A stretch of 62,783 nt of DNA, filler included, from Globobulimina sp. (lineage: Eukaryota): NCBI GenBank assembly GCA_003354225.1. It is 44 parts of 44 records of this genome, joined end to end, with 100 filler letters (N's around TTAATTAATTAA, not from the genome) between each part and the next. Parts side by side here need not be neighbours in the genome. Positions count along the whole stretch, not along the records: positions 45,746 to 47,074 come from PIVH01018559.1; 43 more parts are not named here. One strand, given 5' to 3'. The notes below the pieces were generated by a model. The model had not been told where the DNA came from. It saw nothing but the letters and a program-made list of their open reading frames with translations, and did not search any database. The position numbers and the translations under genes are program-made. This document shows, one piece after another, positions 1-62,783 of the stretch. Each line of letters starts with the position of its first letter. Position 1 is the stretch's first letter.

Positions 1-1295
1 TTCCAATGATTTTGTTCAATTAATGTAATGATTTCAAAATGACATTCATCGAATAATTTTGTAGATACAAGGAATTGATCAGAATGCGTACTCCATTGTA
101 ATTCTAATTTTTTTATATTTTTTAATGTATTTTGTCGCGTATCATGTGATATGTTGATACAAAATGGTGCAATTGGTTCAATTAAAGCAATTTTCATTCT
201 TCTTGCAATCATAAATCTTTCTTTAGCACTCATTGCTGATTTAAATCGTTTGATTGATTGTAACCAAATAACCATTTCGTCGCAGTATGTTTGTTGTAAA
301 AATCTATGCAAATAATTTGTGCCAACTGTAGATTTTAAACAAATATCAATTGATTTTATAAAATCTAACTTATCAAATGATTTTGCAAACTGATGTATAA
401 TTTGAACATTATGTACGTCTTCGCCGCACATTATTCGTGCCGCCACAGAAAACAATTTATCAATCGCATATTTCTCCTGATTGTTACAGCAGAAACAGAC
501 AGTGTACATAGTTTCAGATTGGTATAAAATAAAATTAACATACTTTTATCGAATATTTATTGTCAAAATATTGCTCAAATGTTGTATGCAAAGCAAGCAA
601 CAATGGACCAAAATGATGTGTTTTAATACCCATTTTTCGATGTGCAGTGCCTAAATTTTTTAACGTTTCAAATAAGTCAATTTCTGCAGTAAATAAATGC
701 TGAATTAGCCATCCGACCATTTCAAGAAACTGTAAACTTAATTTCTCGATTTTAGTGTTATTGCTTACTAAATGCTTTTGTAATGTGGTGTTAGCATCAT
801 TGTTATTAATTATTTCAAAAAATATGGAACATGCAATTTCTAATCTTTCCTGTGAGCCCAAATGGCGTAGATTTTTTTCCCAAAATATATAGGCGGTTTC
901 TGCAATGGAGACTGATAAAACTTTTCCTGTAAAACGATTATTCATAGCATCGCAGTCTAAATATTTCTTTCTATCCGCATTGAAATTGGACTCCGTCATA
1001 CTTATTTCCGGTGATCTTGTCATGCTCAAATTGCTCAGAGATCGCGATAGTTTTAGTATGCCGTCGTCACTCACTATCACTTTTTCTAAATATGTTGGCT
1101 GTCTACTATGCAATTTTACAATTTTTGTGTTAATCCCAACGTTATTCTCATTGATACAACACATTATACATTCAAATTGCAGACAGGATACTATTTTTTG
1201 AGGGTATTTTGAATTCATATCACAAGTATCAATATCTCTGAATTGCAATACAATACAATAACTACTTAGTATATAATACAAAGCCGTCACTATTT
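1..1295 (-). CDS. Partial TM-globin-RGS fusion protein (exons 1295..544 and 476..1; intron 543..477)
   Basis: Globin motifs LKNLGTAHRKMGIKTHHF (proximal His) and helix H EKYAIDKLFSVAARIM lie either side of a 67-nt phase-0 GTATGT..CAG intron. RGS motifs follow: GTNYLHRFLQQTYCDEMVIWLQSIKRFK, IEPIAPFCINISHDTR, LFDECHFEIITLIEQNHW. Confidence 0.8.
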
Positions 1296-1330
1296 CTGTA
1301 GAAAAAAAGGTATACAAAAGTGATCGATTT

Positions 1331-1430
1331 NNNNNNNNNNNNNNNNNNNNNNNNNNNNNNNNNNNNNNNNNNNNTTAATTAATTAANNNNNNNNNNNNNN
1401 NNNNNNNNNNNNNNNNNNNNNNNNNNNNNN
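1331..1430. other. Artificial contig spacer N44-TTAATTAATTAA-N44 (first of 43 identical spacers)
   Basis: The same 100-bp linker recurs about every 1430 bp. The central 12-mer gives stops in all six frames, and contig lengths step 1330 to 1329 to 1328. Confidence 0.99.
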
Positions 1431-1750
1431 GATTAACCTTCCCGATCCGATCCTGCACCGCGATTATGCTCCCCGATCCGATCTCGCGATTAACCTTCCC
1501 GATCCGATCCTGCGCCGCGATTATCCTCCCCGATCCGATCCCGCGATTAACCTTCCCGATCCGATTCCGCGATTATCCTCCCCGATCCCGCGATTATCCT
1601 CCCCAATCCGACCCCGCGATTATCCTCCCCAATCCGACCCCGCGATTAACCTCGCCTATCCGAACCCGCGATTAACCTTCCCGATCCGATCCTGCGCCGC
1701 GATTATCCTCCCCGATCCGATCCCGCGATTAACCTTCCCGATCCGATTCC
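1431..1750. repeat. GC/CpG-rich tandem minisatellite with 20-31 bp variant units
   Basis: Repeated GATTA(A/T)CCT(T/C)CCCGATCCGATCC..GC units; the block near 1486-1570 recurs near 1667-1750. Confidence 0.9.
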
Positions 1751-2860
1751 GGGTCTTTACCTATGTTTCATTAATGTCCAATTTTTTTTTCGATTGGAGC
1801 ATTTTTTTGTATTTCCTGACCGAATTCGGTCATCTCTTAGAACCGTTTGTTTCTAAGTTAAACTCAACTCACTATCGTATAATTTCGTAAAAAGCCATGG
1901 AATCGATGGTGAGTCGATACGATCCTCGTTCTCCAGGCTCCAACGGACGCGATGGTGAAGAAATTTCGGCGATTCGTTGCGAACTCGCTGAGTTGTGATG
2001 TTGTGAAAGTGAAGTAGAAACTGCCAGGTCCAGCACATAGTGAGCTGCCCATGAGCGGTCAGGAAGGCTATATCTCGGCGGGAAGGTGGGAAAAGTATGG
2101 TGAGTGGATTGTTTTTAGATGTAATTTGGTACTGGGAATCGAATGCCGTGGTCCGTTTTCATCTGCGATGTACGGTTGAGGCTGTATACAGAGGTAGTGT
2201 ATTGTACTTTGTGGTGTATCTTGAGAACAAGCTGTAGGGAGTGAAGTGGTTGTATGAGTAAGTCATTGTATAAGTGTTACTGCTATTACAGGGTATTTCT
2301 GTGCCCTGATTTCAAATATTAGATCAGTTTTTATATAGGAAGAATGGTTGATGCTGTATTTCTGCTGGTTATTGATTTGGTACTATTACTACTATGCATA
2401 CTCTTGTTGTGGTGCTGTTGTATTACCATTGTTGTTGTTATTGAACCTTTTTCAGTATGCTACTGGTAATGGTAAGGTGCAGCTTTCGCAAAATGAGTGG
2501 CCGCAAGTGCTCCATGTGTCAAACTTCAAAGTACAGACTGTCAGTGTCATTTAAACTGTATGCGTTGTGTTGTTGCTTATGCATTTTTGTTTTGTTTTGT
2601 AGATAGGTCATTTAGGTAGTATTTTGCTAAAGTAGTCTGGAAAAAAGAAATCGATGATTTTGTGTTATACATTCATTATGTGACATTTTGTTTATTATAG
2701 TTGATGATTTACATGCACATTAAAATACAATTTCTGCTGTACACGATCTTGCTGAATAAANNNNNNNNNNNNNNNNNNNNNNNNNNNNNNNNNNNNNNNN
2801 NNNNTTAATTAATTAANNNNNNNNNNNNNNNNNNNNNNNNNNNNNNNNNNNNNNNNNNNN

Positions 2861-4190
2861 CAATTTATGAGTGTGGTGCAATCGTCGTCTTCGGCGCTGA
2901 TTACGCATAATATGTTTGACAAAATATTGCGTTTCATAGAGTTGAAGGTCGAGGACGTGTTCCATACATTTTGTCACTCCTTTTCCAAGAAAATGAACGA
3001 GATCGAGATCAAAACAATGTACATCGAATCGTGTGCGTGCGAGTCGGCGTGGCGCGGTAAATTTGTAATTGGTGCATTGGGCTGCGATTTGGAGTCATTT
3101 ATCGCGAGTTGGTTCAGCATCGAAGTGGACGAACAACATTGCATTTTGAACGAGACTGCGAAGCGCATCAATCGACGGTTGATGGGCATCTTTAATTATT
3201 TCGATCGGAACGATAAAGGCACTTTAAATAACCAGCAAATACTGGAAATATTGCAGTTAATCGATATGCAAAATAGTTATGGACATAATAAGTATCTTAA
3301 TATGAATAATACGCCGTTATCGTTTGACTCCTTTCGAAGTGGCGTCAATTTGCTGAATAAGTGCATTACGGTGCATGTTTTACCAAAGTTGGAGGATTAT
3401 ATTCGGCGACAACAAGCTGAGCATGAACGAGAGCATCAAGCCATGCTTAATATTGATAGTAAATCCGAGGAGAAAGAAAAGGAGAAACGGAAGGAAGAGA
3501 AAGAGAAAATTATTCCAGTCGCTGTGGTGAGTGAGGAAGAAAAAGAAGTGACGGATAATATTATTGTCGATGAGGAGGAGGAGACATATGATTATAAACA
3601 AAAATGGGCGAAAGAGAAATTATTTGTAAATAAACTAATCAATGAATTGCAAACTGTAAAAGCGACAGAACCAATGTCTGAGAAATGTGTTGATAAATTT
3701 ACGCATTTAATACAGTTTTTTGATGTTGTGATTGATGATAATCAGGAAAAGAATAATAATAAATTATTGCAGCAGAAAAATAATGAATTGGTTGGTGCAT
3801 TGGTTGTGTTGCAAACTGAATTAAATAAAAATACGCAAGAAAGGAAAAAACAAGAATTGGAATTGAAATCTGAACGGCAGAAATCGCAAAAATTACAGAC
3901 TGGAAATCGAGAGTTTGAATCATTGAACGATTTGAAACAAGAATTAGCAAATATGAAATTGTTAAATATTGAACGAGAGAAAGAATTGAAACAAGAAAGA
4001 GAGAAAATTATAATGTTGCAAAAAGAATTGGATTTAAATAATAATCGATACAATATCTCTCGTAAAACGATACAACAAGAAATGGAGGAAATGTCTCGTA
4101 AAACGGAGAGTGAGTCGGTGAAACTCCATGAATTGAATGAGTTAAATAGTTCGTATCGACAAGAATTAACAAATAAAAATGCGGAGATCG
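2861..4190 (+). CDS. EF-hand plus long coiled-coil protein, partial
   Basis: EF-hand-like FNYFDRNDKGTLNNQQILEIL followed by an E/K/Q-rich heptad region; the frame is open across the contig. Confidence 0.6.
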
Positions 4191-4290
4191 NNNNNNNNNN
4201 NNNNNNNNNNNNNNNNNNNNNNNNNNNNNNNNNNTTAATTAATTAANNNNNNNNNNNNNNNNNNNNNNNNNNNNNNNNNNNNNNNNNNNN

Positions 4291-4644
4291 ACAAAAAATA
4301 TAAAAGATATTTTACAAGAGACTATAGATTGTGTTAGTATGTCTGACGAACAACATACAGAAATAAAACAGTTTATTTCTGCGTATTGTGTGAAAAATTC
4401 TGTTAAAGACCCATTTACACTTGAGTCTATTGGCATAAATAAAGCATTCAAGATTAACAGTAAGAAGAGTTTCGAACATGCCCTGAGAGATTCAGGTATG
4501 TGTTCAAAGTCAGCTGCGACCTATCTTGCGTCATTTTTTAATATAGGGCGGAGCGATTCTGCGCGAAAAGATGATAGCTTAACTAGTACTAAAAGTATAA
4601 TGAACGAGCTTAAAGCATTTAATTCCACCCTGGAGAAATCTTAA
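4291..4644 (+). CDS. Phage prohead protease C-terminal region, partial
   Basis: FEHALRDSGMCSKSAATYLAS resembles the HK97-type protease tail; its stop overlaps the capsid start (TAATG). Confidence 0.6.
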   Translation, partial: TKNIKDILQETIDCVSMSDEQHTEIKQFISAYCVKNSVKDPFTLESIGINKAFKINSKKSFEHALRDSGMCSKSAATYLASFFNIGRSDSARKDDSLTSTKSIMNELKAFNSTLEKS

Positions 4645-5620
4645 TGAAACACGCAAAACTAGCTACACTTGTAGCATTCGCCTTTCCAACTGCCCTTATG
4701 GCATATGATGCAGGCGCTGAAGACATCGGAGCGTTAGTCGCAGAGTTACGTAAAACCCACTCTGCGTTAGAACAAAAAATGATTCAAATGGATGACACTA
4801 AGGCTATTGACGCATTAACGTTAAAGTTGAATACAATCAACGACAAACTTGATGACCAAGAAAAAAAATCATCTGAGTTAACTGCAACCATTGAAGCTAA
4901 AAAAGCAATGGAAGCAGAATTAAGCGAAAAAGTTGATGCAATTGAAAAGAAAATGCTCCGTGTTAAAAAAGGTACCGATGAAAAATCAGTCCTTCAAAAT
5001 GAACTTAAATTCTTAAATGATTTTGCACGCCGTGGCTTCACCACAAATAGCGAAGGTAACGTTGAACTTAAGGGCATGGACGGAAATAATGTGTTCACCG
5101 ATGTTGAGCGTAAGCAGTACTTGCGTTCGGATAACAACGCTGACGCTGGCTTCTTAATGGAACATTCGTTTACGGATACCATTCTGAAAAACATTACTGA
5201 AATCAGTCCCATCCGACAGCTTGCAACCAGTCGTCGTATTGATGCCTTAAGTGCTACTGAATACACGCGTGACTCACTGTTAACTTTCTCTGAAAATGGC
5301 GAAGGTGTGACTGATTGGGCACCATCTAATTCAACATATGGTAAACTTAAAATTCCAGTGCATTCAATGCAGGGTAAAGTTGAGATTACCACTCGTGCAT
5401 TACTTGGTTCACGTTTCAACATGGAATCTGAAATCAATTCAGACTTCATGGAAGCTCAATCTGAGTTGCAAAATCGCCGTTTCGTTAAAGGTGACGGTGC
5501 AGGTCGTCCAACTGGTTTCATGACGGACCCTCGCGTCGTTCGCCTTAATTCTGGAATCGCTAACTCGTTTGACTTTGATAATGTCATCACTCGGACTGGT
5601 GAACCTAAGAGTGGCTATAA
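4644..5620 (+). CDS. HK97-fold phage major capsid protein, 3' truncated
   Basis: Coiled-coil delta domain, then DAGFLM, ISPIRQLA, ITTRALL, FNMESEI and FVKGDGAGRPTGF. Confidence 0.9.
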
Positions 5621-5720
5621 NNNNNNNNNNNNNNNNNNNNNNNNNNNNNNNNNNNNNNNNNNNNTTAATTAATTAANNNNNNNNNNNNNNNNNNNNNNNN
5701 NNNNNNNNNNNNNNNNNNNN

Positions 5721-7050
5721 GATTTTCATACAATTCCACCAAAAACTAATGATATTCCGCGATCTGCGGCTTTTCCTTTGTGCCCAATGCCTTAAACAAC
5801 GCTTCATGGGATTGGAACTGCCGCGGCACAGTAAACATAAATGGCGATAAATCGCCGCCGTCCATAGTCATAAACAGCCGCCCCGCGCGCAATAAACGTG
5901 AACCAATCGGTATAAATGATATATTTTTTAACTTAAAAATGTGTTTATTGCTCAACTTTTTCTCTTTAAATTGCGTAGAAAAATAAAATATTATTTTTTC
6001 AAACACGTCCAATGAATCATGTTTAAACGGCCATCGATCCAAAGAATTCCCGCCGTTTATCAATGATAAATTTAGACAGTGTGCAATGACCATATCTATA
6101 GACGGTGGATGCGATATTTTCAAATGCTGCAAACCCATTTGTGGCATACGACAGATAATAACCGGCGATTGGGTCCAGGATAAGATGTAATCCGTCGATA
6201 ATATGGCATCCACCGGACGGCTAATTGTCATTTCTTCCTCTGACGATTTATCAGATTTAATGCTCGGTATCTTGCACGGCAAGAATGCGATCATTGACAA
6301 GGTATTAAATACCTCAGATTTGAATATCTCATTAAATTTAAATAGCAATAACTGCGTCAACGCCACGGACAAATTTATAATTTCTTTATCTTTAATAATC
6401 GGATACTTTATATCTTGTTTTTGTTCATCGTAATGTACACCGGATAAAGACTGCAGTTTCTGTGCCATTTTGATGAAAACGGTGCCATTTATTTCGTGAT
6501 TCATACCCAATTTTATCATCCATTTAATATATTTATTGTCGGCATTGTTGCTCAGGAAGTATTGGTGTGGGAATACAGGGTCATTTATGAATAACTTCTT
6601 GAAGATAGCAATGGATGGATCGTATAATTGTGAGGGAGCAATTAATAACTTGTCGTGAGAGCTGATGGGTATTAATGGCGTGTCGCTGCATAATTTAGTC
6701 AAATTGTTGTTGCGTAGACTCAATTGATCCCAATTGCTGGATAAATAATTTATCATTTCGTATTGGTAGGCGTAGCAATTTATATTTGCATGGATGTCGT
6801 CGGGTATTTCTGCGTTGTAATGCTCCGAATTATTCATGTATTCGTCGATAAATAGCTCGATTAAGTCCTCTTCTTTCATCTCTTGTACGCCTAACAACTT
6901 ATGCAACTCACAAAATTTATATTTCAATACAATATATTTGCTCATTATATAATGCAAAAAACGCAATGGGATGGCGTTAATATTATTATTTTCCAAATTG
7001 GGCGAAAACATCATCATTCTCTCATGAAATCGCACAAATAATTCATTATT
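5721..7050 (-). CDS. Sacsin-like protein, internal fragment
   Basis: PSQLYDPSIAIFKKLF..PVFP, LKISHPPSIDMVIAH, FIPIG..RLF and LSPFMFTVP..LFKALG match sacsin repeat regions. Confidence 0.7.
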
Positions 7051-7891
7051 NNNNNNNNNNNNNNNNNNNNNNNNNNNNNNNNNNNNNNNNNNNNTTAATT
7101 AATTAANNNNNNNNNNNNNNNNNNNNNNNNNNNNNNNNNNNNNNNNNNNNATTCTGAATCAGAAGTTGTATATTAATTCAAATTCGGAACATTGCAAAAA
7201 AGTTGATTTTTTGAATTTAGTACTAAAAATGTTCATATAGTGAAATTGCAAATTATGCATTATATCAGCCAAAAAGGAAGAAAAATTCTCAGTTCATTTT
7301 CGCACACAAACTTGGTCATTTTTTCAACCGATTTTTACATATCTGCAGGCGCAGGGTACTAAATTCAAACTTTGATTTTAGTACAATACAATGTAGTATA
7401 ATTTTGGTGTCAAAGCATTTTGCACCCCTAGCATTAACATGAAAATTGGCAAATTTTGCCTCTGGTGTCTGTGGCGTAGGGTTATTTTTTCCATAGAACT
7501 CAATTATAAAATTGCCATATCGCTCAGAATAACTCTCGAGTCACTACCGATGAGTCTCGACTGGAAAATATTCTTAGTACCGTTTTAGTAATATTAAAGT
7601 CCATTCTAAAATTCTGAGAGTGGAGGTTTTTTGCGTTTTTTTATTTTTTAGCGTGGTCGGATCTGTACAAAAGTTGTTTCACTAAATGACGCCGACCATT
7701 ATCTGAAGTTAGTTTTCACAATTTCGAAAACGGGTACCGATTTTGCTGCAACCTTGAAAAACGGGTTTTCTTTCGGGATTTCTTCTGTTCTTAAACTTTA
7801 AAGGCCAAGTATAACATTCGATTCCTCTCGTCAAGGATATCATTTTAAATGTTCAGAATTTTTTTAAAATGCATATCTGCCGAGTTACGAT

Positions 7892-8200
7892 TAGAGGTGT
7901 GCATGGGCCGCGATTTCGGCGGTCCGGCCCGCCAGATCAATTTCCAAGACTTGGTCCGGCACGCCTGTACAAAAAATCTCAAAATTTTCGAGTGTATTTT
8001 CAAAAATGGCTAAAACGCTTAGTATTGTTTAGATAACACTCTAAATAACAGTTTAAAGCCAAAACTGATCTTTTTAGATGAAGTAGATCAATTTTAAAGC
8101 ATATTTTAAGGGAAAATAATTTTGAAATTTTTGTCAGGCCCGGCCCGGCCCAGCCCATTGGAAAATGTTCCAGGTCCACCCAGGCCCGTGCACATCTCTA
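7892..8200. mobile_element. Non-autonomous hAT-type MITE (309 bp)
   Basis: 18-bp TIRs TAGAGGTGTGCATGGGCC and GGCCCGTGCACATCTCTA (2 mismatches). Perfect 8-bp TSD GTTACGAT at 7884-7891 and 8201-8208. Subterminal GGCCC repeats. Confidence 0.9.
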
Positions 8201-8374
8201 GTTACGATCGATTTTCTGGGTCAGTAGAGGCAAAAATGGGTGAAAATTAATAGCAAAACTATTAAAAATTGTTCTAAACTCCTCCCGCGTATATGCAACT
8301 TTTTATTGTGCGCCAAATTCTACATAAAAAATTACCTGTGGAAAGTGCTTTTTGGCATAATGTAAGTTGTATAT

Positions 8375-8480
8375 CAGAGTTGAAAGAGGGCCATGGTTTT
8401 TGACCCGAAACCAGACCCGAAACATCTTTTACTAACCCGAGCCCGGCCCGACCCGAAATTAGTCAATATTGACCCGACCC
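8375..8480. mobile_element. Probable left end of a second hAT-like element
   Basis: CAGAG.. start followed by clustered ACCCGA/CCCGG subterminal motifs, cut off by the contig end. Confidence 0.45.
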
Positions 8481-8580
8481 NNNNNNNNNNNNNNNNNNNN
8501 NNNNNNNNNNNNNNNNNNNNNNNNTTAATTAATTAANNNNNNNNNNNNNNNNNNNNNNNNNNNNNNNNNNNNNNNNNNNN

Positions 8581-9910
8581 CAAATTAAAGGCGAATTTCT
8601 TCATAAATGTAAACGCAATGAAACCCGGCGCAGTCAATCCAGTAATTGCGAGAAAACGCAGAGCGCGCTCAGCCAGCGCAACACTGTTAAAACATTCGAG
8701 CAACGCTGACTATAAAGATGAATATAAACGACATCCAGACGACAAAAATGCAACTCCCATATCAGCCAAATTAAATCAAGTAACTATCACTTCGAAACGC
8801 CGGAAAAAGAAACGAAAAACAAAGAAAATATTACTATCAAACACCACCATTCCTAACCAAGAGCAAAACACCAATAATGTTTTTGGCATAAATTATAACC
8901 AAAACAACAACGGACTTATTATGCTCCATCCACCACCAACACATAACTCGCAATCACACCAAAAAACACCGCCACCGCCGCTGCCCCCAAACACTTCACA
9001 TTTACAACGTACTCCACCACCACCATTGCCACCGTCCAATCCATCCAAAAAATCGTCCATTTCGCTAATTCCACCTAACCCAAACCAGCAATTCACGCCA
9101 TTTGGCGAAGCGAGCAATGACATGGACACCACCACGCCGATCCCGCCCGACCCTCAAATGCCCACTCCACCGCCACCTCCGCCGCCAATCCTTAATCAAA
9201 GTGCAAATAGGCGAGCTACCACATTTATTGATGTCAAAAAAGCACCGCCAGTGCCATTACCCGCAGATTTGACCAATATCAACAAAGTACCACGAGACAC
9301 ATCGGCCAGTACTACACTCACTGTGTCCGGGCAGAAGATCACTATTATCGGACATGCGCGGACCGGTAAAACGTCACTGAAGAATGCATTATTTGGGCGG
9401 AGATTTAAGGAGATGACCTTTCCCACAGTCAAAGCGCCGCCGATCCCGAGTGTCATGGTCAGGCCATTGCGGATAATGGATGATGATGAGGATGATATTA
9501 ACGTTGCTTATGAGATCTGGGATACGCCGGGACAGAAAGTGTTGGATTATATACCGCCGTTATATATTACTGGCTCTTTTTGTGTGTTTATAGTGTATGA
9601 TATTACGGACACATTCAGCTATGACAGGGCCAAATATTGGGTCAATTATTTGGAGGAAAATGCAAAAGGATATGATAATGTTGTTTTGATTGGGAATAAG
9701 TATGATTTGCATGTCACGCAGCGATGTATTAAGAGCCAGGAAGTGCAGCTTTATGCACAGGAACATGATATTTTCTTTATTGAGATCAGTGTGAAAACAA
9801 AACATAATTTTGAGGTTTTGTTAAGTTGGTTGAATCATAAAACACAGGAAAAGTTTAAAAGGGAAATTGAAATGGAACAGGAAAATGATGGGGATTATAA
9901 AATGGAAGGT
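8581..9910 (+). CDS. Rab/Ras-like small GTPase with a long basic and polyproline N-terminal extension, partial
   Basis: G1 GHARTGKTS, G3 WDTPGQ, VYDIT, G4 GNKYD, G5 EISVK; several PPPPP tracts upstream. Confidence 0.8.
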
Positions 9911-10010
9911 NNNNNNNNNNNNNNNNNNNNNNNNNNNNNNNNNNNNNNNNNNNNTTAATTAATTAANNNNNNNNNNNNNNNNNNNNNNNNNNNNNNNNNN
10001 NNNNNNNNNN

Positions 10011-10877
10011 TCGATATGTTACCTATTCTCAAAGCAGAAGAATGTGAATATGAATAATGAAAATAAAATAGCATTGGTCACAGTTTCTGATTTGTCCACT
10101 TATCCACATCCAACATCCTGGCTACCTTTGTCTAGAATGAATCGCTTGTTATATGCATCTAATTTCAGTTATGATTATTGTGATTTTCCGCGTGATTGGG
10201 ATTTCACCACATTGCGAGAAACGCGGTGGGTCAAATTTGGTGCATTATATACGATATTAAGGCTGTCTTATTATAAATATGTGGTATGGCTGGACACAGA
10301 CACTTTATTTTGGAATGAAAACAGAATTCCATTCAATAGATATGCACTAAAATGGTTTGATGATAATAGGAATTTAAGTGTTTTGTTCTCTGATCACGGC
10401 AAACACGGTGCTGATTCGCACAAAATCAATGCGGGAATATTTATTTTAAAGAATAATAACTTTTCATTGTATTTCTTGGAGAAATGTTATGCAAATTATG
10501 TGAATACAGAAATGACGCAACATCATGCGGACCAATACGCATTTTCTCATTTCTATCAAAACTACAATCAAAACAATCAGATTATGGTTGTTAATGCCAA
10601 GTATCTGCAAAGTATTTATGTTCAAGCAAACCCGCAAAAGTTTGAGAAGAATTATAAAGAATTATATGTCAAACAATCCAAAACCATCATATTTCATCGT
10701 GTTGCTGGTGGAGGAAAGAAATACTTTCAAATGAATGATGTCATTAAGGATTGGATGGATGCAAAGATATTGAATAAAATAAGAAATAAATGCCCAGAGT
10801 GTAAGATCACAAATAATGAAACATGGCGGACGAGTGCATGGAGAACAAATATGTATCAACATACACATCAAAAATGA
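10011..10877 (+). CDS. GT34/MNN10-like nucleotide-sugar glycosyltransferase, 5' truncated
   Basis: WVKF, YVVWLDTD (DxD motif), INAGIFILKN, DQYAF. Confidence 0.75.
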   Translation, partial: SICYLFSKQKNVNMNNENKIALVTVSDLSTYPHPTSWLPLSRMNRLLYASNFSYDYCDFPRDWDFTTLRETRWVKFGALYTILRLSYYKYVVWLDTDTLFWNENRIPFNRYALKWFDDNRNLSVLFSDHGKHGADSHKINAGIFILKNNNFSLYFLEKCYANYVNTEMTQHHADQYAFSHFYQNYNQNNQIMVVNAKYLQSIYVQANPQKFEKNYKELYVKQSKTIIFHRVAGGGKKYFQMNDVIKDWMDAKILNKIRNKCPECKITNNETWRTSAWRTNMYQHTHQK

Positions 10878-11077
10878 TACGGAGTGCTACGACCACCAAA
10901 GATATGACAGATGATAATTTTGCTACTTTTTGTCTGTTTCATGCAACGAGTACAGTGCCGCAGTGCCTCAGTGCCGCAAAAGTCCGGTCTGACTCTCAGC
11001 ATTGTATTTATACTTTTTTTGCAACGTAGATTTTGTTTGATTATCTTACTAAATATGTGTTTATGACAAACAAAAAT

Positions 11078-11195
11078 AAAGCACTCAATTACTAGTAATT
11101 GAGCACAGTGATTGATTATAAAAAAACATACATCGCACAGTGTTAGAAAAAGAAAAGAAAAGAAAGCACTCAATTAATAGTAATTGAGCACAGTG
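11078..11195. repeat. Two copies of a 33-bp palindrome-containing direct repeat
   Basis: AAAGCACTCAATTA(C/A)TAGTAATTGAGCACAGTG at 11078 and 11163; the core CTCAATTACTAGTAATTGAG is a perfect palindrome. Confidence 0.8.
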
Positions 11196-11528
11196 TTTGA
11201 TTACAAAAATAGCGGCACCTTGCAATAATTGTATAGGATATTGGGAGAAACGGCACCTTGCAATAATACAGCAGTGCTGCAACAACAAAATAACATTCAA
11301 CAACAAAATAATACGCAACAAAATAATTGCAACAACAAAANNNNNNNNNNNNNNNNNNNNNNNNNNNNNNNNNNNNNNNNNNNNTTAATTAATTAANNNN
11401 NNNNNNNNNNNNNNNNNNNNNNNNNNNNNNNNNNNNNNNNATGGTTCACTTTGTAAAAAAGTCGATGTTAAAGGACAACCTGTCATGTGCGCGCAAGCGC
11501 ATTTTGCATCATAATCTCACAATGAAAC

Positions 11529-12420
11529 TACAGGGTGACCCAAAAAGAATTCTTTTTTTGAAATGCTAATAACTCCTTACTTGGAAGAGCTATCAGGGTC
11601 TGGTTTGTTGTATTTGAAAGCTTACATTTTGACATTTTATGGAAATACTTCACTTGGCAAAATGAAAAACCAGGTTAAAATATATATAAAACATCGATAG
11701 CCTCTTTCACATATGACAAGTATTTGTTAGCTGTGAAATTTAACTAAAATACGTTACTCACTTTACACCACTGGCATACTGGTGACACACGATGACTGGC
11801 ACCAATCTAGATATGGGTTGAAATAGCGTAGAATGTCTAAAATTAAAAATTGATGTTTCACTTTTAAGATTTATAGAGTGACAATTCGAGAACAAATAAT
11901 CGAGTAATGAGTACAGTAGTACGAATAATCCTTTCGTGTATAAGATCAAATATTGAGCTTTCCCTAAAACTAATTTTACACCATTTAGATCCATAGAAAG
12001 TAATTCTTCTGAATGCTTGCAGAAAGAGAATCACCCAACTTCGGAAGAATCAGAGGTTATAAATAAACTGAACAGTCTTTCCTGTTTTTGTTGGTATGAA
12101 TGAACGTAGAAGACTGAACGATTAAAAGTTGTGAATTAGAAATGACTGTCTGTTATAAATGAAAGACCGTGAATTATAAGTGAAAGCGACCTGAAAATAT
12201 AAAAATCTGCTTGACGATTTCTCTGTCCCCTGGAATGGATGGCGATTTATCGTTTGTGAAATTTTATTTGTTATTTGCATCTTCAAAACACGTGAATTTA
12301 AGCCGGACTCTCGTTCAAAACATGGTTACTGCAATACTCATCATTCATCAAATGTGGAGTGCTGAAGGTTCATTTCGCCACGGCAGAGCACCGAATCATA
12401 AAAAACGATGTTTCGTCATG
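11529..12420 (+). mobile_element. Possible degraded Tc1/mariner element
   Basis: TA-CAGGGTGACCCAAAA is a typical Tc1/mariner end. A weak transposase-like remnant QMWSAEGSF..N lies near 12345-12400. No partner TIR is visible. Confidence 0.3.
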
Positions 12421-12933
12421 TTTGTAATTGGTGTACATACAATTAATAGTCACTTCCTTCAAATTGCCATGGCGCACTACTTTTTTCCGACAATATTATT
12501 ATTAGGTAAACCAAAAAATGAACATAAAACAAAAATGAACGTAAAACTGGATTACAACAAATCAACGAAATATATTTTAAATGGTGTGTTTCATCATGTT
12601 CCTATATGGTTACAAAAAGTTGAAAAGTCACTCAAAATGCTTTTCTCCAAAATCTTTATTAATCAATAATCCATTACAAATTAGAATGTATTTGGTTAAC
12701 AAAAAATCAATTGAATTTTTAATGTGGTGTTATCATGATTTTGCGACTTATGCAGTTCTAAGCAGTTTTCNNNNNNNNNNNNNNNNNNNNNNNNNNNNNN
12801 NNNNNNNNNNNNNNTTAATTAATTAANNNNNNNNNNNNNNNNNNNNNNNNNNNNNNNNNNNNNNNNNNNNTATCCTTTTTCTAAATCTACAAAATCCGTT
12901 TTCCAGTTTGCTGTTTTTTGTACTTGTTTCAAA

Positions 12934-13993
12934 ATGAACTGGATTATAAACTTGTTAATACTGCCTATTTCTAGGGTATTCACATGGTCACCATCTCATA
13001 TTACAGGAATTATTTATTGTGATAATCAAATTAATGAAACGATTGAAGAATATGACCAGCACTTTTGGGAACTAAGAATATATTACGATTTAAATATCTC
13101 ATTTTCGACTTGTTACTCAACATTTGATGCCCAGATCATGGTATTTAATATATCTCAAAACGAAATCAGTTCCAAATATTGTGCCGGCGATGATTGTCAA
13201 GATACAAAAACAAAATGTTTGAATGGAACAATAAAAAACGAATTTTTCACAATGCCATTAAATGCGGGAATTTATTACATTCGAATCAACGGCTTTTCAT
13301 CAGATAATGGCTTATATGCCATCCAGACAACATGTTCAGACCCAAATATTTTGTTTGCTAATACCACTATAATTTATACAACAACAACAACTGAGTCAAC
13401 AACGGATGAAACAAGTATTAGTTAAATCAATTTTGTTTTTTGTATTTATGCACAACATAAAAAACTTTGTTTCTAAAGTTACAACAACAGGTAAAGAGAG
13501 AGGGAATACAACACAATTAATATTAACAACTGCAGTGTCTGCCGTATTTATCATTGGTTTCCTGATTGTTATTGGGTTAATAATTTCGTTCATCATTTGG
13601 TTTTGTAAACACACAAAAAAGAAGGAAAAACAAACGAAAATTGCGTTTTCAAAGTTGAAGAATGAAGTTGAAGAAATCGGAAGAAGAAATAGTGTGATAT
13701 CGCTACAAAATGTAAATGTAAATATGTTGCAAAATCAAAACGAATTCGAAGAACAGAAAGCAATTATTCGGATAAATAATGAAGAAAATGATTTTGATCT
13801 CCCGATATATAGTAATAATCAATGTGTATTATGTTGTGAAAACATAGCGAATATAGTGTTGTGGCCTTGCGCTCATGTTTGTTTTTGTAATAAATGTGCA
13901 AATGCTGCGATACAAAATGATAGATTATGTCCTCAATGCAGACATACAATAACAGATTTTAAGCAAATATTTCGGGGCGGTTTTCGAGTGTAA
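12934..13993 (+). CDS. Type I membrane protein with a cytoplasmic RING (C3HC4-like) domain; one intron (~13415..13478)
   Basis: Signal peptide, Cys-containing ectodomain, Thr-rich stalk, TM AVFIIGFLIVIGLIISFIIWF, and RING CVLC..PCAH..CNKC..CPQCR. A phase-1 intron joins the two ORFs in frame. Confidence 0.8.
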
Positions 13994-14300
13994 TTCAATT
14001 ATTTTTTGTTTTATAATTTAATTTTACTATTATTAATTTATTAATTTTGTTTTTTGTTAAATGCAAAAAAGTATCCTAACGAAATAAACGAAACAAACAA
14101 CAAAAAAAAAAAAAATCAAAAAAAAAGCTGAAATTCTACCCCTTGGATATTCACGAAAAGTACTTTTCGTGATAATTCTACTTTTCGTGAAAGTTGCATA
14201 NNNNNNNNNNNNNNNNNNNNNNNNNNNNNNNNNNNNNNNNNNNNTTAATTAATTAANNNNNNNNNNNNNNNNNNNNNNNNNNNNNNNNNNNNNNNNNNNN

Positions 14301-14391
14301 AGGGTAGTGTAGGATATGATAGGGTAGTGTATGATAGGATAGGGTAGTGTAGGATAGGATATGGTAGTATAGGATAGGGTAGTATAGGGTA
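14301..14391. repeat. Degenerate pentanucleotide microsatellite (ATAGG/GTAGT)
   Basis: Run of ATAGG, GTAGT and GTAGG units at the contig start. Confidence 0.75.
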
Positions 14392-14393
14392 TA

Positions 14394-14963
14394 TTGGTGT
14401 TTAATGATAATATTATTGATGCGACCCGTAAGAACAGATCAAGAACATTCTGGAATGGAGATGCAGGTGTTATGGGTAGATATGATAGGGCTGTGGCGTA
14501 TTCTTTGATTGGCGAATTTAAAGGTAGTAAAATCATGACAACAGACGAGTATTGTGCGTATATCGACTGGCGATTTAAAAGTATGTCTGCCCATATTAGT
14601 GATGGATATGACGTAGTTATTCCTGCCCCATATGGTGCGGTGTTAAAGCAATATCCGCGAAAATTCTTCGAGAATACCACAGAGACAAACAACAATGGTA
14701 AGCAGTTTATTACGCATCGGGTTGGAGCGAATACTGAATTACCGGATGAGTTGCGGGTGTATATTGAGCAGAAATTAGGTGAACTTATCCAGGCATCACA
14801 AGCACAGAAAGCACTGTATGTTAATTATTATCGTAAGGTGCCGAAATTTGATTTATTAGCTACGCCAATACATAGGCAATCAGGACATATTGATGATGTT
14901 ACCAGATATTACCCACAATACACTCAACGCGCACATATTGAGAGGTTTTTAACGGATTACTGA
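14394..14963 (+). CDS. Hypothetical protein, possibly with a phage-type macro-like domain
   Basis: 189-aa ORF with the pattern VFNDN..G.AGVM.RY..ID.RF..I.DGYDVVIP..H.VG...LP. Confidence 0.4.
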   Translation: MVFNDNIIDATRKNRSRTFWNGDAGVMGRYDRAVAYSLIGEFKGSKIMTTDEYCAYIDWRFKSMSAHISDGYDVVIPAPYGAVLKQYPRKFFENTTETNNNGKQFITHRVGANTELPDELRVYIEQKLGELIQASQAQKALYVNYYRKVPKFDLLATPIHRQSGHIDDVTRYYPQYTQRAHIERFLTDY

Positions 14964-17160
14964 TATAAGCAAAGTTTTGATCGGATTTTTGTATATCCGG
15001 ATGGCAACAGAGAATGGTGATTATTACATCAGTTACAACGGAAGAAAGAATGGAATATTATGCCTCCTGAGCTTCGAGGAGCTATTTTTAAGAATTCATA
15101 TCATCGCAACGAGAATAGACGCTCACAATATTACGTCAAGCAACTGGTGGATGGCTGGGAAATAGATTATGAACAGTTAGGTATATGCAAGGCTGACAAA
15201 TTGAAACGTCGCCTACGTGCACGTTAAAGCTATGACATTAGGCAGTAATTCTGATAATAATAACGGGAATGATTCGTTGCGTGGTGGTGTGGCATCGAAT
15301 AAAAATGTTAAAGCAGCAGTTAGCGGTGTTGTGCAGGATTTGGCGGATTACGATAATATATCACTGTTATGCAGATTTAATAGCTCAGAGTGATTTAAAT
15401 CCGCCAGTCGCTGCGATAAAGTTTGCGTTTAGAGAATTATTGGCAATATTCCTGTATTATGCAGAATTTGTTAATTTTAGCCGTGGTCATTATAATATCC
15501 ATGGCAAACCGGAAGATCGCTATATTATATTTAAACGATATGGTACAGAGCGAGAAATTGCTGAAATCTATGTGATGGGAGTTATTTCGAATTTGGCAAT
15601 GAATATGCAGTGGGAGCAAGTTTAAACATANNNNNNNNNNNNNNNNNNNNNNNNNNNNNNNNNNNNNNNNNNNNTTAATTAATTAANNNNNNNNNNNNNN
15701 NNNNNNNNNNNNNNNNNNNNNNNNNNNNNNGGTTCTAGAAGCAGCGCATAGTATGACATCTGTATTCCATTCTGTAATAATATTACATATGGTTGCTAGT
15801 TATACAGAGCTGCTTCATTACCACACAATGCAAAGTTTTTATTGTTTTTATTGTAGATTTTTTTAGTTTTTAGATAGTTCAACAACTGACGCACAAAAAA
15901 ATACAGAATTAGTCTATATTTTTTTTGGGAGAAACGATTCTAACGATGACGTTTGATTCGTTGATGGGCGGGTTGGTTAACACTCGACTTTGTCAGAATA
16001 AATCTGAATAATTCAGAATATTTTGACACTATGGATACAGGAACTATTCACTTTTTTGCTCCTTTCACTTTGTTTTCTAGCGCCTCGTCTGATTAAATAC
16101 AGACTTAAGAGAAGTTTTAAGTTATTTTGAAAGGTTTTTTTATTTTACAAAGATAAAAAGAACCAATCACAAGCGATTGGAAACAATTTTATATTTGTAA
16201 TATATACAACACACATATGAGTCAAACACAATGTATAATAATGTAAAAAAAGGAAATTAAATAAAAAATGAAATAAAACAATTATAATATTATTATAAAT
16301 TGGTAGCAACAAACTATTTCCATTCGTGATGCGTTCTTAAATAAGAATTGATGTTATTACAGTACTTATTGACAAATTGTATTTTTTGATGTTCTAAGTG
16401 CTCAGGAATGTATTTTAAAGCACGGCGGTAACTATTTTGGATTCCCATCGTGTCGTAGATGCGATCGTATTCAATAACAATTCGTGCTGTTTTAGATTCT
16501 GATTCTATTTGCATTGATTGTTGTTGTTTTGTTAATAAATTAAATTTAATCTTATTTTTAATAAACTTATTTTTATATAAATAATATTGTTTACTTTGCA
16601 GGTCACTCACTTACTAAGAGAATAGCTCAGTACATGTCACAGATCAACTTTCAAGTTGGATCTAACACCACTACCATACGAATTAGTTTCAGATGTAGCA
16701 GGTCCTATCACAATTTTCGCAATTTCCCAATTAGATTATCATGGAGTGGACTGACGTTTGGAACATTACTCATTTTGCTGGATTTAGGCACATTTTTTGC
16801 GGAACAGAATTGTGAAGTTTTCTTACTTGTGAAACAGTAGTGTGGAGCAAAAAAAATAAATCCACAAAGCTTTTTTCATGTCAACATTAAATACCAGACA
16901 TTCTAGCATCAATGTCGTGCATGGAGTCAGCATTGGTTCCGCTAAACAGTGATTATTCCAGCGTCGATGAATCATCACTTCCAAATTCGAATCAAATGGA
17001 CCAGTCGAATCACAACTGGTTGTCAAAACATGTTTTATTTAATTTATTTTATTTTCTTCGNNNNNNNNNNNNNNNNNNNNNNNNNNNNNNNNNNNNNNNN
17101 NNNNTTAATTAATTAANNNNNNNNNNNNNNNNNNNNNNNNNNNNNNNNNNNNNNNNNNNN

Positions 17161-18490
17161 ACTGCGTCGCGTCCAATAATTTCCATATGATAATGCGTGC
17201 AATATCTTCATTAAATATCTTCCGCTTCTTCCACCGCGCAAAAAAATCGCCATACGGTGCCAATTGCATCACCATATAAATATTGGTCTTATCTTCATAC
17301 ACATCCAACATACGTACGATGCACGGATGGTTTACTAACCGCATCATAGAAATCTCATTCCGCAACGACATCTTCTCTCTGGAGTCAATAGCGGATTTAC
17401 ACACGATTTTGATGGCACATTCTTGCTTTGTGTCTCTGTTTATACCCAAATGAACCACACTGAAATGCCCCTTACCTAACACCTTCCCGATCTTATAATG
17501 CTGTTTAATGGCAATGGTAGCGGCAGCTACTTGGAGGCACCTAACCCACTCATCCCTGTCTTTTTTGCTTTTGCTATATAATACTTTTCGTTTCTTATTG
17601 CCCTTCTCCTCCGAAGGCGCGGTTAACTCCACACCGTACCAGCCTTTATCCATATGATTGTCGTTCATCTCAGTGATGTACCATCCCGCTATGAACACTA
17701 CGTTGATGGGATATTTATCGTTGGCCTTCTTGAAGGTATATAAGAATTTCTCTTTGATCACGTAATATCTGCTAATAAAGGACTTGAATTTCGCGCCAAT
17801 TTTATACAACGAGCCCTTTCGCCCAACTTCGTTCAATGTGGCGGTGGATACGGAGGGTAAGACGGTGGCGGCCGTGGCTAAATTCATTATCTGCGACACG
17901 GAAGTGGCCGATTGGCGGTTTAATTTTTTGCCACATTGCGGACAATATTTGATGATGAATCCCGGAGCTACGTCCTGTCCAAATTCCTTTTTATTAAAAA
18001 TCACATATTGATTGTAATGATTTAATTCTTCTTTGGTTTCGTTTAAGGGCTCTTCCATATGAATGGAGGTATAATATTTATATTTGCATTCACTGCAAAT
18101 AAACACAGAATGTCCTTCGTCGCCTTCCTCTAAATAGATCTGCGTCAATTTATCGTACAAGGCGGTGAAATGGGGCGGCATGGATTGAGTGGGTTGGTCG
18201 AAGGACGTCACAGAGCGTACACTGGCGAGTGCGGTGGGTGTATGCAACCCAGATAAGCCACCTAAGGCAGATAAGCTTTTGTAGGATGCGGTGCGTCCTT
18301 TAGAGCTAAGTGAGATTTTTTTGATGGATTCGTGATTTTTCAATGATAAACGTGATAATGCGGCGCGCGGAGATAATTGCTGTGGGTCATCGCTCTTCGT
18401 TTCGTTGTCGTCGTCGCTATGACCGTGGTATTGGTTACGGTTATTAGCGTGGGTGTCATCAAATCCGCGCCATATATGTTTAACAAATAC
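17161..18490 (-). CDS. PH-domain plus CAMK-group Ser/Thr kinase (CDPK7-like architecture), internal fragment
   Basis: PH: KGSLYKIG..RYYVIKEKFLY..RDEWVRCL. Kinase: LGKGHFSVV, CAIK, EISMMRLVNHPCIV. The frame is open across the whole contig. Confidence 0.88.
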
Positions 18491-18590
18491 NNNNNNNNNN
18501 NNNNNNNNNNNNNNNNNNNNNNNNNNNNNNNNNNTTAATTAATTAANNNNNNNNNNNNNNNNNNNNNNNNNNNNNNNNNNNNNNNNNNNN

Positions 18591-19173
18591 ATTTTTGTTT
18601 ATATTCAGATTGCTGCTCATTGTCAGATCGTTGATTAGTTATATTTTCACCAAATCCCATTTCCTGCACCGTATCCATTGATAAATCCTGTAATACCAAG
18701 ATTGGCTTATCCTGGGATTTGCGCATTTGTTGCCAATGATAATTAAAGTCGGCACAATTCCACCTCAACACCGCCAAATTGCTATGTTTCCTGAATTTGT
18801 TTAAATTGAAAGCAATCGCTGTAATCTGCAAAAATTGCGCCGAAGTTATGTTTTTATCATTAATCAAAGCAATAATATTATTATTGACGAATTCTCTCAT
18901 TGTCTGGAATCTGCCCATTAAAAATGCTATCAATCGACCTTGATTTGGGTTCTTTTGTGCATTTTTCATCAAAATCTCTGTCACTCTCTGCAATGTCGTC
19001 CGCCATACCACCATGAAATTCGTTTTCTTTTTTAAGAAAGCTTTCATTGCATTTTTTAATGAATTACCATAAATTAAATACAATTTCCAGTATGATATCC
19101 AATTAAATTTTATTATGTAAAATATGGAACCATAGCCATCCAATAGAAAATTTATCATTTCATTTAATGCCAT
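18591..19173 (-). CDS. Hypothetical protein ending in a possible AP-endonuclease (EEP) N-terminal motif
   Basis: LAVLRWNCAD..PILVLQ resembles the WNxxG..LQE start of retroelement endonucleases. Confidence 0.3.
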
Positions 19174-20020
19174 ATCAATCTCTGCTTTCTTTGCAATTAA
19201 TATCCCATCGGATTTCAGCTTTTTTTCATTAAATGCTCTTACTTTTATATTTTATTTTATTTATGTTTATTTACAATTATTTAGGAGTAGTATATGCAAC
19301 GCGCGATTTCCATTTACTTTTATTTATCACTGCACCAACAATGACATAAAAGCAGGGTAAATCAAACCATTTATTTTAATGCTATCCACATCAATGGATT
19401 GAATACGATGGAAAGTCTCAACATTTACAGATACCTCAAACTCGCGACCAGTGAGAAGTAACCGCAAAATAACAAACCATCAAAGATATACACGACACAA
19501 ACAATTAATGTGCAAAAAGAATGCCATCCAACATACAAAGTAGTACATGTTAAGAAAATAGAAATTTTCATACATACTTGCCGCAATTTGTGCCATTGCT
19601 CTGTTCCAATTTACATCTTGTTTGCGACTAATTATATTCTGTAAAGTATCAAGATTCTCATAAATACTCTCATCAATTAATTGTTTTGATGCCTTTGGCA
19701 TTAACCACTTCCTAGTTTTTCTCCTGTCATTATTGGTAACGACATAATTATGCGCATCATTACCTGCAATGCCATGCGATGCAGCGAAATTATTCAATTT
19801 TTGCAGTGACGACACATTTTGCGGACTTTGCCTATTCTGCGCCTTCAATTCATTTAATAAATTAATTATTTGCTTCGATTGATTCTCTGTAAAACCATCA
19901 TACTGTGAATTATTTGCATCNNNNNNNNNNNNNNNNNNNNNNNNNNNNNNNNNNNNNNNNNNNNTTAATTAATTAANNNNNNNNNNNNNNNNNNNNNNNN
20001 NNNNNNNNNNNNNNNNNNNN

Positions 20021-21350
20021 GTTAATGTTCCACTTGATGAAGTACCAATAATTAAGTCCGTTCCAAATCCAACAGTTCCGGTAGAGGTTCTGTTAATTGA
20101 AAAGTTTAAAAGGTTTTCGTTGCCACTTGTAAAATACAATGTACCTAAAGCTCCTGTTCCTGTTACTTGCATAACACTTGTAATACTACCTGAAATTGTT
20201 CCTGTTCCTACACCAGTTCGGGCAACTGTTCCATTTAATGTTATAGTCTGTCCATTAATTGCAAATGGGTTTTGTTGTAGATCAAGTACTCCGTTTATAA
20301 CTATATCATTACTGAGTGTTACACCACTGGCATTTGAATTATTTATTGTTAAGTTGTTTATTGTAGTTGGCAGGTTAGTTCCTGTTATTTGTGCCCCAGA
20401 ACCATTATATGTGTAATTAGCACCTACATTAAAATCATGGGTGCCTGATGTTTGTATATTATCATTTATACCATTAGCATGTCCAAGTAACAAATCAGCG
20501 GTTGATTCAATGGTAAAACTTCCTGTTCCAACAATTTCATAAGCACCACAGTCCAAAGTACCCCCACTTTCAACAATTACTGCTCCCGATATATTCCAAT
20601 TTGCATTACCAGTATATGTATCTCCATTTTGGATAATAAAAGTATGATAATCAGAAGTAAAATCCAGAGGGTGAGAACCTGTACCACCCGGATTTGTCCA
20701 CCAATTATTAACATCATTAGGATTAGTATTCCCAGAAGAATAATAAGTTGCAATTGGAGAGGTATATTCTATCCATGTATTATCCGCAATTACATCTACT
20801 TCGTTCCAGTAATTGTAATAACCAGCTACACCACTGCAAATCCCAATATCAACGCCAGTATTGTTAATATCTTCTGTTCCAAATTTTAAAACAATTTTAT
20901 TCGAGGTCTCATAAAAACTAACTTGAATGTTAACATATTGTGCATCATTCCAATCAATTTCTATATTATTATATTCGATGGTAAAAACCTGATTTGGTGA
21001 AGTTCCAGTTACAAGATATCTAATATATCCACCATTATCACCTACATTACCATCTGCAGTAGCAAGTGAAATAATTTGTCCCAATGTAATTTCACCTGTA
21101 GACAAATCAAAGTCTCTTGCCGTTCTCCAATTTGTAATTGCATTTCCATCTAAACGAATAAAACCGTTTGTACAGACACTTAAAACATCTGTAGTACTGT
21201 AGTTATTATCATAAAATGAAAAGTTAAAAGGCCAATTTAGTGTAGCCCTGGCATCATCACCAGAAACTATATCGTTTCCTCCTGAACAATCTATCCAATT
21301 ATAGGTGGTTCCAATATTGCCTGTTGTTGTACTGATATTTATTGTTTTGG
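20021..21350 (-). CDS. Large bacterial secreted beta-rich protein (Bacteroidetes T9SS-substrate type), internal fragment
   Basis: Intronless frame open across the contig, G/T/N-rich; FQVxFYE-like IQVSFYETSNKI, YYSSG..NNWWTNPGGTG, YTYNGSGAQITG. Confidence 0.7.
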
Positions 21351-21454
21351 NNNNNNNNNNNNNNNNNNNNNNNNNNNNNNNNNNNNNNNNNNNNTTAATT
21401 AATTAANNNNNNNNNNNNNNNNNNNNNNNNNNNNNNNNNNNNNNNNNNNNGAAA

Positions 21455-21487
<33 letters not shown>

Positions 21488-21772
21488 AAAAAAAAAAAAA
21501 AAAGGAAAGGGGGGGGGGGGGGGGGGGGGTTTGACATTAGTCTAACCAAAGCACATGTTTATGGTCTAAAAACGCAAAAATAAAATGTTGTCACCACGCA
21601 AAAATGTTTTGACATTTTGTTCAGGATACTTGATAGACAAAAGCAATCAAAAAAAATTAAAGAAAAACGAGAAAAATCAAACAAAAAACGTTCTAAAACG
21701 GCACTCGTTAAAAAATAGAGTAGACGGATATAAAAAAACAAAAACTTAAAAATACTTTAATTTTGCTATAAA

Positions 21773-22780
21773 TTAAACAATAAATACCGACATCATCGAC
21801 ACAACAAATGCAAAAACTACCGACACCACACCCGCACCGCCAACAAAAGTTATCCGCGGATCATACTCAATATCACCATCACAAGACTCAAATTTATAAC
21901 ATAAATCCAAATGATTATTGCCATTGCCTCCCTGATCTATGGTGACCTCGATGTCATTCCCATCGCTGCAATGCGCCACTTCGTCATTTTCAATCTCAAA
22001 CAGTCCGTTGGAATATACATCACGGTCTTCATCAAAATTAAATGTCCCTTTTTTATTGGTCATAATACCAACACATAATTCCAAATAATTGGTAGCTTCA
22101 TCTAACGCCCAACCGGTAATATTGACGGAAAATTTTAATGAGTTCCGATCCACGGTAATATTTTGCGAATTATCTGCGGGATCTGGAATCTCTGCTTCTT
22201 CTCTAAAAAAAACCGTGGTTAAAGTGAACGAGGCGTCCACTTTCGTCAATGTATCCGCATGGAATATGGTCTGTAAATGTACAAGAAATTAAATGTAGAA
22301 ATATTCAGTTTTTATATGGTGCTTAACGGTAATTTGTGAAGATTGGTCTGTGGAAAAATACCAATCTTTGGTGGAAGCAAACGACGTCTCTTTATATCGT
22401 GTTTTTTGATCATCAGACGTATATTCAGTTAAATCTTCCATTTTAAATTTAATAAATTTACCATCGCATGGATCATAGAGACGAAATCTGTTGTTGTTGT
22501 TTAAAGAGAGTTAGATATTATATAATAAACAACAAAAAAGGGTTTAACTGTGTTGATTTTCCAATGTACTCAACGGTCCAATCATTCATTTCTAAATCAT
22601 CATCACAATCCACTGGATCCTCATCAACATCACAAACCACGTTAGCACAGCCATAATCTACCCACCATTCACAACAATCATCACCAATCGTAGTGTCACA
22701 ATTTGCTTCAGCGACCCCGTCACACATTGACTCACTATACACTGCGGATATACATATCGCCGCCATTCTCTACCACGATG
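21773..22780 (-). CDS. Cys/Asp-rich secreted protein with a C-terminal hydrophobic anchor; introns 22548..22488 and 22327..22271
   Basis: Two short GT-AG introns join three exons in frame; LKFSVNITGW and IEYDP motifs; C-terminal hydrophobic tail. Confidence 0.65.
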
Positions 22781-22880
22781 NNNNNNNNNNNNNNNNNNNN
22801 NNNNNNNNNNNNNNNNNNNNNNNNTTAATTAATTAANNNNNNNNNNNNNNNNNNNNNNNNNNNNNNNNNNNNNNNNNNNN

Positions 22881-22952
22881 GAGTGGTTTTCAACTTTGAA
22901 TACTAGGATTCGAAACCTAGGTCAACTTCGAATACTAGGTTGAAAACCACTC
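22881..22952. repeat. Short foldback element with 14-bp perfect inverted repeats
   Basis: GAGTGGTTTTCAAC ... GTTGAAAACCACTC, with an internal direct repeat CAACTT(T/C)GAATACTAGG. Confidence 0.7.
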
Positions 22953-23092
22953 TAGCTAACCCAAAAACCTTGCCAATCACAAAAGAAGTGTTTAGAAGTC
23001 TACGATATATTGATGATGATGATGAACAATTCAAAAACCGATTGACCACATCAATCGTTTAGTTTTGACATTCCTCGAACTCTGAAATAACT

Positions 23093-24210
23093 TTACTCAA
23101 ACACAAAATAGCACCAATTATATCCTGCAATCAATTTACAAAGTTTTGAGTCCTGCTTCAAATCATAAAACATTTGAAGAACCGATGCACATAATATATT
23201 TACATTGTGTTTAAACATATAAATCATATTATTCTCTGATATCAATACAATACAATTTATCCCGACACTCATTTCCTTGAATACAGCTTTCTTTGGATAT
23301 CGATTTTCCAAAGTCCAAACACATCGATTATATTTCTTTTTGACTATTTTGCCTTTTTTCTTGTCCACAGCAAGCAAAGGCGCACCAAATCCATAGCATC
23401 CACCATCGCAACATAACACCATTGTGAATGTATTACCGCATTCTGCCTTAATAACAGCTTTATTTTGATATACATACCTTTGCGGCGCATAAATATGTTG
23501 AAATGCATCGAATGAACATTGAAAATATTGATTATCACCAAAGTTCCAAATATCAGCAAGTATATTGTCTATGCAGCAGCTATGCTGTTCGCCACAACTT
23601 ATAGATGATATAAAGCAGTCATTTTCTACAAATTTCTCAATTAACAGCGGTTCTGTAACACTTAATATATCCATGTAATCATAGCCCAATCCAAGCTGTC
23701 CTTTGTCATTGCCACCCATTGCATATACTGTGCCATGCTCCGATAAAAATAAAATATGATTCAATCCAGCTCCGATGTCAATAATATGGACTCTATTCAA
23801 TGAGTCAAGTTTTTTGAAGTTCATAGCTTGCTTTGCTATGTCATTGAAATTTGTCGTATGATATATGCTACCATTGGCCAACCCAATTACTGTGTTTCCA
23901 GCATAAATTCCATTGTTTATCATAGTAATATATTGATTATAATCTGTGATATCTAGTTGTTGCATAAATGATTGATATAATTCAAATTCGGTTGTGTGAA
24001 ATGGCGGTTTGTCTGTTGACAATTGCAGCAATTTATTTTTTATGTTTCTTAGCAACAACAGAGTGGGATGTATATACATGTATTGTTTATCCCATACGAT
24101 TGCTTCTAATGAATGCATGCGATGCATTCCTAACTGTGTACTGACTGAATATATTTGATAATGCATTAATGCATATATTACTGATCGAAGAAGATACTCG
24201 CTTAGCACAA
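23093..24210 (-). CDS. RCC1-repeat protein, 5' truncated
   Basis: IGAGLNHILFL..VYAMGGNDKGQLGLG, ISCGEQHS, FGDNQYFQ, ECGNTFT. Confidence 0.85.
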
Positions 24211-24310
24211 NNNNNNNNNNNNNNNNNNNNNNNNNNNNNNNNNNNNNNNNNNNNTTAATTAATTAANNNNNNNNNNNNNNNNNNNNNNNNNNNNNNNNNN
24301 NNNNNNNNNN

Positions 24311-24948
24311 TTGTTATAGAATTATTAATCAATTTCTTAGCAATTTTCTCTGATATTGGCAGATTATTACAGCGATGTTTATTTTGACCGCAAATAATCG
24401 CTGCCTGCTGAGCCAAAATATCCGCAACACGAATTCCATGATTTGTGTCTCTTTTACATTTTTGAAATTTAACAGACAAATTATATTTGGCATACAATGT
24501 ATTAAAACACGAATAAATCTGTTTGATATAACTAATAATTATATGATCATAGGTTATTTGCAATTTATTTATCCATAACAAAGCATTAATATTATCTGAG
24601 ACAATATGTATATATCGAAAACACACCAAAAATCCTGGCGGTAACTTGAGAATTTGTTGAAATATCGTCAAAATTCCAAGTAATTCAACGATATTTATAT
24701 CCAATAGGTAAGAAATCCTGTTGTAATGACAATATTTCATACTGCAAAGCGCCATTAACATAATCATATAAATCAAAATCAGAATAAACCGCATATGGCA
24801 CAGTATATGTATAATGAGCAGGTTTTGGATGGTCATAAATGCGATGCATTTCAAGCAAAATGCCAATCCCTGCAAAACCATCAATGATTGAGCCATCACT
24901 GAAGGCAAATAATGTATTATGACTATTATTTATTTTTACTGAAGGCAA
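24311..24948 (-). pseudogene. Frameshifted RNase H (type I, retroelement-like)
   Basis: FSDGS..AGIG in one frame; ELLGI, IHIVSDN and ADILA in another; frameshift near 24705. Confidence 0.65.
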
Positions 24949-25199
24949 ATATATTTTTCATGCACAAAACTGATATGTTTGCATCTGACAATGAAGGATG
25001 GAACAAATTTAATCTTACGGCCATTTATATTCATTGTTGATCGCCAATTATAATTTATCAATGGTAGGATTTTATATTTTATCGCAAGCAAAAAAATCTG
25101 AAAAAACGGATTCTTTTTATCATTAGTTTTCATATAACGCAGTTTATTACGTTGTGTACGTTTGTTTACTTGGATATAAACTGCACAAGCATTTGCGTT

Positions 25200-25639
25200 C
25201 CAGCCGTAAAATATACAAAGCAAATATCTCACCCACAACATAAACATTTTGTGCCAATGCTGCAGACGTAAAATGCAATATATCAGTCCTTCCTTTTTCA
25301 TTGCTCTCCTGACTCTGTGGGCCGCACGGCTGTAAAATCAAGTTATTCCCTCCATGCGTAGTGTTGCGTACCAACAGGATTTGTAGGATTATATACATAG
25401 GATTGAGTACCGCTGCTTGTCGCCTTTGCAGTGCTCAGCGAAGCTCCACTTCCATCCATATAATATGGCACATTTGCATATTGTGGCAGACCTAAACTTT
25501 GCACACAACAATTCCCTCCAGACCCTGTCAAACCAGGTCCTAACATATAAAACAACACATTCCATGGCACAAAGTCCTGCGGCACAAACAATTTATTTGC
25601 CTTTGCTGCATCAAATGCGCCCTAAACAATGCAGGACCA
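25200..25639 (-). pseudogene. Frameshifted CocE/NonD-family hydrolase C-terminal fragment
   Basis: YVYNPTNPVGT, then in another frame HGGNNL..GPQSQ..RTDILHFTSAAL..VVGEI. Confidence 0.65.
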
Positions 25640-25831
25640 NNNNNNNNNNNNNNNNNNNNNNNNNNNNNNNNNNNNNNNNNNNNTTAATTAATTAANNNNN
25701 NNNNNNNNNNNNNNNNNNNNNNNNNNNNNNNNNNNNNNNGCAACTTTTACAAATAGAAATACAATTAATTATAACATATAATATATAATATATAATATTC
25801 TTTTTTAATTTGCGTCGTAATGTTGTCTCAT

Positions 25832-27049
25832 TTAATATTTCGCCATGTTTTTATTTCTCTCATCATCCATCACATCACAAAATAAAGTATATGGCATCAT
25901 CTTCGATTCGTAGCCATATTGCTTAGCAACGCCTTTTTTTTTTGAATCATGACGATATTTCTTAGCACTTTTGCATTTTTTCTTTCTTTTTCGTAATCGG
26001 TTCGCTTGAGCCACAGCAACGTCTTTACCATTTTTTGCTGAATCATCCACAGATTGGCTCCAATTCAATGTATTCAATGTATCATTATTCAATTTCAACC
26101 GCATATTCTCCTCTGTCAACACAACATTTCTTCTCTTCAATTGCACATTTTCCTCCTGCACATTCTTCATTTGCTCAACATTTTCGCCAACAATTTCCCG
26201 CAATCTCTGTATCTCTTTCAATAGCAAATTATTATTGGTTTGCAAGTTAAATTGATCCAAAATCTCTTGAGTTGGCGGAGCTACTTTCCATTCCACAGCG
26301 ACACCATCAGCCGCTGCTATTTTGTCGTCAGAATTAATATTAACTGCCACCAACGAAGCAGATGGACCTAATGTCGACAATGAAAACGCGTCCACAAACT
26401 CTGGATTTAGCTCATTCGATCCATCATCCATCGCATCCTCGTTTTGATCAACTTCATCGAGAAACATTTCAAAAGGATGTTGAAGCATTTTATTCTGCGC
26501 CGAATCGCTCTTAAATAAGTTATGAATATGCATATTTTCAGAATATTGTATCTTATCTAATACCTCTCGGTGAGCTGCGTCATATTCGTCGGCTGAAAGT
26601 TGTTTGTATTCAGGAAGCTCATTGTCGTTATTTGCCCAGTTGGGTTTCAATAACATTTTCATTTTAAAATCGCGATCTTCTTCACTGCCATCAGTGTCGC
26701 AGTCAGATAAAATATCAATTCCTTGCAATTGCTGCTTTTTTTGAGTACTGTCTTCTGATAAATTGACCAAGTCCGCTTTGGTCAAAATATCTGCTTCGTC
26801 ATAGATAGGAATATTATCTTTATAGCTTAAAGGAGAAAAACCTTCATTTGTCTCCGGAAGCGGTGTTGGCAAAAAACTGCAGCTCGTGTTTTGTTTTTTT
26901 GTTTTTGACGAATATGATAATTCTCTGTATCTGCTATTTGCTGTTACTTCTGACATATCATATATTGTTGAAAACGAATGTGTTTGCGATTGACTTTGCA
27001 AATAAGACCATGAATAATACACAAATATTAATAAAAACAATATATACAA
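25832..27049 (-). CDS. Hypothetical acidic protein with a coiled coil and a basic C-terminus
   Basis: 405-aa ORF; heptads KEIQRLRE..EENVQLKRRNVVLTEENMRLK. The true start may be the Met at MSEVTA. Confidence 0.55.
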   Translation of the reverse strand: MYILFLLIFVYYSWSYLQSQSQTHSFSTIYDMSEVTANSRYRELSYSSKTKKQNTSCSFLPTPLPETNEGFSPLSYKDNIPIYDEADILTKADLVNLSEDSTQKKQQLQGIDILSDCDTDGSEEDRDFKMKMLLKPNWANNDNELPEYKQLSADEYDAAHREVLDKIQYSENMHIHNLFKSDSAQNKMLQHPFEMFLDEVDQNEDAMDDGSNELNPEFVDAFSLSTLGPSASLVAVNINSDDKIAAADGVAVEWKVAPPTQEILDQFNLQTNNNLLLKEIQRLREIVGENVEQMKNVQEENVQLKRRNVVLTEENMRLKLNNDTLNTLNWSQSVDDSAKNGKDVAVAQANRLRKRKKKCKSAKKYRHDSKKKGVAKQYGYESKMMPYTLFCDVMDDERNKNMAKY

Positions 27050-27371
27050 TACCTGGCACCACCGACATNNNNNNNNNNNNNNNNNNNNNNNNNNNNNNNN
27101 NNNNNNNNNNNNTTAATTAATTAANNNNNNNNNNNNNNNNNNNNNNNNNNNNNNNNNNNNNNNNNNNNTGGCTTCTTCTTTTTTTTTTTTAAAAATATAG
27201 TTATTTCAACAATGCTTCATTTTTTTTTGTCTGAAAATTGTCTTCTAAAAAAACTCAATACTCTGCTCATTCTCGTGTGTTGGCTCTACTGTCCCGGCAA
27301 TTAAAGGCCAAATTTGTTGCAGTGCTGTCAGGATGATTTTTAATTGACCTGTTGGCCTGTTCTATTACATT

Positions 27372-28457
27372 ATGCAAAACACAAATTCTAATAATATTAT
27401 ATTAGTCTCTTCCAATGACGGTAGTAATGTGAATGCCTTCAATTTGGGGAATACATCACAACCAATACCGTCATCTCTATGTATACCTAATCAAATCAAT
27501 GTATATCATATTAAAATGCCCAACATTCCAAATGGTAATTCTCCCACAATGTTACCATTGGCAAATCAATCCGCTTTCGACATGTTCAACACCAATAACA
27601 TGCACCAGATGCACATAATGAACAATGTAAACAATTTTAATTATAACCAACATAATCATTCACTAAATAATTCTCTTGTCAATAATATGAAATCTGAAGT
27701 GCAAACCAGTTGCAATCCGAATGCAAACAACACAAACAACACAAATGCATTTGCTGATAACGTTACAATTACCAATAATAATAATAATAATAAGCCAAAT
27801 TCATCCGATAATACATCAATTAAATTACAGCCTGTATCAGCAGTGGTTGTTGGACAGGAAACAAAGAAAAAATATAAATGTGATAAATGCAGTAAATCAT
27901 TCCGTGCCGCAGCTAATTTAAAAGTGCACCAAAGGGTTCATAGTGCGTCAGCATATGAATGCAATTTCTGTCCACGTAAATTTGCACGATCTAGCAATTT
28001 GGAACAACATTTAAGAGTGCATACCAATGAGAGACCATATAAATGTGATAAATGTGGTAAAGCATTTAAACAATCGCATTCATTGTTGGATCATATCCGT
28101 CGCCATGCAGTTAATTGAATTACATATTCATAGATAATTATTACATTTTCAGATTTTATAACATGTATTTTAAAATCTGAAAATGTAATAACATAAGATA
28201 GATAATTAACATTTTATTATACATTGATAGGGAGAGAAACCATTTCAATGTGATTGGTGCGGCAAACGATTCACTGTCAAACATAATATGGTGGTACATC
28301 GCAGAATTCATACTGTATGTATCTATTTATTATATTATTTTCTGTTGTTTATCTATGTTTTGTGTGTCAGGGAGAGAAACCATATGAATGTTCCCGATGT
28401 TCAAAAAAATTTTCATCAAAAGCTGGTCTCAATCAACATTCAAAAAGACATAAATAA
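27372..28457 (+). CDS. C2H2 zinc-finger transcription factor with five fingers; introns 28110..28230 and 28315..28370
   Basis: Asn-rich N-terminus and CxxC..HxxxH fingers. Both introns split the H(A/T)-GEKP linker in phase 0. Stop TAA at 28455-28457. Confidence 0.92.
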
Positions 28458-29080
28458 TATATACTGTAATGTAATTTATATAATTTATCGTTAACTGNNN
28501 NNNNNNNNNNNNNNNNNNNNNNNNNNNNNNNNNNNNNNNNNTTAATTAATTAANNNNNNNNNNNNNNNNNNNNNNNNNNNNNNNNNNNNNNNNNNNNAAT
28601 ATGTGTTACACCGAATATTAATGCTATTAATAATAAAACTTTCATCTTTTTGTGTTAGACGCTGTTTGTCCTGTAAATGTACATTAAATTTAAATTAAAT
28701 TAATTCATTGTGTTTTGCAGTACGTATACCTGTGGCGCTACAAACACAAACCAAAGGAACACAGTCTATTAACTTTGCTACTTTTGGTTTGGGTTTGTAG
28801 CGCGGCGTGATGCATATATACTTTCCACGTACGGTGCTTTGGTTTGGAGGTATTGAGTTTTTTAGCTGTTTGTTGTTGACAGGATTAGCTGAATAGAAAT
28901 TGACTAAGTTTTGGCTTTGCAAACTGAAAAACGTTACATTTTTATTAGTGCTAAAATAGCTTTCAACGCTGCTAATTTGGCAATGGCTGCACATCTTCCA
29001 CCTCCACTTCCACAGCCAAAGTTTTTGAGTCAAGTAGCAAGCTTCAAAAATGTTTTAGTCACTCAACTCTATCAATAATC

Positions 29081-29800
29081 ATGACAGAATTTGAGACGTT
29101 TGAAATCTCAATAACATCATTAGATGGCAAATATCAGTTTTTATCGTCATCATTACAAAATGTTGGCATCAATGAGACATACCAGTCATTATTTGATCGA
29201 TTGATAGAACCCTTTGTATTTGCACCAAAAGACGACGTAATTGCAAACAATTCTTCTCCGGTATCAAATAATTCTAAATCAAATGATCATGACTCACCCA
29301 AAAAATCAGCCATACTCTCACCGGCATCATCATCATCATCACCAACTTCATCATCTGATCATTACAAACTCGATAAATTAGATATAAAAACTATTGAATG
29401 TCGATGTTATTCAAACTTAAATTCACCGCAAGGCAGTGGCTGTAACGTAGCACTGCAATTTAACATTCATTCCATCTCCAAACGACATAAGTTTTTACGT
29501 ATCATCTATCAAATTGATGTGCCACATTCTTCCGTCACTGATCCGGTAATAAATACATCTCCGATATCATCAAAACAATTGCAACAATTACAGCAACCCA
29601 GAAAATATTCCAAAGTTAAAAATTACACAATTTAATTTTCATGAATTTTCTTACACAAACATACTGCACCATTTTCTATATAGTTTCATGAGTTGGCGAG
29701 CCATTTAAAGAAATCGCGTTGTAAGCACTCCAAATCTCACATGAAATACAAAGTGTATAAGCCGCAAGAATCGCTGTTAACGCTTTTATTCGTTGTGCCA
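29081..29800 (+). CDS. Hypothetical Ser-rich eukaryotic protein, probably spliced near 29614..29683
   Basis: 184-aa ORF; a GTTAAA..TAG intron joins in frame to [10 protein letters not shown]. Confidence 0.45.
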
Positions 29801-29805
29801 GAGTT

Positions 29806-29926
29806 CAAGTCGATGTATTTCATATTTGACGATCGAACTCAAAGACATGATCTCAGAAAGTTTCAAAGGCCAGTTTGAAGACTGGATTTTCGGTTGTGAT
29901 ATTTGTCAGGATGTGTGTCCCTGGAA
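29806..29926 (+). CDS. queG: Bacterial epoxyqueuosine reductase fragment
   Basis: [26 protein letters not shown] is the QueG Fe-S signature. Confidence 0.85.
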
Positions 29927-30333
29927 NNNNNNNNNNNNNNNNNNNNNNNNNNNNNNNNNNNNNNNNNNNNTTAATTAATTAANNNNNNNNNNNNNNNNNN
30001 NNNNNNNNNNNNNNNNNNNNNNNNNNAATAGACTTTAGCGATATTCCTTTGCATTCAGGTGGATCAGACATAAATATACCAAATATTTAATACAATGGAT
30101 AGTGTTATAAATAATATTGCATATAGGTAAAATATGGGAAATTGTGAAATTACAAAATAATAAACTTATCGACCAGGGGGTGCTTATCTATAATTATCTT
30201 TTGGTATAGAAGTTTCAAACTTAGTTGTATAGTTAACCAGCTGTCCAAACAATTATGCAGATCAATTATGAATAATTAGCAATTTTATCCTATATTTATC
30301 AAAACCCGATACAATATCTTAGGTATTAATAAA

Positions 30334-31224
30334 ATGACGAAAGTATTGTTTGTTGTGTGTTTAGCACATATTTTGGTGCTGCTCCTATTACTTTTATTAC
30401 CATCATTCATTTATGTTTACATTGCCAATGAGGTGAAATGGTATTATGCATTTATTACATTTTGCACTCACGTTGCATTATTATGCAGTTCAATAAAATA
30501 TCTCAATGGCATGCGGTTCGTGATATATCCGTTTCGTTGGTTATTAATACGACAATTCTGCTATGCTGATTTTCACGCATATGCCAAGCAACCCACATTT
30601 GCTAAAGACATGTCGTCTTACCATTCATTGACTGACTTCGTGAAAACTCTCAGCCGTGATTCTCGCAGAAACATCTTAAAAAAAATTCCAGCCACAATCA
30701 ATGAATTACGTAAAACAGAAAATTTAAAAATTAAAACGATATCATGCAATTATTTAAAAATAGAGCATTTTAGAGTATTAATTGAACATCAACGGTTCAT
30801 TAAAACTTCCAAAATTGGGACATTTTTACGATGTGTGTCGATATTTTTTGCTATTGGTAGTATTGAAGAATATTATTTGAAGAATAAACTGGTGGCCTTT
30901 GGGTATAATGTGATTATAAATAATGCGTGCATTGGAGTCAAATGGTACAGCGTTGAAGCGGCGAAAAAAAAAAGTTTGCACTTTTGCATGCAAATAAGAC
31001 ATTTAAAGAGATGTATTGCTGATCCAAATATTAAATATGCAAATCTTATGCCGGGAGGATGCAAAGAAATGAAATTAAAGTTTGGAATGGATCAATATTC
31101 AGTCGATGAGAATAAAAATACGATTGAAAAATTAGGTGAAATTTATGGATACAATAAACCTTGTCTTCCTTGCTTTTGTTGGACTAAAGTCAAAGAAATA
31201 GACATCAAATATCACGATATCTAG
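30334..31224 (+). CDS. Membrane-anchored GNAT-fold protein (Acetyltransf_6/FemAB-like)
   Basis: Two N-terminal hydrophobic helices; LSRDSRRNILK, YYLKNKLVAF, NLMPGG..MKLKFG. Confidence 0.5.
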   Translation: MTKVLFVVCLAHILVLLLLLLLPSFIYVYIANEVKWYYAFITFCTHVALLCSSIKYLNGMRFVIYPFRWLLIRQFCYADFHAYAKQPTFAKDMSSYHSLTDFVKTLSRDSRRNILKKIPATINELRKTENLKIKTISCNYLKIEHFRVLIEHQRFIKTSKIGTFLRCVSIFFAIGSIEEYYLKNKLVAFGYNVIINNACIGVKWYSVEAAKKKSLHFCMQIRHLKRCIADPNIKYANLMPGGCKEMKLKFGMDQYSVDENKNTIEKLGEIYGYNKPCLPCFCWTKVKEIDIKYHDI

Positions 31225-31478
31225 ATGACAGTTTGCCCCTTCTTAATGATAAAATAATATTTCATATATTTGTATGCAATTCTTTTTTCATGTATATTTG
31301 TAAACAATTCTTGTCTTTTAGGTATTTGTTTATATGACAACCAAATCGCATACAANNNNNNNNNNNNNNNNNNNNNNNNNNNNNNNNNNNNNNNNNNNNT
31401 TAATTAATTAANNNNNNNNNNNNNNNNNNNNNNNNNNNNNNNNNNNNNNNNNNNNAAAAATAATAGATAGCAAAACAA

Positions 31479-32294
31479 CTAACCTTTAATACCGTTTATA
31501 ATCTCAAAAAATTCATACAACGCATTAGAATCAAATGCAAAATTAAATTCTGTGTTTGCGTCAACATTGCCACTCTCAAAAGTACCGCCCATAATATAAA
31601 TGTCTTTGGCCAACGATAAAATGCCAGGATGTTTAAGCTCGGCTCGATATAAATTAGTCACTGGACCAGCGCATAAAATACTGATTTCATTGGGAAATGC
31701 CAATAATTTGTCGATGATTAAGTCCTCAGAATATGGAGTGCGCTCAACATTTTTAAACCATTTTTTAACTTTGCTCTGCGAAGCAAAGACATTGGGAAAA
31801 TCCTTAAATGTGTCTGAAAGTCCGTTAAATCCATCCATTCCAAAAAACGAATCTAAAGCAGTAAATGTTGTCCCATCTTTTTTATGCATTTTCCCAATGG
31901 GAATGGATTTTAATTTGGTTCGAATATTACGTGTTTCCTTTGTAAATCCGGGTGTTGTTATATTGACCATATGCATTATATTTCGGTATGTATCCAACGG
32001 GGAGATGTTACCTTCGATGGAGGTTAAAGCTTCAATTGAATATAAATCGTTTTTATATCCTTCTAATAACCAAATTAAAGCAAATGCATCGTCTAAACCT
32101 GGATCTGAATCAAATATAATACGCCGTTTAGTATTTATTTTGGTTTTGGTTTCCAGGCTTGCACCACATCCATTTGTGGCTGAACAAACCTCCTCTGCGG
32201 GGTTTTCGTTATCATTTGTATTGGAATCGTTTGGTTTTGCATGGCATAATGCTAAAAAAACTAAAAAAAATTGAATGACACGCAACGACGACAT
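31479..32294 (-). CDS. Secreted inosine-uridine-type nucleoside hydrolase, 3' truncated
   Basis: Signal peptide; IIFDSDPGLDDAFAL, GPVTNL, IMGG, GNV..TEFNFAFD. Confidence 0.9.
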   Translation of the reverse strand: MSSLRVIQFFLVFLALCHAKPNDSNTNDNENPAEEVCSATNGCGASLETKTKINTKRRIIFDSDPGLDDAFALIWLLEGYKNDLYSIEALTSIEGNISPLDTYRNIMHMVNITTPGFTKETRNIRTKLKSIPIGKMHKKDGTTFTALDSFFGMDGFNGLSDTFKDFPNVFASQSKVKKWFKNVERTPYSEDLIIDKLLAFPNEISILCAGPVTNLYRAELKHPGILSLAKDIYIMGGTFESGNVDANTEFNFAFDSNALYEFFEIINGIKG

Positions 32295-32457
32295 GTTGTA
32301 TTTAGTAAAAAGTTAAAGTTTTGTGTTTGAGAGTAAATAATAATATTTGGACGGGTATAATAGTATAATGCTCAACACAATTAAAATCAACAGATTGTTA
32401 CATACACAAAAAAACAATAATAATAATAATACAAAAAAAATAAATATATGTGACATG

Positions 32458-32784
32458 TCAATATGAAATATCATTGCCATCAAACGAGACAATTTTCCAA
32501 ACCATTTTTGTATCTCTAAATCCTAAGAAAATATGATAAGTTTGTGATTTATTGATGTTTATAGTGAAAATCTGGGCAGAATGTTCAAAAAATATGAGTT
32601 TATAATGTTTTAAATCAATAATCATTCCAATTATATCATTGGTTGCAAAATGTTTTTTCAATTTGCATTCAAAGACTTTAGTTTTAGATCCCATCATTTT
32701 AGAGTGTATGGTACATTTTGCATGATTATGTTTGCAGAGATAATATTGATTTCCATATCGAAAATCAGAAGCACAGCAAACATC
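32458..32784 (-). CDS. SPRY/B30.2-like C-terminal fragment
   Basis: FATNDIIGMIIDLKHYKLIFF matches the GD.IG..LD....L.F SPRY pattern. Confidence 0.5.
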   Translation of the reverse strand, partial: DVCCASDFRYGNQYYLCKHNHAKCTIHSKMMGSKTKVFECKLKKHFATNDIIGMIIDLKHYKLIFFEHSAQIFTININKSQTYHIFLGFRDTKMVWKIVSFDGNDISY

Positions 32785-32884
32785 NNNNNNNNNNNNNNNN
32801 NNNNNNNNNNNNNNNNNNNNNNNNNNNNTTAATTAATTAANNNNNNNNNNNNNNNNNNNNNNNNNNNNNNNNNNNNNNNNNNNN

Positions 32885-33492
32885 TGTGAAAAGTAATTCG
32901 TCAATTGAGAACCGCGCAATGTGAGTTGGGTGGCGTTATGTAAATTGGATTTGGGAAGATGAAAATTGATATATGAATGATGTGGGACACCACCGTAATA
33001 TGTTATGTATTCGCTCGTCAGCGCATTTGTCGTATTATATGTTTTGGTAATATATGATTCGAACTTTGAATTGTATTTATTTGGGATATCCCAATTTACA
33101 TCACATTCAATAACATATGGTGTATTATCCTTCTCCAATTCCTCCGCAAACTCATCATTGGTCTCGCGCGCCAAATCGTGCGATGACTTATAGTCGGCGA
33201 ATTCGTTTAAATTGATAATTCTATCAAAACGTACATTCTCATCCAGTTGGGTGTCGTAATCACCAGTTACCTCATCCTCAAGCGAAAATGTAATAGTTTT
33301 ACCCCCACCCGCGTCATATTTATTTGTTACAATAGATTGAGGTATAAATGTAGTGTTTATGAGGGAAATGGTTTTTATATTAGTAAATGTATCTGTATCA
33401 ATTTCATATTCACCCACGTTTTCAGACGATTTTCTTTGTGTACTATCAATAACAATTAAATTTCGTTTGATTTTTGTGGATTTTATATCCAT
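32885..33492 (-). CDS. NCLDV-like protein (DUF5901/minor-capsid-like N-terminus), partial
   Basis: LIVIDSTQR..YEI..FTNIKTISLINTTF; paralogous to the divergent neighbouring gene. Confidence 0.55.
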
Positions 33493-33522
33493 GAATATAT
33501 AATATATAACATAATACTTTAT

Positions 33523-34213
33523 ATGAATGACGTTGACTATGTACCACAGATATATACTTCAACTAGGAGAACACTCATTAATATAGACAGTTCGCTGAGG
33601 GATAAAAACGCGTATCCAAATCAAAACTCGTACGAAATAAAATTAGATAGAACTTTTGACAACGTTAAAATTGTTAATCTAATAAGTACGGAATTTATAA
33701 ATACGGAGTTCACAATAGTTGACACACCCTCATCCGCGGCAAACAATAAAATTGAATTGACCATAAACAATGATATTACGATTATCATAACCATACCGGC
33801 GGGCAATTATACTCCCGACGAATTGGAGAAGGTTATCAATGAACAAATGGATGACCAAGTTCCCCAACCCTATCGTGTTATACTTGATATAAACGAGGAA
33901 ACGGGATATGTTACGTGGAAGGCATATAAGTCATTTGATTTAGTAAACCCATTTAGAAAAACACGTTATGGGCAAATTGGAAATGCGAAATATTATGCGG
34001 ATGGGGCAAATATTTTTAGGGAAAATACTGATGCGACCGATAACAGATACACCGATTATAATATTCCGGCATTTTTAACACAATATGTTAATGTTGATAT
34101 TAACGACCACGGATTTGTTGGGGGGGATGCGATTGAAATAAATGGAAAAAATGGAGTTGTAAGCGACTTTTTGGTGGAGAATAACTCATTTATCATCAAA
34201 ACAAATGATGCTA
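33523..34213 (+). CDS. NCLDV-like protein (DUF5901/minor-capsid-like), partial
   Basis: LINIDSSLRDKNAYPNQNSYEIKL..FDNVKIVNLISTEF..NNKI..IPAGNYTPDEL; intronless. Confidence 0.65.
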
Positions 34214-35005
34214 NNNNNNNNNNNNNNNNNNNNNNNNNNNNNNNNNNNNNNNNNNNNTTAATTAATTAANNNNNNNNNNNNNNNNNNNNNNNNNNNNNNN
34301 NNNNNNNNNNNNNCCGTCCGATTTCAGTACGTGAGTGTGACGAATTAAACTTCTTCTTCTGAGACTTTACTTGAAATTTATTAAGCAAACACAAAACAAG
34401 CTTGGAATACATCTTTTTGTCCAATTTAATTGTGGTGAGCGATTATCTCCAAAAGTTGAAGTCCGATCACCACAATGAAAATTAGCTCAATAGTTGTGAC
34501 TGCAGTGGATATCGGGTTTATTCATTGAAGAAAGATTCGAGAGTGGCAATAATGAGATAAACTTCAGATTATGTTACATTAAGAACCAACATTTTCATTT
34601 GTTTGAAGGTAGCATATAAGCGGACAATAAGCAATAATATGTAAAAAACAATTGACCCAAACCTCCAAATAAGAAACCATTGCCATATACTATGTCTTCC
34701 GGGTCATCAGTGGATTCATCATAATTTGTTCCAATTTTTAAACATATTTCTGAAATAAGATATTGATGATATCTTTGTGGATGGAAGGATCGATTTGTTG
34801 TCCTCCTTAGAGCGGTCACAAAGATGTCTGGTTGTCGATGTTAATAACATTAAACCTCCAAATACTGATAAACACCATCCAACCAACCAAGCAATATATA
34901 GCGCTAAGTTTCATTTCAGAAGACATTATTTTTCGTTTTTGTGAAAAGGGTTGGGGCGACCTCTTAATTGAACAAACATGTACAAATTTAGTTGAGATTT
35001 CGTTT

Positions 35006-35642
35006 TTAAAGTTGAGTTTTATTTTTCTTCCATATTTTAATAGCTGTGATTATATCCAGATCATTGATCATTGTTCTCTCCGAATTTATAGCCAACAAAT
35101 TACAAAACTCAAACAACTCCGTTAAAAATGATTCTGTCCCTTGTTGTAATGTCAACATTGCCGATCTTTGAAACTTTACATCATTTGAATATGTATCATC
35201 ATTCAATATAACATTACCAACAAAACTATCAAACTCTTCTTTTGAAATTAATAATTTTGTCAATAATTGATATTTTTCAATCTCTTTTATTTGAATCCAT
35301 CCTGGAAATTTATCATTTTTTTCTTCTTGATTTAACCAAACTGATCTTCCAAATTCGTCATTTTCTTCCTCTGCTTTTTCATCGTCATTGGCATCCTCAC
35401 AATCTATGTCTTGGTAAAATGTCTCCATTGAATCCATATTTTCAAACATCTCAAAATCATTATCATCATCACTCCCTATGTCTTGTTCCGGATCCATTGG
35501 CATTGGGATATATATACATCCATTTGACTCATTATCTGACGACGCATAATTATAACTTGCATCAATTGATATATTCCTGCTTCCCTCAAGAGTAGAGACT
35601 TTCGGACTTGTAATCGGTGAAGCGTTGGCGGCTGGTCTACCG
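35006..35642 (-). CDS. Protein with an acidic region and a C-terminal divergent histone H3-like fold, 5' truncated
   Basis: PGWIQIKEIEKYQ..LLISK..KFQRSAMLTLQQGTESFLTELFE..NLLAI..R.MINDLDI aligns with H3. The frame stays open upstream of the Met at 35503 to the contig end. Confidence 0.8.
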
Positions 35643-35742
35643 NNNNNNNNNNNNNNNNNNNNNNNNNNNNNNNNNNNNNNNNNNNNTTAATTAATTAANN
35701 NNNNNNNNNNNNNNNNNNNNNNNNNNNNNNNNNNNNNNNNNN

Positions 35743-36318
35743 TGCATGTTGTGTTGGTACAACCCCATCTTTTTTCCCATGAAACATAAACATCGGAGTT
35801 TCGCGGTTTTTTAAGTGTAATATCTGTTTTTTATCAATATTAAAATCAAGTAAATATCCCGAACAACAAATAATTGCACTCAATTTATCATTACATAATA
35901 ATCCGGAATAAATCGACATGGCTCCGCCTTGCGAAAATCCACCAATAATAATTCTATCCGATGCCATTTTGCATAATGTAATCTCATCACTAATCAGTGA
36001 ATGAATGTATTGCATTGAATCATCTTTTCCATCATACGTATTAAGCTCCCGATTGTTTAACGATGCAATATCATACCAACCATTCATGACAGAGCCATGA
36101 CTACATGTTATTGCACGCAATGGCGCTGTCGGTAAAATAAACTTAATATACGGAAACGCTTTACTCATTGAGAACATCTCAGAATACCATCCTTGGCCGG
36201 TATCGCCCAGTCCATGCAGCCAAATAACAGTGGCGGTTTGTTTAGCTTTGGCATCGATAACAATAGGTTTTGGATACACTAATTTCATTTTATTGTCTTC
36301 TTTTGCTTCTTGTGCCAT
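35743..36318 (-). CDS. Acyl-protein thioesterase/lysophospholipase (APT1/LYPLA-like), 3' truncated
   Basis: WLHGLGDTG, PTAP, GWYDI, GGFSQGG, FHGKKD. Confidence 0.92.
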
Positions 36319-36396
36319 TTAAAATTTATAGGTTGAAGATGTTTTTGAGCTTACTAAAAAATGTTGATATCATTGATTTTCTGATACACATAAAGA

Positions 36397-37071
36397 ATGA
36401 GCCATGCATCTAAGAACCTAACCAAACGATCCCACTCAGCAACCTCCAGCAAACGAGGAAGTAAAATATTCCAATTGTTTCATGCAACCAACTCATTGAA
36501 TTTAGACAAGCCATTACCAAGCAGCCACTCACTTAAACATAACCAACATCATCGCTCTCAATCAAACACGACGCAATTCAACCGATTGAAATCAGTTATT
36601 TCCAGTTTATTCCTCAAAAAAACTACTTCTGTCAAACCAAAAAAAAGCAGATCTGCAAATCCAAAACCAAAAAAGAGCAGATCTGCAAACCCAAAACCAA
36701 AACTAACCAAAAAAGCAAGTACAAAGGCAACAAAAGCGCGATCACACCGATCTCAGTCCTTTTCATTCCGCCACAAAATTAAGAAAAAAAATAGAAAGAA
36801 ACACAAAAACAATAAAAACTGCACAACAAACAAGAAAAAACCCGGTAAAAAAACTAGCCACAAAAAAACTAATTCATGTCATATTAACACAATGTATGAA
36901 ACTGGAGAATATTATGCGAATCAAGCAAATACAAACAGCATTAGCATGAATAGCATGAATAGTATCCACCCGGCTTTATCCACTACGAATATATTATTAG
37001 ATGATATCATTGAAATTGAAGAGGATCTATCCGAATCTGACGAATTTAAGTACAATGATCCAACGTCGCAC
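36397..37071 (+). CDS. Lys/Ser-rich basic hypothetical protein, partial
   Basis: Open frame to the contig end; duplicated PKKSRSANPK; divergent from the thioesterase with a 78-bp gap. Confidence 0.5.
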
Positions 37072-37658
37072 NNNNNNNNNNNNNNNNNNNNNNNNNNNNN
37101 NNNNNNNNNNNNNNNTTAATTAATTAANNNNNNNNNNNNNNNNNNNNNNNNNNNNNNNNNNNNNNNNNNNNCGTTAAAATAAGTTTGTATCCAGCATGTA
37201 CCATCAATTCTGGACGTGTACCAACTGCAATCAGGTTCTGAAACAAAAGGGATCGAAGACATGATTTTGCAATAAACAGTCTTTTTAAAAAAAAGTCACA
37301 CTGTGCGAGTGGACGCAAAACATGGTGTCCCTGTTTTAGTTTTGATATGATATTTCAGATGAAACTAAAAACATGTTTTAGATAATTGTTAAATGGACAG
37401 AAAGAACAAAAAAAAACATAACCGTATTTCAAAATTATTCAACAATTAAACGCGAAAAAATATTATAAATCTGACATAATCGAAATTAAAAAACTACCTG
37501 AAAAAAAAACACAAATCGATATCAAACAAAAAAACATTAAACTTTCAGTAGTAACACACACAAAAATCGAGTATACATAGAGCTAGAGACAGAGGTTGAA
37601 CATGGTACGGTTGCAAATGTATTTATTTATTACAATACAGTGTATATAGTGTATAGAT

Positions 37659-38500
37659 TCAAACCAAACCACCTTTCCTTAAATTTGAATTAATTACAAT
37701 ATTCTGAACGTCCCAAAACACTTTGGATATATTTTCTTGATCGGTCGCTGTTGTGATATGAATAAATATCCTCTTAAATGGTACATGATTTCTTCTCTCA
37801 TATTGCGATTGTATGAAATATGCAGACGCCAAATGCGCAGTATCTAAACTTTGTAAATCCGCCACCGGATCATCTACACACATATTAACATAAAAAAAAC
37901 ATTGCGATTTTGCGTGATGCGCAATTATAAATATACATAAATATACAAACCATTTGGTACGTAAACAGACCCCGTATATTCTTCATAATATTGCTGTTTC
38001 TCTGGTTTATATTTATGTTTATTGAAAAACACCGACAATGGTATTTGCTGCGCGACTCTCTGCCGAAACAAGTCATTCTTATTTAAAAACAAAATCATCT
38101 CAGTCTTCTTAAACCATTTACTGTTACAAATCTCTTCAAATAACTGCAACGATTCCAACATTGCATTCTTGCATTCATCCTCAAACAACACCGCACAAAA
38201 ATGGTTCAAGGCAGCTACAAAAATCACGCAAGTCACGCCCTCAAATAATTGGATCCATTTCTTTCGTTCATTGCGCTGTCCGCCAACATCAAAGATATGG
38301 AAACGAACATCGTTGATCATATAATTGGCCTCAATCAGCCCAGTTGTCCTTATTCTGCATTTTAAGTGGTCCTCTTGATTTGGCTCGTATTTGGGATGGA
38401 AGATTTGCTGCGATTTATTGAGGAAGAAATCCATATTCTCGATGATGGAGAAATACTGTCGCTTACCGTACGTAGCTTGGATTTGCGGCAATTGCCATAA
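37659..38500 (-). CDS. Heterotrimeric G-protein alpha subunit, 5' truncated; intron 37950..37874
   Basis: RIRTTG, DVGGQRNERKKW, FLNKND, TTATD..VF, C-terminal LRKGGLV; 77-nt phase-1 intron. Confidence 0.95.
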
Positions 38501-38600
38501 NNNNNNNNNNNNNNNNNNNNNNNNNNNNNNNNNNNNNNNNNNNNTTAATTAATTAANNNNNNNNNNNNNNNNNNNNNNNNNNNNNNNNNNNNNNNNNNNN

Positions 38601-39870
38601 GAACATAAATCTTATTGGAAGGTGGATGAAAAAGAAGTAAAGGGATGGGACTTAAAAAGTAATGATCCAAACTCAAAGTCTCCCTCATTGCAAATCGCAT
38701 GCAAACCTAACCAGAATGAGCCGTACGTATTGAATAAGATCCTATCAAAGTCATCGGTAATCCGCCCGCCATATTGCGCCTCACAGATCATATATTGCAC
38801 AGTGGACCAACTTATATCCTGTGCGGCGAACATATGCTTCTCCAAAAACATCAGCGAAGCGTCCAAATCGGAGCCATTAAACTCGTACGGAATGTTCCAG
38901 CCTAAAGGACCAAACTTGCGTCTTTCCTGCACCACAGAATGCAGGAAACATAAACAAAACACCAGATCGCGCCATGCCTGTTTGTCTACGCGCTGCAACC
39001 GGTCCTTATTCACAGTGCTCGTATACGAGCGTAACAGCCCTGCTTTCATCCCTTGCGGTGCCTCTTGCGTCACTTTGACAGACATTTGCAACAAAGCAAT
39101 GGGAAACGATGGATGGGCCTCGCAGGTTATCCATAATCTGTACGTATCGTTTTGATTTTGCGAATTTTCTTTTTGTTCGGAATTCTCCTGCTTCCATTTT
39201 TTGATATTGTCCGGTAGGGCACTCATATAATTCAGACCTAAATGGCAGTTTTGTAGCAATGCCCAATCTCCCTTCATCATACCGTCACGAATAGCTTTGG
39301 TGGCATGAACTTCCTGGCCTTCTCCCATGGATACGATATTGATGGAGACGCCTTTTTGCCGCGATAAGTCCTTTAAAGTCTGCGTTGGATCGGCGCCCGG
39401 CGTTAACATTAAAATAATCGGTGTTTCCATGTTGGAGGAAGCATATACTTCGTCCATGGTTACTGTTAAAGGCTGGACATATTTGTCGCCCATCACTGAG
39501 GATATAAACTCTTTGCTGACTAAGGTCATTCGGTCGTCTCTGATGGCGCGAATTAGTAACATTTTATGAAAGGCAGTAAAGCCCTGTCGTTCGGATAAGA
39601 TTGGAATCTGTAATGATTCTGGGGACTCATCCTCGTAATACACTTTCCATAACTTCTCATTTGCTATGAACAATGCTGGCAAATCTCTGAAAAAATCAAT
39701 ATTCTGCGATAAAGCGATAATATTGGTCCACATCGACGGATTTATCCAATCCAAAGTGCTGGGTTTCTTAATCTTGATTTTATCCAAAGACAATGAAGAG
39801 CCACATTTCAAAAACGTTTGTATTTGTTGGTTATCTATGGATTTCTTCGGAACGGTCCAAATTTGAAAAA
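38601..39870 (-). CDS. Axonemal outer-arm dynein heavy chain (DNAH5/8-type), AAA6 region fragment
   Basis: PGADP, SMGEGQEVHA, WALLQNCHLGL, RLWIT, RRKFGPLGWNIPYEFN, YGGRITDDFD. Confidence 0.93.
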
Positions 39871-40142
39871 GAAGTTGAAATTCAGCGTGAAGAATACATA
39901 GAGACACAAAAAAATATTTTAAAGATCGGNNNNNNNNNNNNNNNNNNNNNNNNNNNNNNNNNNNNNNNNNNNNTTAATTAATTAANNNNNNNNNNNNNNN
40001 NNNNNNNNNNNNNNNNNNNNNNNNNNNNNCAATATTAGAAGGAACGTGTTAGAGAAGCAAACAGCTGGCACACAGCTGTAGTATATATTTTTTTTCATAC
40101 CTTTTTTATGTAGAATGTGTTGTATGTGTTGTATGTTTAGTT

Positions 40143-40196
40143 AGTGTTTTAAATTACACATAGAATAGTGTTTTAAATTACACATAGAATAGTGTT
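40143..40196. repeat. 24-bp tandem duplication in the 3' non-coding region
   Basis: AGTGTTTTAAATTACACATAGAAT twice, plus a partial third copy. Confidence 0.75.
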
Positions 40197-40304
40197 TCTG
40201 TTATTTTCTATATTACATCGCGGCGAAAGTGAGATTTACTCCAAATCATTTGCACGAAGAATGACGCAATTAATTAAACGAAAGAAAAGCAAACAAGTAT
40301 GGTG

Positions 40305-41358
40305 TCACGCATGTGTTAATAACGGATGTTCCGTTTCTCGTGATTTCGTAATCAACATTGATAACTGATAGACTTGAAATGCAGCCCATATCCCAGTAAA
40401 AAATAACATCGTTTGTGTTTTAAACAAAGTCGCACCAAAAACAATGGCAAGTACTGCAATAAAACCTGTAATCCAACAATAAATGGTCGCGGTTTTGCTT
40501 GTATTATATTTGCCCAATAAATAATTGATAAATATACGCGATCCATCCAATGGATATGCCGGAATAAACAAATTAATTATAAATAACCAAAAATTTAACA
40601 TGAACGATATCATTAAAAAATCGTACCAAAACCATAAACCTTCGCCATTGGGCAATGAAATAATGGTTTCCTGCCAAAATGACCATTGTTGAAATGGATT
40701 GCTTCCATAAGGACAGGTCGAGAAATATGAGCCATTCTCATTGCAATACCATAATAACAACATTGCATACACAAACATGTGAGGTATGTGCGTTAGCGGT
40801 CCACCTAAAGCAATAATTATATGATTCCTCCGTTTTCTGGCATCACCAAAGGCATTGTTCAACTGTGCTGGAGGTCTGTTATATATATAATATATATAAC
40901 AAAATGTGAGCCAATGCTTATATAAATAAAATAAAACAAACTGTGTGAAAGCAAGACCCCCCAATGGCCACAATAAGACTTTGTCCGTATGTCCGCCAAC
41001 GAGATAACCAGCAAAACAATGACCAAGTTCATGGATCAATATGGTTTCCCATAAGGAAATATTGAATAATACTATTAATAAAATATACCATCCAGTATTT
41101 GCAGTGTCTTTTAGAATCAATTGCATCCAAATAAGAAAGGTTGCGATGAAAAAAATTGGCAATAACACATGGATATGGATCTCTATACCGAACAATGTAC
41201 ATATTTTCCACGATTTATTCATGCAATTTGTCACTGTGTTGGGTGTACCTGGAATATTGCCGATGTTATTTGCATTGTAATTTGGTCTCCGGTTGTTATG
41301 GTTATTGTTGTTATTGTCGGTGTTGTTGTTGTTATCGTTGCTGTCTTCTGTGTCATCA
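40305..41358 (-). CDS. M50-family (site-2 protease-like) intramembrane metalloprotease; intron 40941..40876
   Basis: HELGH, LWPLGGLA, IALGGP, NLFIPAYPLDG. A 66-nt stop-free intron is read through in the ORF track. Confidence 0.9.
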
Positions 41359-41881
41359 NNNNNNNNNNNNNNNNNNNNNNNNNNNNNNNNNNNNNNNNNN
41401 NNTTAATTAATTAANNNNNNNNNNNNNNNNNNNNNNNNNNNNNNNNNNNNNNNNNNNNTTCCTTATTTTCATCAAAATTATTATTACGGATTATAACAAT
41501 TATTAATTAACTTCTTTCTGTATTTCTCTGTCTGTAAATGATTGAACACAATGATAGAAACAATAATTAGTGACTGTTGTGAATTTGTGCTGTTGATCTC
41601 TTTTTTATTATTTATCTGATTTATAATCACTATCATCCAAATACTTAACAATTAAAAAACATAACTGAAACATTAATTGCATTGCATGTTGAGCCAGTTC
41701 CTCTTGCTGTTCTTTAGGGAATCCTGTATAAAATAATTCCGCTTTATTATCTCTATATTTATATCACATAATTTTATAATTTCTGACCTGGAAGGTACGC
41801 TCCTCCAACTGACATGATTTGCTCTTACAAAAACACTCAAAAAACATTAACAATAAGGGATTATACTTACCCTCAAAAAAT

Positions 41882-42787
41882 ATGCTACTTATAATGTCAA
41901 TTGCACGCTGTATCTATGGAATATTTGTAATTTTATTAATGTTATTTGGAATATTCCTCCTGACACTCCATATCCCCTTACATTTATTACATATCTCATT
42001 TACATTGCCTTTCACGCTTAAATATATCAAACCATTGTACTCATATTATGGATTGACATTCGTAGCTTTTGTATTAGAATATTTGTGTGGCATTAAATTC
42101 CATATTTATATCTCACCGCAAACCTACTATTTTCTAAATGAATTCAAAACATCACACAATCCAGGTATGCCTCCTTGCACTTAACCAAACACAATATCCC
42201 ACTTTGAAACCTCCAAAAGGTGCAATATTATTATGCTCCAACCACCGAACACGATTGGATTGGATGATGATATGGGCAGTTTTAGTGCGCTTTGATATCG
42301 TTCAACATTTAATAATAATCGCACGCAAATTACTACGTTTCGTCCCTGTGCTCGGTTGGGTCTTTGCTTGGATTGGAATATTCTTACAACGCAATTGGTT
42401 GATTGACAAACCTATATTTTTAAGCATGTTCAGGGTCTTAGGCTCAACTATAATGCAGCCACGATCCCTGTTTTTATTTTTTGCCGAAGGCACGGATCTA
42501 TGGCAGAAATCCGTGGCACACTCTCATAAATATGCACAGAAACATAATTTGCCGCAATATGAATATGTTTTGCATCCACGGACTCGGGGCTTTGTTGCAG
42601 CTGTTCATGGATTGAATGATAATTTATTTTGTATATGTGATGCAACCATTGGTTATGTTGACTTTGTTGCAGGCGAACGATGCAATGAATTGTTGTTAGC
42701 GCAGGGCAGATTTTGTAAAGATGTCTACTTTTATTTGGAAACATTTACTGTCGATGATATTATACGGCAATATAAGGAATTGTATAA
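41882..42787 (+). CDS. Lysophospholipid acyltransferase (LCLAT1/AGPAT-like), 3' truncated; intron 42165..42219
   Basis: NHRTRLDW, IFLQRNW..D, FAEGTD, VLHPRTRGF, DATIGY; a 55-nt intron joins the two ORFs. Confidence 0.9.
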
Positions 42788-43003
42788 NNNNNNNNNNNNN
42801 NNNNNNNNNNNNNNNNNNNNNNNNNNNNNNNTTAATTAATTAANNNNNNNNNNNNNNNNNNNNNNNNNNNNNNNNNNNNNNNNNNNNATGCAATGCGTTG
42901 TATGGAGAAGGGCGGTTCTATGGTATAATTAATATATTTTTCTTTTTGTTTCCAAAAACACGTCTAACGCATTAATTAATTATAGATTGTATTCAAGTTA
43001 AAA

Positions 43004-43804
43004 ATGGATAACGATAAAAATAATCATAATAATAATAATAATAACAATATCGCAATTGAATGGAATTTACACCATTTAGATATAAACCATGAATACATTG
43101 AATCAGACGAACATAAATCAGATAACCAAATAAATATATGCGATATTGATAAAATAAATAAATTAGATATTGATACTGCATCGCATATATCTTCAATGTT
43201 AAATATTTCAGGTTTGCAAGAAAATGGATTGCAATCTGTCGCATTAAGACTAATAATGAAGAATTGCGATAATTATTTTTTAATATTTGATGATTATCAA
43301 AGATGTTTTATATGGCATCGTGGCTTAAAAACCATCAAAAATATGATATCAATAAATCATCCAATCACAACCATTGCATTCTGTGTGTCCTCAGTTGATC
43401 GTATAAATAATGATGAAATGCATCAAAAAATGAAAATTAATAATGATGATCTTTCGACTGCAATTAAATGGATTAAACAAATCAAAAGCAAACTATGTCA
43501 AATTCAAAAGCATATTCTGCACTGTCATCAATTTGCTCAATCTTTCTGCATTTTGGACTCTACAGAACATTTATCGTTATTACTACAAACAAAAAGTTTA
43601 AATGAAATGTATTTTGATGCAAATAAATTAGCATCAATTCCATATCACCAATTAAGTAAAAATGAAATTACATTATTAAGAGAACTATGGTTGTCAATAT
43701 TGGCTGATTTAACTGTCGCCATTTTAAAGAAACATCAATTAAAAAATGATATAAATACTTCAAAGAAGTATATTATTTCAAACCATTTGCAAATATCATT
43801 GTAA
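43004..43804 (+). CDS. Hypothetical protein exon, possibly PH-like
   Basis: 266-aa ORF; LRLIM..YFLIF..FIWHRGLK resembles a PH-domain C-terminal helix. Confidence 0.4.
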   Translation: MDNDKNNHNNNNNNNIAIEWNLHHLDINHEYIESDEHKSDNQINICDIDKINKLDIDTASHISSMLNISGLQENGLQSVALRLIMKNCDNYFLIFDDYQRCFIWHRGLKTIKNMISINHPITTIAFCVSSVDRINNDEMHQKMKINNDDLSTAIKWIKQIKSKLCQIQKHILHCHQFAQSFCILDSTEHLSLLLQTKSLNEMYFDANKLASIPYHQLSKNEITLLRELWLSILADLTVAILKKHQLKNDINTSKKYIISNHLQISL

Positions 43805-44568
43805 TTGCATTTAACTAAAATAACAATATTCTGTATTCTTTGCTCTTTCTTTAATTTTATGTCTCGTTTTGTGTGAAACGTGTCTGTATGTTTATGTGTG
43901 TGTGTTTATTACAACATATGTATACATATATTTGTTTTTTATTTTATTTTCTTTGGGATTATAGTTTTGTATTCTTGCATACTACGTATATACTGGATGG
44001 AGTTATATGATAAATATTCAAAACTATATCACAAAATAAAAAAACAAATATTTTTTTGTTTGAAGAGCATCTGTTTTTGCGTTGCACCATGTGATGTTTT
44101 ACCATATTTCATCGCATTGATGTATTTTATGTACAATTGTAAAGTTTTCGTATTGTCTGACCTGCCCTTTGTACCGAGCTCAGGTATTGTTGCTTATGTG
44201 TATCTATACAATGAATNNNNNNNNNNNNNNNNNNNNNNNNNNNNNNNNNNNNNNNNNNNNTTAATTAATTAANNNNNNNNNNNNNNNNNNNNNNNNNNNN
44301 NNNNNNNNNNNNNNNNCGTACCCATCTTTATAGTTCAATGGCTGACAGCTGACAGTTAATCTTTTGAAGACTAAAAATCAATCCTTTCCCGCCAAAAGCA
44401 ATCAATCAACAACCAGAGTTCTATTAACAAAAGTCTAAAAAACTAGCTAGATTGATTAATTACAACAGTTGTATTGCTATTTGTTTCACTGTGTAGGTAA
44501 CACTGAGAGAGAAGTATATTGACTGGCGAACAACGTATTATACTACCACAAAATATCCCACTTCAAAT

Positions 44569-44901
44569 TGGGCTGCTAGAAAGAATCCAAGTCGTTTTTC
44601 TAGTAAATTATTATCTAGAACGATGGTGATTTTTTTGGCTGCAATTATTTATTATCATTTTTTGGGTAAGTTGTGCATGATTTATGATGGCACTAATTTC
44701 ATGTCTCTTTTTGAAATATACTAATTTGTGCTACAAATATTTTTTACTCTTTGAACATAGCAATGAAATATTTGGCTGCCAGATAGAATCCAAGTCGTTT
44801 TTCTAGTAAATTATTATCTAGAGCGATGGAGATTTTTTTGGCAGCAATTTCTTGTTAACATTTTCTTGGGTAAGTTGTGCATGATTTATGATGGCACTAA
44901 T
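44569..44901. repeat. Diverged ~130-bp direct repeat in two copies
   Basis: AGAATCCAAGTCGTTTTTCTAGTAAATTATTATCTAGA and TTGGGTAAGTTGTGCATGATTTATGATGGCACTAAT each occur twice, about 200 bp apart. Confidence 0.85.
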
Positions 44902-45745
44902 CAGTAACACTAATCTGCGCGTGTATTTGCCCCACAGATACATACAAGTGTAAAAAACCGTTTTCCAATCGTGTGCTCCAATTTTCCTCTTTTGTTTCCT
45001 AAATACTGTTATGCGCAACAATACTAATCTGCGCAGCATAAAAGTGCAGCACTTTCGTACCCTATGCCATCAAATTTATCTCCTTTGATATATCGGCATG
45101 AAACTGCAGACTTTGGATTATTATTTTTTCATCTTCATTTGGTGCCAGTGTACAAAACATAGTGAGCCAATTATCGATTTTTGTTTTTTGTTTCCACACA
45201 CAAAAGATAGGTTGCTGTTTTGATTAAACAGACTTTCCAGCCTATGTTTTGTGTGGGACTATGCTCTAGTACACAATCGCGCTTTTGGCAGGGTGCCAGC
45301 ACACAAAAGACGATAGCAAAAGTTGTTTTTATCTGCTTGCACTAAATGAAGTTTATTTTGAAATCGATCGAATTAAACAGGAACATCGAATGGATGAGGA
45401 AAGCTTATTGGATCGAAATCGACATTTGGAGGAACACATGAATGAAGCGTTGAGATTACAAGAACAGGCTTATCAAGCGGCTGATCGACAGGAAGCTGAA
45501 GTGATCGAAGCCTTTCAACAAATGGAAGAATTGAAAGCCACACATCAAGAAGAAATGGCTAGTTTACATGCTTATTACATGGAAACGCCTGAACGGTCAC
45601 CTTACCAGCCTACGACTAGGCCTACTGTAGTAGAACCTTCAGCGCNNNNNNNNNNNNNNNNNNNNNNNNNNNNNNNNNNNNNNNNNNNNTTAATTAATTA
45701 ANNNNNNNNNNNNNNNNNNNNNNNNNNNNNNNNNNNNNNNNNNNN

Positions 45746-46070
45746 TGAGATCTCGTCTACATTTGTAGCAGTCTTCGATCCTTTGAGCATAAACATAGAG
45801 CAGAGTGAAAACGGCCACAATTCTACCCCAATTAACTTTGCCATCTTCGAAACATTCTACCAAAGCTTGATCCACCTTGTCCCCAGTGAGATTTTCTACA
45901 GCCGAATGATAGAACTCCTCGTGCTCTTGCAGCATCAGCTTAATTTCCTCAAGCATTTTATCCAATACGGGGTTAGAAATGGAGCAGTTTAATTGAACAC
46001 CTGCGTCAATTACTTGTACTACCAACACTTCGAGAGCCAAATCGACATCTTTTATTATATTATCAGCCAT
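45746..46070 (-). CDS. Bcl-2 family protein (probably viral), 3' truncated
   Basis: BH1 motif ECFEDGKVNWGRIVAVF; helical N-terminus; intronless. Confidence 0.8.
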
Positions 46071-46131
46071 ATTTTAACAACAATCACCACAAAACCGTAC
46101 CTAAATGGTATATATATATAATCACTGCATC

Positions 46132-46665
46132 CTAAGATTCATCTCCATCTCTGATGATGCCTCTGACTTTCTCCAAAGCTGCACCCATAAGATTACGGCC
46201 TACCCATGCCTTTGGGTTCAAGGCCTTGGTATCGGTCAACCGTAAACCTATTGACCACACCTTGTCTGCTGCTCCGCATTCGGCCAGTCGGTTGTCACCA
46301 GTAGCCAAAAGACGTTCCTTGGCTTCTCGGTTTTGATTGAATTTGGCCCGACAACCTGTCTCCATAACCCTCGATCTGACCATACTCCAACGAGCTTCAT
46401 CATATCCCTTGACACTGCGACCAAACTTCTTCTGTAGTGATGGCGACTTGGTTCTCATAATCTTGTTGGCAGATTTGTGGTCTCCAAAAAATAACGCTTT
46501 CTTGTGTTGAAAGTACTGCTCGGTGCAGTTGAATTTCGTTTTACCAATTTTGAATGGTGATATATAGAAATTGCTGAATATTGGACGTCGACCATAAAAC
46601 AATTCCACAGTTTGAGCAACATTTTCGGGATTTACACCAACAATGACCCCAGGTTCTTGAGCCAT
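46132..46665 (-). CDS. NADAR (YbiA-like) family protein
   Basis: FSNFY, EQYFQHKKA..F.D, KKFGRSV, AKFNQN, LLATG..LAE..DKVWSIG, GRNLMG..L.KVR. Confidence 0.92.
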   Translation of the reverse strand: MAQEPGVIVGVNPENVAQTVELFYGRRPIFSNFYISPFKIGKTKFNCTEQYFQHKKALFFGDHKSANKIMRTKSPSLQKKFGRSVKGYDEARWSMVRSRVMETGCRAKFNQNREAKERLLATGDNRLAECGAADKVWSIGLRLTDTKALNPKAWVGRNLMGAALEKVRGIIRDGDES

Positions 46666-46931
46666 TATTGAACACTAAACACTTACACACCAAGTATATA
46701 TATACCTATAGGCATCAAGATTCATCATTGCCTTCATCTAGAGCATCGCATTTAGTATACTTTTTGTTTGTGAGGCATAAATAATGTGCAATGCCTGCAT
46801 ATAGACTGCCTTGAACTTGCTATAGTTATGTATGCACCGACCTTATTCGGACATCAAGAATTTACAATGCCTGCATCTCTAGAGTGCACATATTTATATT
46901 GGATCCTAGGACTCACTGAATCAATGTCAAC

Positions 46932-47063
46932 ATGTTGGATTTATTACCATATGGTGTTTTGACTACCCTGTGTTCCTATATTGATTTGGAATCTGCAAAA
47001 TCTTTGCGTTTGGTGTCCAAGAACCTGAAATGGATGGTGTATGATTTGGTGATTAGGGAGTAA
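46932..47063 (+). CDS. 43-aa F-box-only protein, or first exon of an F-box gene
   Basis: MLDLLPYGVLTTLCSYIDLESAKSLRLVSKNLK matches the F-box consensus. It is below the ORF-track cutoff. GTAAGT at 47060 could be a splice donor. Confidence 0.65.
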   Translation: MLDLLPYGVLTTLCSYIDLESAKSLRLVSKNLKWMVYDLVIRE

Positions 47064-47174
47064 GTAACTTGACTNNNNNNNNNNNNNNNNNNNNNNNNNN
47101 NNNNNNNNNNNNNNNNNNTTAATTAATTAANNNNNNNNNNNNNNNNNNNNNNNNNNNNNNNNNNNNNNNNNNNN

Positions 47175-48291
47175 TATGGCTTTATTAATATATTTTGTAT
47201 CACAATTTGTTGTGTTATTATTGCTTTGGGGTTTTTTATATATTTCAATTAAACAAAGTTTTGATTTGTATACCATTTTAGATGTAATTAAAGCAGTGAT
47301 ACCATCGACAATAGCCCAAGAAATTAAACAGAACGAAAATGCTGAAATTCAAATCGAAGAATTACAGACATCCAAGAAGAAGAAAGGACATCCTATGAAT
47401 ATGATTCCTGTACCACAGCAATCGCCACATCCTGTAACAGAGGATGAGGATTATGATGAGGCCCCGGATGCAGATGACCCAGATAGAGAGCCTATAATTG
47501 AGCATAATAAACAATTGACGGAAGAACAGATTACGCATTTGATCGCAGCACAGGATCCAGATGATTATGATCCATATGATCCAAACAACTATCAAAAAGT
47601 AAGTGCGATTGTAGATGAAAACGAAGAATCGAAAGAAGCTCAAGTTGTTGAAATGGAAGAGTATGAAGAAAAAGCAGCGGCAGAGCCAATACCCAAACCA
47701 ATAATGGCTGAATCCGTATATTCGACACAAACTAGAATTAAAGACGACGATGCAAAGATGGATATTGCACCACTTATTTCCACCAAAGGAGCTGAATCTG
47801 AGTCGGCAACACCAACACCAATCGGTGAAGAAAGCGATTCAGAAACAGAGGGTAAATCCATTGACGACGAAAAAGCGCCACCTCCACCAATACCACCGGT
47901 GCCAAGACAATCTGAATCGAATATGAATATTGAGAATCCAACGGAAACACCGGAAGCTGCACCTGATACCGATCCGGATCCGGAGACAAAGGATAGTGAT
48001 GATAACGAAAATGATAATGATAATGAGACTGAGACTGAGACTGAAAATAAGAGTGAAAATGCTAATAATGCTGAAATACCACAACATCATGAGATGGAGA
48101 CAATGGTTGTAAATAAGGATTATGTGAATAATGAGGAAGTGGAGGTGGAGGTGAAAGAGAAAGAGGAAGAGGAAGCGGAGAGCAGTGATGAGGAAGAGGA
48201 AGGTACAGAGGTTCGACATGATAGTTTTGATGCGGAATCTGATGAGGAAGAGGATGACGAATCAAATCCAAATATTATTGTAAAATTTTAA
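47175..48291 (+). CDS. Membrane protein C-terminus with a long acidic disordered tail
   Basis: Hydrophobic helix followed by about 320 aa of D/E/P-rich sequence. Confidence 0.65.
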
Positions 48292-48603
48292 AGATCTATT
48301 ATGCTTTGTTTTGTTGTGGATATAAAACAATAATCATGCGATTTACTGGATCGTTCGGTTTTTGCTTTATAATTTTCTCGTTTTTGTTGTAGTTTCTGTA
48401 TACTTAACTTAGTTGGTTTCTTGATGTAAATACACAGTTGTGAAGTTTTGGAAATGTTCAGAACTTCGTTTTTTTTTTATTGTAGCGAAATGTCAAACAT
48501 AGANNNNNNNNNNNNNNNNNNNNNNNNNNNNNNNNNNNNNNNNNNNNTTAATTAATTAANNNNNNNNNNNNNNNNNNNNNNNNNNNNNNNNNNNNNNNNN
48601 NNN

Positions 48604-48833
48604 TCCAATATGGCAGCAATGACGCAATACAATCGATTGATTTTAGTAAGAGTGGATATTATATGTTTGTTGCAAGTGATACTTCTCCTTTTTGTGTGGC
48701 ATGGAATACAATGTTGGCTGAAATTGAACATAATTTGCTGCATCGCGCAAAGATATCGTGTATGGAGCTAATACCAAATGGATATGGAATTGCCACAGGG
48801 AGCCATGACAAAATCATTCGAATATGGACATAA
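48604..48833 (+). CDS. G-protein beta-subunit-like WD40 C-terminus (divergent)
   Basis: IQSIDFSKSGYYMF..CVAWN..H..KISC..NGYGIATGSHDKIIRIWT-stop aligns with the G-beta C-terminus. Not in the ORF track. Confidence 0.75.
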
Positions 48834-49148
48834 CATCTTACTGTGACGTTAATTGAAGCGGTGTGTAAAACGTTACATTGACACTCACGAAAAGTATAAC
48901 GTTCGATTTGAGTGTTTTTTTGGTGCAATTTTATGGTTTGACCATTCATCTATTTTACTGATTCAATATTAATATTGCAAATTAATTTAATTGTGAAGAA
49001 ATTAAAAAAAAAACAAAATCTAATAAAAATATACTTTTGGTTCTACAAATTGCGCTCAATTGATTCTCATGAAAAGTTTCCTACCGATTCATAAACCAGG
49101 CGATGGGGAACAATTTACCACCAAGTTTTTGACTCGGAGCCTCTTCAA

Positions 49149-49207
49149 GTTTTCAACCACAGACAGCCACCATCTCTGGTTTGGTCCACAGCGTCATCAA
49201 ACAAACC
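49149..49207 (-). promoter_or_regulatory. Candidate eukaryotic SECIS element (form II)
   Basis: ATGA (49197-49194), 11 nt, AAA, mini-stem CCA/TGG, then TGAA (49155-49152). Helix GCTGTGGAC/GTCTGTGGT is rich in G-U pairs. It lies ~100 nt after the stop. Confidence 0.7.
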
Positions 49208-49295
49208 ATATGCTGCGCCAGTTGCTTTCACCAAAAATGTATATTTCTTCTGTCATTATTTGATTTATGTCCCTTCACAGTTCGGTCAGTTAACC

Positions 49296-49931
49296 CTAAA
49301 GTTCTTCCTTTGCGCCATCCTGAACAAACTGCTGAAGTATTTTCCTCCGTTTATTCATCCAAGCCTTGAGCGGAGGAGCCATAACTTTGTCTTTCATGCC
49401 CTCCAACCTTGCAAATTGTCGCTGTTGCTCTTCCAATCCCTTTCCCTTCATTTTTTCAATATATTTTGTTTGCCGCTCATCGCATCCATTCCCATCCAAT
49501 GCGCACAACGATGTGTTGCCGGCCTCTTCGATGTACGCAGTCATATACTCATCGTCACCCAACTCATCACACATGCTTTTATCTGTTTTTTTGACATAGG
49601 CGGCGCCCTTTGGACCGGTCTCCGCGTTGAAATAACGAATGGTGGGCCATCCTTGCACAGACAAACAGACACGTAATGGGTTTAAAAAAATGCACAATAT
49701 ATAGATATACCTCCTGCGCCAGGGTCGTAATCACGAATAGGTTGTTCTGATAGATTGACATCACCAAAACTTACATCTTTGTTCCCCACAAACGTCCGCG
49801 TGGCTAGGTTCCAAGCAGGCGCTTGTTTTTTTCATCACCCTCAGCCAGCAGAGGCTATCCATCGGACAAACAATGTACGATCCGCTTCAATTTCATCCAA
49901 TACAAATTGGTTAAAATTATCCTCGGTTAAT
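49296..49931 (-). CDS. Thioredoxin-fold ER selenoprotein with GUGUU (PDI_e type), 5' truncated; intron 49710..49652
   Basis: LTEDNF..FVRWIASAG-TGA-G-TGA-TGA-KKQAPAWN..FGDVNL..PGAG|GWPTIRYFN..KEEL-stop, with a downstream SECIS candidate. Confidence 0.88.
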
Positions 49932-50031
49932 NNNNNNNNNNNNNNNNNNNNNNNNNNNNNNNNNNNNNNNNNNNNTTAATTAATTAANNNNNNNNNNNNN
50001 NNNNNNNNNNNNNNNNNNNNNNNNNNNNNNN

Positions 50032-50840
50032 TTGACACATATTTCATCAATACATATTGAACATTCTTTGTCTTGCGCCAATTGTGCATCTAATACAGTT
50101 GATATGCCTTGGAAATATGTCTCAAATGTTGCACTGCCAAAGAAATTATATTTCGTCCTTCTTTCATTTGTTTCTTCTATGTCCTGCGGAAGATTTGGTT
50201 GTGGCTCTACCGATATTGGCTGATTTGGCTCAATTAACTGCGGTTCCTGATATCCATCATCATGAATCGGACTGTTTCCATTGTCTGTATTCCATGGTAA
50301 AGCACGTGAGTCCGATTTAAAAATTAAATGAAAATGTCCGAACTGCTCCTTACTTACAATTATAACCAATGCTATGTTATAAATGGCAACAAAAAGAAAT
50401 CCAGTGAATAAATGAAAGCTTGCATATGTATTCTTGCATGAATGTGGTCGGCTTGATGCAACATATACCATTTTTATTAGAATATAAACAGAATATACAG
50501 CCCATAGACCAATGGTCAAGGACCAATTGGATAGAATTGAGTGTGCAGTGAATGAACATTTTGAGTATCGTGTAAGTGGAGAGGATCCACAACAAATATT
50601 TATTATTTGTGCATACATTACAAACCATAATATAAATATGAAAGGATTGATAAGAAGATAGATTTTATATTCTAAAATATTTGCACAATCAATGATGTTC
50701 CAACAGAATGACATTAGAATCATTGGATAGATGAGATCAATGATGATTAATGAGAGCCAGAATTTTAACCTATGTTTATGTATTATGGCTTGCTTCCAGT
50801 GAATCCAAGCGAAATTTGGAGGCTCTGTTGGCTGTGACAT
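50032..50840 (-). CDS. Multi-TM protein with a C-terminal RING start, truncated
   Basis: Four hydrophobic helices, then ECSICIDE at the contig end. Confidence 0.65.
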
Positions 50841-50892
50841 TCACTGTATCCAAGTCTCAGAAAACACTAATACTCAAAAAAAAAAACACTAA

Positions 50893-51359
50893 TTAAGTCT
50901 CAGAATGCTCCATCACCAAATCAAACAATGCAGAGGCTTGTTCTTTGTTAAATGTCTTTCTTTCTTTGGTTTGAACTGCATGGTATTCTTGAACCATTGG
51001 CTCAATCTCCATTTCTTTTTTATTTTCGATTTCTGTTTCTTTTTCTATTTCCTTTTCATCCTCTTTTCTCTCAATATCATTATCCTTCGCATTCTCATTA
51101 TTTCCATCCAATTGCTGTTTTATTGCGGACCGAATATTTTTAGAGATTCTAATCAAATCCTCCGAACATTCCCAAATTTCATATTCCTTCAACAGACTCT
51201 CAAGACATAACTCTCTAAAAAATTGAGGGAAAACCAAATGTAAATCATACTCTTCATCCACTCCAACCAATAAATGCAAGCATTCCAATACAATTTTCCG
51301 TATTTCCTCATCATCAAATCTCAGTTTCTCAACGTTCATATATTTCACCAATAGCACAC
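50893..51359 (-). CDS. HGH1-like C-terminal region
   Basis: R..DEEIRKIVLECLHLL..WE.SEDL resembles the HGH1 C-terminal domain. Confidence 0.45.
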
Positions 51360-51459
51360 NNNNNNNNNNNNNNNNNNNNNNNNNNNNNNNNNNNNNNNNN
51401 NNNTTAATTAATTAANNNNNNNNNNNNNNNNNNNNNNNNNNNNNNNNNNNNNNNNNNNN

Positions 51460-52787
51460 GTACCAATCGGATACATTAAATTCACAGGAAAAGTAAATGG
51501 AAGCGCAGAGAATTGATTCTGTGCAATGGGCACACTATTCAACCCAGAATTGGTTGACAAGGGCACACTGTTTAAATTACCATAGCTCAGCATATTCATA
51601 TTCATATTCATATTCATATTTGGCAACGATGCATTCACCATATTCATATTAAAATTATTATTAAACATATTCACATTTTGTAACGTATTCATCTGAGGTT
51701 GAACAATATTATTTTGCTGCACTTTAACAGGCGAAATTGCCACAGCTGCACTCTTTCCGCTGTTTGCAACCTTGGCATTCCACCGATTTCTGCTATCACC
51801 AATATCAAAATGAGCTAATTTGACTACAATTTCCTGCTCAAAGCCAGTAGGTTTAGTTCCATGTAGCCCGTTAATAGCAGCTAATGCATCTTCGCCGTGC
51901 ACAAATCTTACAAACGCGACGCCTTTATTCATTTTGGCGGCAGAAATGGTGCCAAAAGGCTTGAATAATATATGCAGATCTTTCTGTGCGTAGCCTTTGG
52001 GTAAGTTGCGTACGTAAAGGTTGTGCTGATTCGATTTATTTGCGGTGGGCACTTGTTGTAATTGGTAAGCGGTGGCAGCAGTTTTCCTGGTTGCAAATCG
52101 AACTTTTAATTTGTTATTTTCTTGCTTGGATTTGTCGACAAGGGCTCCGTTTAAACAATCAATGGCATTTAAGGCTTGGTTATGGTCATCAAAGCGCACA
52201 AAACCTATGCCACCGCCAACGATTTTGCATTGACGGATACAACCATGTTTACTGAAAACAGTGCGTAACACAGCGTTGTTCCACGAAGCAGGAACATTTT
52301 GTACGTATAAATTGGTGGGCTCATCAGATAAAGTGCTGCGACGATGCATTGCTAATGAAATGTATATGACTTCGCCGGTGGGGAAGGTGTAGCTTTGTAG
52401 ATCTTTGATTGCTTTTTGGGCGGAAACGCGGTCTGCGAACTGCACAAAGCCATAACCGGGTTGCGAGGTTATTTCTGGAGCGACGAATTTATGACGTATT
52501 ATGTCACCAAATGGGGAGAATAAAGAGTATAATCTGTTTTTGCCGTAGTTGGCAGGTAAATTGGCGATATAGATGTTGGTATCAGGATCGGTTGGCTTTG
52601 TGCTGGGATTTATGACTGGTTGTTTGAGTGGTGATGATAGTACGTTGGTGTGGGGTGGCGACGGGAATGTATATTGAACTGCATTGGGTTGCATTATATT
52701 AGGTTGCATTATATTGTGTTGTAGTATATTAGGAATTGTATTGGGTTGCATTGAATTGGGTTGCATTGAATTGGGTTGCATTGAATT
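51460..52787 (-). CDS. Three-RRM RNA-binding protein (ELAV/Hu-like architecture), partial
   Basis: NIYIANLP..GYGFVQF, NLYVQNVP..GIGFVRF, NLYVRNLP..AFVRF; N-terminal MQPNS repeats. Confidence 0.9.
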
Positions 52788-53520
52788 NNNNNNNNNNNNN
52801 NNNNNNNNNNNNNNNNNNNNNNNNNNNNNNNTTAATTAATTAANNNNNNNNNNNNNNNNNNNNNNNNNNNNNNNNNNNNNNNNNNNNTGCATGTTCGATA
52901 ATTTGGTTAAGTGATGATTTCATATTAAATAATTGATTGCATTCGATATCATTTTTAATAGAATTAAATCCAACAAATAAAAGTTTTTTTAATTGTTTCG
53001 TGGATAGTAATTTAATGGTTGAATGTGCGTAATTACAATTGATCATTATTTAATTTATCCATTTTCATTCTACATTGTATTAATAGTCCAAGTTTGTCTG
53101 GATCTGTGAGAGTTGGTGGATATGGAACTAATGGAAGGGAATCCATTCTGTTGTTAGAGTACGTTTTCAGTTGGTTAGGAAATCCGCGGTCGAGTGGAGC
53201 AGAAAAATTATTACTTTTGGTTAAAATCTCAGTGGTGTCTGCAATGTAAAATAAATTTGCTCAATAGTTGTGTCTGCAATGTAAAATGGGGATTTTAGTA
53301 TTTAACTTAGGCAAAAGATATAAAGTCCCAAAAATCTCCGTTTTCCAAAAAAAATAATCATGTGTATGGTGATATTTGAGATTAAAAATCTATGTCTATT
53401 GCACTGAACTAACACATTTAAGCACTTAAATAAAACAGACGTAAAGCACTACTAAAATATTCACATCGTTTCTGTACAAGTACTGGTATATTACATAAAG
53501 TTATTAATAAGTATACATAG

Positions 53521-53832
53521 TTATTCATCAAATTTAATCCAATTATTTCTTTTTTCCACTGAAGTGGGCAATATTTCAGGATCCGCATTAAATGATTCTA
53601 AAAACGGATTGACGCCGCCACCGACCACTGTACTTAATCTGCCTCGCATATTATCATCATCGTCAAATGGATTTAGAACTGGAGCTACGACCACTGCCTC
53701 ATCAGCATCACCATCATCATTATCATTATTATCAATATTATCAATATTATCAACATCAAATATGTTTTCCTCGCCAGTTAGTGCTAACGTACCGTCGTCA
53801 TCATTTATAATAAAATCATCACCAAATTTCCC
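53521..53832 (-). CDS. Acidic eukaryotic C-terminal fragment with two NPF motifs and terminal WIKFDE
   Basis: DDFIINDDD..LNPFDD..VNPFLE..WIKFDE-stop, read from the reverse strand. Confidence 0.45.
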   Translation of the reverse strand, partial: GKFGDDFIINDDDGTLALTGEENIFDVDNIDNIDNNDNDDGDADEAVVVAPVLNPFDDDDNMRGRLSTVVGGGVNPFLESFNADPEILPTSVEKRNNWIKFDE

Positions 53833-54198
53833 TCAAAAGTTCATCCAAAATGCAACCTGGTTCCCATTGGGGTGGCTGCCCCAGAGTGCTATGGCGGTGA
53901 GCATGCCCCGCATCAGCTTGGAGGTGAACACCATGGCCGTGCCGAGGCTCCCGGGCTGAATATTTTTTTCGCCCGGGACCATGCGATCAGTGAGGATCTT
54001 CCGTTGATTGGGACTGAGACCCGCATCACCGCGAAGGTCGAGCAGCATGGTGTGATATTCCAAACGTTCCGCTATCGCCAGGGAATAGTCAGCCATCGCC
54101 TTGATCAGCTCCTCGTCGGTTACCCGCGAGAGTGGTTGGCATACCACCAATGGCCATCTGGACACATCGATGAGTGAATGGTCGCTATTTATCGTCAT
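53833..54198 (-). CDS. Bacterial STAS/SEC14-like small protein (myxobacterial type)
   Basis: GC-rich segment; IDVSRWPLVV..LLDLR..QRK..GTAMVFTSKLMRGMLTAI. Confidence 0.6.
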   Translation of the reverse strand: MTINSDHSLIDVSRWPLVVCQPLSRVTDEELIKAMADYSLAIAERLEYHTMLLDLRGDAGLSPNQRKILTDRMVPGEKNIQPGSLGTAMVFTSKLMRGMLTAIALWGSHPNGNQVAFWMNF

Positions 54199-54315
54199 GA
54201 CTAAAGTAGGATAAANNNNNNNNNNNNNNNNNNNNNNNNNNNNNNNNNNNNNNNNNNNNTTAATTAATTAANNNNNNNNNNNNNNNNNNNNNNNNNNNNN
54301 NNNNNNNNNNNNNNN

Positions 54316-55643
54316 ATTGTTGATACTGAACAGGTTTTAATATTTAATTTTCATACTACAGTAACTTTGTTATATACGTTGAAAAACAAACAAACAACGA
54401 AACAGACCCTCAATTTTATCGCCAGCAAACTTCAAACAACCGTGGATCGACGATGAGGATATATATCGTGAAGGCGGCACAACAAATGATGAATGTAAAC
54501 AAAATTGGTCCGGATCCCCGTCCAGAATCATTGGTACTTCTCTCGGCTTTAAGCTGCCGCGGAATACGAATGATATCAAACAGCTGATCTCCACTGATGC
54601 CACAGTGCAGTTTTTAAGTCAATCCATTGATGATATCACTGATATTTATTATGAACTGATCTATGATGAGGAGGCTGATACGGAGCAAGAAGAATCTTTT
54701 GTGATTCATAGGAAGTTTGGTGGCTGTCATCATGGCTTTATATTTGTGATGAAACAGTTGGAGCATAAATATAAACTAATCACCGGTGCTTCGGATGGCA
54801 CTACAAAAATATGGCACGTTGATGCAGAAAATATCAATAAGTTACAGCTGCTATCTGTACTAACCGGGCACACCCACTCTGTGATAGATTTTGATATATG
54901 GGGAGCTGGGGAATATTTAGTAACTGCTTCACGCGACGAAACATTAAAAATATGGAATATTGAAAATGTGCACAAACCGCATACTCGGTATACCATGAAT
55001 GGAGGGGATGGGTCAGAATTGACGGCAGTGAAAGTGATTGGGAATGATTGGACGACTATAAAATTGATTGTCTCAGCCTCCAGGAATGGTTTGGTCAAGT
55101 TTTGGAACGGCAAAACCTATGAATGTTTAAAAACCGTTCAATTAAATCAAGAGAAAGTGGCAAGGAATACAGAGCTCGAAGGGTTGGATAATAATTATAT
55201 TGTTTCACCAAACTCATTACACAAAGAATGGACGTGCGATGCTGAAAAATTGGAGCAAACCAAACCAATTTGCGTGATGCAGTTTGAATTTATGGAGCCG
55301 AGCTGGTTATTATTGTGTGATACTGCATACACTGTACAGATATGGGATATTTCACAGATTTTCCGCAGTAATAACCGCTTTGTGTCATCATTACAGACGG
55401 CTTCGTTGAGTATGCCGATAGATATGGACATGGAAGAAAAAAATGATAGTAATCATAGTATGGAGAGTGTATTAAATACATTGGGTTTGGCGGAATATTC
55501 AAATAATTTCCAGGTTGAAAAAGTGGATTATTCCACGTTGTCTTGTTTGTGTGAGGCTGATTTAATTGAATTGGGCCTTCCATTGGGGCCCAGGAAGAAA
55601 ATAATGCAGTTTGTGAATAGAAAAAAGACAAATAATAATAACC
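54316..55643 (+). CDS. WD40-repeat protein with a C-terminal SAM domain, partial
   Basis: LITGASDGTTKIW, GHTHSV..VTASRDETLKIW; SAM LGLAEYSNNF..DLIELGLPLGPRKKI. Confidence 0.85.
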
Positions 55644-55743
55644 NNNNNNNNNNNNNNNNNNNNNNNNNNNNNNNNNNNNNNNNNNNNTTAATTAATTAAN
55701 NNNNNNNNNNNNNNNNNNNNNNNNNNNNNNNNNNNNNNNNNNN

Positions 55744-56646
55744 TTTCTCTTTTCCTTTTTTCTCTTTTCCTTTTTTCTTTTTCCCTTTTTTCTTTTTTTT
55801 AATAATCTGATGCTGATATTTATGACCACACTTCTGCCACGTTGTCGCATCAACAATGCCGTATGCTTCCCCTTCTTCAATACTTATCCATTTTTTCTTT
55901 GTGTTGTGATATACACGATAAGTGATACCATCACTCTTCGACACACAAATGGTCATCAGCGCAGTTCCTTCCAGTATACTATCTTTATGCAATGCAACAC
56001 CATTACCACCAGATGTCTTATCGTCAATTCGTAGCATTATTGATACAACAGTTGTTGTCATTGGATGGAATTTCGTTCGCAAGCACGAATAAGCCAACGA
56101 AAACAGTTCATTGTTGAACGACTTGCCATTATCATCCGAAGATTGACCCATAATGTTAACATGTTCCAGTGCTTTATATTTGTCATAGATTTCTCTACAT
56201 TCTGGAGCTTCACTGAATAGCGAATGGTTGGAATCCATCGGATAAATAACATGATTATTAACTTTTTCCGCAACCATTAAATCCACCAAATCACAGCCTC
56301 TGGTCACAAGATCCCAGCCTACAAAATGTCTGTGGTATATGCTATACTTTTCGGGATATATAGGAGGTTTTTTGAGGCAAATTTCTGTTTTTTGTGTTGT
56401 ATAATATAACACTTCGGTGTACTTTATAACAGAAACAAACAAACATACAAACATACTGTTGAAAAATTTAGACTCTTCTTGGACGTCAAATGAATATATT
56501 TTTCTTTCTTTGTACATTTCCGCCGATTCTTCTATATACTTTTCAATGTCAGCATCGCACAATTGAAGTCGATCGATTTTCGCATTGATATAATGCTTTG
56601 CATCTCTTACTCGACGAAAATTACGACATGGCACACGCAACGACAT
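55744..56646 (-). CDS. AlkB-like 2OG-Fe(II) dioxygenase-fold protein
   Basis: GNGVALHKD (HxD), then GEAYGI..KYQHQI (distal His). The 3' end runs into low-complexity, probably intronic sequence. Confidence 0.5.
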
Positions 56647-57171
56647 GCAAAGATTTTTGATCTTTTACTTACTAAAAATGTAGAATATGTTTGAGACATA
56701 ACCATGGGATTTACAGTTTGAAATGTGCCATACTCTTTGCGATATTGGTAACTCATTGATTATGATTGGTGGAATGAGCAAGAAATGCGCCACTGTGGAA
56801 GTCTTAGAAATGACAAAAGATTTGCAACGTAGCATTCACGGTCCACGGCCCAAGGGATAATTGTTTTTAATGTAAAAAGATAAAGATGCAGTTTGAAGAG
56901 TAAAACAGTCACTTGACTCCAACCAATTAAATCATGATCCATTTATCGCTTTGACCAACAAATTATTTGATTTCCGTAATATTGCAATTTGGTTGCTCAT
57001 TCTTTGAATTCTTTTTCTTTGTTTAATCAATTGCTCTTGCTGTTGTTTTATTTTTTCATCTTTTTTATAAANNNNNNNNNNNNNNNNNNNNNNNNNNNNN
57101 NNNNNNNNNNNNNNNTTAATTAATTAANNNNNNNNNNNNNNNNNNNNNNNNNNNNNNNNNNNNNNNNNNNN

Positions 57172-57236
57172 ACGCACGCACGCACACACACACGCACGCA
57201 CGCACGCACGTACGTACGTACGTACGCACGCACGCC
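57172..57236. repeat. (ACGC)n/(AC)n/(ACGT)n compound microsatellite
   Basis: Direct reading of the sequence. Confidence 0.9.
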
Positions 57237-57586
57237 CTATCTAAATAGGACTTTCAAGTGAATTCCCCATCTGAAAAGAGCCCCATTGTCCGCTAAATTT
57301 GTGATTGGGATGTCATACCCATTTGTTTTAGTAATATCCCATCCGGATAAACCACTGGCATCATACTCAAAATCGTCACTCCATGGCTCATTTTTGATTA
57401 TCAATTGACTGTATATGTTACTGGTCAATAATAGCAGGTAACATACAATGTGAGTCACCATAGGAACAAATATAGAACTAATATTCAGAGAGTAGCAAAG
57501 CAGGCGTCAGTAGACGAGTATTAAAACAGGCTTAAATAATTTGGTATTTGTTTCAAAAAGTTTTTTAATCTCTCTGGAGTTTCATC

Positions 57587-58441
57587 ATGTGTCTCATGGT
57601 AATTTCTTTATGTATCTGCTACGTGTCTGCATCGGAAATAAGAAAGCTAATATCTATTTGGAACGATGTTGAATCGTTGCATGTTAATGGAGATAAAGAG
57701 TATGTTGGTTATTATTTTAAAATTGCTGCTGCGGATTTGACAAAAGATCATAAACTTTTATTGAAAATAAATCCATTGAATCCATTCCGGAGTTACAAGC
57801 TCGATAAAAAAGATTGGTTTTTACATTTATCGCTGAATAACAGCCGCGTCTTTTGGCAAATGTCTACCAGAAAGGTTGCGTCAGGAATAGGAAGAAGAAG
57901 TCCGTATTGTGTGAAATTTCGAGAGGTGATGGAAAAAGACAAATTATTGCCATCTGGAACTAAGTCAACTAACTCATCAAAAATGGCAATGCCTTCTATT
58001 CAATTGGTGAGGAAAATTGATCAAAACGTTATTGACGCAGTGGAATCGGAGATTGAATCGGAAATAGAAAATAAAAATATTTTATTGCTGCTGATATCAT
58101 GTGCTTCGGCTCTAATTTTTATCATTTTATCATTTGTTATATTCAATTTGTACAGAGAGAAAAGACAAATCGTGAAATTAATAAACAATAAAGACGCTGT
58201 CATCAATGCATGTGTGCCACAACAAAATGGAAATATTGGCGTTAAGTCAAATTCTGGAAACGATTTGTCAAAACAAGTTAACATTCATTGGCAAAAAGAA
58301 AATCTTAAACAAGTGGTCGATAATGCGTCTGCTGTACAAGATGTAATTATGGATGACATCATTGATGATATGGTCATCAACAATGAGGGGGGTCACTCAA
58401 ACTGTTCTAATGAAGGTAATGAGACAAACATATCATTTTAA
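57587..58441 (+). CDS. Single-pass membrane protein of unknown function
   Basis: Signal-like N-terminus; TM ILLLLISCASALIFIILSFVIF. Confidence 0.6.
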   Translation: MCLMVISLCICYVSASEIRKLISIWNDVESLHVNGDKEYVGYYFKIAAADLTKDHKLLLKINPLNPFRSYKLDKKDWFLHLSLNNSRVFWQMSTRKVASGIGRRSPYCVKFREVMEKDKLLPSGTKSTNSSKMAMPSIQLVRKIDQNVIDAVESEIESEIENKNILLLLISCASALIFIILSFVIFNLYREKRQIVKLINNKDAVINACVPQQNGNIGVKSNSGNDLSKQVNIHWQKENLKQVVDNASAVQDVIMDDIIDDMVINNEGGHSNCSNEGNETNISF

Positions 58442-58669
58442 TGCATGAGTTGATTTGAAAGGAGCGTGCAGATCCTTGAATTTCTCAAAGTTTTTGAAAN
58501 NNNNNNNNNNNNNNNNNNNNNNNNNNNNNNNNNNNNNNNNNNNTTAATTAATTAANNNNNNNNNNNNNNNNNNNNNNNNNNNNNNNNNNNNNNNNNNNNA
58601 TAATATTAAACTGCATAAATTAAAAGAATCAAAATCATAGTTTTAAAAAATCATATAGTAAATGTCATT

Positions 58670-59791
58670 TTAATTTCGTTTTTTCTTTTGTTTTTTATCA
58701 TTTCCCTTATCCTTTTTCTTCCATTTGCCAGGTTTATTTAGTAATTTTATTCGATCCTGTTCTGGCATGGCATTCCATCTTTTATTATTATTACAAATCA
58801 TATATAATATTAATTATATTTTTGCAAACATATAGACACCAAACTCTATCTCTGTTTTTTTATGGTAATTCCGACATAAATATTCACGGTCACTATCAGT
58901 ATAGGGTTGTTTTAATAATTTGTATTGAACAATCCATCGGAGCTGAGACAAAACTTTACCAAATAGCCAGAACACAGAGGTCAACACATCAACCATTGCT
59001 TGCGTGTATGTCGGCGCTGTATCTTTCCAGCCAGGAACTGCCAAATTCAATGACGATATCACATCATTCAACTCATCGATCGAAATATTCTTTTTTATCT
59101 CGCATGCACTCAATGTTACTGCTGCATTCTTTTTATTCTTTTTCCCTTTCGACCCTTTGCCTTTCCCTTTCTTTGGGGATTTTGCCGGTTTCCTGTTTAT
59201 AGCAAATATTATCAATCAATTGCAATGCGAATGTGCGAAAAACAGAAATATCTGGAAAAAAAGTAACTTTTTCCCCGTTAAATCAATTTGTTTTTCCTCC
59301 CAATAATATCTTATAACAGAAGCATTTTTAAGTATGGCATCTTTACATGTTTGCTGTTTTTGTCTTTGATAATATAACACAACATAAGCAATGCCCAAAT
59401 ATAATAATATTAACACTAAAATGGGTGATTCGACGGGTGAGTCCATGGATACTTTTATTCGTAAATATTCATCATAGTCTCGTCGTTTGTTGGATAATAT
59501 CTCGTACGCTCTGTTGATACGAACATATCTCTCTTTATCTGGACTGCTTTGATTGGGATTCTTGTCCGGATGTAATGCCAATGATAAATTATTATATCTC
59601 TGTTTAATTTCACGGAAAGCTACATCCGGTGTTACATCCAATATATCATAACAGTTATCATCACCACACCAATCACCTTTGAATACATCATATTTGTCGC
59701 GTTTTTTATTTGGTGGTGATTCATCCTGACCATTCACAAAGGTTAATAGTATTAAAAAAACATAGAATATGAAAAATGATGAAGAGCCCAT
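58670..59791 (-). CDS. DNAJC25: DNAJC25-like ER J-domain protein; introns 59267..59193 and 58844..58779
   Basis: Signal peptide, WCGDDNCYDILDV, HPDKN, TM, and LRWIVQY..PY..DREYL; the two introns restore the frame. Confidence 0.8.
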
Positions 59792-60296
59792 GATTGTGAG
59801 GAAGACGCTTTATGATTTTTTTTAAAATCATCAGGAAATTAAATATGCTACAATGCTACAACACAAATATGAATTAAAGAAAAAAATGTTAAACTATTAC
59901 TAAATAAAAAATGCGATACCTATCATANNNNNNNNNNNNNNNNNNNNNNNNNNNNNNNNNNNNNNNNNNNNTTAATTAATTAANNNNNNNNNNNNNNNNN
60001 NNNNNNNNNNNNNNNNNNNNNNNNNNNACCGCCATAACAAGATCCCACAGACACCGAACAACAACATTGAATCTTTCATAACCGCCACGAGAACAGAGCT
60101 GCTGGAACAGACCATCCATAACCAAAAACATAACAAAATCTCTTTTAATCACACAGACGACGAAAAGGACGCAGTCCTCGAGCTCATTGAAGACAAAGCC
60201 CATAAAATCCTCGACGAAGATAAAGGATCGTCTTTCTCGATAATACCATCGGCCGTCTATGCTCGCGAGTTCCACAAAACCATCCTAAATAGCAAC

Positions 60297-61355
60297 ATGG
60301 TGGAAATAAAAGAGTATGATATGGATGAACAGAAAGATGACATCTGTTACTTGGTGGATTTCTGGGCGAGCAAAGGCGAGATACGCAAGGATTGGGTCAA
60401 GAAGCTCAAACCTTTGGCACCGGTGTCTTTCTTCTATGAGCCTGCCCTGAACTTCGCGACCCACAAAACACACAAAACCCCAAAAACGGCCAAGAAACCG
60501 CGACAATCAAATAATACCACTTCGTCCCAACAGCTCTCCCACAATCAAATCGTCCATAACTACCCATTCCGTGTTGTTACGTCCAGTGTTATGGCAATAT
60601 TGCGAAAGCTGAATGTCTTTGAAACTTTCCATCTTTTGGACCTATGGAATTTGATGCCGCATCTAATCAAAGACACGAAAAACTTCATGTTTGAGGTATA
60701 TCAAATTAACAAGTTCCTCATTCACGAAATCAACATCGACAAAGGCCAGTTTGCCCACACTGTGCTCCACACCATTTATGCGGTATTCTATGACCAATTT
60801 GTCCTCAAATTCGACCTCGGCAAACGTACATTTCTGCCATTGTCCAAGAAAGAGAACTCAGACAATGAGATTTTAATCGATGAGCTATATCATTTGATCC
60901 AGTTACATAAATTTGATATCGACCTCCAGCATCTCATCAATTCATACATCAGTTTTACAGCCCATTTCGCGCATTTTATCAGCTCCACATACCCAACAAC
61001 CAAAAATCTCACAGTGCCACAGCTAAAAATCACCAACAACATTCTTACGGCGTCCCCCATAATTCTACCATTTAAACTGTTCGACTATAAACACCACCAA
61101 CGTCTCATGTTATGGTCATTTGACGTCAAGGCAATGTATCCCAGCCTGATCCATTCGTTCTGCCTACAAGTTTTGGATCTGTATTGGATTAAATACGCCG
61201 CGTCTCTCCCCCCAAACCCATAGAAGAATTGCATCAAAGCATTCCTTTGGTTCTCCATCAAAAATGCTATTTCCACCTTTACCGCCAAACTGTACCAAAA
61301 AAGACTTTGCCGCGCAGTTACCCGATATCTCCATTAGCTATGTCTGCGAATTCTT
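60297..61355 (+). pseudogene. Penelope-like retroelement reverse transcriptase, disrupted
   Basis: PFRVVTSS, LIKDTKNF, LWSFDVKAMYPSL. An in-frame TAG at 61221 is followed by FSIKNA..F..KLYQ and a frameshifted PISPL. Confidence 0.7.
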
Positions 61356-61455
61356 NNNNNNNNNNNNNNNNNNNNNNNNNNNNNNNNNNNNNNNNNNNNT
61401 TAATTAATTAANNNNNNNNNNNNNNNNNNNNNNNNNNNNNNNNNNNNNNNNNNNN

Positions 61456-61810
61456 TGGCAAGCTATCCTTAGCATTAAGCTACCCCAAAGAGACGGGAGG
61501 TTCAGGAGAGGCGACCAATCCAGAACAACTTTTTGCCGCAGGTTATAGTGCCTGTTTTTCAAATGCATTATTGCATGTTGCCCGTGAAGGTAAATTAGCC
61601 TTAACTCAAGCGCCGGTAACTGCAAGGGTTGGAATTGGAGTGAGGGAAGAGGGCGGGTTTGGACTGTCTGTTGCCCTGGCCGTAGAGCTGGAATTACCTC
61701 AAGAACAAGCCGTTGCCTTGGTGAAGAGTGCGCACCTCGTCTGCCCATATTCAAATGCTGTTCGTAATAACATCGATGTGGCGCTAACGGTAAATGGCCA
61801 GGTAGTCTAG
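61456..61810 (+). CDS. ohr: Bacterial organic hydroperoxide resistance protein, 5' truncated
   Basis: [40 protein letters not shown]. Confidence 0.95.
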
Positions 61811-61854
61811 CTTTACTGAACCTGAGGCCTTGCGCTGAATGTATGAATTAGGCC

Positions 61855-62233
61855 ATAAATAGTTGTGGCTAATTCATATAATTTATAATAAGCCAACACC
61901 CACCAAAGCCCATCATCGTTGTAACAATTGCCTTTATAATCGGGCATGGCATCGAATTGATTGGTGATTCTCGGCGGATTGGATTCTCTTTGGAATAACT
62001 CCAACATTGTTGCGATTGCGGTCCATTCGTTGGCTCCTTGCCACCTAATTAAATATGTTATGGTTTATCAACAAGTGGCGAATTAATTGGCAGAATATGA
62101 CCAAAATTGTGATATAGCATAATTACTTCTCATTCCATAATAACAGTCATTACAAAGACCTCTAATCTCATCCAACGGTAATGCTCGTTTGGTGACAAAT
62201 AATAAAGCAGTGACGAAAAGAAATATTGCCATG
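61855..62233 (-). pseudogene. GH76-like glycoside hydrolase remnant
   Basis: Signal-like start with internal stops; YNDDGLWWVLAYYKLYE matches the GH76 DD motif. Confidence 0.5.
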
Positions 62234-62378
62234 TTGCTACTTAGAAAATGTTTTATATCTAAAATATCACTTCAATCAAAAAACAATACTTTACAGCATG
62301 GCAGCAGAGTTGGAGCCAACATCTAAACATGGAGAGGGGCACTCACATTTTGTTAATTTGTTATCACAAAAATAACTT

Positions 62379-62783
62379 TCATAGTCGTCGTAAATCTAAA
62401 CACATCAAACGTGAATGTTGAGCAATAATATTAGCACACACAGATATTAACAAATATGCACTCCTAACTTTTGCAACCACTTTGGAAGATTCTTGTAGCA
62501 CTTCATTGCGTTTCTGTACTTTATTTAAATGCTCTTCATACAAACCATCAATTTTGGAAACGGTTTCTTTTTGTTTTTCATCAATTCGTTGCTTTATGGA
62601 AACGAATATCTTCTCTAAATCACGTTTAACACTGGCCTTACTTTCATAAATATCATTTAATAATTCCTTCATTTGCGACAAACTTTGATCCATAAACTGT
62701 TGGCCCGATTGTATGGCTTCAATGGCGTCCTCTTCTTCTTTGCCAAGAAATAATAGTTTTACTTGTGATGTAGTTGCTGTTTG
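62379..62783 (-). CDS. Coiled-coil (B-box C-terminal-like) fragment
   Basis: DLEKIFVSIKQRIDEKQKETVSKID heptad pattern. Confidence 0.45.
   Translation of the reverse strand, partial: QTATTSQVKLLFLGKEEEDAIEAIQSGQQFMDQSLSQMKELLNDIYESKASVKRDLEKIFVSIKQRIDEKQKETVSKIDGLYEEHLNKVQKRNEVLQESSKVVAKVRSAYLLISVCANIIAQHSRLMCLDLRRL

Follow-up and report, generated by a model that had tools for sequence, protein, structure and literature searches.

Bcl-2-like, NADAR and F-box-like genes on a gene-dense contig of a Globobulimina assembly

The contig at positions 45746..47074 of the window (by which we mean the whole stretch of 62,783 nucleotides analysed here, from the Globobulimina sp. assembly GCA_003354225.1) carries part of a gene for a Bcl-2-family protein that, judging from profile searches, belongs to a closed new subfamily, together with a NADAR gene that is a presence/absence variant and the beginning of a likely F-box gene. 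In gene density and base composition it resembles the other contigs of the window, and we lean towards an origin in the nuclear chromosomal DNA of a marine eukaryote with fast-diverging multi-copy gene families. In a sequence-only reading the same stretch had been interpreted as a virus-like host-manipulation cassette, i.e. a fragment of a large DNA virus of an invertebrate that combines Bcl-2, NADAR and a miniature F-box protein.

The contig and its sister copy

The window strings together 44 unrelated contigs, arranged by size from 1330 down to 1328 bp, and because contigs joined in this way provide no flanking context, the neighbors of 45746..47074 in the window are uninformative about it. 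The contig itself measures 1329 bp, has a GC content of 0.407 and is bounded at both ends by N-TTAATTAATTAA-N linkers. All three ORFs of the earlier reading lie where it had placed them, but the three-gene stretch of 1.3 kb that it singled out is one entire contig and not a sub-region. The following features were delineated:

45746..47074, no strand: the whole contig, with artificial linkers on either side (contig map)
45747..46070, minus strand: Bcl-2-family gene, first 108 of about 160 codons, with BH1 NWGR (PF00452, comparison with the sister contig)
46071..46131, minus strand: spacer of 61 bp from the NADAR stop to the Bcl-2 ATG, with a TATA run inside
46094..46696, no strand: presence/absence segment of about 600 bp, comprising the NADAR 5' leader and coding sequence (blastn, a joint in run X1, upstream alignment)
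46132..46665, minus strand: complete NADAR/YbiA-type gene, 177 aa and a TAG stop (PF08719, TIGR02464, PDB matches)
46666..46931, no strand: divergent promoter region, flanked by NADAR on the minus and the F-box gene on the plus strand, with a TATA run and 25-nt repeats
46932..47059, plus strand: F-box-like exon 1, 42 codons and 2 bases if spliced (F-box models, reading frame of the sister contig)
47060..47074, plus strand: putative donor site GTAAGT (47060-47065), followed by the first intron bases; the contig ends 9 bases later

Logan contigs that match exactly over the unique parts of the contig have a depth of 3.3-6.1, as would fit a large genome sequenced at low coverage. Those from run X1 tile 46184-46625 (inside NADAR) and 46697-46959, and one of them, 570 nt long, extends beyond the start of the contig. 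None of the listed X1 pieces covers 46106-46150 or 46646-46690, gaps from which we draw no conclusion; the former, at the junction of the NADAR stop and the Bcl-2 promoter, is supported by the assembly alone. Run X4, from the same sample as X1, yielded no Logan match to the contig, and here too nothing is concluded. A further X1 joint, from 45847 to 46474, has one side of 21 nt and is too short for interpretation. Pieces with 95-100% identity were found in one run under a different organism label and in one marine metagenome, which would also suit a virus or a contaminant.

An independent public contig of 3321 bp (L001, hereafter the sister contig), 92-98% identical to ours, reproduces the order of Bcl-2, promoter and F-box gene in blastn comparison, but lacks NADAR altogether. 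The blastn blocks 45746-46093 and 46697-46800 adjoin in the sister contig, and one X1 Logan contig without the NADAR segment joins 46090 to 46697 through 28 letters of other sequence, which makes NADAR a presence/absence variant. The three genes do occur together on the window contig, but the idea that they make up a cassette is weakened because NADAR is missing from an otherwise 92-98% identical copy. Besides two tRNA genes the sister contig holds five genes in its 3.3 kb, and its neighbor genes are orphans, with no match in Pfam, PHROG, NCBIfam or PDB.

A subfamily of Bcl-2-like proteins

The Bcl-2 ORF starts with the ATG at 46070 and runs off the end of the contig at 45747, leaving 108 codons that include NWGRIV. 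Against PF00452 this fragment scores 33.7 bits (gathering score 31.4, E 5.5e-8), while the copy on the sister contig, 146 aa long, scores 48.6 bits. The BH2 motif and the hydrophobic tail, or tail anchor, are absent from the window protein because the contig ends first, and both are visible only in the sister copy, which continues for 38 residues past the window copy and includes the BH2-like PWIRNRGG, and in relatives. The Bcl-2 homologue with NWGRIV announced in the sequence-only reading holds good as regards family and motif, but its gene is incomplete, being cut at the 3' end. Both signatures of the family, BH1 (NWGR) and BH2 (W..GG), were recovered, the latter from the sister copy and the relatives: BH1 keeps its W, G and R in all 11 sequences compared, the BH2-like PWI..GG hardly varies across the family, and PF00452 is precomputed on all 10 relatives. 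Over the 108 codons the window and sister copies differ by five synonymous changes and one conservative change; the genes are therefore under constraint.

For the fold we resorted to a full-length relative (P0009, 68% identical to the window fragment), whose AF2 model has a pLDDT of 78.3 and a pTM of 0.75. In a Foldseek comparison of this model with the PDB, the best 50 listed matches are all Bcl-2-family chains (TM 0.56-0.84), the best of those listed being zebrafish NRZ (6fbx, TM 0.72/0.77, rmsd 2.4). The Bcl-2 helical bundle is accordingly predicted for the relative and not for the truncated window protein, and the Bcl-2 identity, which the earlier reading had made dependent on such a fold, is upheld.

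At 50% identity the subfamily comprises 10 clusters with E<=1e-30 among 1.84 billion representatives, after which E jumps to 1e-9; all other Bcl-2 proteins are set apart by this jump, from E 1e-32 to E 1e-9, and by this measure the proteins studied here form a closed new subfamily. Its members are 41-69% identical to the query, intronless, multi-copy and fast-diverging, and were seen only in assemblies from ENA, Logan and public WGS; a run labelled as marine metagenome supplied one near-identical piece. A scan of the GTDB genomes with the Bcl-2 alignment found no relative, and keyword searches of the literature available to us found no report of a Bcl-2 gene in a protist or a protist virus. 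Excerpts of PMC8998228 describe Bcl-2 as a metazoan family, treated as an animal invention of obscure origin, and in excerpts of PMC8570155 the giant-virus Bcl-2 proteins are reported from viruses that infect vertebrates.

The subfamily shares PF00452, the BH1 NWGR, the BH2-like W..GG and the helical bundle with Bcl2L10/NRZ, A1/Bfl-1 and Mcl-1, and is also like the animal pro-survival members in its small size (~160 aa) and hydrophobic C-terminal tail. Mcl-1 and A1 follow NRZ in the Foldseek comparison, and A1 in the PDB is matched by the family profile at 1.4e-8. In contrast to the animal pro-survival proteins, the subfamily has its own conserved N-terminus, IIKDxDLALEVLVVQV, and conserved Cys residues; solved Bcl-2 structures are only 13-21% identical to it, and its carrier, unlike those of Bcl2L10/NRZ, A1/Bfl-1 and Mcl-1, is possibly not an animal. 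Viral Bcl-2 proteins (KSHV KsBcl-2, ASFV A179L, poxvirus Bcl-2-like) have the same fold but are no closer than the cellular members: KSHV vBcl-2 (1k3k) is found by the family profile at E 5.9e-5, 7qtw reaches a TM of 0.64, and poxvirus Bcl-2-like clusters are listed at 0.88-0.90 in a language-model search. By analogy, the protein would be a small pro-survival-type member, with BH1, BH2 and a hydrophobic tail in its full-length relatives, that may reside in the mitochondrial outer membrane or the ER and accommodate BH3-bearing partners in its groove.

The NADAR gene

The earlier proposal of a complete NADAR gene 61 bp upstream of Bcl-2 is confirmed. The 177-aa product scores 148.4 bits against PF08719 (cut-off 35.1) and 136.9 against TIGR02464, the YbiA class (cut-off 73.7), and its best matches in the PDB are 8bau (1.2e-20) and YbiA 2b3w (3.9e-12). 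Residues E49, K56, K79, G82, R83, Y88, W93, R97, E129, D134 and W137 are invariant in all six members of the family. When mapped by alignment, E49 and K56, seven residues apart, coincide with E88/K95 of the E. coli C7 NADAR as given in excerpts of PMC11543638, so that the Glu-x6-Lys pair is common to both proteins. Nine of the ten ADP-ribose contacts of 8BAU, the Phytophthora nicotianae NADAR, are identical here, again as mapped by alignment (K50, K75, G78, R79, Y84, W89, R93, D130 and W133), and the one difference is a change of D86 to Glu (contact list from excerpts of PMC11543638). By this mapping the catalytic Glu/Lys pair and the ADP-ribose-binding residues are kept, and a counterpart of the YbiA-class Glu probably lies in the RLAEC stretch, as suggested by the alignment and by the available portion of PMC11125620.

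Five relatives with 61-73% identity were found; the best viral and prokaryotic ones are 35-42% identical, and a fifth prokaryotic locus (L011) 29%. In IMG/VR an alignment scan recovered three NADAR loci at 35-39%, to be compared with 29-42% for the bacterial ones. A tree of 13 rows without eukaryotic references places the family weakly (70/89) as sister to two NADARs of IMG/VR viral contigs, one from a viral contig of 333 kb and the other from a giant-virus MAG. The family differs from 8BAU and E. coli YbiA (2B3W) in forming its own well-supported clade (98/98) on a long stem and in its presence/absence polymorphism beside Bcl-2. The available text of PMC11543638 and PMC11125620 places NADARs also in animals other than chordates.

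DarT1-NADAR (DarTG1) and the orphan NADARs of phages belong to the same enzyme superfamily, and the window protein matches phrog_1017, a phage family, at 150.8 bits and PDC-M42C, a PADLOC candidate, at 142.5 bits. No ORF of the contig or the sister contig encodes DarT1 or another ADP-ribosyltransferase with which NADAR could make up a toxin-antitoxin pair, and the anti-phage model NF053876 reaches 41 bits against a cut-off of 240. Moreover, NADAR here is of the YbiA class (Glu), whereas according to the available portion of PMC11125620 the DarT1 partner is of the BC4488 class (Asp) and the phage class has His. We predict a free-standing YbiA-class hydrolase with an intact catalytic Glu/Lys pair, which might strip ADP-ribose from guanine in DNA or clear reactive intermediates of the riboflavin pathway. 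A putative 3' relic of a second NADAR upstream of the gene, suggested by a ...DES-stop that resembles the end of NADAR itself, was considered and dropped, because its words belong to an intergenic repeat unit of 63-76 nt.

The F-box gene, its introns and the tRNA genes

Read without splicing, the F-box ORF has 43 codons (46932..47063) and ends in a TAA at 47061-47063, inside the GTAAGT at 47060-47065. F-box models align to residues 2-38, all below their cut-offs (PF00646, 16.0/20.5; PF15966, 15.0/32; PF12937, 14.3/24.3) and with E values of 0.012-0.036, exon 1 alone being scored; as the three related models agree on the same residues, this is a likely but unproven F-box. The ORF named in the sequence-only reading therefore exists, with an F-box assignment below the model cut-offs. 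With F-box proteins (SCF adaptors) it shares the N-terminal pattern LLP...L..L....L.LVSK..K, while the C-terminal part of the gene is an orphan.

The continuation of the gene is provided by the sister contig, where alone the 3' site of intron 1 (TTTTCAG) and exon 2 are seen, and where the frame resumes after an intron of 49 nt. The last exon there has 187 codons without a Met, is open for just 8 codons upstream of its TTTAG acceptor, and joins the previous exon in frame across an intron of 46 nt (GTGAGT...TTTAG). If the 49-nt first intron is assumed, the three exons make up an unbroken reading frame of 900 nt for a protein of about 299 aa, with the F-box N-terminal and about 255 further residues after it. 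Intron 2 is directly evident on the sister contig; intron 1 would follow from the window copy and the frame argument, because the sister contig has no GT at the donor site. This continuation of the frame favors splicing at GTAAGT 47060, an alternative that the earlier reading had itself raised, over a miniature F-box decoy: the 43-codon ORF most probably represents the first of three exons in a gene for a protein of about 299 aa, interrupted by two short spliceosomal introns. The C-terminal part has no family match in Pfam, PDB or PHROG, and an AF2 model of the exon-3 domain, made from a 2-row alignment, has a pLDDT of 29.8. The protein may act as a substrate adaptor of SCF, its C-terminal domain being an orphan. 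Many variants of the F-box region are present in run X1.

The sister contig also carries tRNA-Leu genes with the anticodons TAA and CAA (55.6 and 48 bits to the Rfam tRNA model), each followed by a T5 or T6 run. Elsewhere in the window there is one well-supported intron, of 97 nt and beginning with GTCTGT, in a G-alpha gene, to be compared with two introns of 46-49 nt beginning with GTAAGT/GTGAGT here. A scan of the window for introns with GT[AG]AGT and 60 open codons on both sides returned one doubtful candidate, but this requirement was too strict because the G-alpha intron begins with GTCTGT.

Promoter elements

A TATA-like element precedes the ATG of each of the three genes by 30-45 nt. 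In the spacer of 61 bp the TATA run occupies 46109-46120, about 37 nt before the Bcl-2 ATG, whereas in the divergent region it occupies 46695-46704 and is accompanied by three copies of a 25-nt unit (46713-46737, 46776-46800 and 46852-46876). Repeats designated D1 occur in the window, and D2 and the inverted pair I1 in the sister contig. A homologous upstream module of about 40-66 nt is found before NADAR in the window and before Bcl-2 and ORF107 on the sister contig. The exact promoter words of this contig, GATGAATCTT (present twice) and TATATATATA (in three overlapping places), occur almost nowhere else in the window, and no comparably strong TATA was seen in 17 other upstream regions of the window. 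We envisage three separate genes, each with its own TATA-like element, as opposed to one functional cassette; all three families would be multi-copy, fast-diverging and lineage-restricted, and gene cassettes may be gained and lost between shared promoter modules, NADAR being one such variant.

Density and composition

The compactness taken earlier for a virus-like sign is not special: ORFs of at least 90 codons cover a median of 84% of each of the 44 contigs and 65% of this one, and 20 of the 44 contigs have at least two such ORFs. By summed gene length, genes make up about 74% of the contig and likewise of the sister contig, and another contig of the window has two same-strand genes 55 nt apart. 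In dinucleotide distance to the rest the contig ranks 23rd of 44, the outliers being a bacterial-like contig and the contig at 32885-34213, a giant-virus-like member of the same assembly with PF19254 (DUF5901). When the contig is pooled with the sister contig, the composition lies close to the 95th percentile obtained for triples drawn from the remaining contigs (delta 0.080, p95 0.090; trinucleotide 0.181, p95 0.179). GC and GC3 of the three genes (0.37-0.46) fall within, or close to, the 0.22-0.52 spanned by 20 other ORFs of the window, which have mostly eukaryotic Pfam domains. The proteins are less rich in N+K+I (0.17) than the rest of the window (0.23), and codon usage does not discriminate, its correlation with the other ORFs being r 0.55 for the contig and 0.53-0.64 for the DUF5901 and bacterial-like contigs.

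Origin of the contig

No virus hallmark or virus-specific family from Pfam or PHROGs was detected on the contig and the sister contig apart from the NADAR match to phrog_1017, which is weak evidence of absence because only 4.6 kb were examined. Searches of IMG/VR with single proteins and alignments found no relative of Bcl-2 and confirmed none for NADAR as a single protein, F-box exon 3, ORF180 of the sister contig, a 38-nt tRNA stretch, or the unrelated DUF5901 ORF; the distant NADARs at 35-39% are the sole exception to the lack of close relatives there. With no hallmark gene, no close IMG/VR relative and an unremarkable compositional rank, the proposed fragment of a large invertebrate virus was not borne out. 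As to the extension into intron-bearing cellular DNA that would have spoken against a virus, the sister contig does supply introns and tRNA genes, but the neighboring genes are orphans without recognisable cellular orthologues.

The reading that we prefer, with modest confidence, is gene-dense nuclear DNA, carried by the AT-rich, intron-poor and probably protist main organism of the window or by a co-sampled eukaryote. The spliced F-box gene, the tRNA genes with T-runs and the TATA runs are signs of nuclear-type gene expression. Several observations count against it, namely the rare promoter words, the differing introns, the lower N/K/I content, the pooled composition near p95, the orphan neighbors and missing intron 1 donor on the sister contig, and the weak sistership with viral NADARs; the metazoan status of Bcl-2, as stated in the excerpted PMC8998228, also fits badly with a protist carrier. 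An alternative is a nuclear-replicating large DNA virus, or an endogenous viral or mobile element, with the Bcl-2, NADAR and F-box paralogues as host-manipulation genes. About 74% of both contigs is genic, unrelated genes have a common upstream module, the three families are multi-copy and fast-diverging, and the neighbors on the sister contig are orphans. Pairs of tRNA-Leu(TAA)/(CAA) such as the one found here are common in AT-rich giant viruses. To this may be added the near-identical pieces from runs with two organism labels and from a marine metagenome, the DUF5901 contig in the same assembly, and the NADARs of the 333-kb viral contig and the giant-virus MAG as weak sisters. We nevertheless consider such an origin rather unlikely, since the 4.6 kb contain no hallmark gene, no relative of Bcl-2, the F-box protein, ORF180 or the tRNA stretch was found in IMG/VR, the viral NADARs (35-39%) are no closer than the bacterial ones (29-42%), depth over the unique parts is low (3.3-6.1), and composition is mid-range, in contrast to that of the clearly deviating DUF5901 contig. 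It would be unusual for a virus to have two spliceosomal introns within a gene of 900 nt. A cytoplasmic giant virus in particular is unlikely because the TATA-type promoters and tRNA T-runs would point to host polymerases II and III. Giant-virus Bcl-2, in the excerpted PMC8570155, goes with vertebrate-infecting viruses.

DNA of a small co-sampled marine animal (prey, host or free DNA), with Bcl-2 as a divergent animal gene, would agree with the metazoan status of the family (PMC8998228, in excerpt), with the closest structures being animal pro-survival NRZ/Bcl2L10, Mcl-1 and A1, with the NADARs of non-chordate animals (PMC11543638 and PMC11125620, likewise in excerpt), with the pieces from a differently labelled run and a marine metagenome, and with an amino-acid make-up and promoter words unlike the rest of the window. 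We judge it improbable: no neighbor is recognisable as an animal orthologue, the Bcl-2 subfamily stands apart from all other members among the 1.84 billion representatives (E 1e-32 to E 1e-9), the contig does not stand out by composition among those of the window, and 3.3 kb with five genes plus two for tRNAs is packed far more tightly than known animal genomes. An assembly chimera of unrelated reads would account for the three-gene arrangement, given that the contig is short, its depth low and its families repetitive, that X1 has many variant contigs and two joints, and that no listed Logan piece bridges the junction at 46106-46150; it is nonetheless very improbable, as the order of Bcl-2, promoter and F-box gene is repeated on the independent sister contig at 92-98% identity, and the exact-match X1 contigs tile 46184-46625 and 46697-46959, the one of 570 nt passing the contig start.

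Implications

Returning to nuclear DNA of a marine eukaryote, the density and composition of the DNA that carries the Bcl-2 subfamily match those of an AT-rich, intron-poor, probably protist assembly. We tentatively suggest, while regarding it as somewhat short of an even chance, that small tail-anchored Bcl-2 proteins have expanded into a fast-evolving family beyond animals and their viruses, encoded by the nuclear DNA of a marine protist with a compact genome or by a nuclear DNA virus or endogenous element there, and that gene-dense islands swap Bcl-2, NADAR and F-box cassettes between shared promoter modules. The presence/absence of NADAR between duplicated promoter modules would be a clean small example of such gene-cassette turnover. 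Should the carrier turn out to be a co-sampled animal, the family would be divergent but ordinary. If, on the other hand, it is a protist or a protist virus, cell-death control of the Bcl-2 type, perhaps linked to protection from toxins that ADP-ribosylate DNA, would not be restricted to animals, and the finding would bear directly on the origin of the Bcl-2 fold and provide testable proteins.

Genes of the target contig

The window (62,783 bases) is a chain of 44 contigs sorted by length from 1330 down to 1328 bp, with runs of N around TTAATTAATTAA at the joints, and not one molecule. The target at 45746-47074 is exactly one whole contig (1329 bp, GC 0.407). The contigs flanking it in this artificial chain are therefore unrelated to it and its context must come from elsewhere; no feature was read across a linker. 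The three ORFs described in the sequence-only reading are present as stated:

45747-46070, minus strand, Bcl-2-family ORF, 108 codons including NWGRIV, starting at 46070 and running off the contig end at 45747
46132-46665, minus strand, complete NADAR ORF, 177 aa, 61 bp upstream of the Bcl-2 ORF
46932-47063, plus strand, F-box-like ORF, 43 codons

The Bcl-2 ORF matches PF00452 in Pfam with 33.7 bits (gathering score 31.4). A word-indexed search revealed 10 relatives of 142-167 aa (41-69% identity), all on 0.6-3.1 kb contigs of ENA or Logan assemblies. The alignment is characterized by a BH1 motif with invariant W, G and R, a BH2-like PWI..GG motif, an N-terminus characteristic of the group and a tail of hydrophobic residues. 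A profile of these 11 sequences, searched against 1.84 billion representatives, gave 52 matches at E<=0.001, ten of them (three being query rows) at E<=1e-30, after which the E-value jumps to 1.2e-9 (a 56-aa fragment) and then 4.6e-9. At the sequence level, these proteins form a small, closed and distinct subfamily.

Against PDB sequences the profile retrieved mouse and human A1/Bfl-1 (1.4e-8), Bcl2L10, Bax, Bcl-x and KSHV vBcl-2, and a language-model search agrees on the Bcl-2 identity. For P0009, a full-length relative 68% identical to the target fragment, an AlphaFold2 model built from the 11-row alignment (pLDDT 78.3, pTM 0.75) was compared with the PDB using Foldseek; among the matches listed every one is a Bcl-2-family chain, with zebrafish NRZ at the top (TM 0.72/0.77) and Mcl-1, A1 and KsBcl-2 also present. 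The objection named in the sequence-only reading, a BH1 match unsupported by a Bcl-2 fold, therefore falls away, and the gene is a genuine member of the family. The best structural matches are pro-survival members, and the protein may function as one. The family is regarded as metazoan (PMC8998228), and keyword searches of a limited literature collection turned up no Bcl-2 described from protists or from viruses that infect them.

The NADAR ORF matches PF08719 in Pfam with 148.4 bits (gathering score 35.1), and in the PDB it matches 8bau (1.2e-20) and E. coli YbiA 2b3w (3.9e-12) best. In PMC11543638, 8BAU is given as the NADAR:ADP-ribose structure of Phytophthora nicotianae; aligned to the contacts named there, the target is identical at K50, K75, G78, R79, Y84, W89, R93, D130 and W133, while D86 is replaced by Glu. 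The seven-residue spacing of E49/K56 in the target is that of the catalytic E88/K95 of the E. coli C7 NADAR, and the contact and E49/K56 positions are invariant in 6/6 family members. The score against NCBIfam TIGR02464 ("riboflavin biosynthesis intermediates N-glycosidase") is 136.9 (cut-off 73.7), whereas the NADAR anti-phage model gives only 41 (cut-off 240); phrog_1017 (150.8 bits) and the PADLOC candidate PDC-M42C (142.5 bits) also match. Judged by these matches, the enzyme is a YbiA-class NADAR. According to PMC11125620 and PMC11543638, this class acts as an N-glycosidase on riboflavin-pathway intermediates and hydrolyses guanine-linked ADP-ribose; the second activity has been demonstrated with the Phytophthora enzyme. 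A DarT1-NADAR pair was rejected, since no ADP-ribosyltransferase was found near the gene.

Five NADAR relatives (61-73% identity) were found on short contigs of ENA or Logan assemblies; among the viruses and prokaryotes, identity of the best relatives found is 35-42%, with a fifth prokaryotic locus at 29%. A 13-row tree without eukaryotic references recovers the family as a clade (98/98) with a long stem. Its sister group, weakly supported (70/89), comprises the NADARs from a 333-kb IMG/VR contig and from a giant-virus MAG.

A sister contig without NADAR

Scanning metagenome contigs with the Bcl-2 alignment revealed L001, a public contig of 3321 bp. Its Bcl-2 gene (146 aa, still open at the end) differs from the target by 5 synonymous and 1 conservative change in 108 common codons, and its 43-codon F-box ORF by 2 synonymous and 2 non-synonymous changes. 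No NADAR is present on L001: the counterparts of window 45746-46093, at 97.7% identity, and of the sequence from 46697 on, at 85-92%, adjoin each other, and the same joint, 46090 to 46697, occurs in a Logan contig of the sequencing run X1. This weakens the idea of a cassette, of which NADAR is not a fixed member. In an upstream alignment, the L001 Bcl-2 promoter consists of the window's NADAR-type upstream module and the Bcl-2 leader. Since both joints lack NADAR and the upstream modules align, NADAR reads as a segment of gene size, flanked by two promoter-like repeats, that is present in some copies and absent from others.

Other features of L001 and its modules are:

L001 660-744, tRNA-Leu(TAA), T5 or T6 run within 15 nt after
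L001 783-865, tRNA-Leu(CAA), T5 or T6 run within 15 nt after
L001 1336-1401, L001 2737-2802 and window 46697-46800, promoter-like module of ~66 nt, 79-85% alike
L001 1620-1680, minus strand, 16-nt direct repeat, then a perfect hairpin (6-bp stem), directly after the F-box gene stop

Three genes unrelated to each other, ORF107 (an orphan ORF of 107 aa), L001 Bcl-2 and the window NADAR, are preceded by the module at equal distance and in equal orientation; the copy before ORF107 is inverted relative to the other L001 copy (inverted pair I1). By string comparison, the ORF107-side copy is also matched by loose contig ends from X1. This suggests that cassettes were exchanged or duplicated along with their promoters. 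The tandem tRNA-Leu genes, with conserved arms 87-93% alike, lie between two orphan ORFs, ~0.8 kb from the F-box gene stop; the 180-aa orphan (ORF180) has no match in Pfam, PHROG, NCBIfam, PDB or IMG/VR searches. The repeat and hairpin are a possible transcript-end signal.

The F-box gene

Three Pfam F-box models match the 43-codon ORF, each below cut-off (E 0.012-0.036), and its TAA sits within GTAAGT (47060-47065). In L001, TTTTCAG lies 49 nt downstream of the ORF, followed by 68 in-frame codons to G|GTGAGT, a 46-nt intron 2 ending in TTTAG, and 187 codons to TAA; the three exons joined give 900 nt without a stop. Of this gene the public annotation records nothing but a 180-aa segment of the last exon, with a TTG start; a 67%-identical paralogue exists. 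The last exon cannot stand alone, as it lacks a Met and its frame is open for just 8 codons before the acceptor. Support for intron 2 is good. The predicted intron 1 is based on the reading frame and on GTAAGT in the window copy, because the L001 copy lacks GT there. We consider the spliced gene probable; alternatively, a downstream gene starts at the exon-2 Met and the 43-codon ORF is separate. Neither model requires the "miniature decoy" reading. No match to the C-terminal part of the protein was found in Pfam, PDB or PHROGs.

Other contigs of the window

1431-2760, ORF of repeated proline-rich units INLPDPI..RDYPPRSDPA (contig GC 0.436)
4291-5620, phage capsid domain ORF (PF05065, 65.6 bits)
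20021-21350, 442-codon ORF filling the contig (GC3 0.18)
32885-34213, two divergent ORFs with ATGs 30 nt apart, one being PF19254 DUF5901 (26.7 bits, cut-off 26.4)
37172-38500, G-alpha gene (PF00503, 213.7 bits)
50032-51359, two same-strand ORFs of 154 and 269 codons, 55 nt from stop to ATG

The proline-rich ORF probably represents a repeat element; its contig deviates most from the others in trinucleotide make-up. The capsid ORF means that the assembly also contains phage or bacterial DNA. The 442-codon ORF has no Pfam match, and its contig deviates most of all 44 in dinucleotide signature; it probably comes from a different (bacterial?) organism. The DUF5901 contig, second in this respect, looks like a giant-virus fragment, DUF5901 being associated with giant viruses; a single-protein scan of IMG/VR found no close relative. 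In the G-alpha gene, an intron of ~97 nt (GTCTGT...TGTAG) precedes the canonical C-terminus, which resumes in another frame; no further intron with good support was found in the window outside the target contig.

Origin of the contig

The sequence-only reading assigned the contig to a large DNA virus. Consistent with a nuclear virus or an endogenous element are the high gene density (summed gene lengths, tRNAs included, of ~74% of both the target contig and L001), the promoter modules common to unrelated genes, multi-copy, diverging families, orphan neighbour genes, the tRNA-Leu pair, the weak sister placement of NADAR, and the occurrence elsewhere in the window of a contig resembling giant-virus DNA. 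In addition, a 139-nt piece with 1 difference occurs in a run under another organism label and 4 pieces occur in a marine metagenome (95-100% identity over both sources). However, the density argument fails, as ORFs of at least 90 codons cover a median of 84% of each of the 44 contigs and 65% of the target, and the 55-nt spacer at 50032-51359 indicates that very short spacers are normal in the assembly. No hallmark gene is found in the 4.6 kb of the target contig and L001, and IMG/VR scans returned no relative of Bcl-2, F-box, ORF180 or the tRNAs. Spliceosomal introns, TATA elements and T-runs after tRNA genes would point to nuclear host machinery, and depth is 3.3-6.1 over unique parts. The target ranks 23/44 in dinucleotide distance, with the DUF5901 and the bacterial-like contigs as the two extremes; pooled with L001 its value is 0.080 (mean 0.059, 95th percentile 0.090 for triples of other contigs). 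The large DNA virus was not borne out by these tests, and a nuclear virus or endogenous element is an unlikely, though serious, alternative.

We lean slightly towards cellular nuclear DNA; on this view the DNA more likely belongs to the compact eukaryote of the window itself. Against membership in its main genome, the promoter words are almost unique to the target contig within the window, the sole well-supported intron elsewhere differs in length and donor, the target proteins are lower in Asn, Lys and Ile, and Bcl-2 is held to be metazoan (PMC8998228). Origin from a co-sampled animal is improbable, and a chimera made by the assembly extremely so. The genes add new members to families already known. 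That the Bcl-2 family occurs outside animals and their viruses is a tentative proposition, somewhat doubtful at present, and it is mainly through this chance that the finding would matter.
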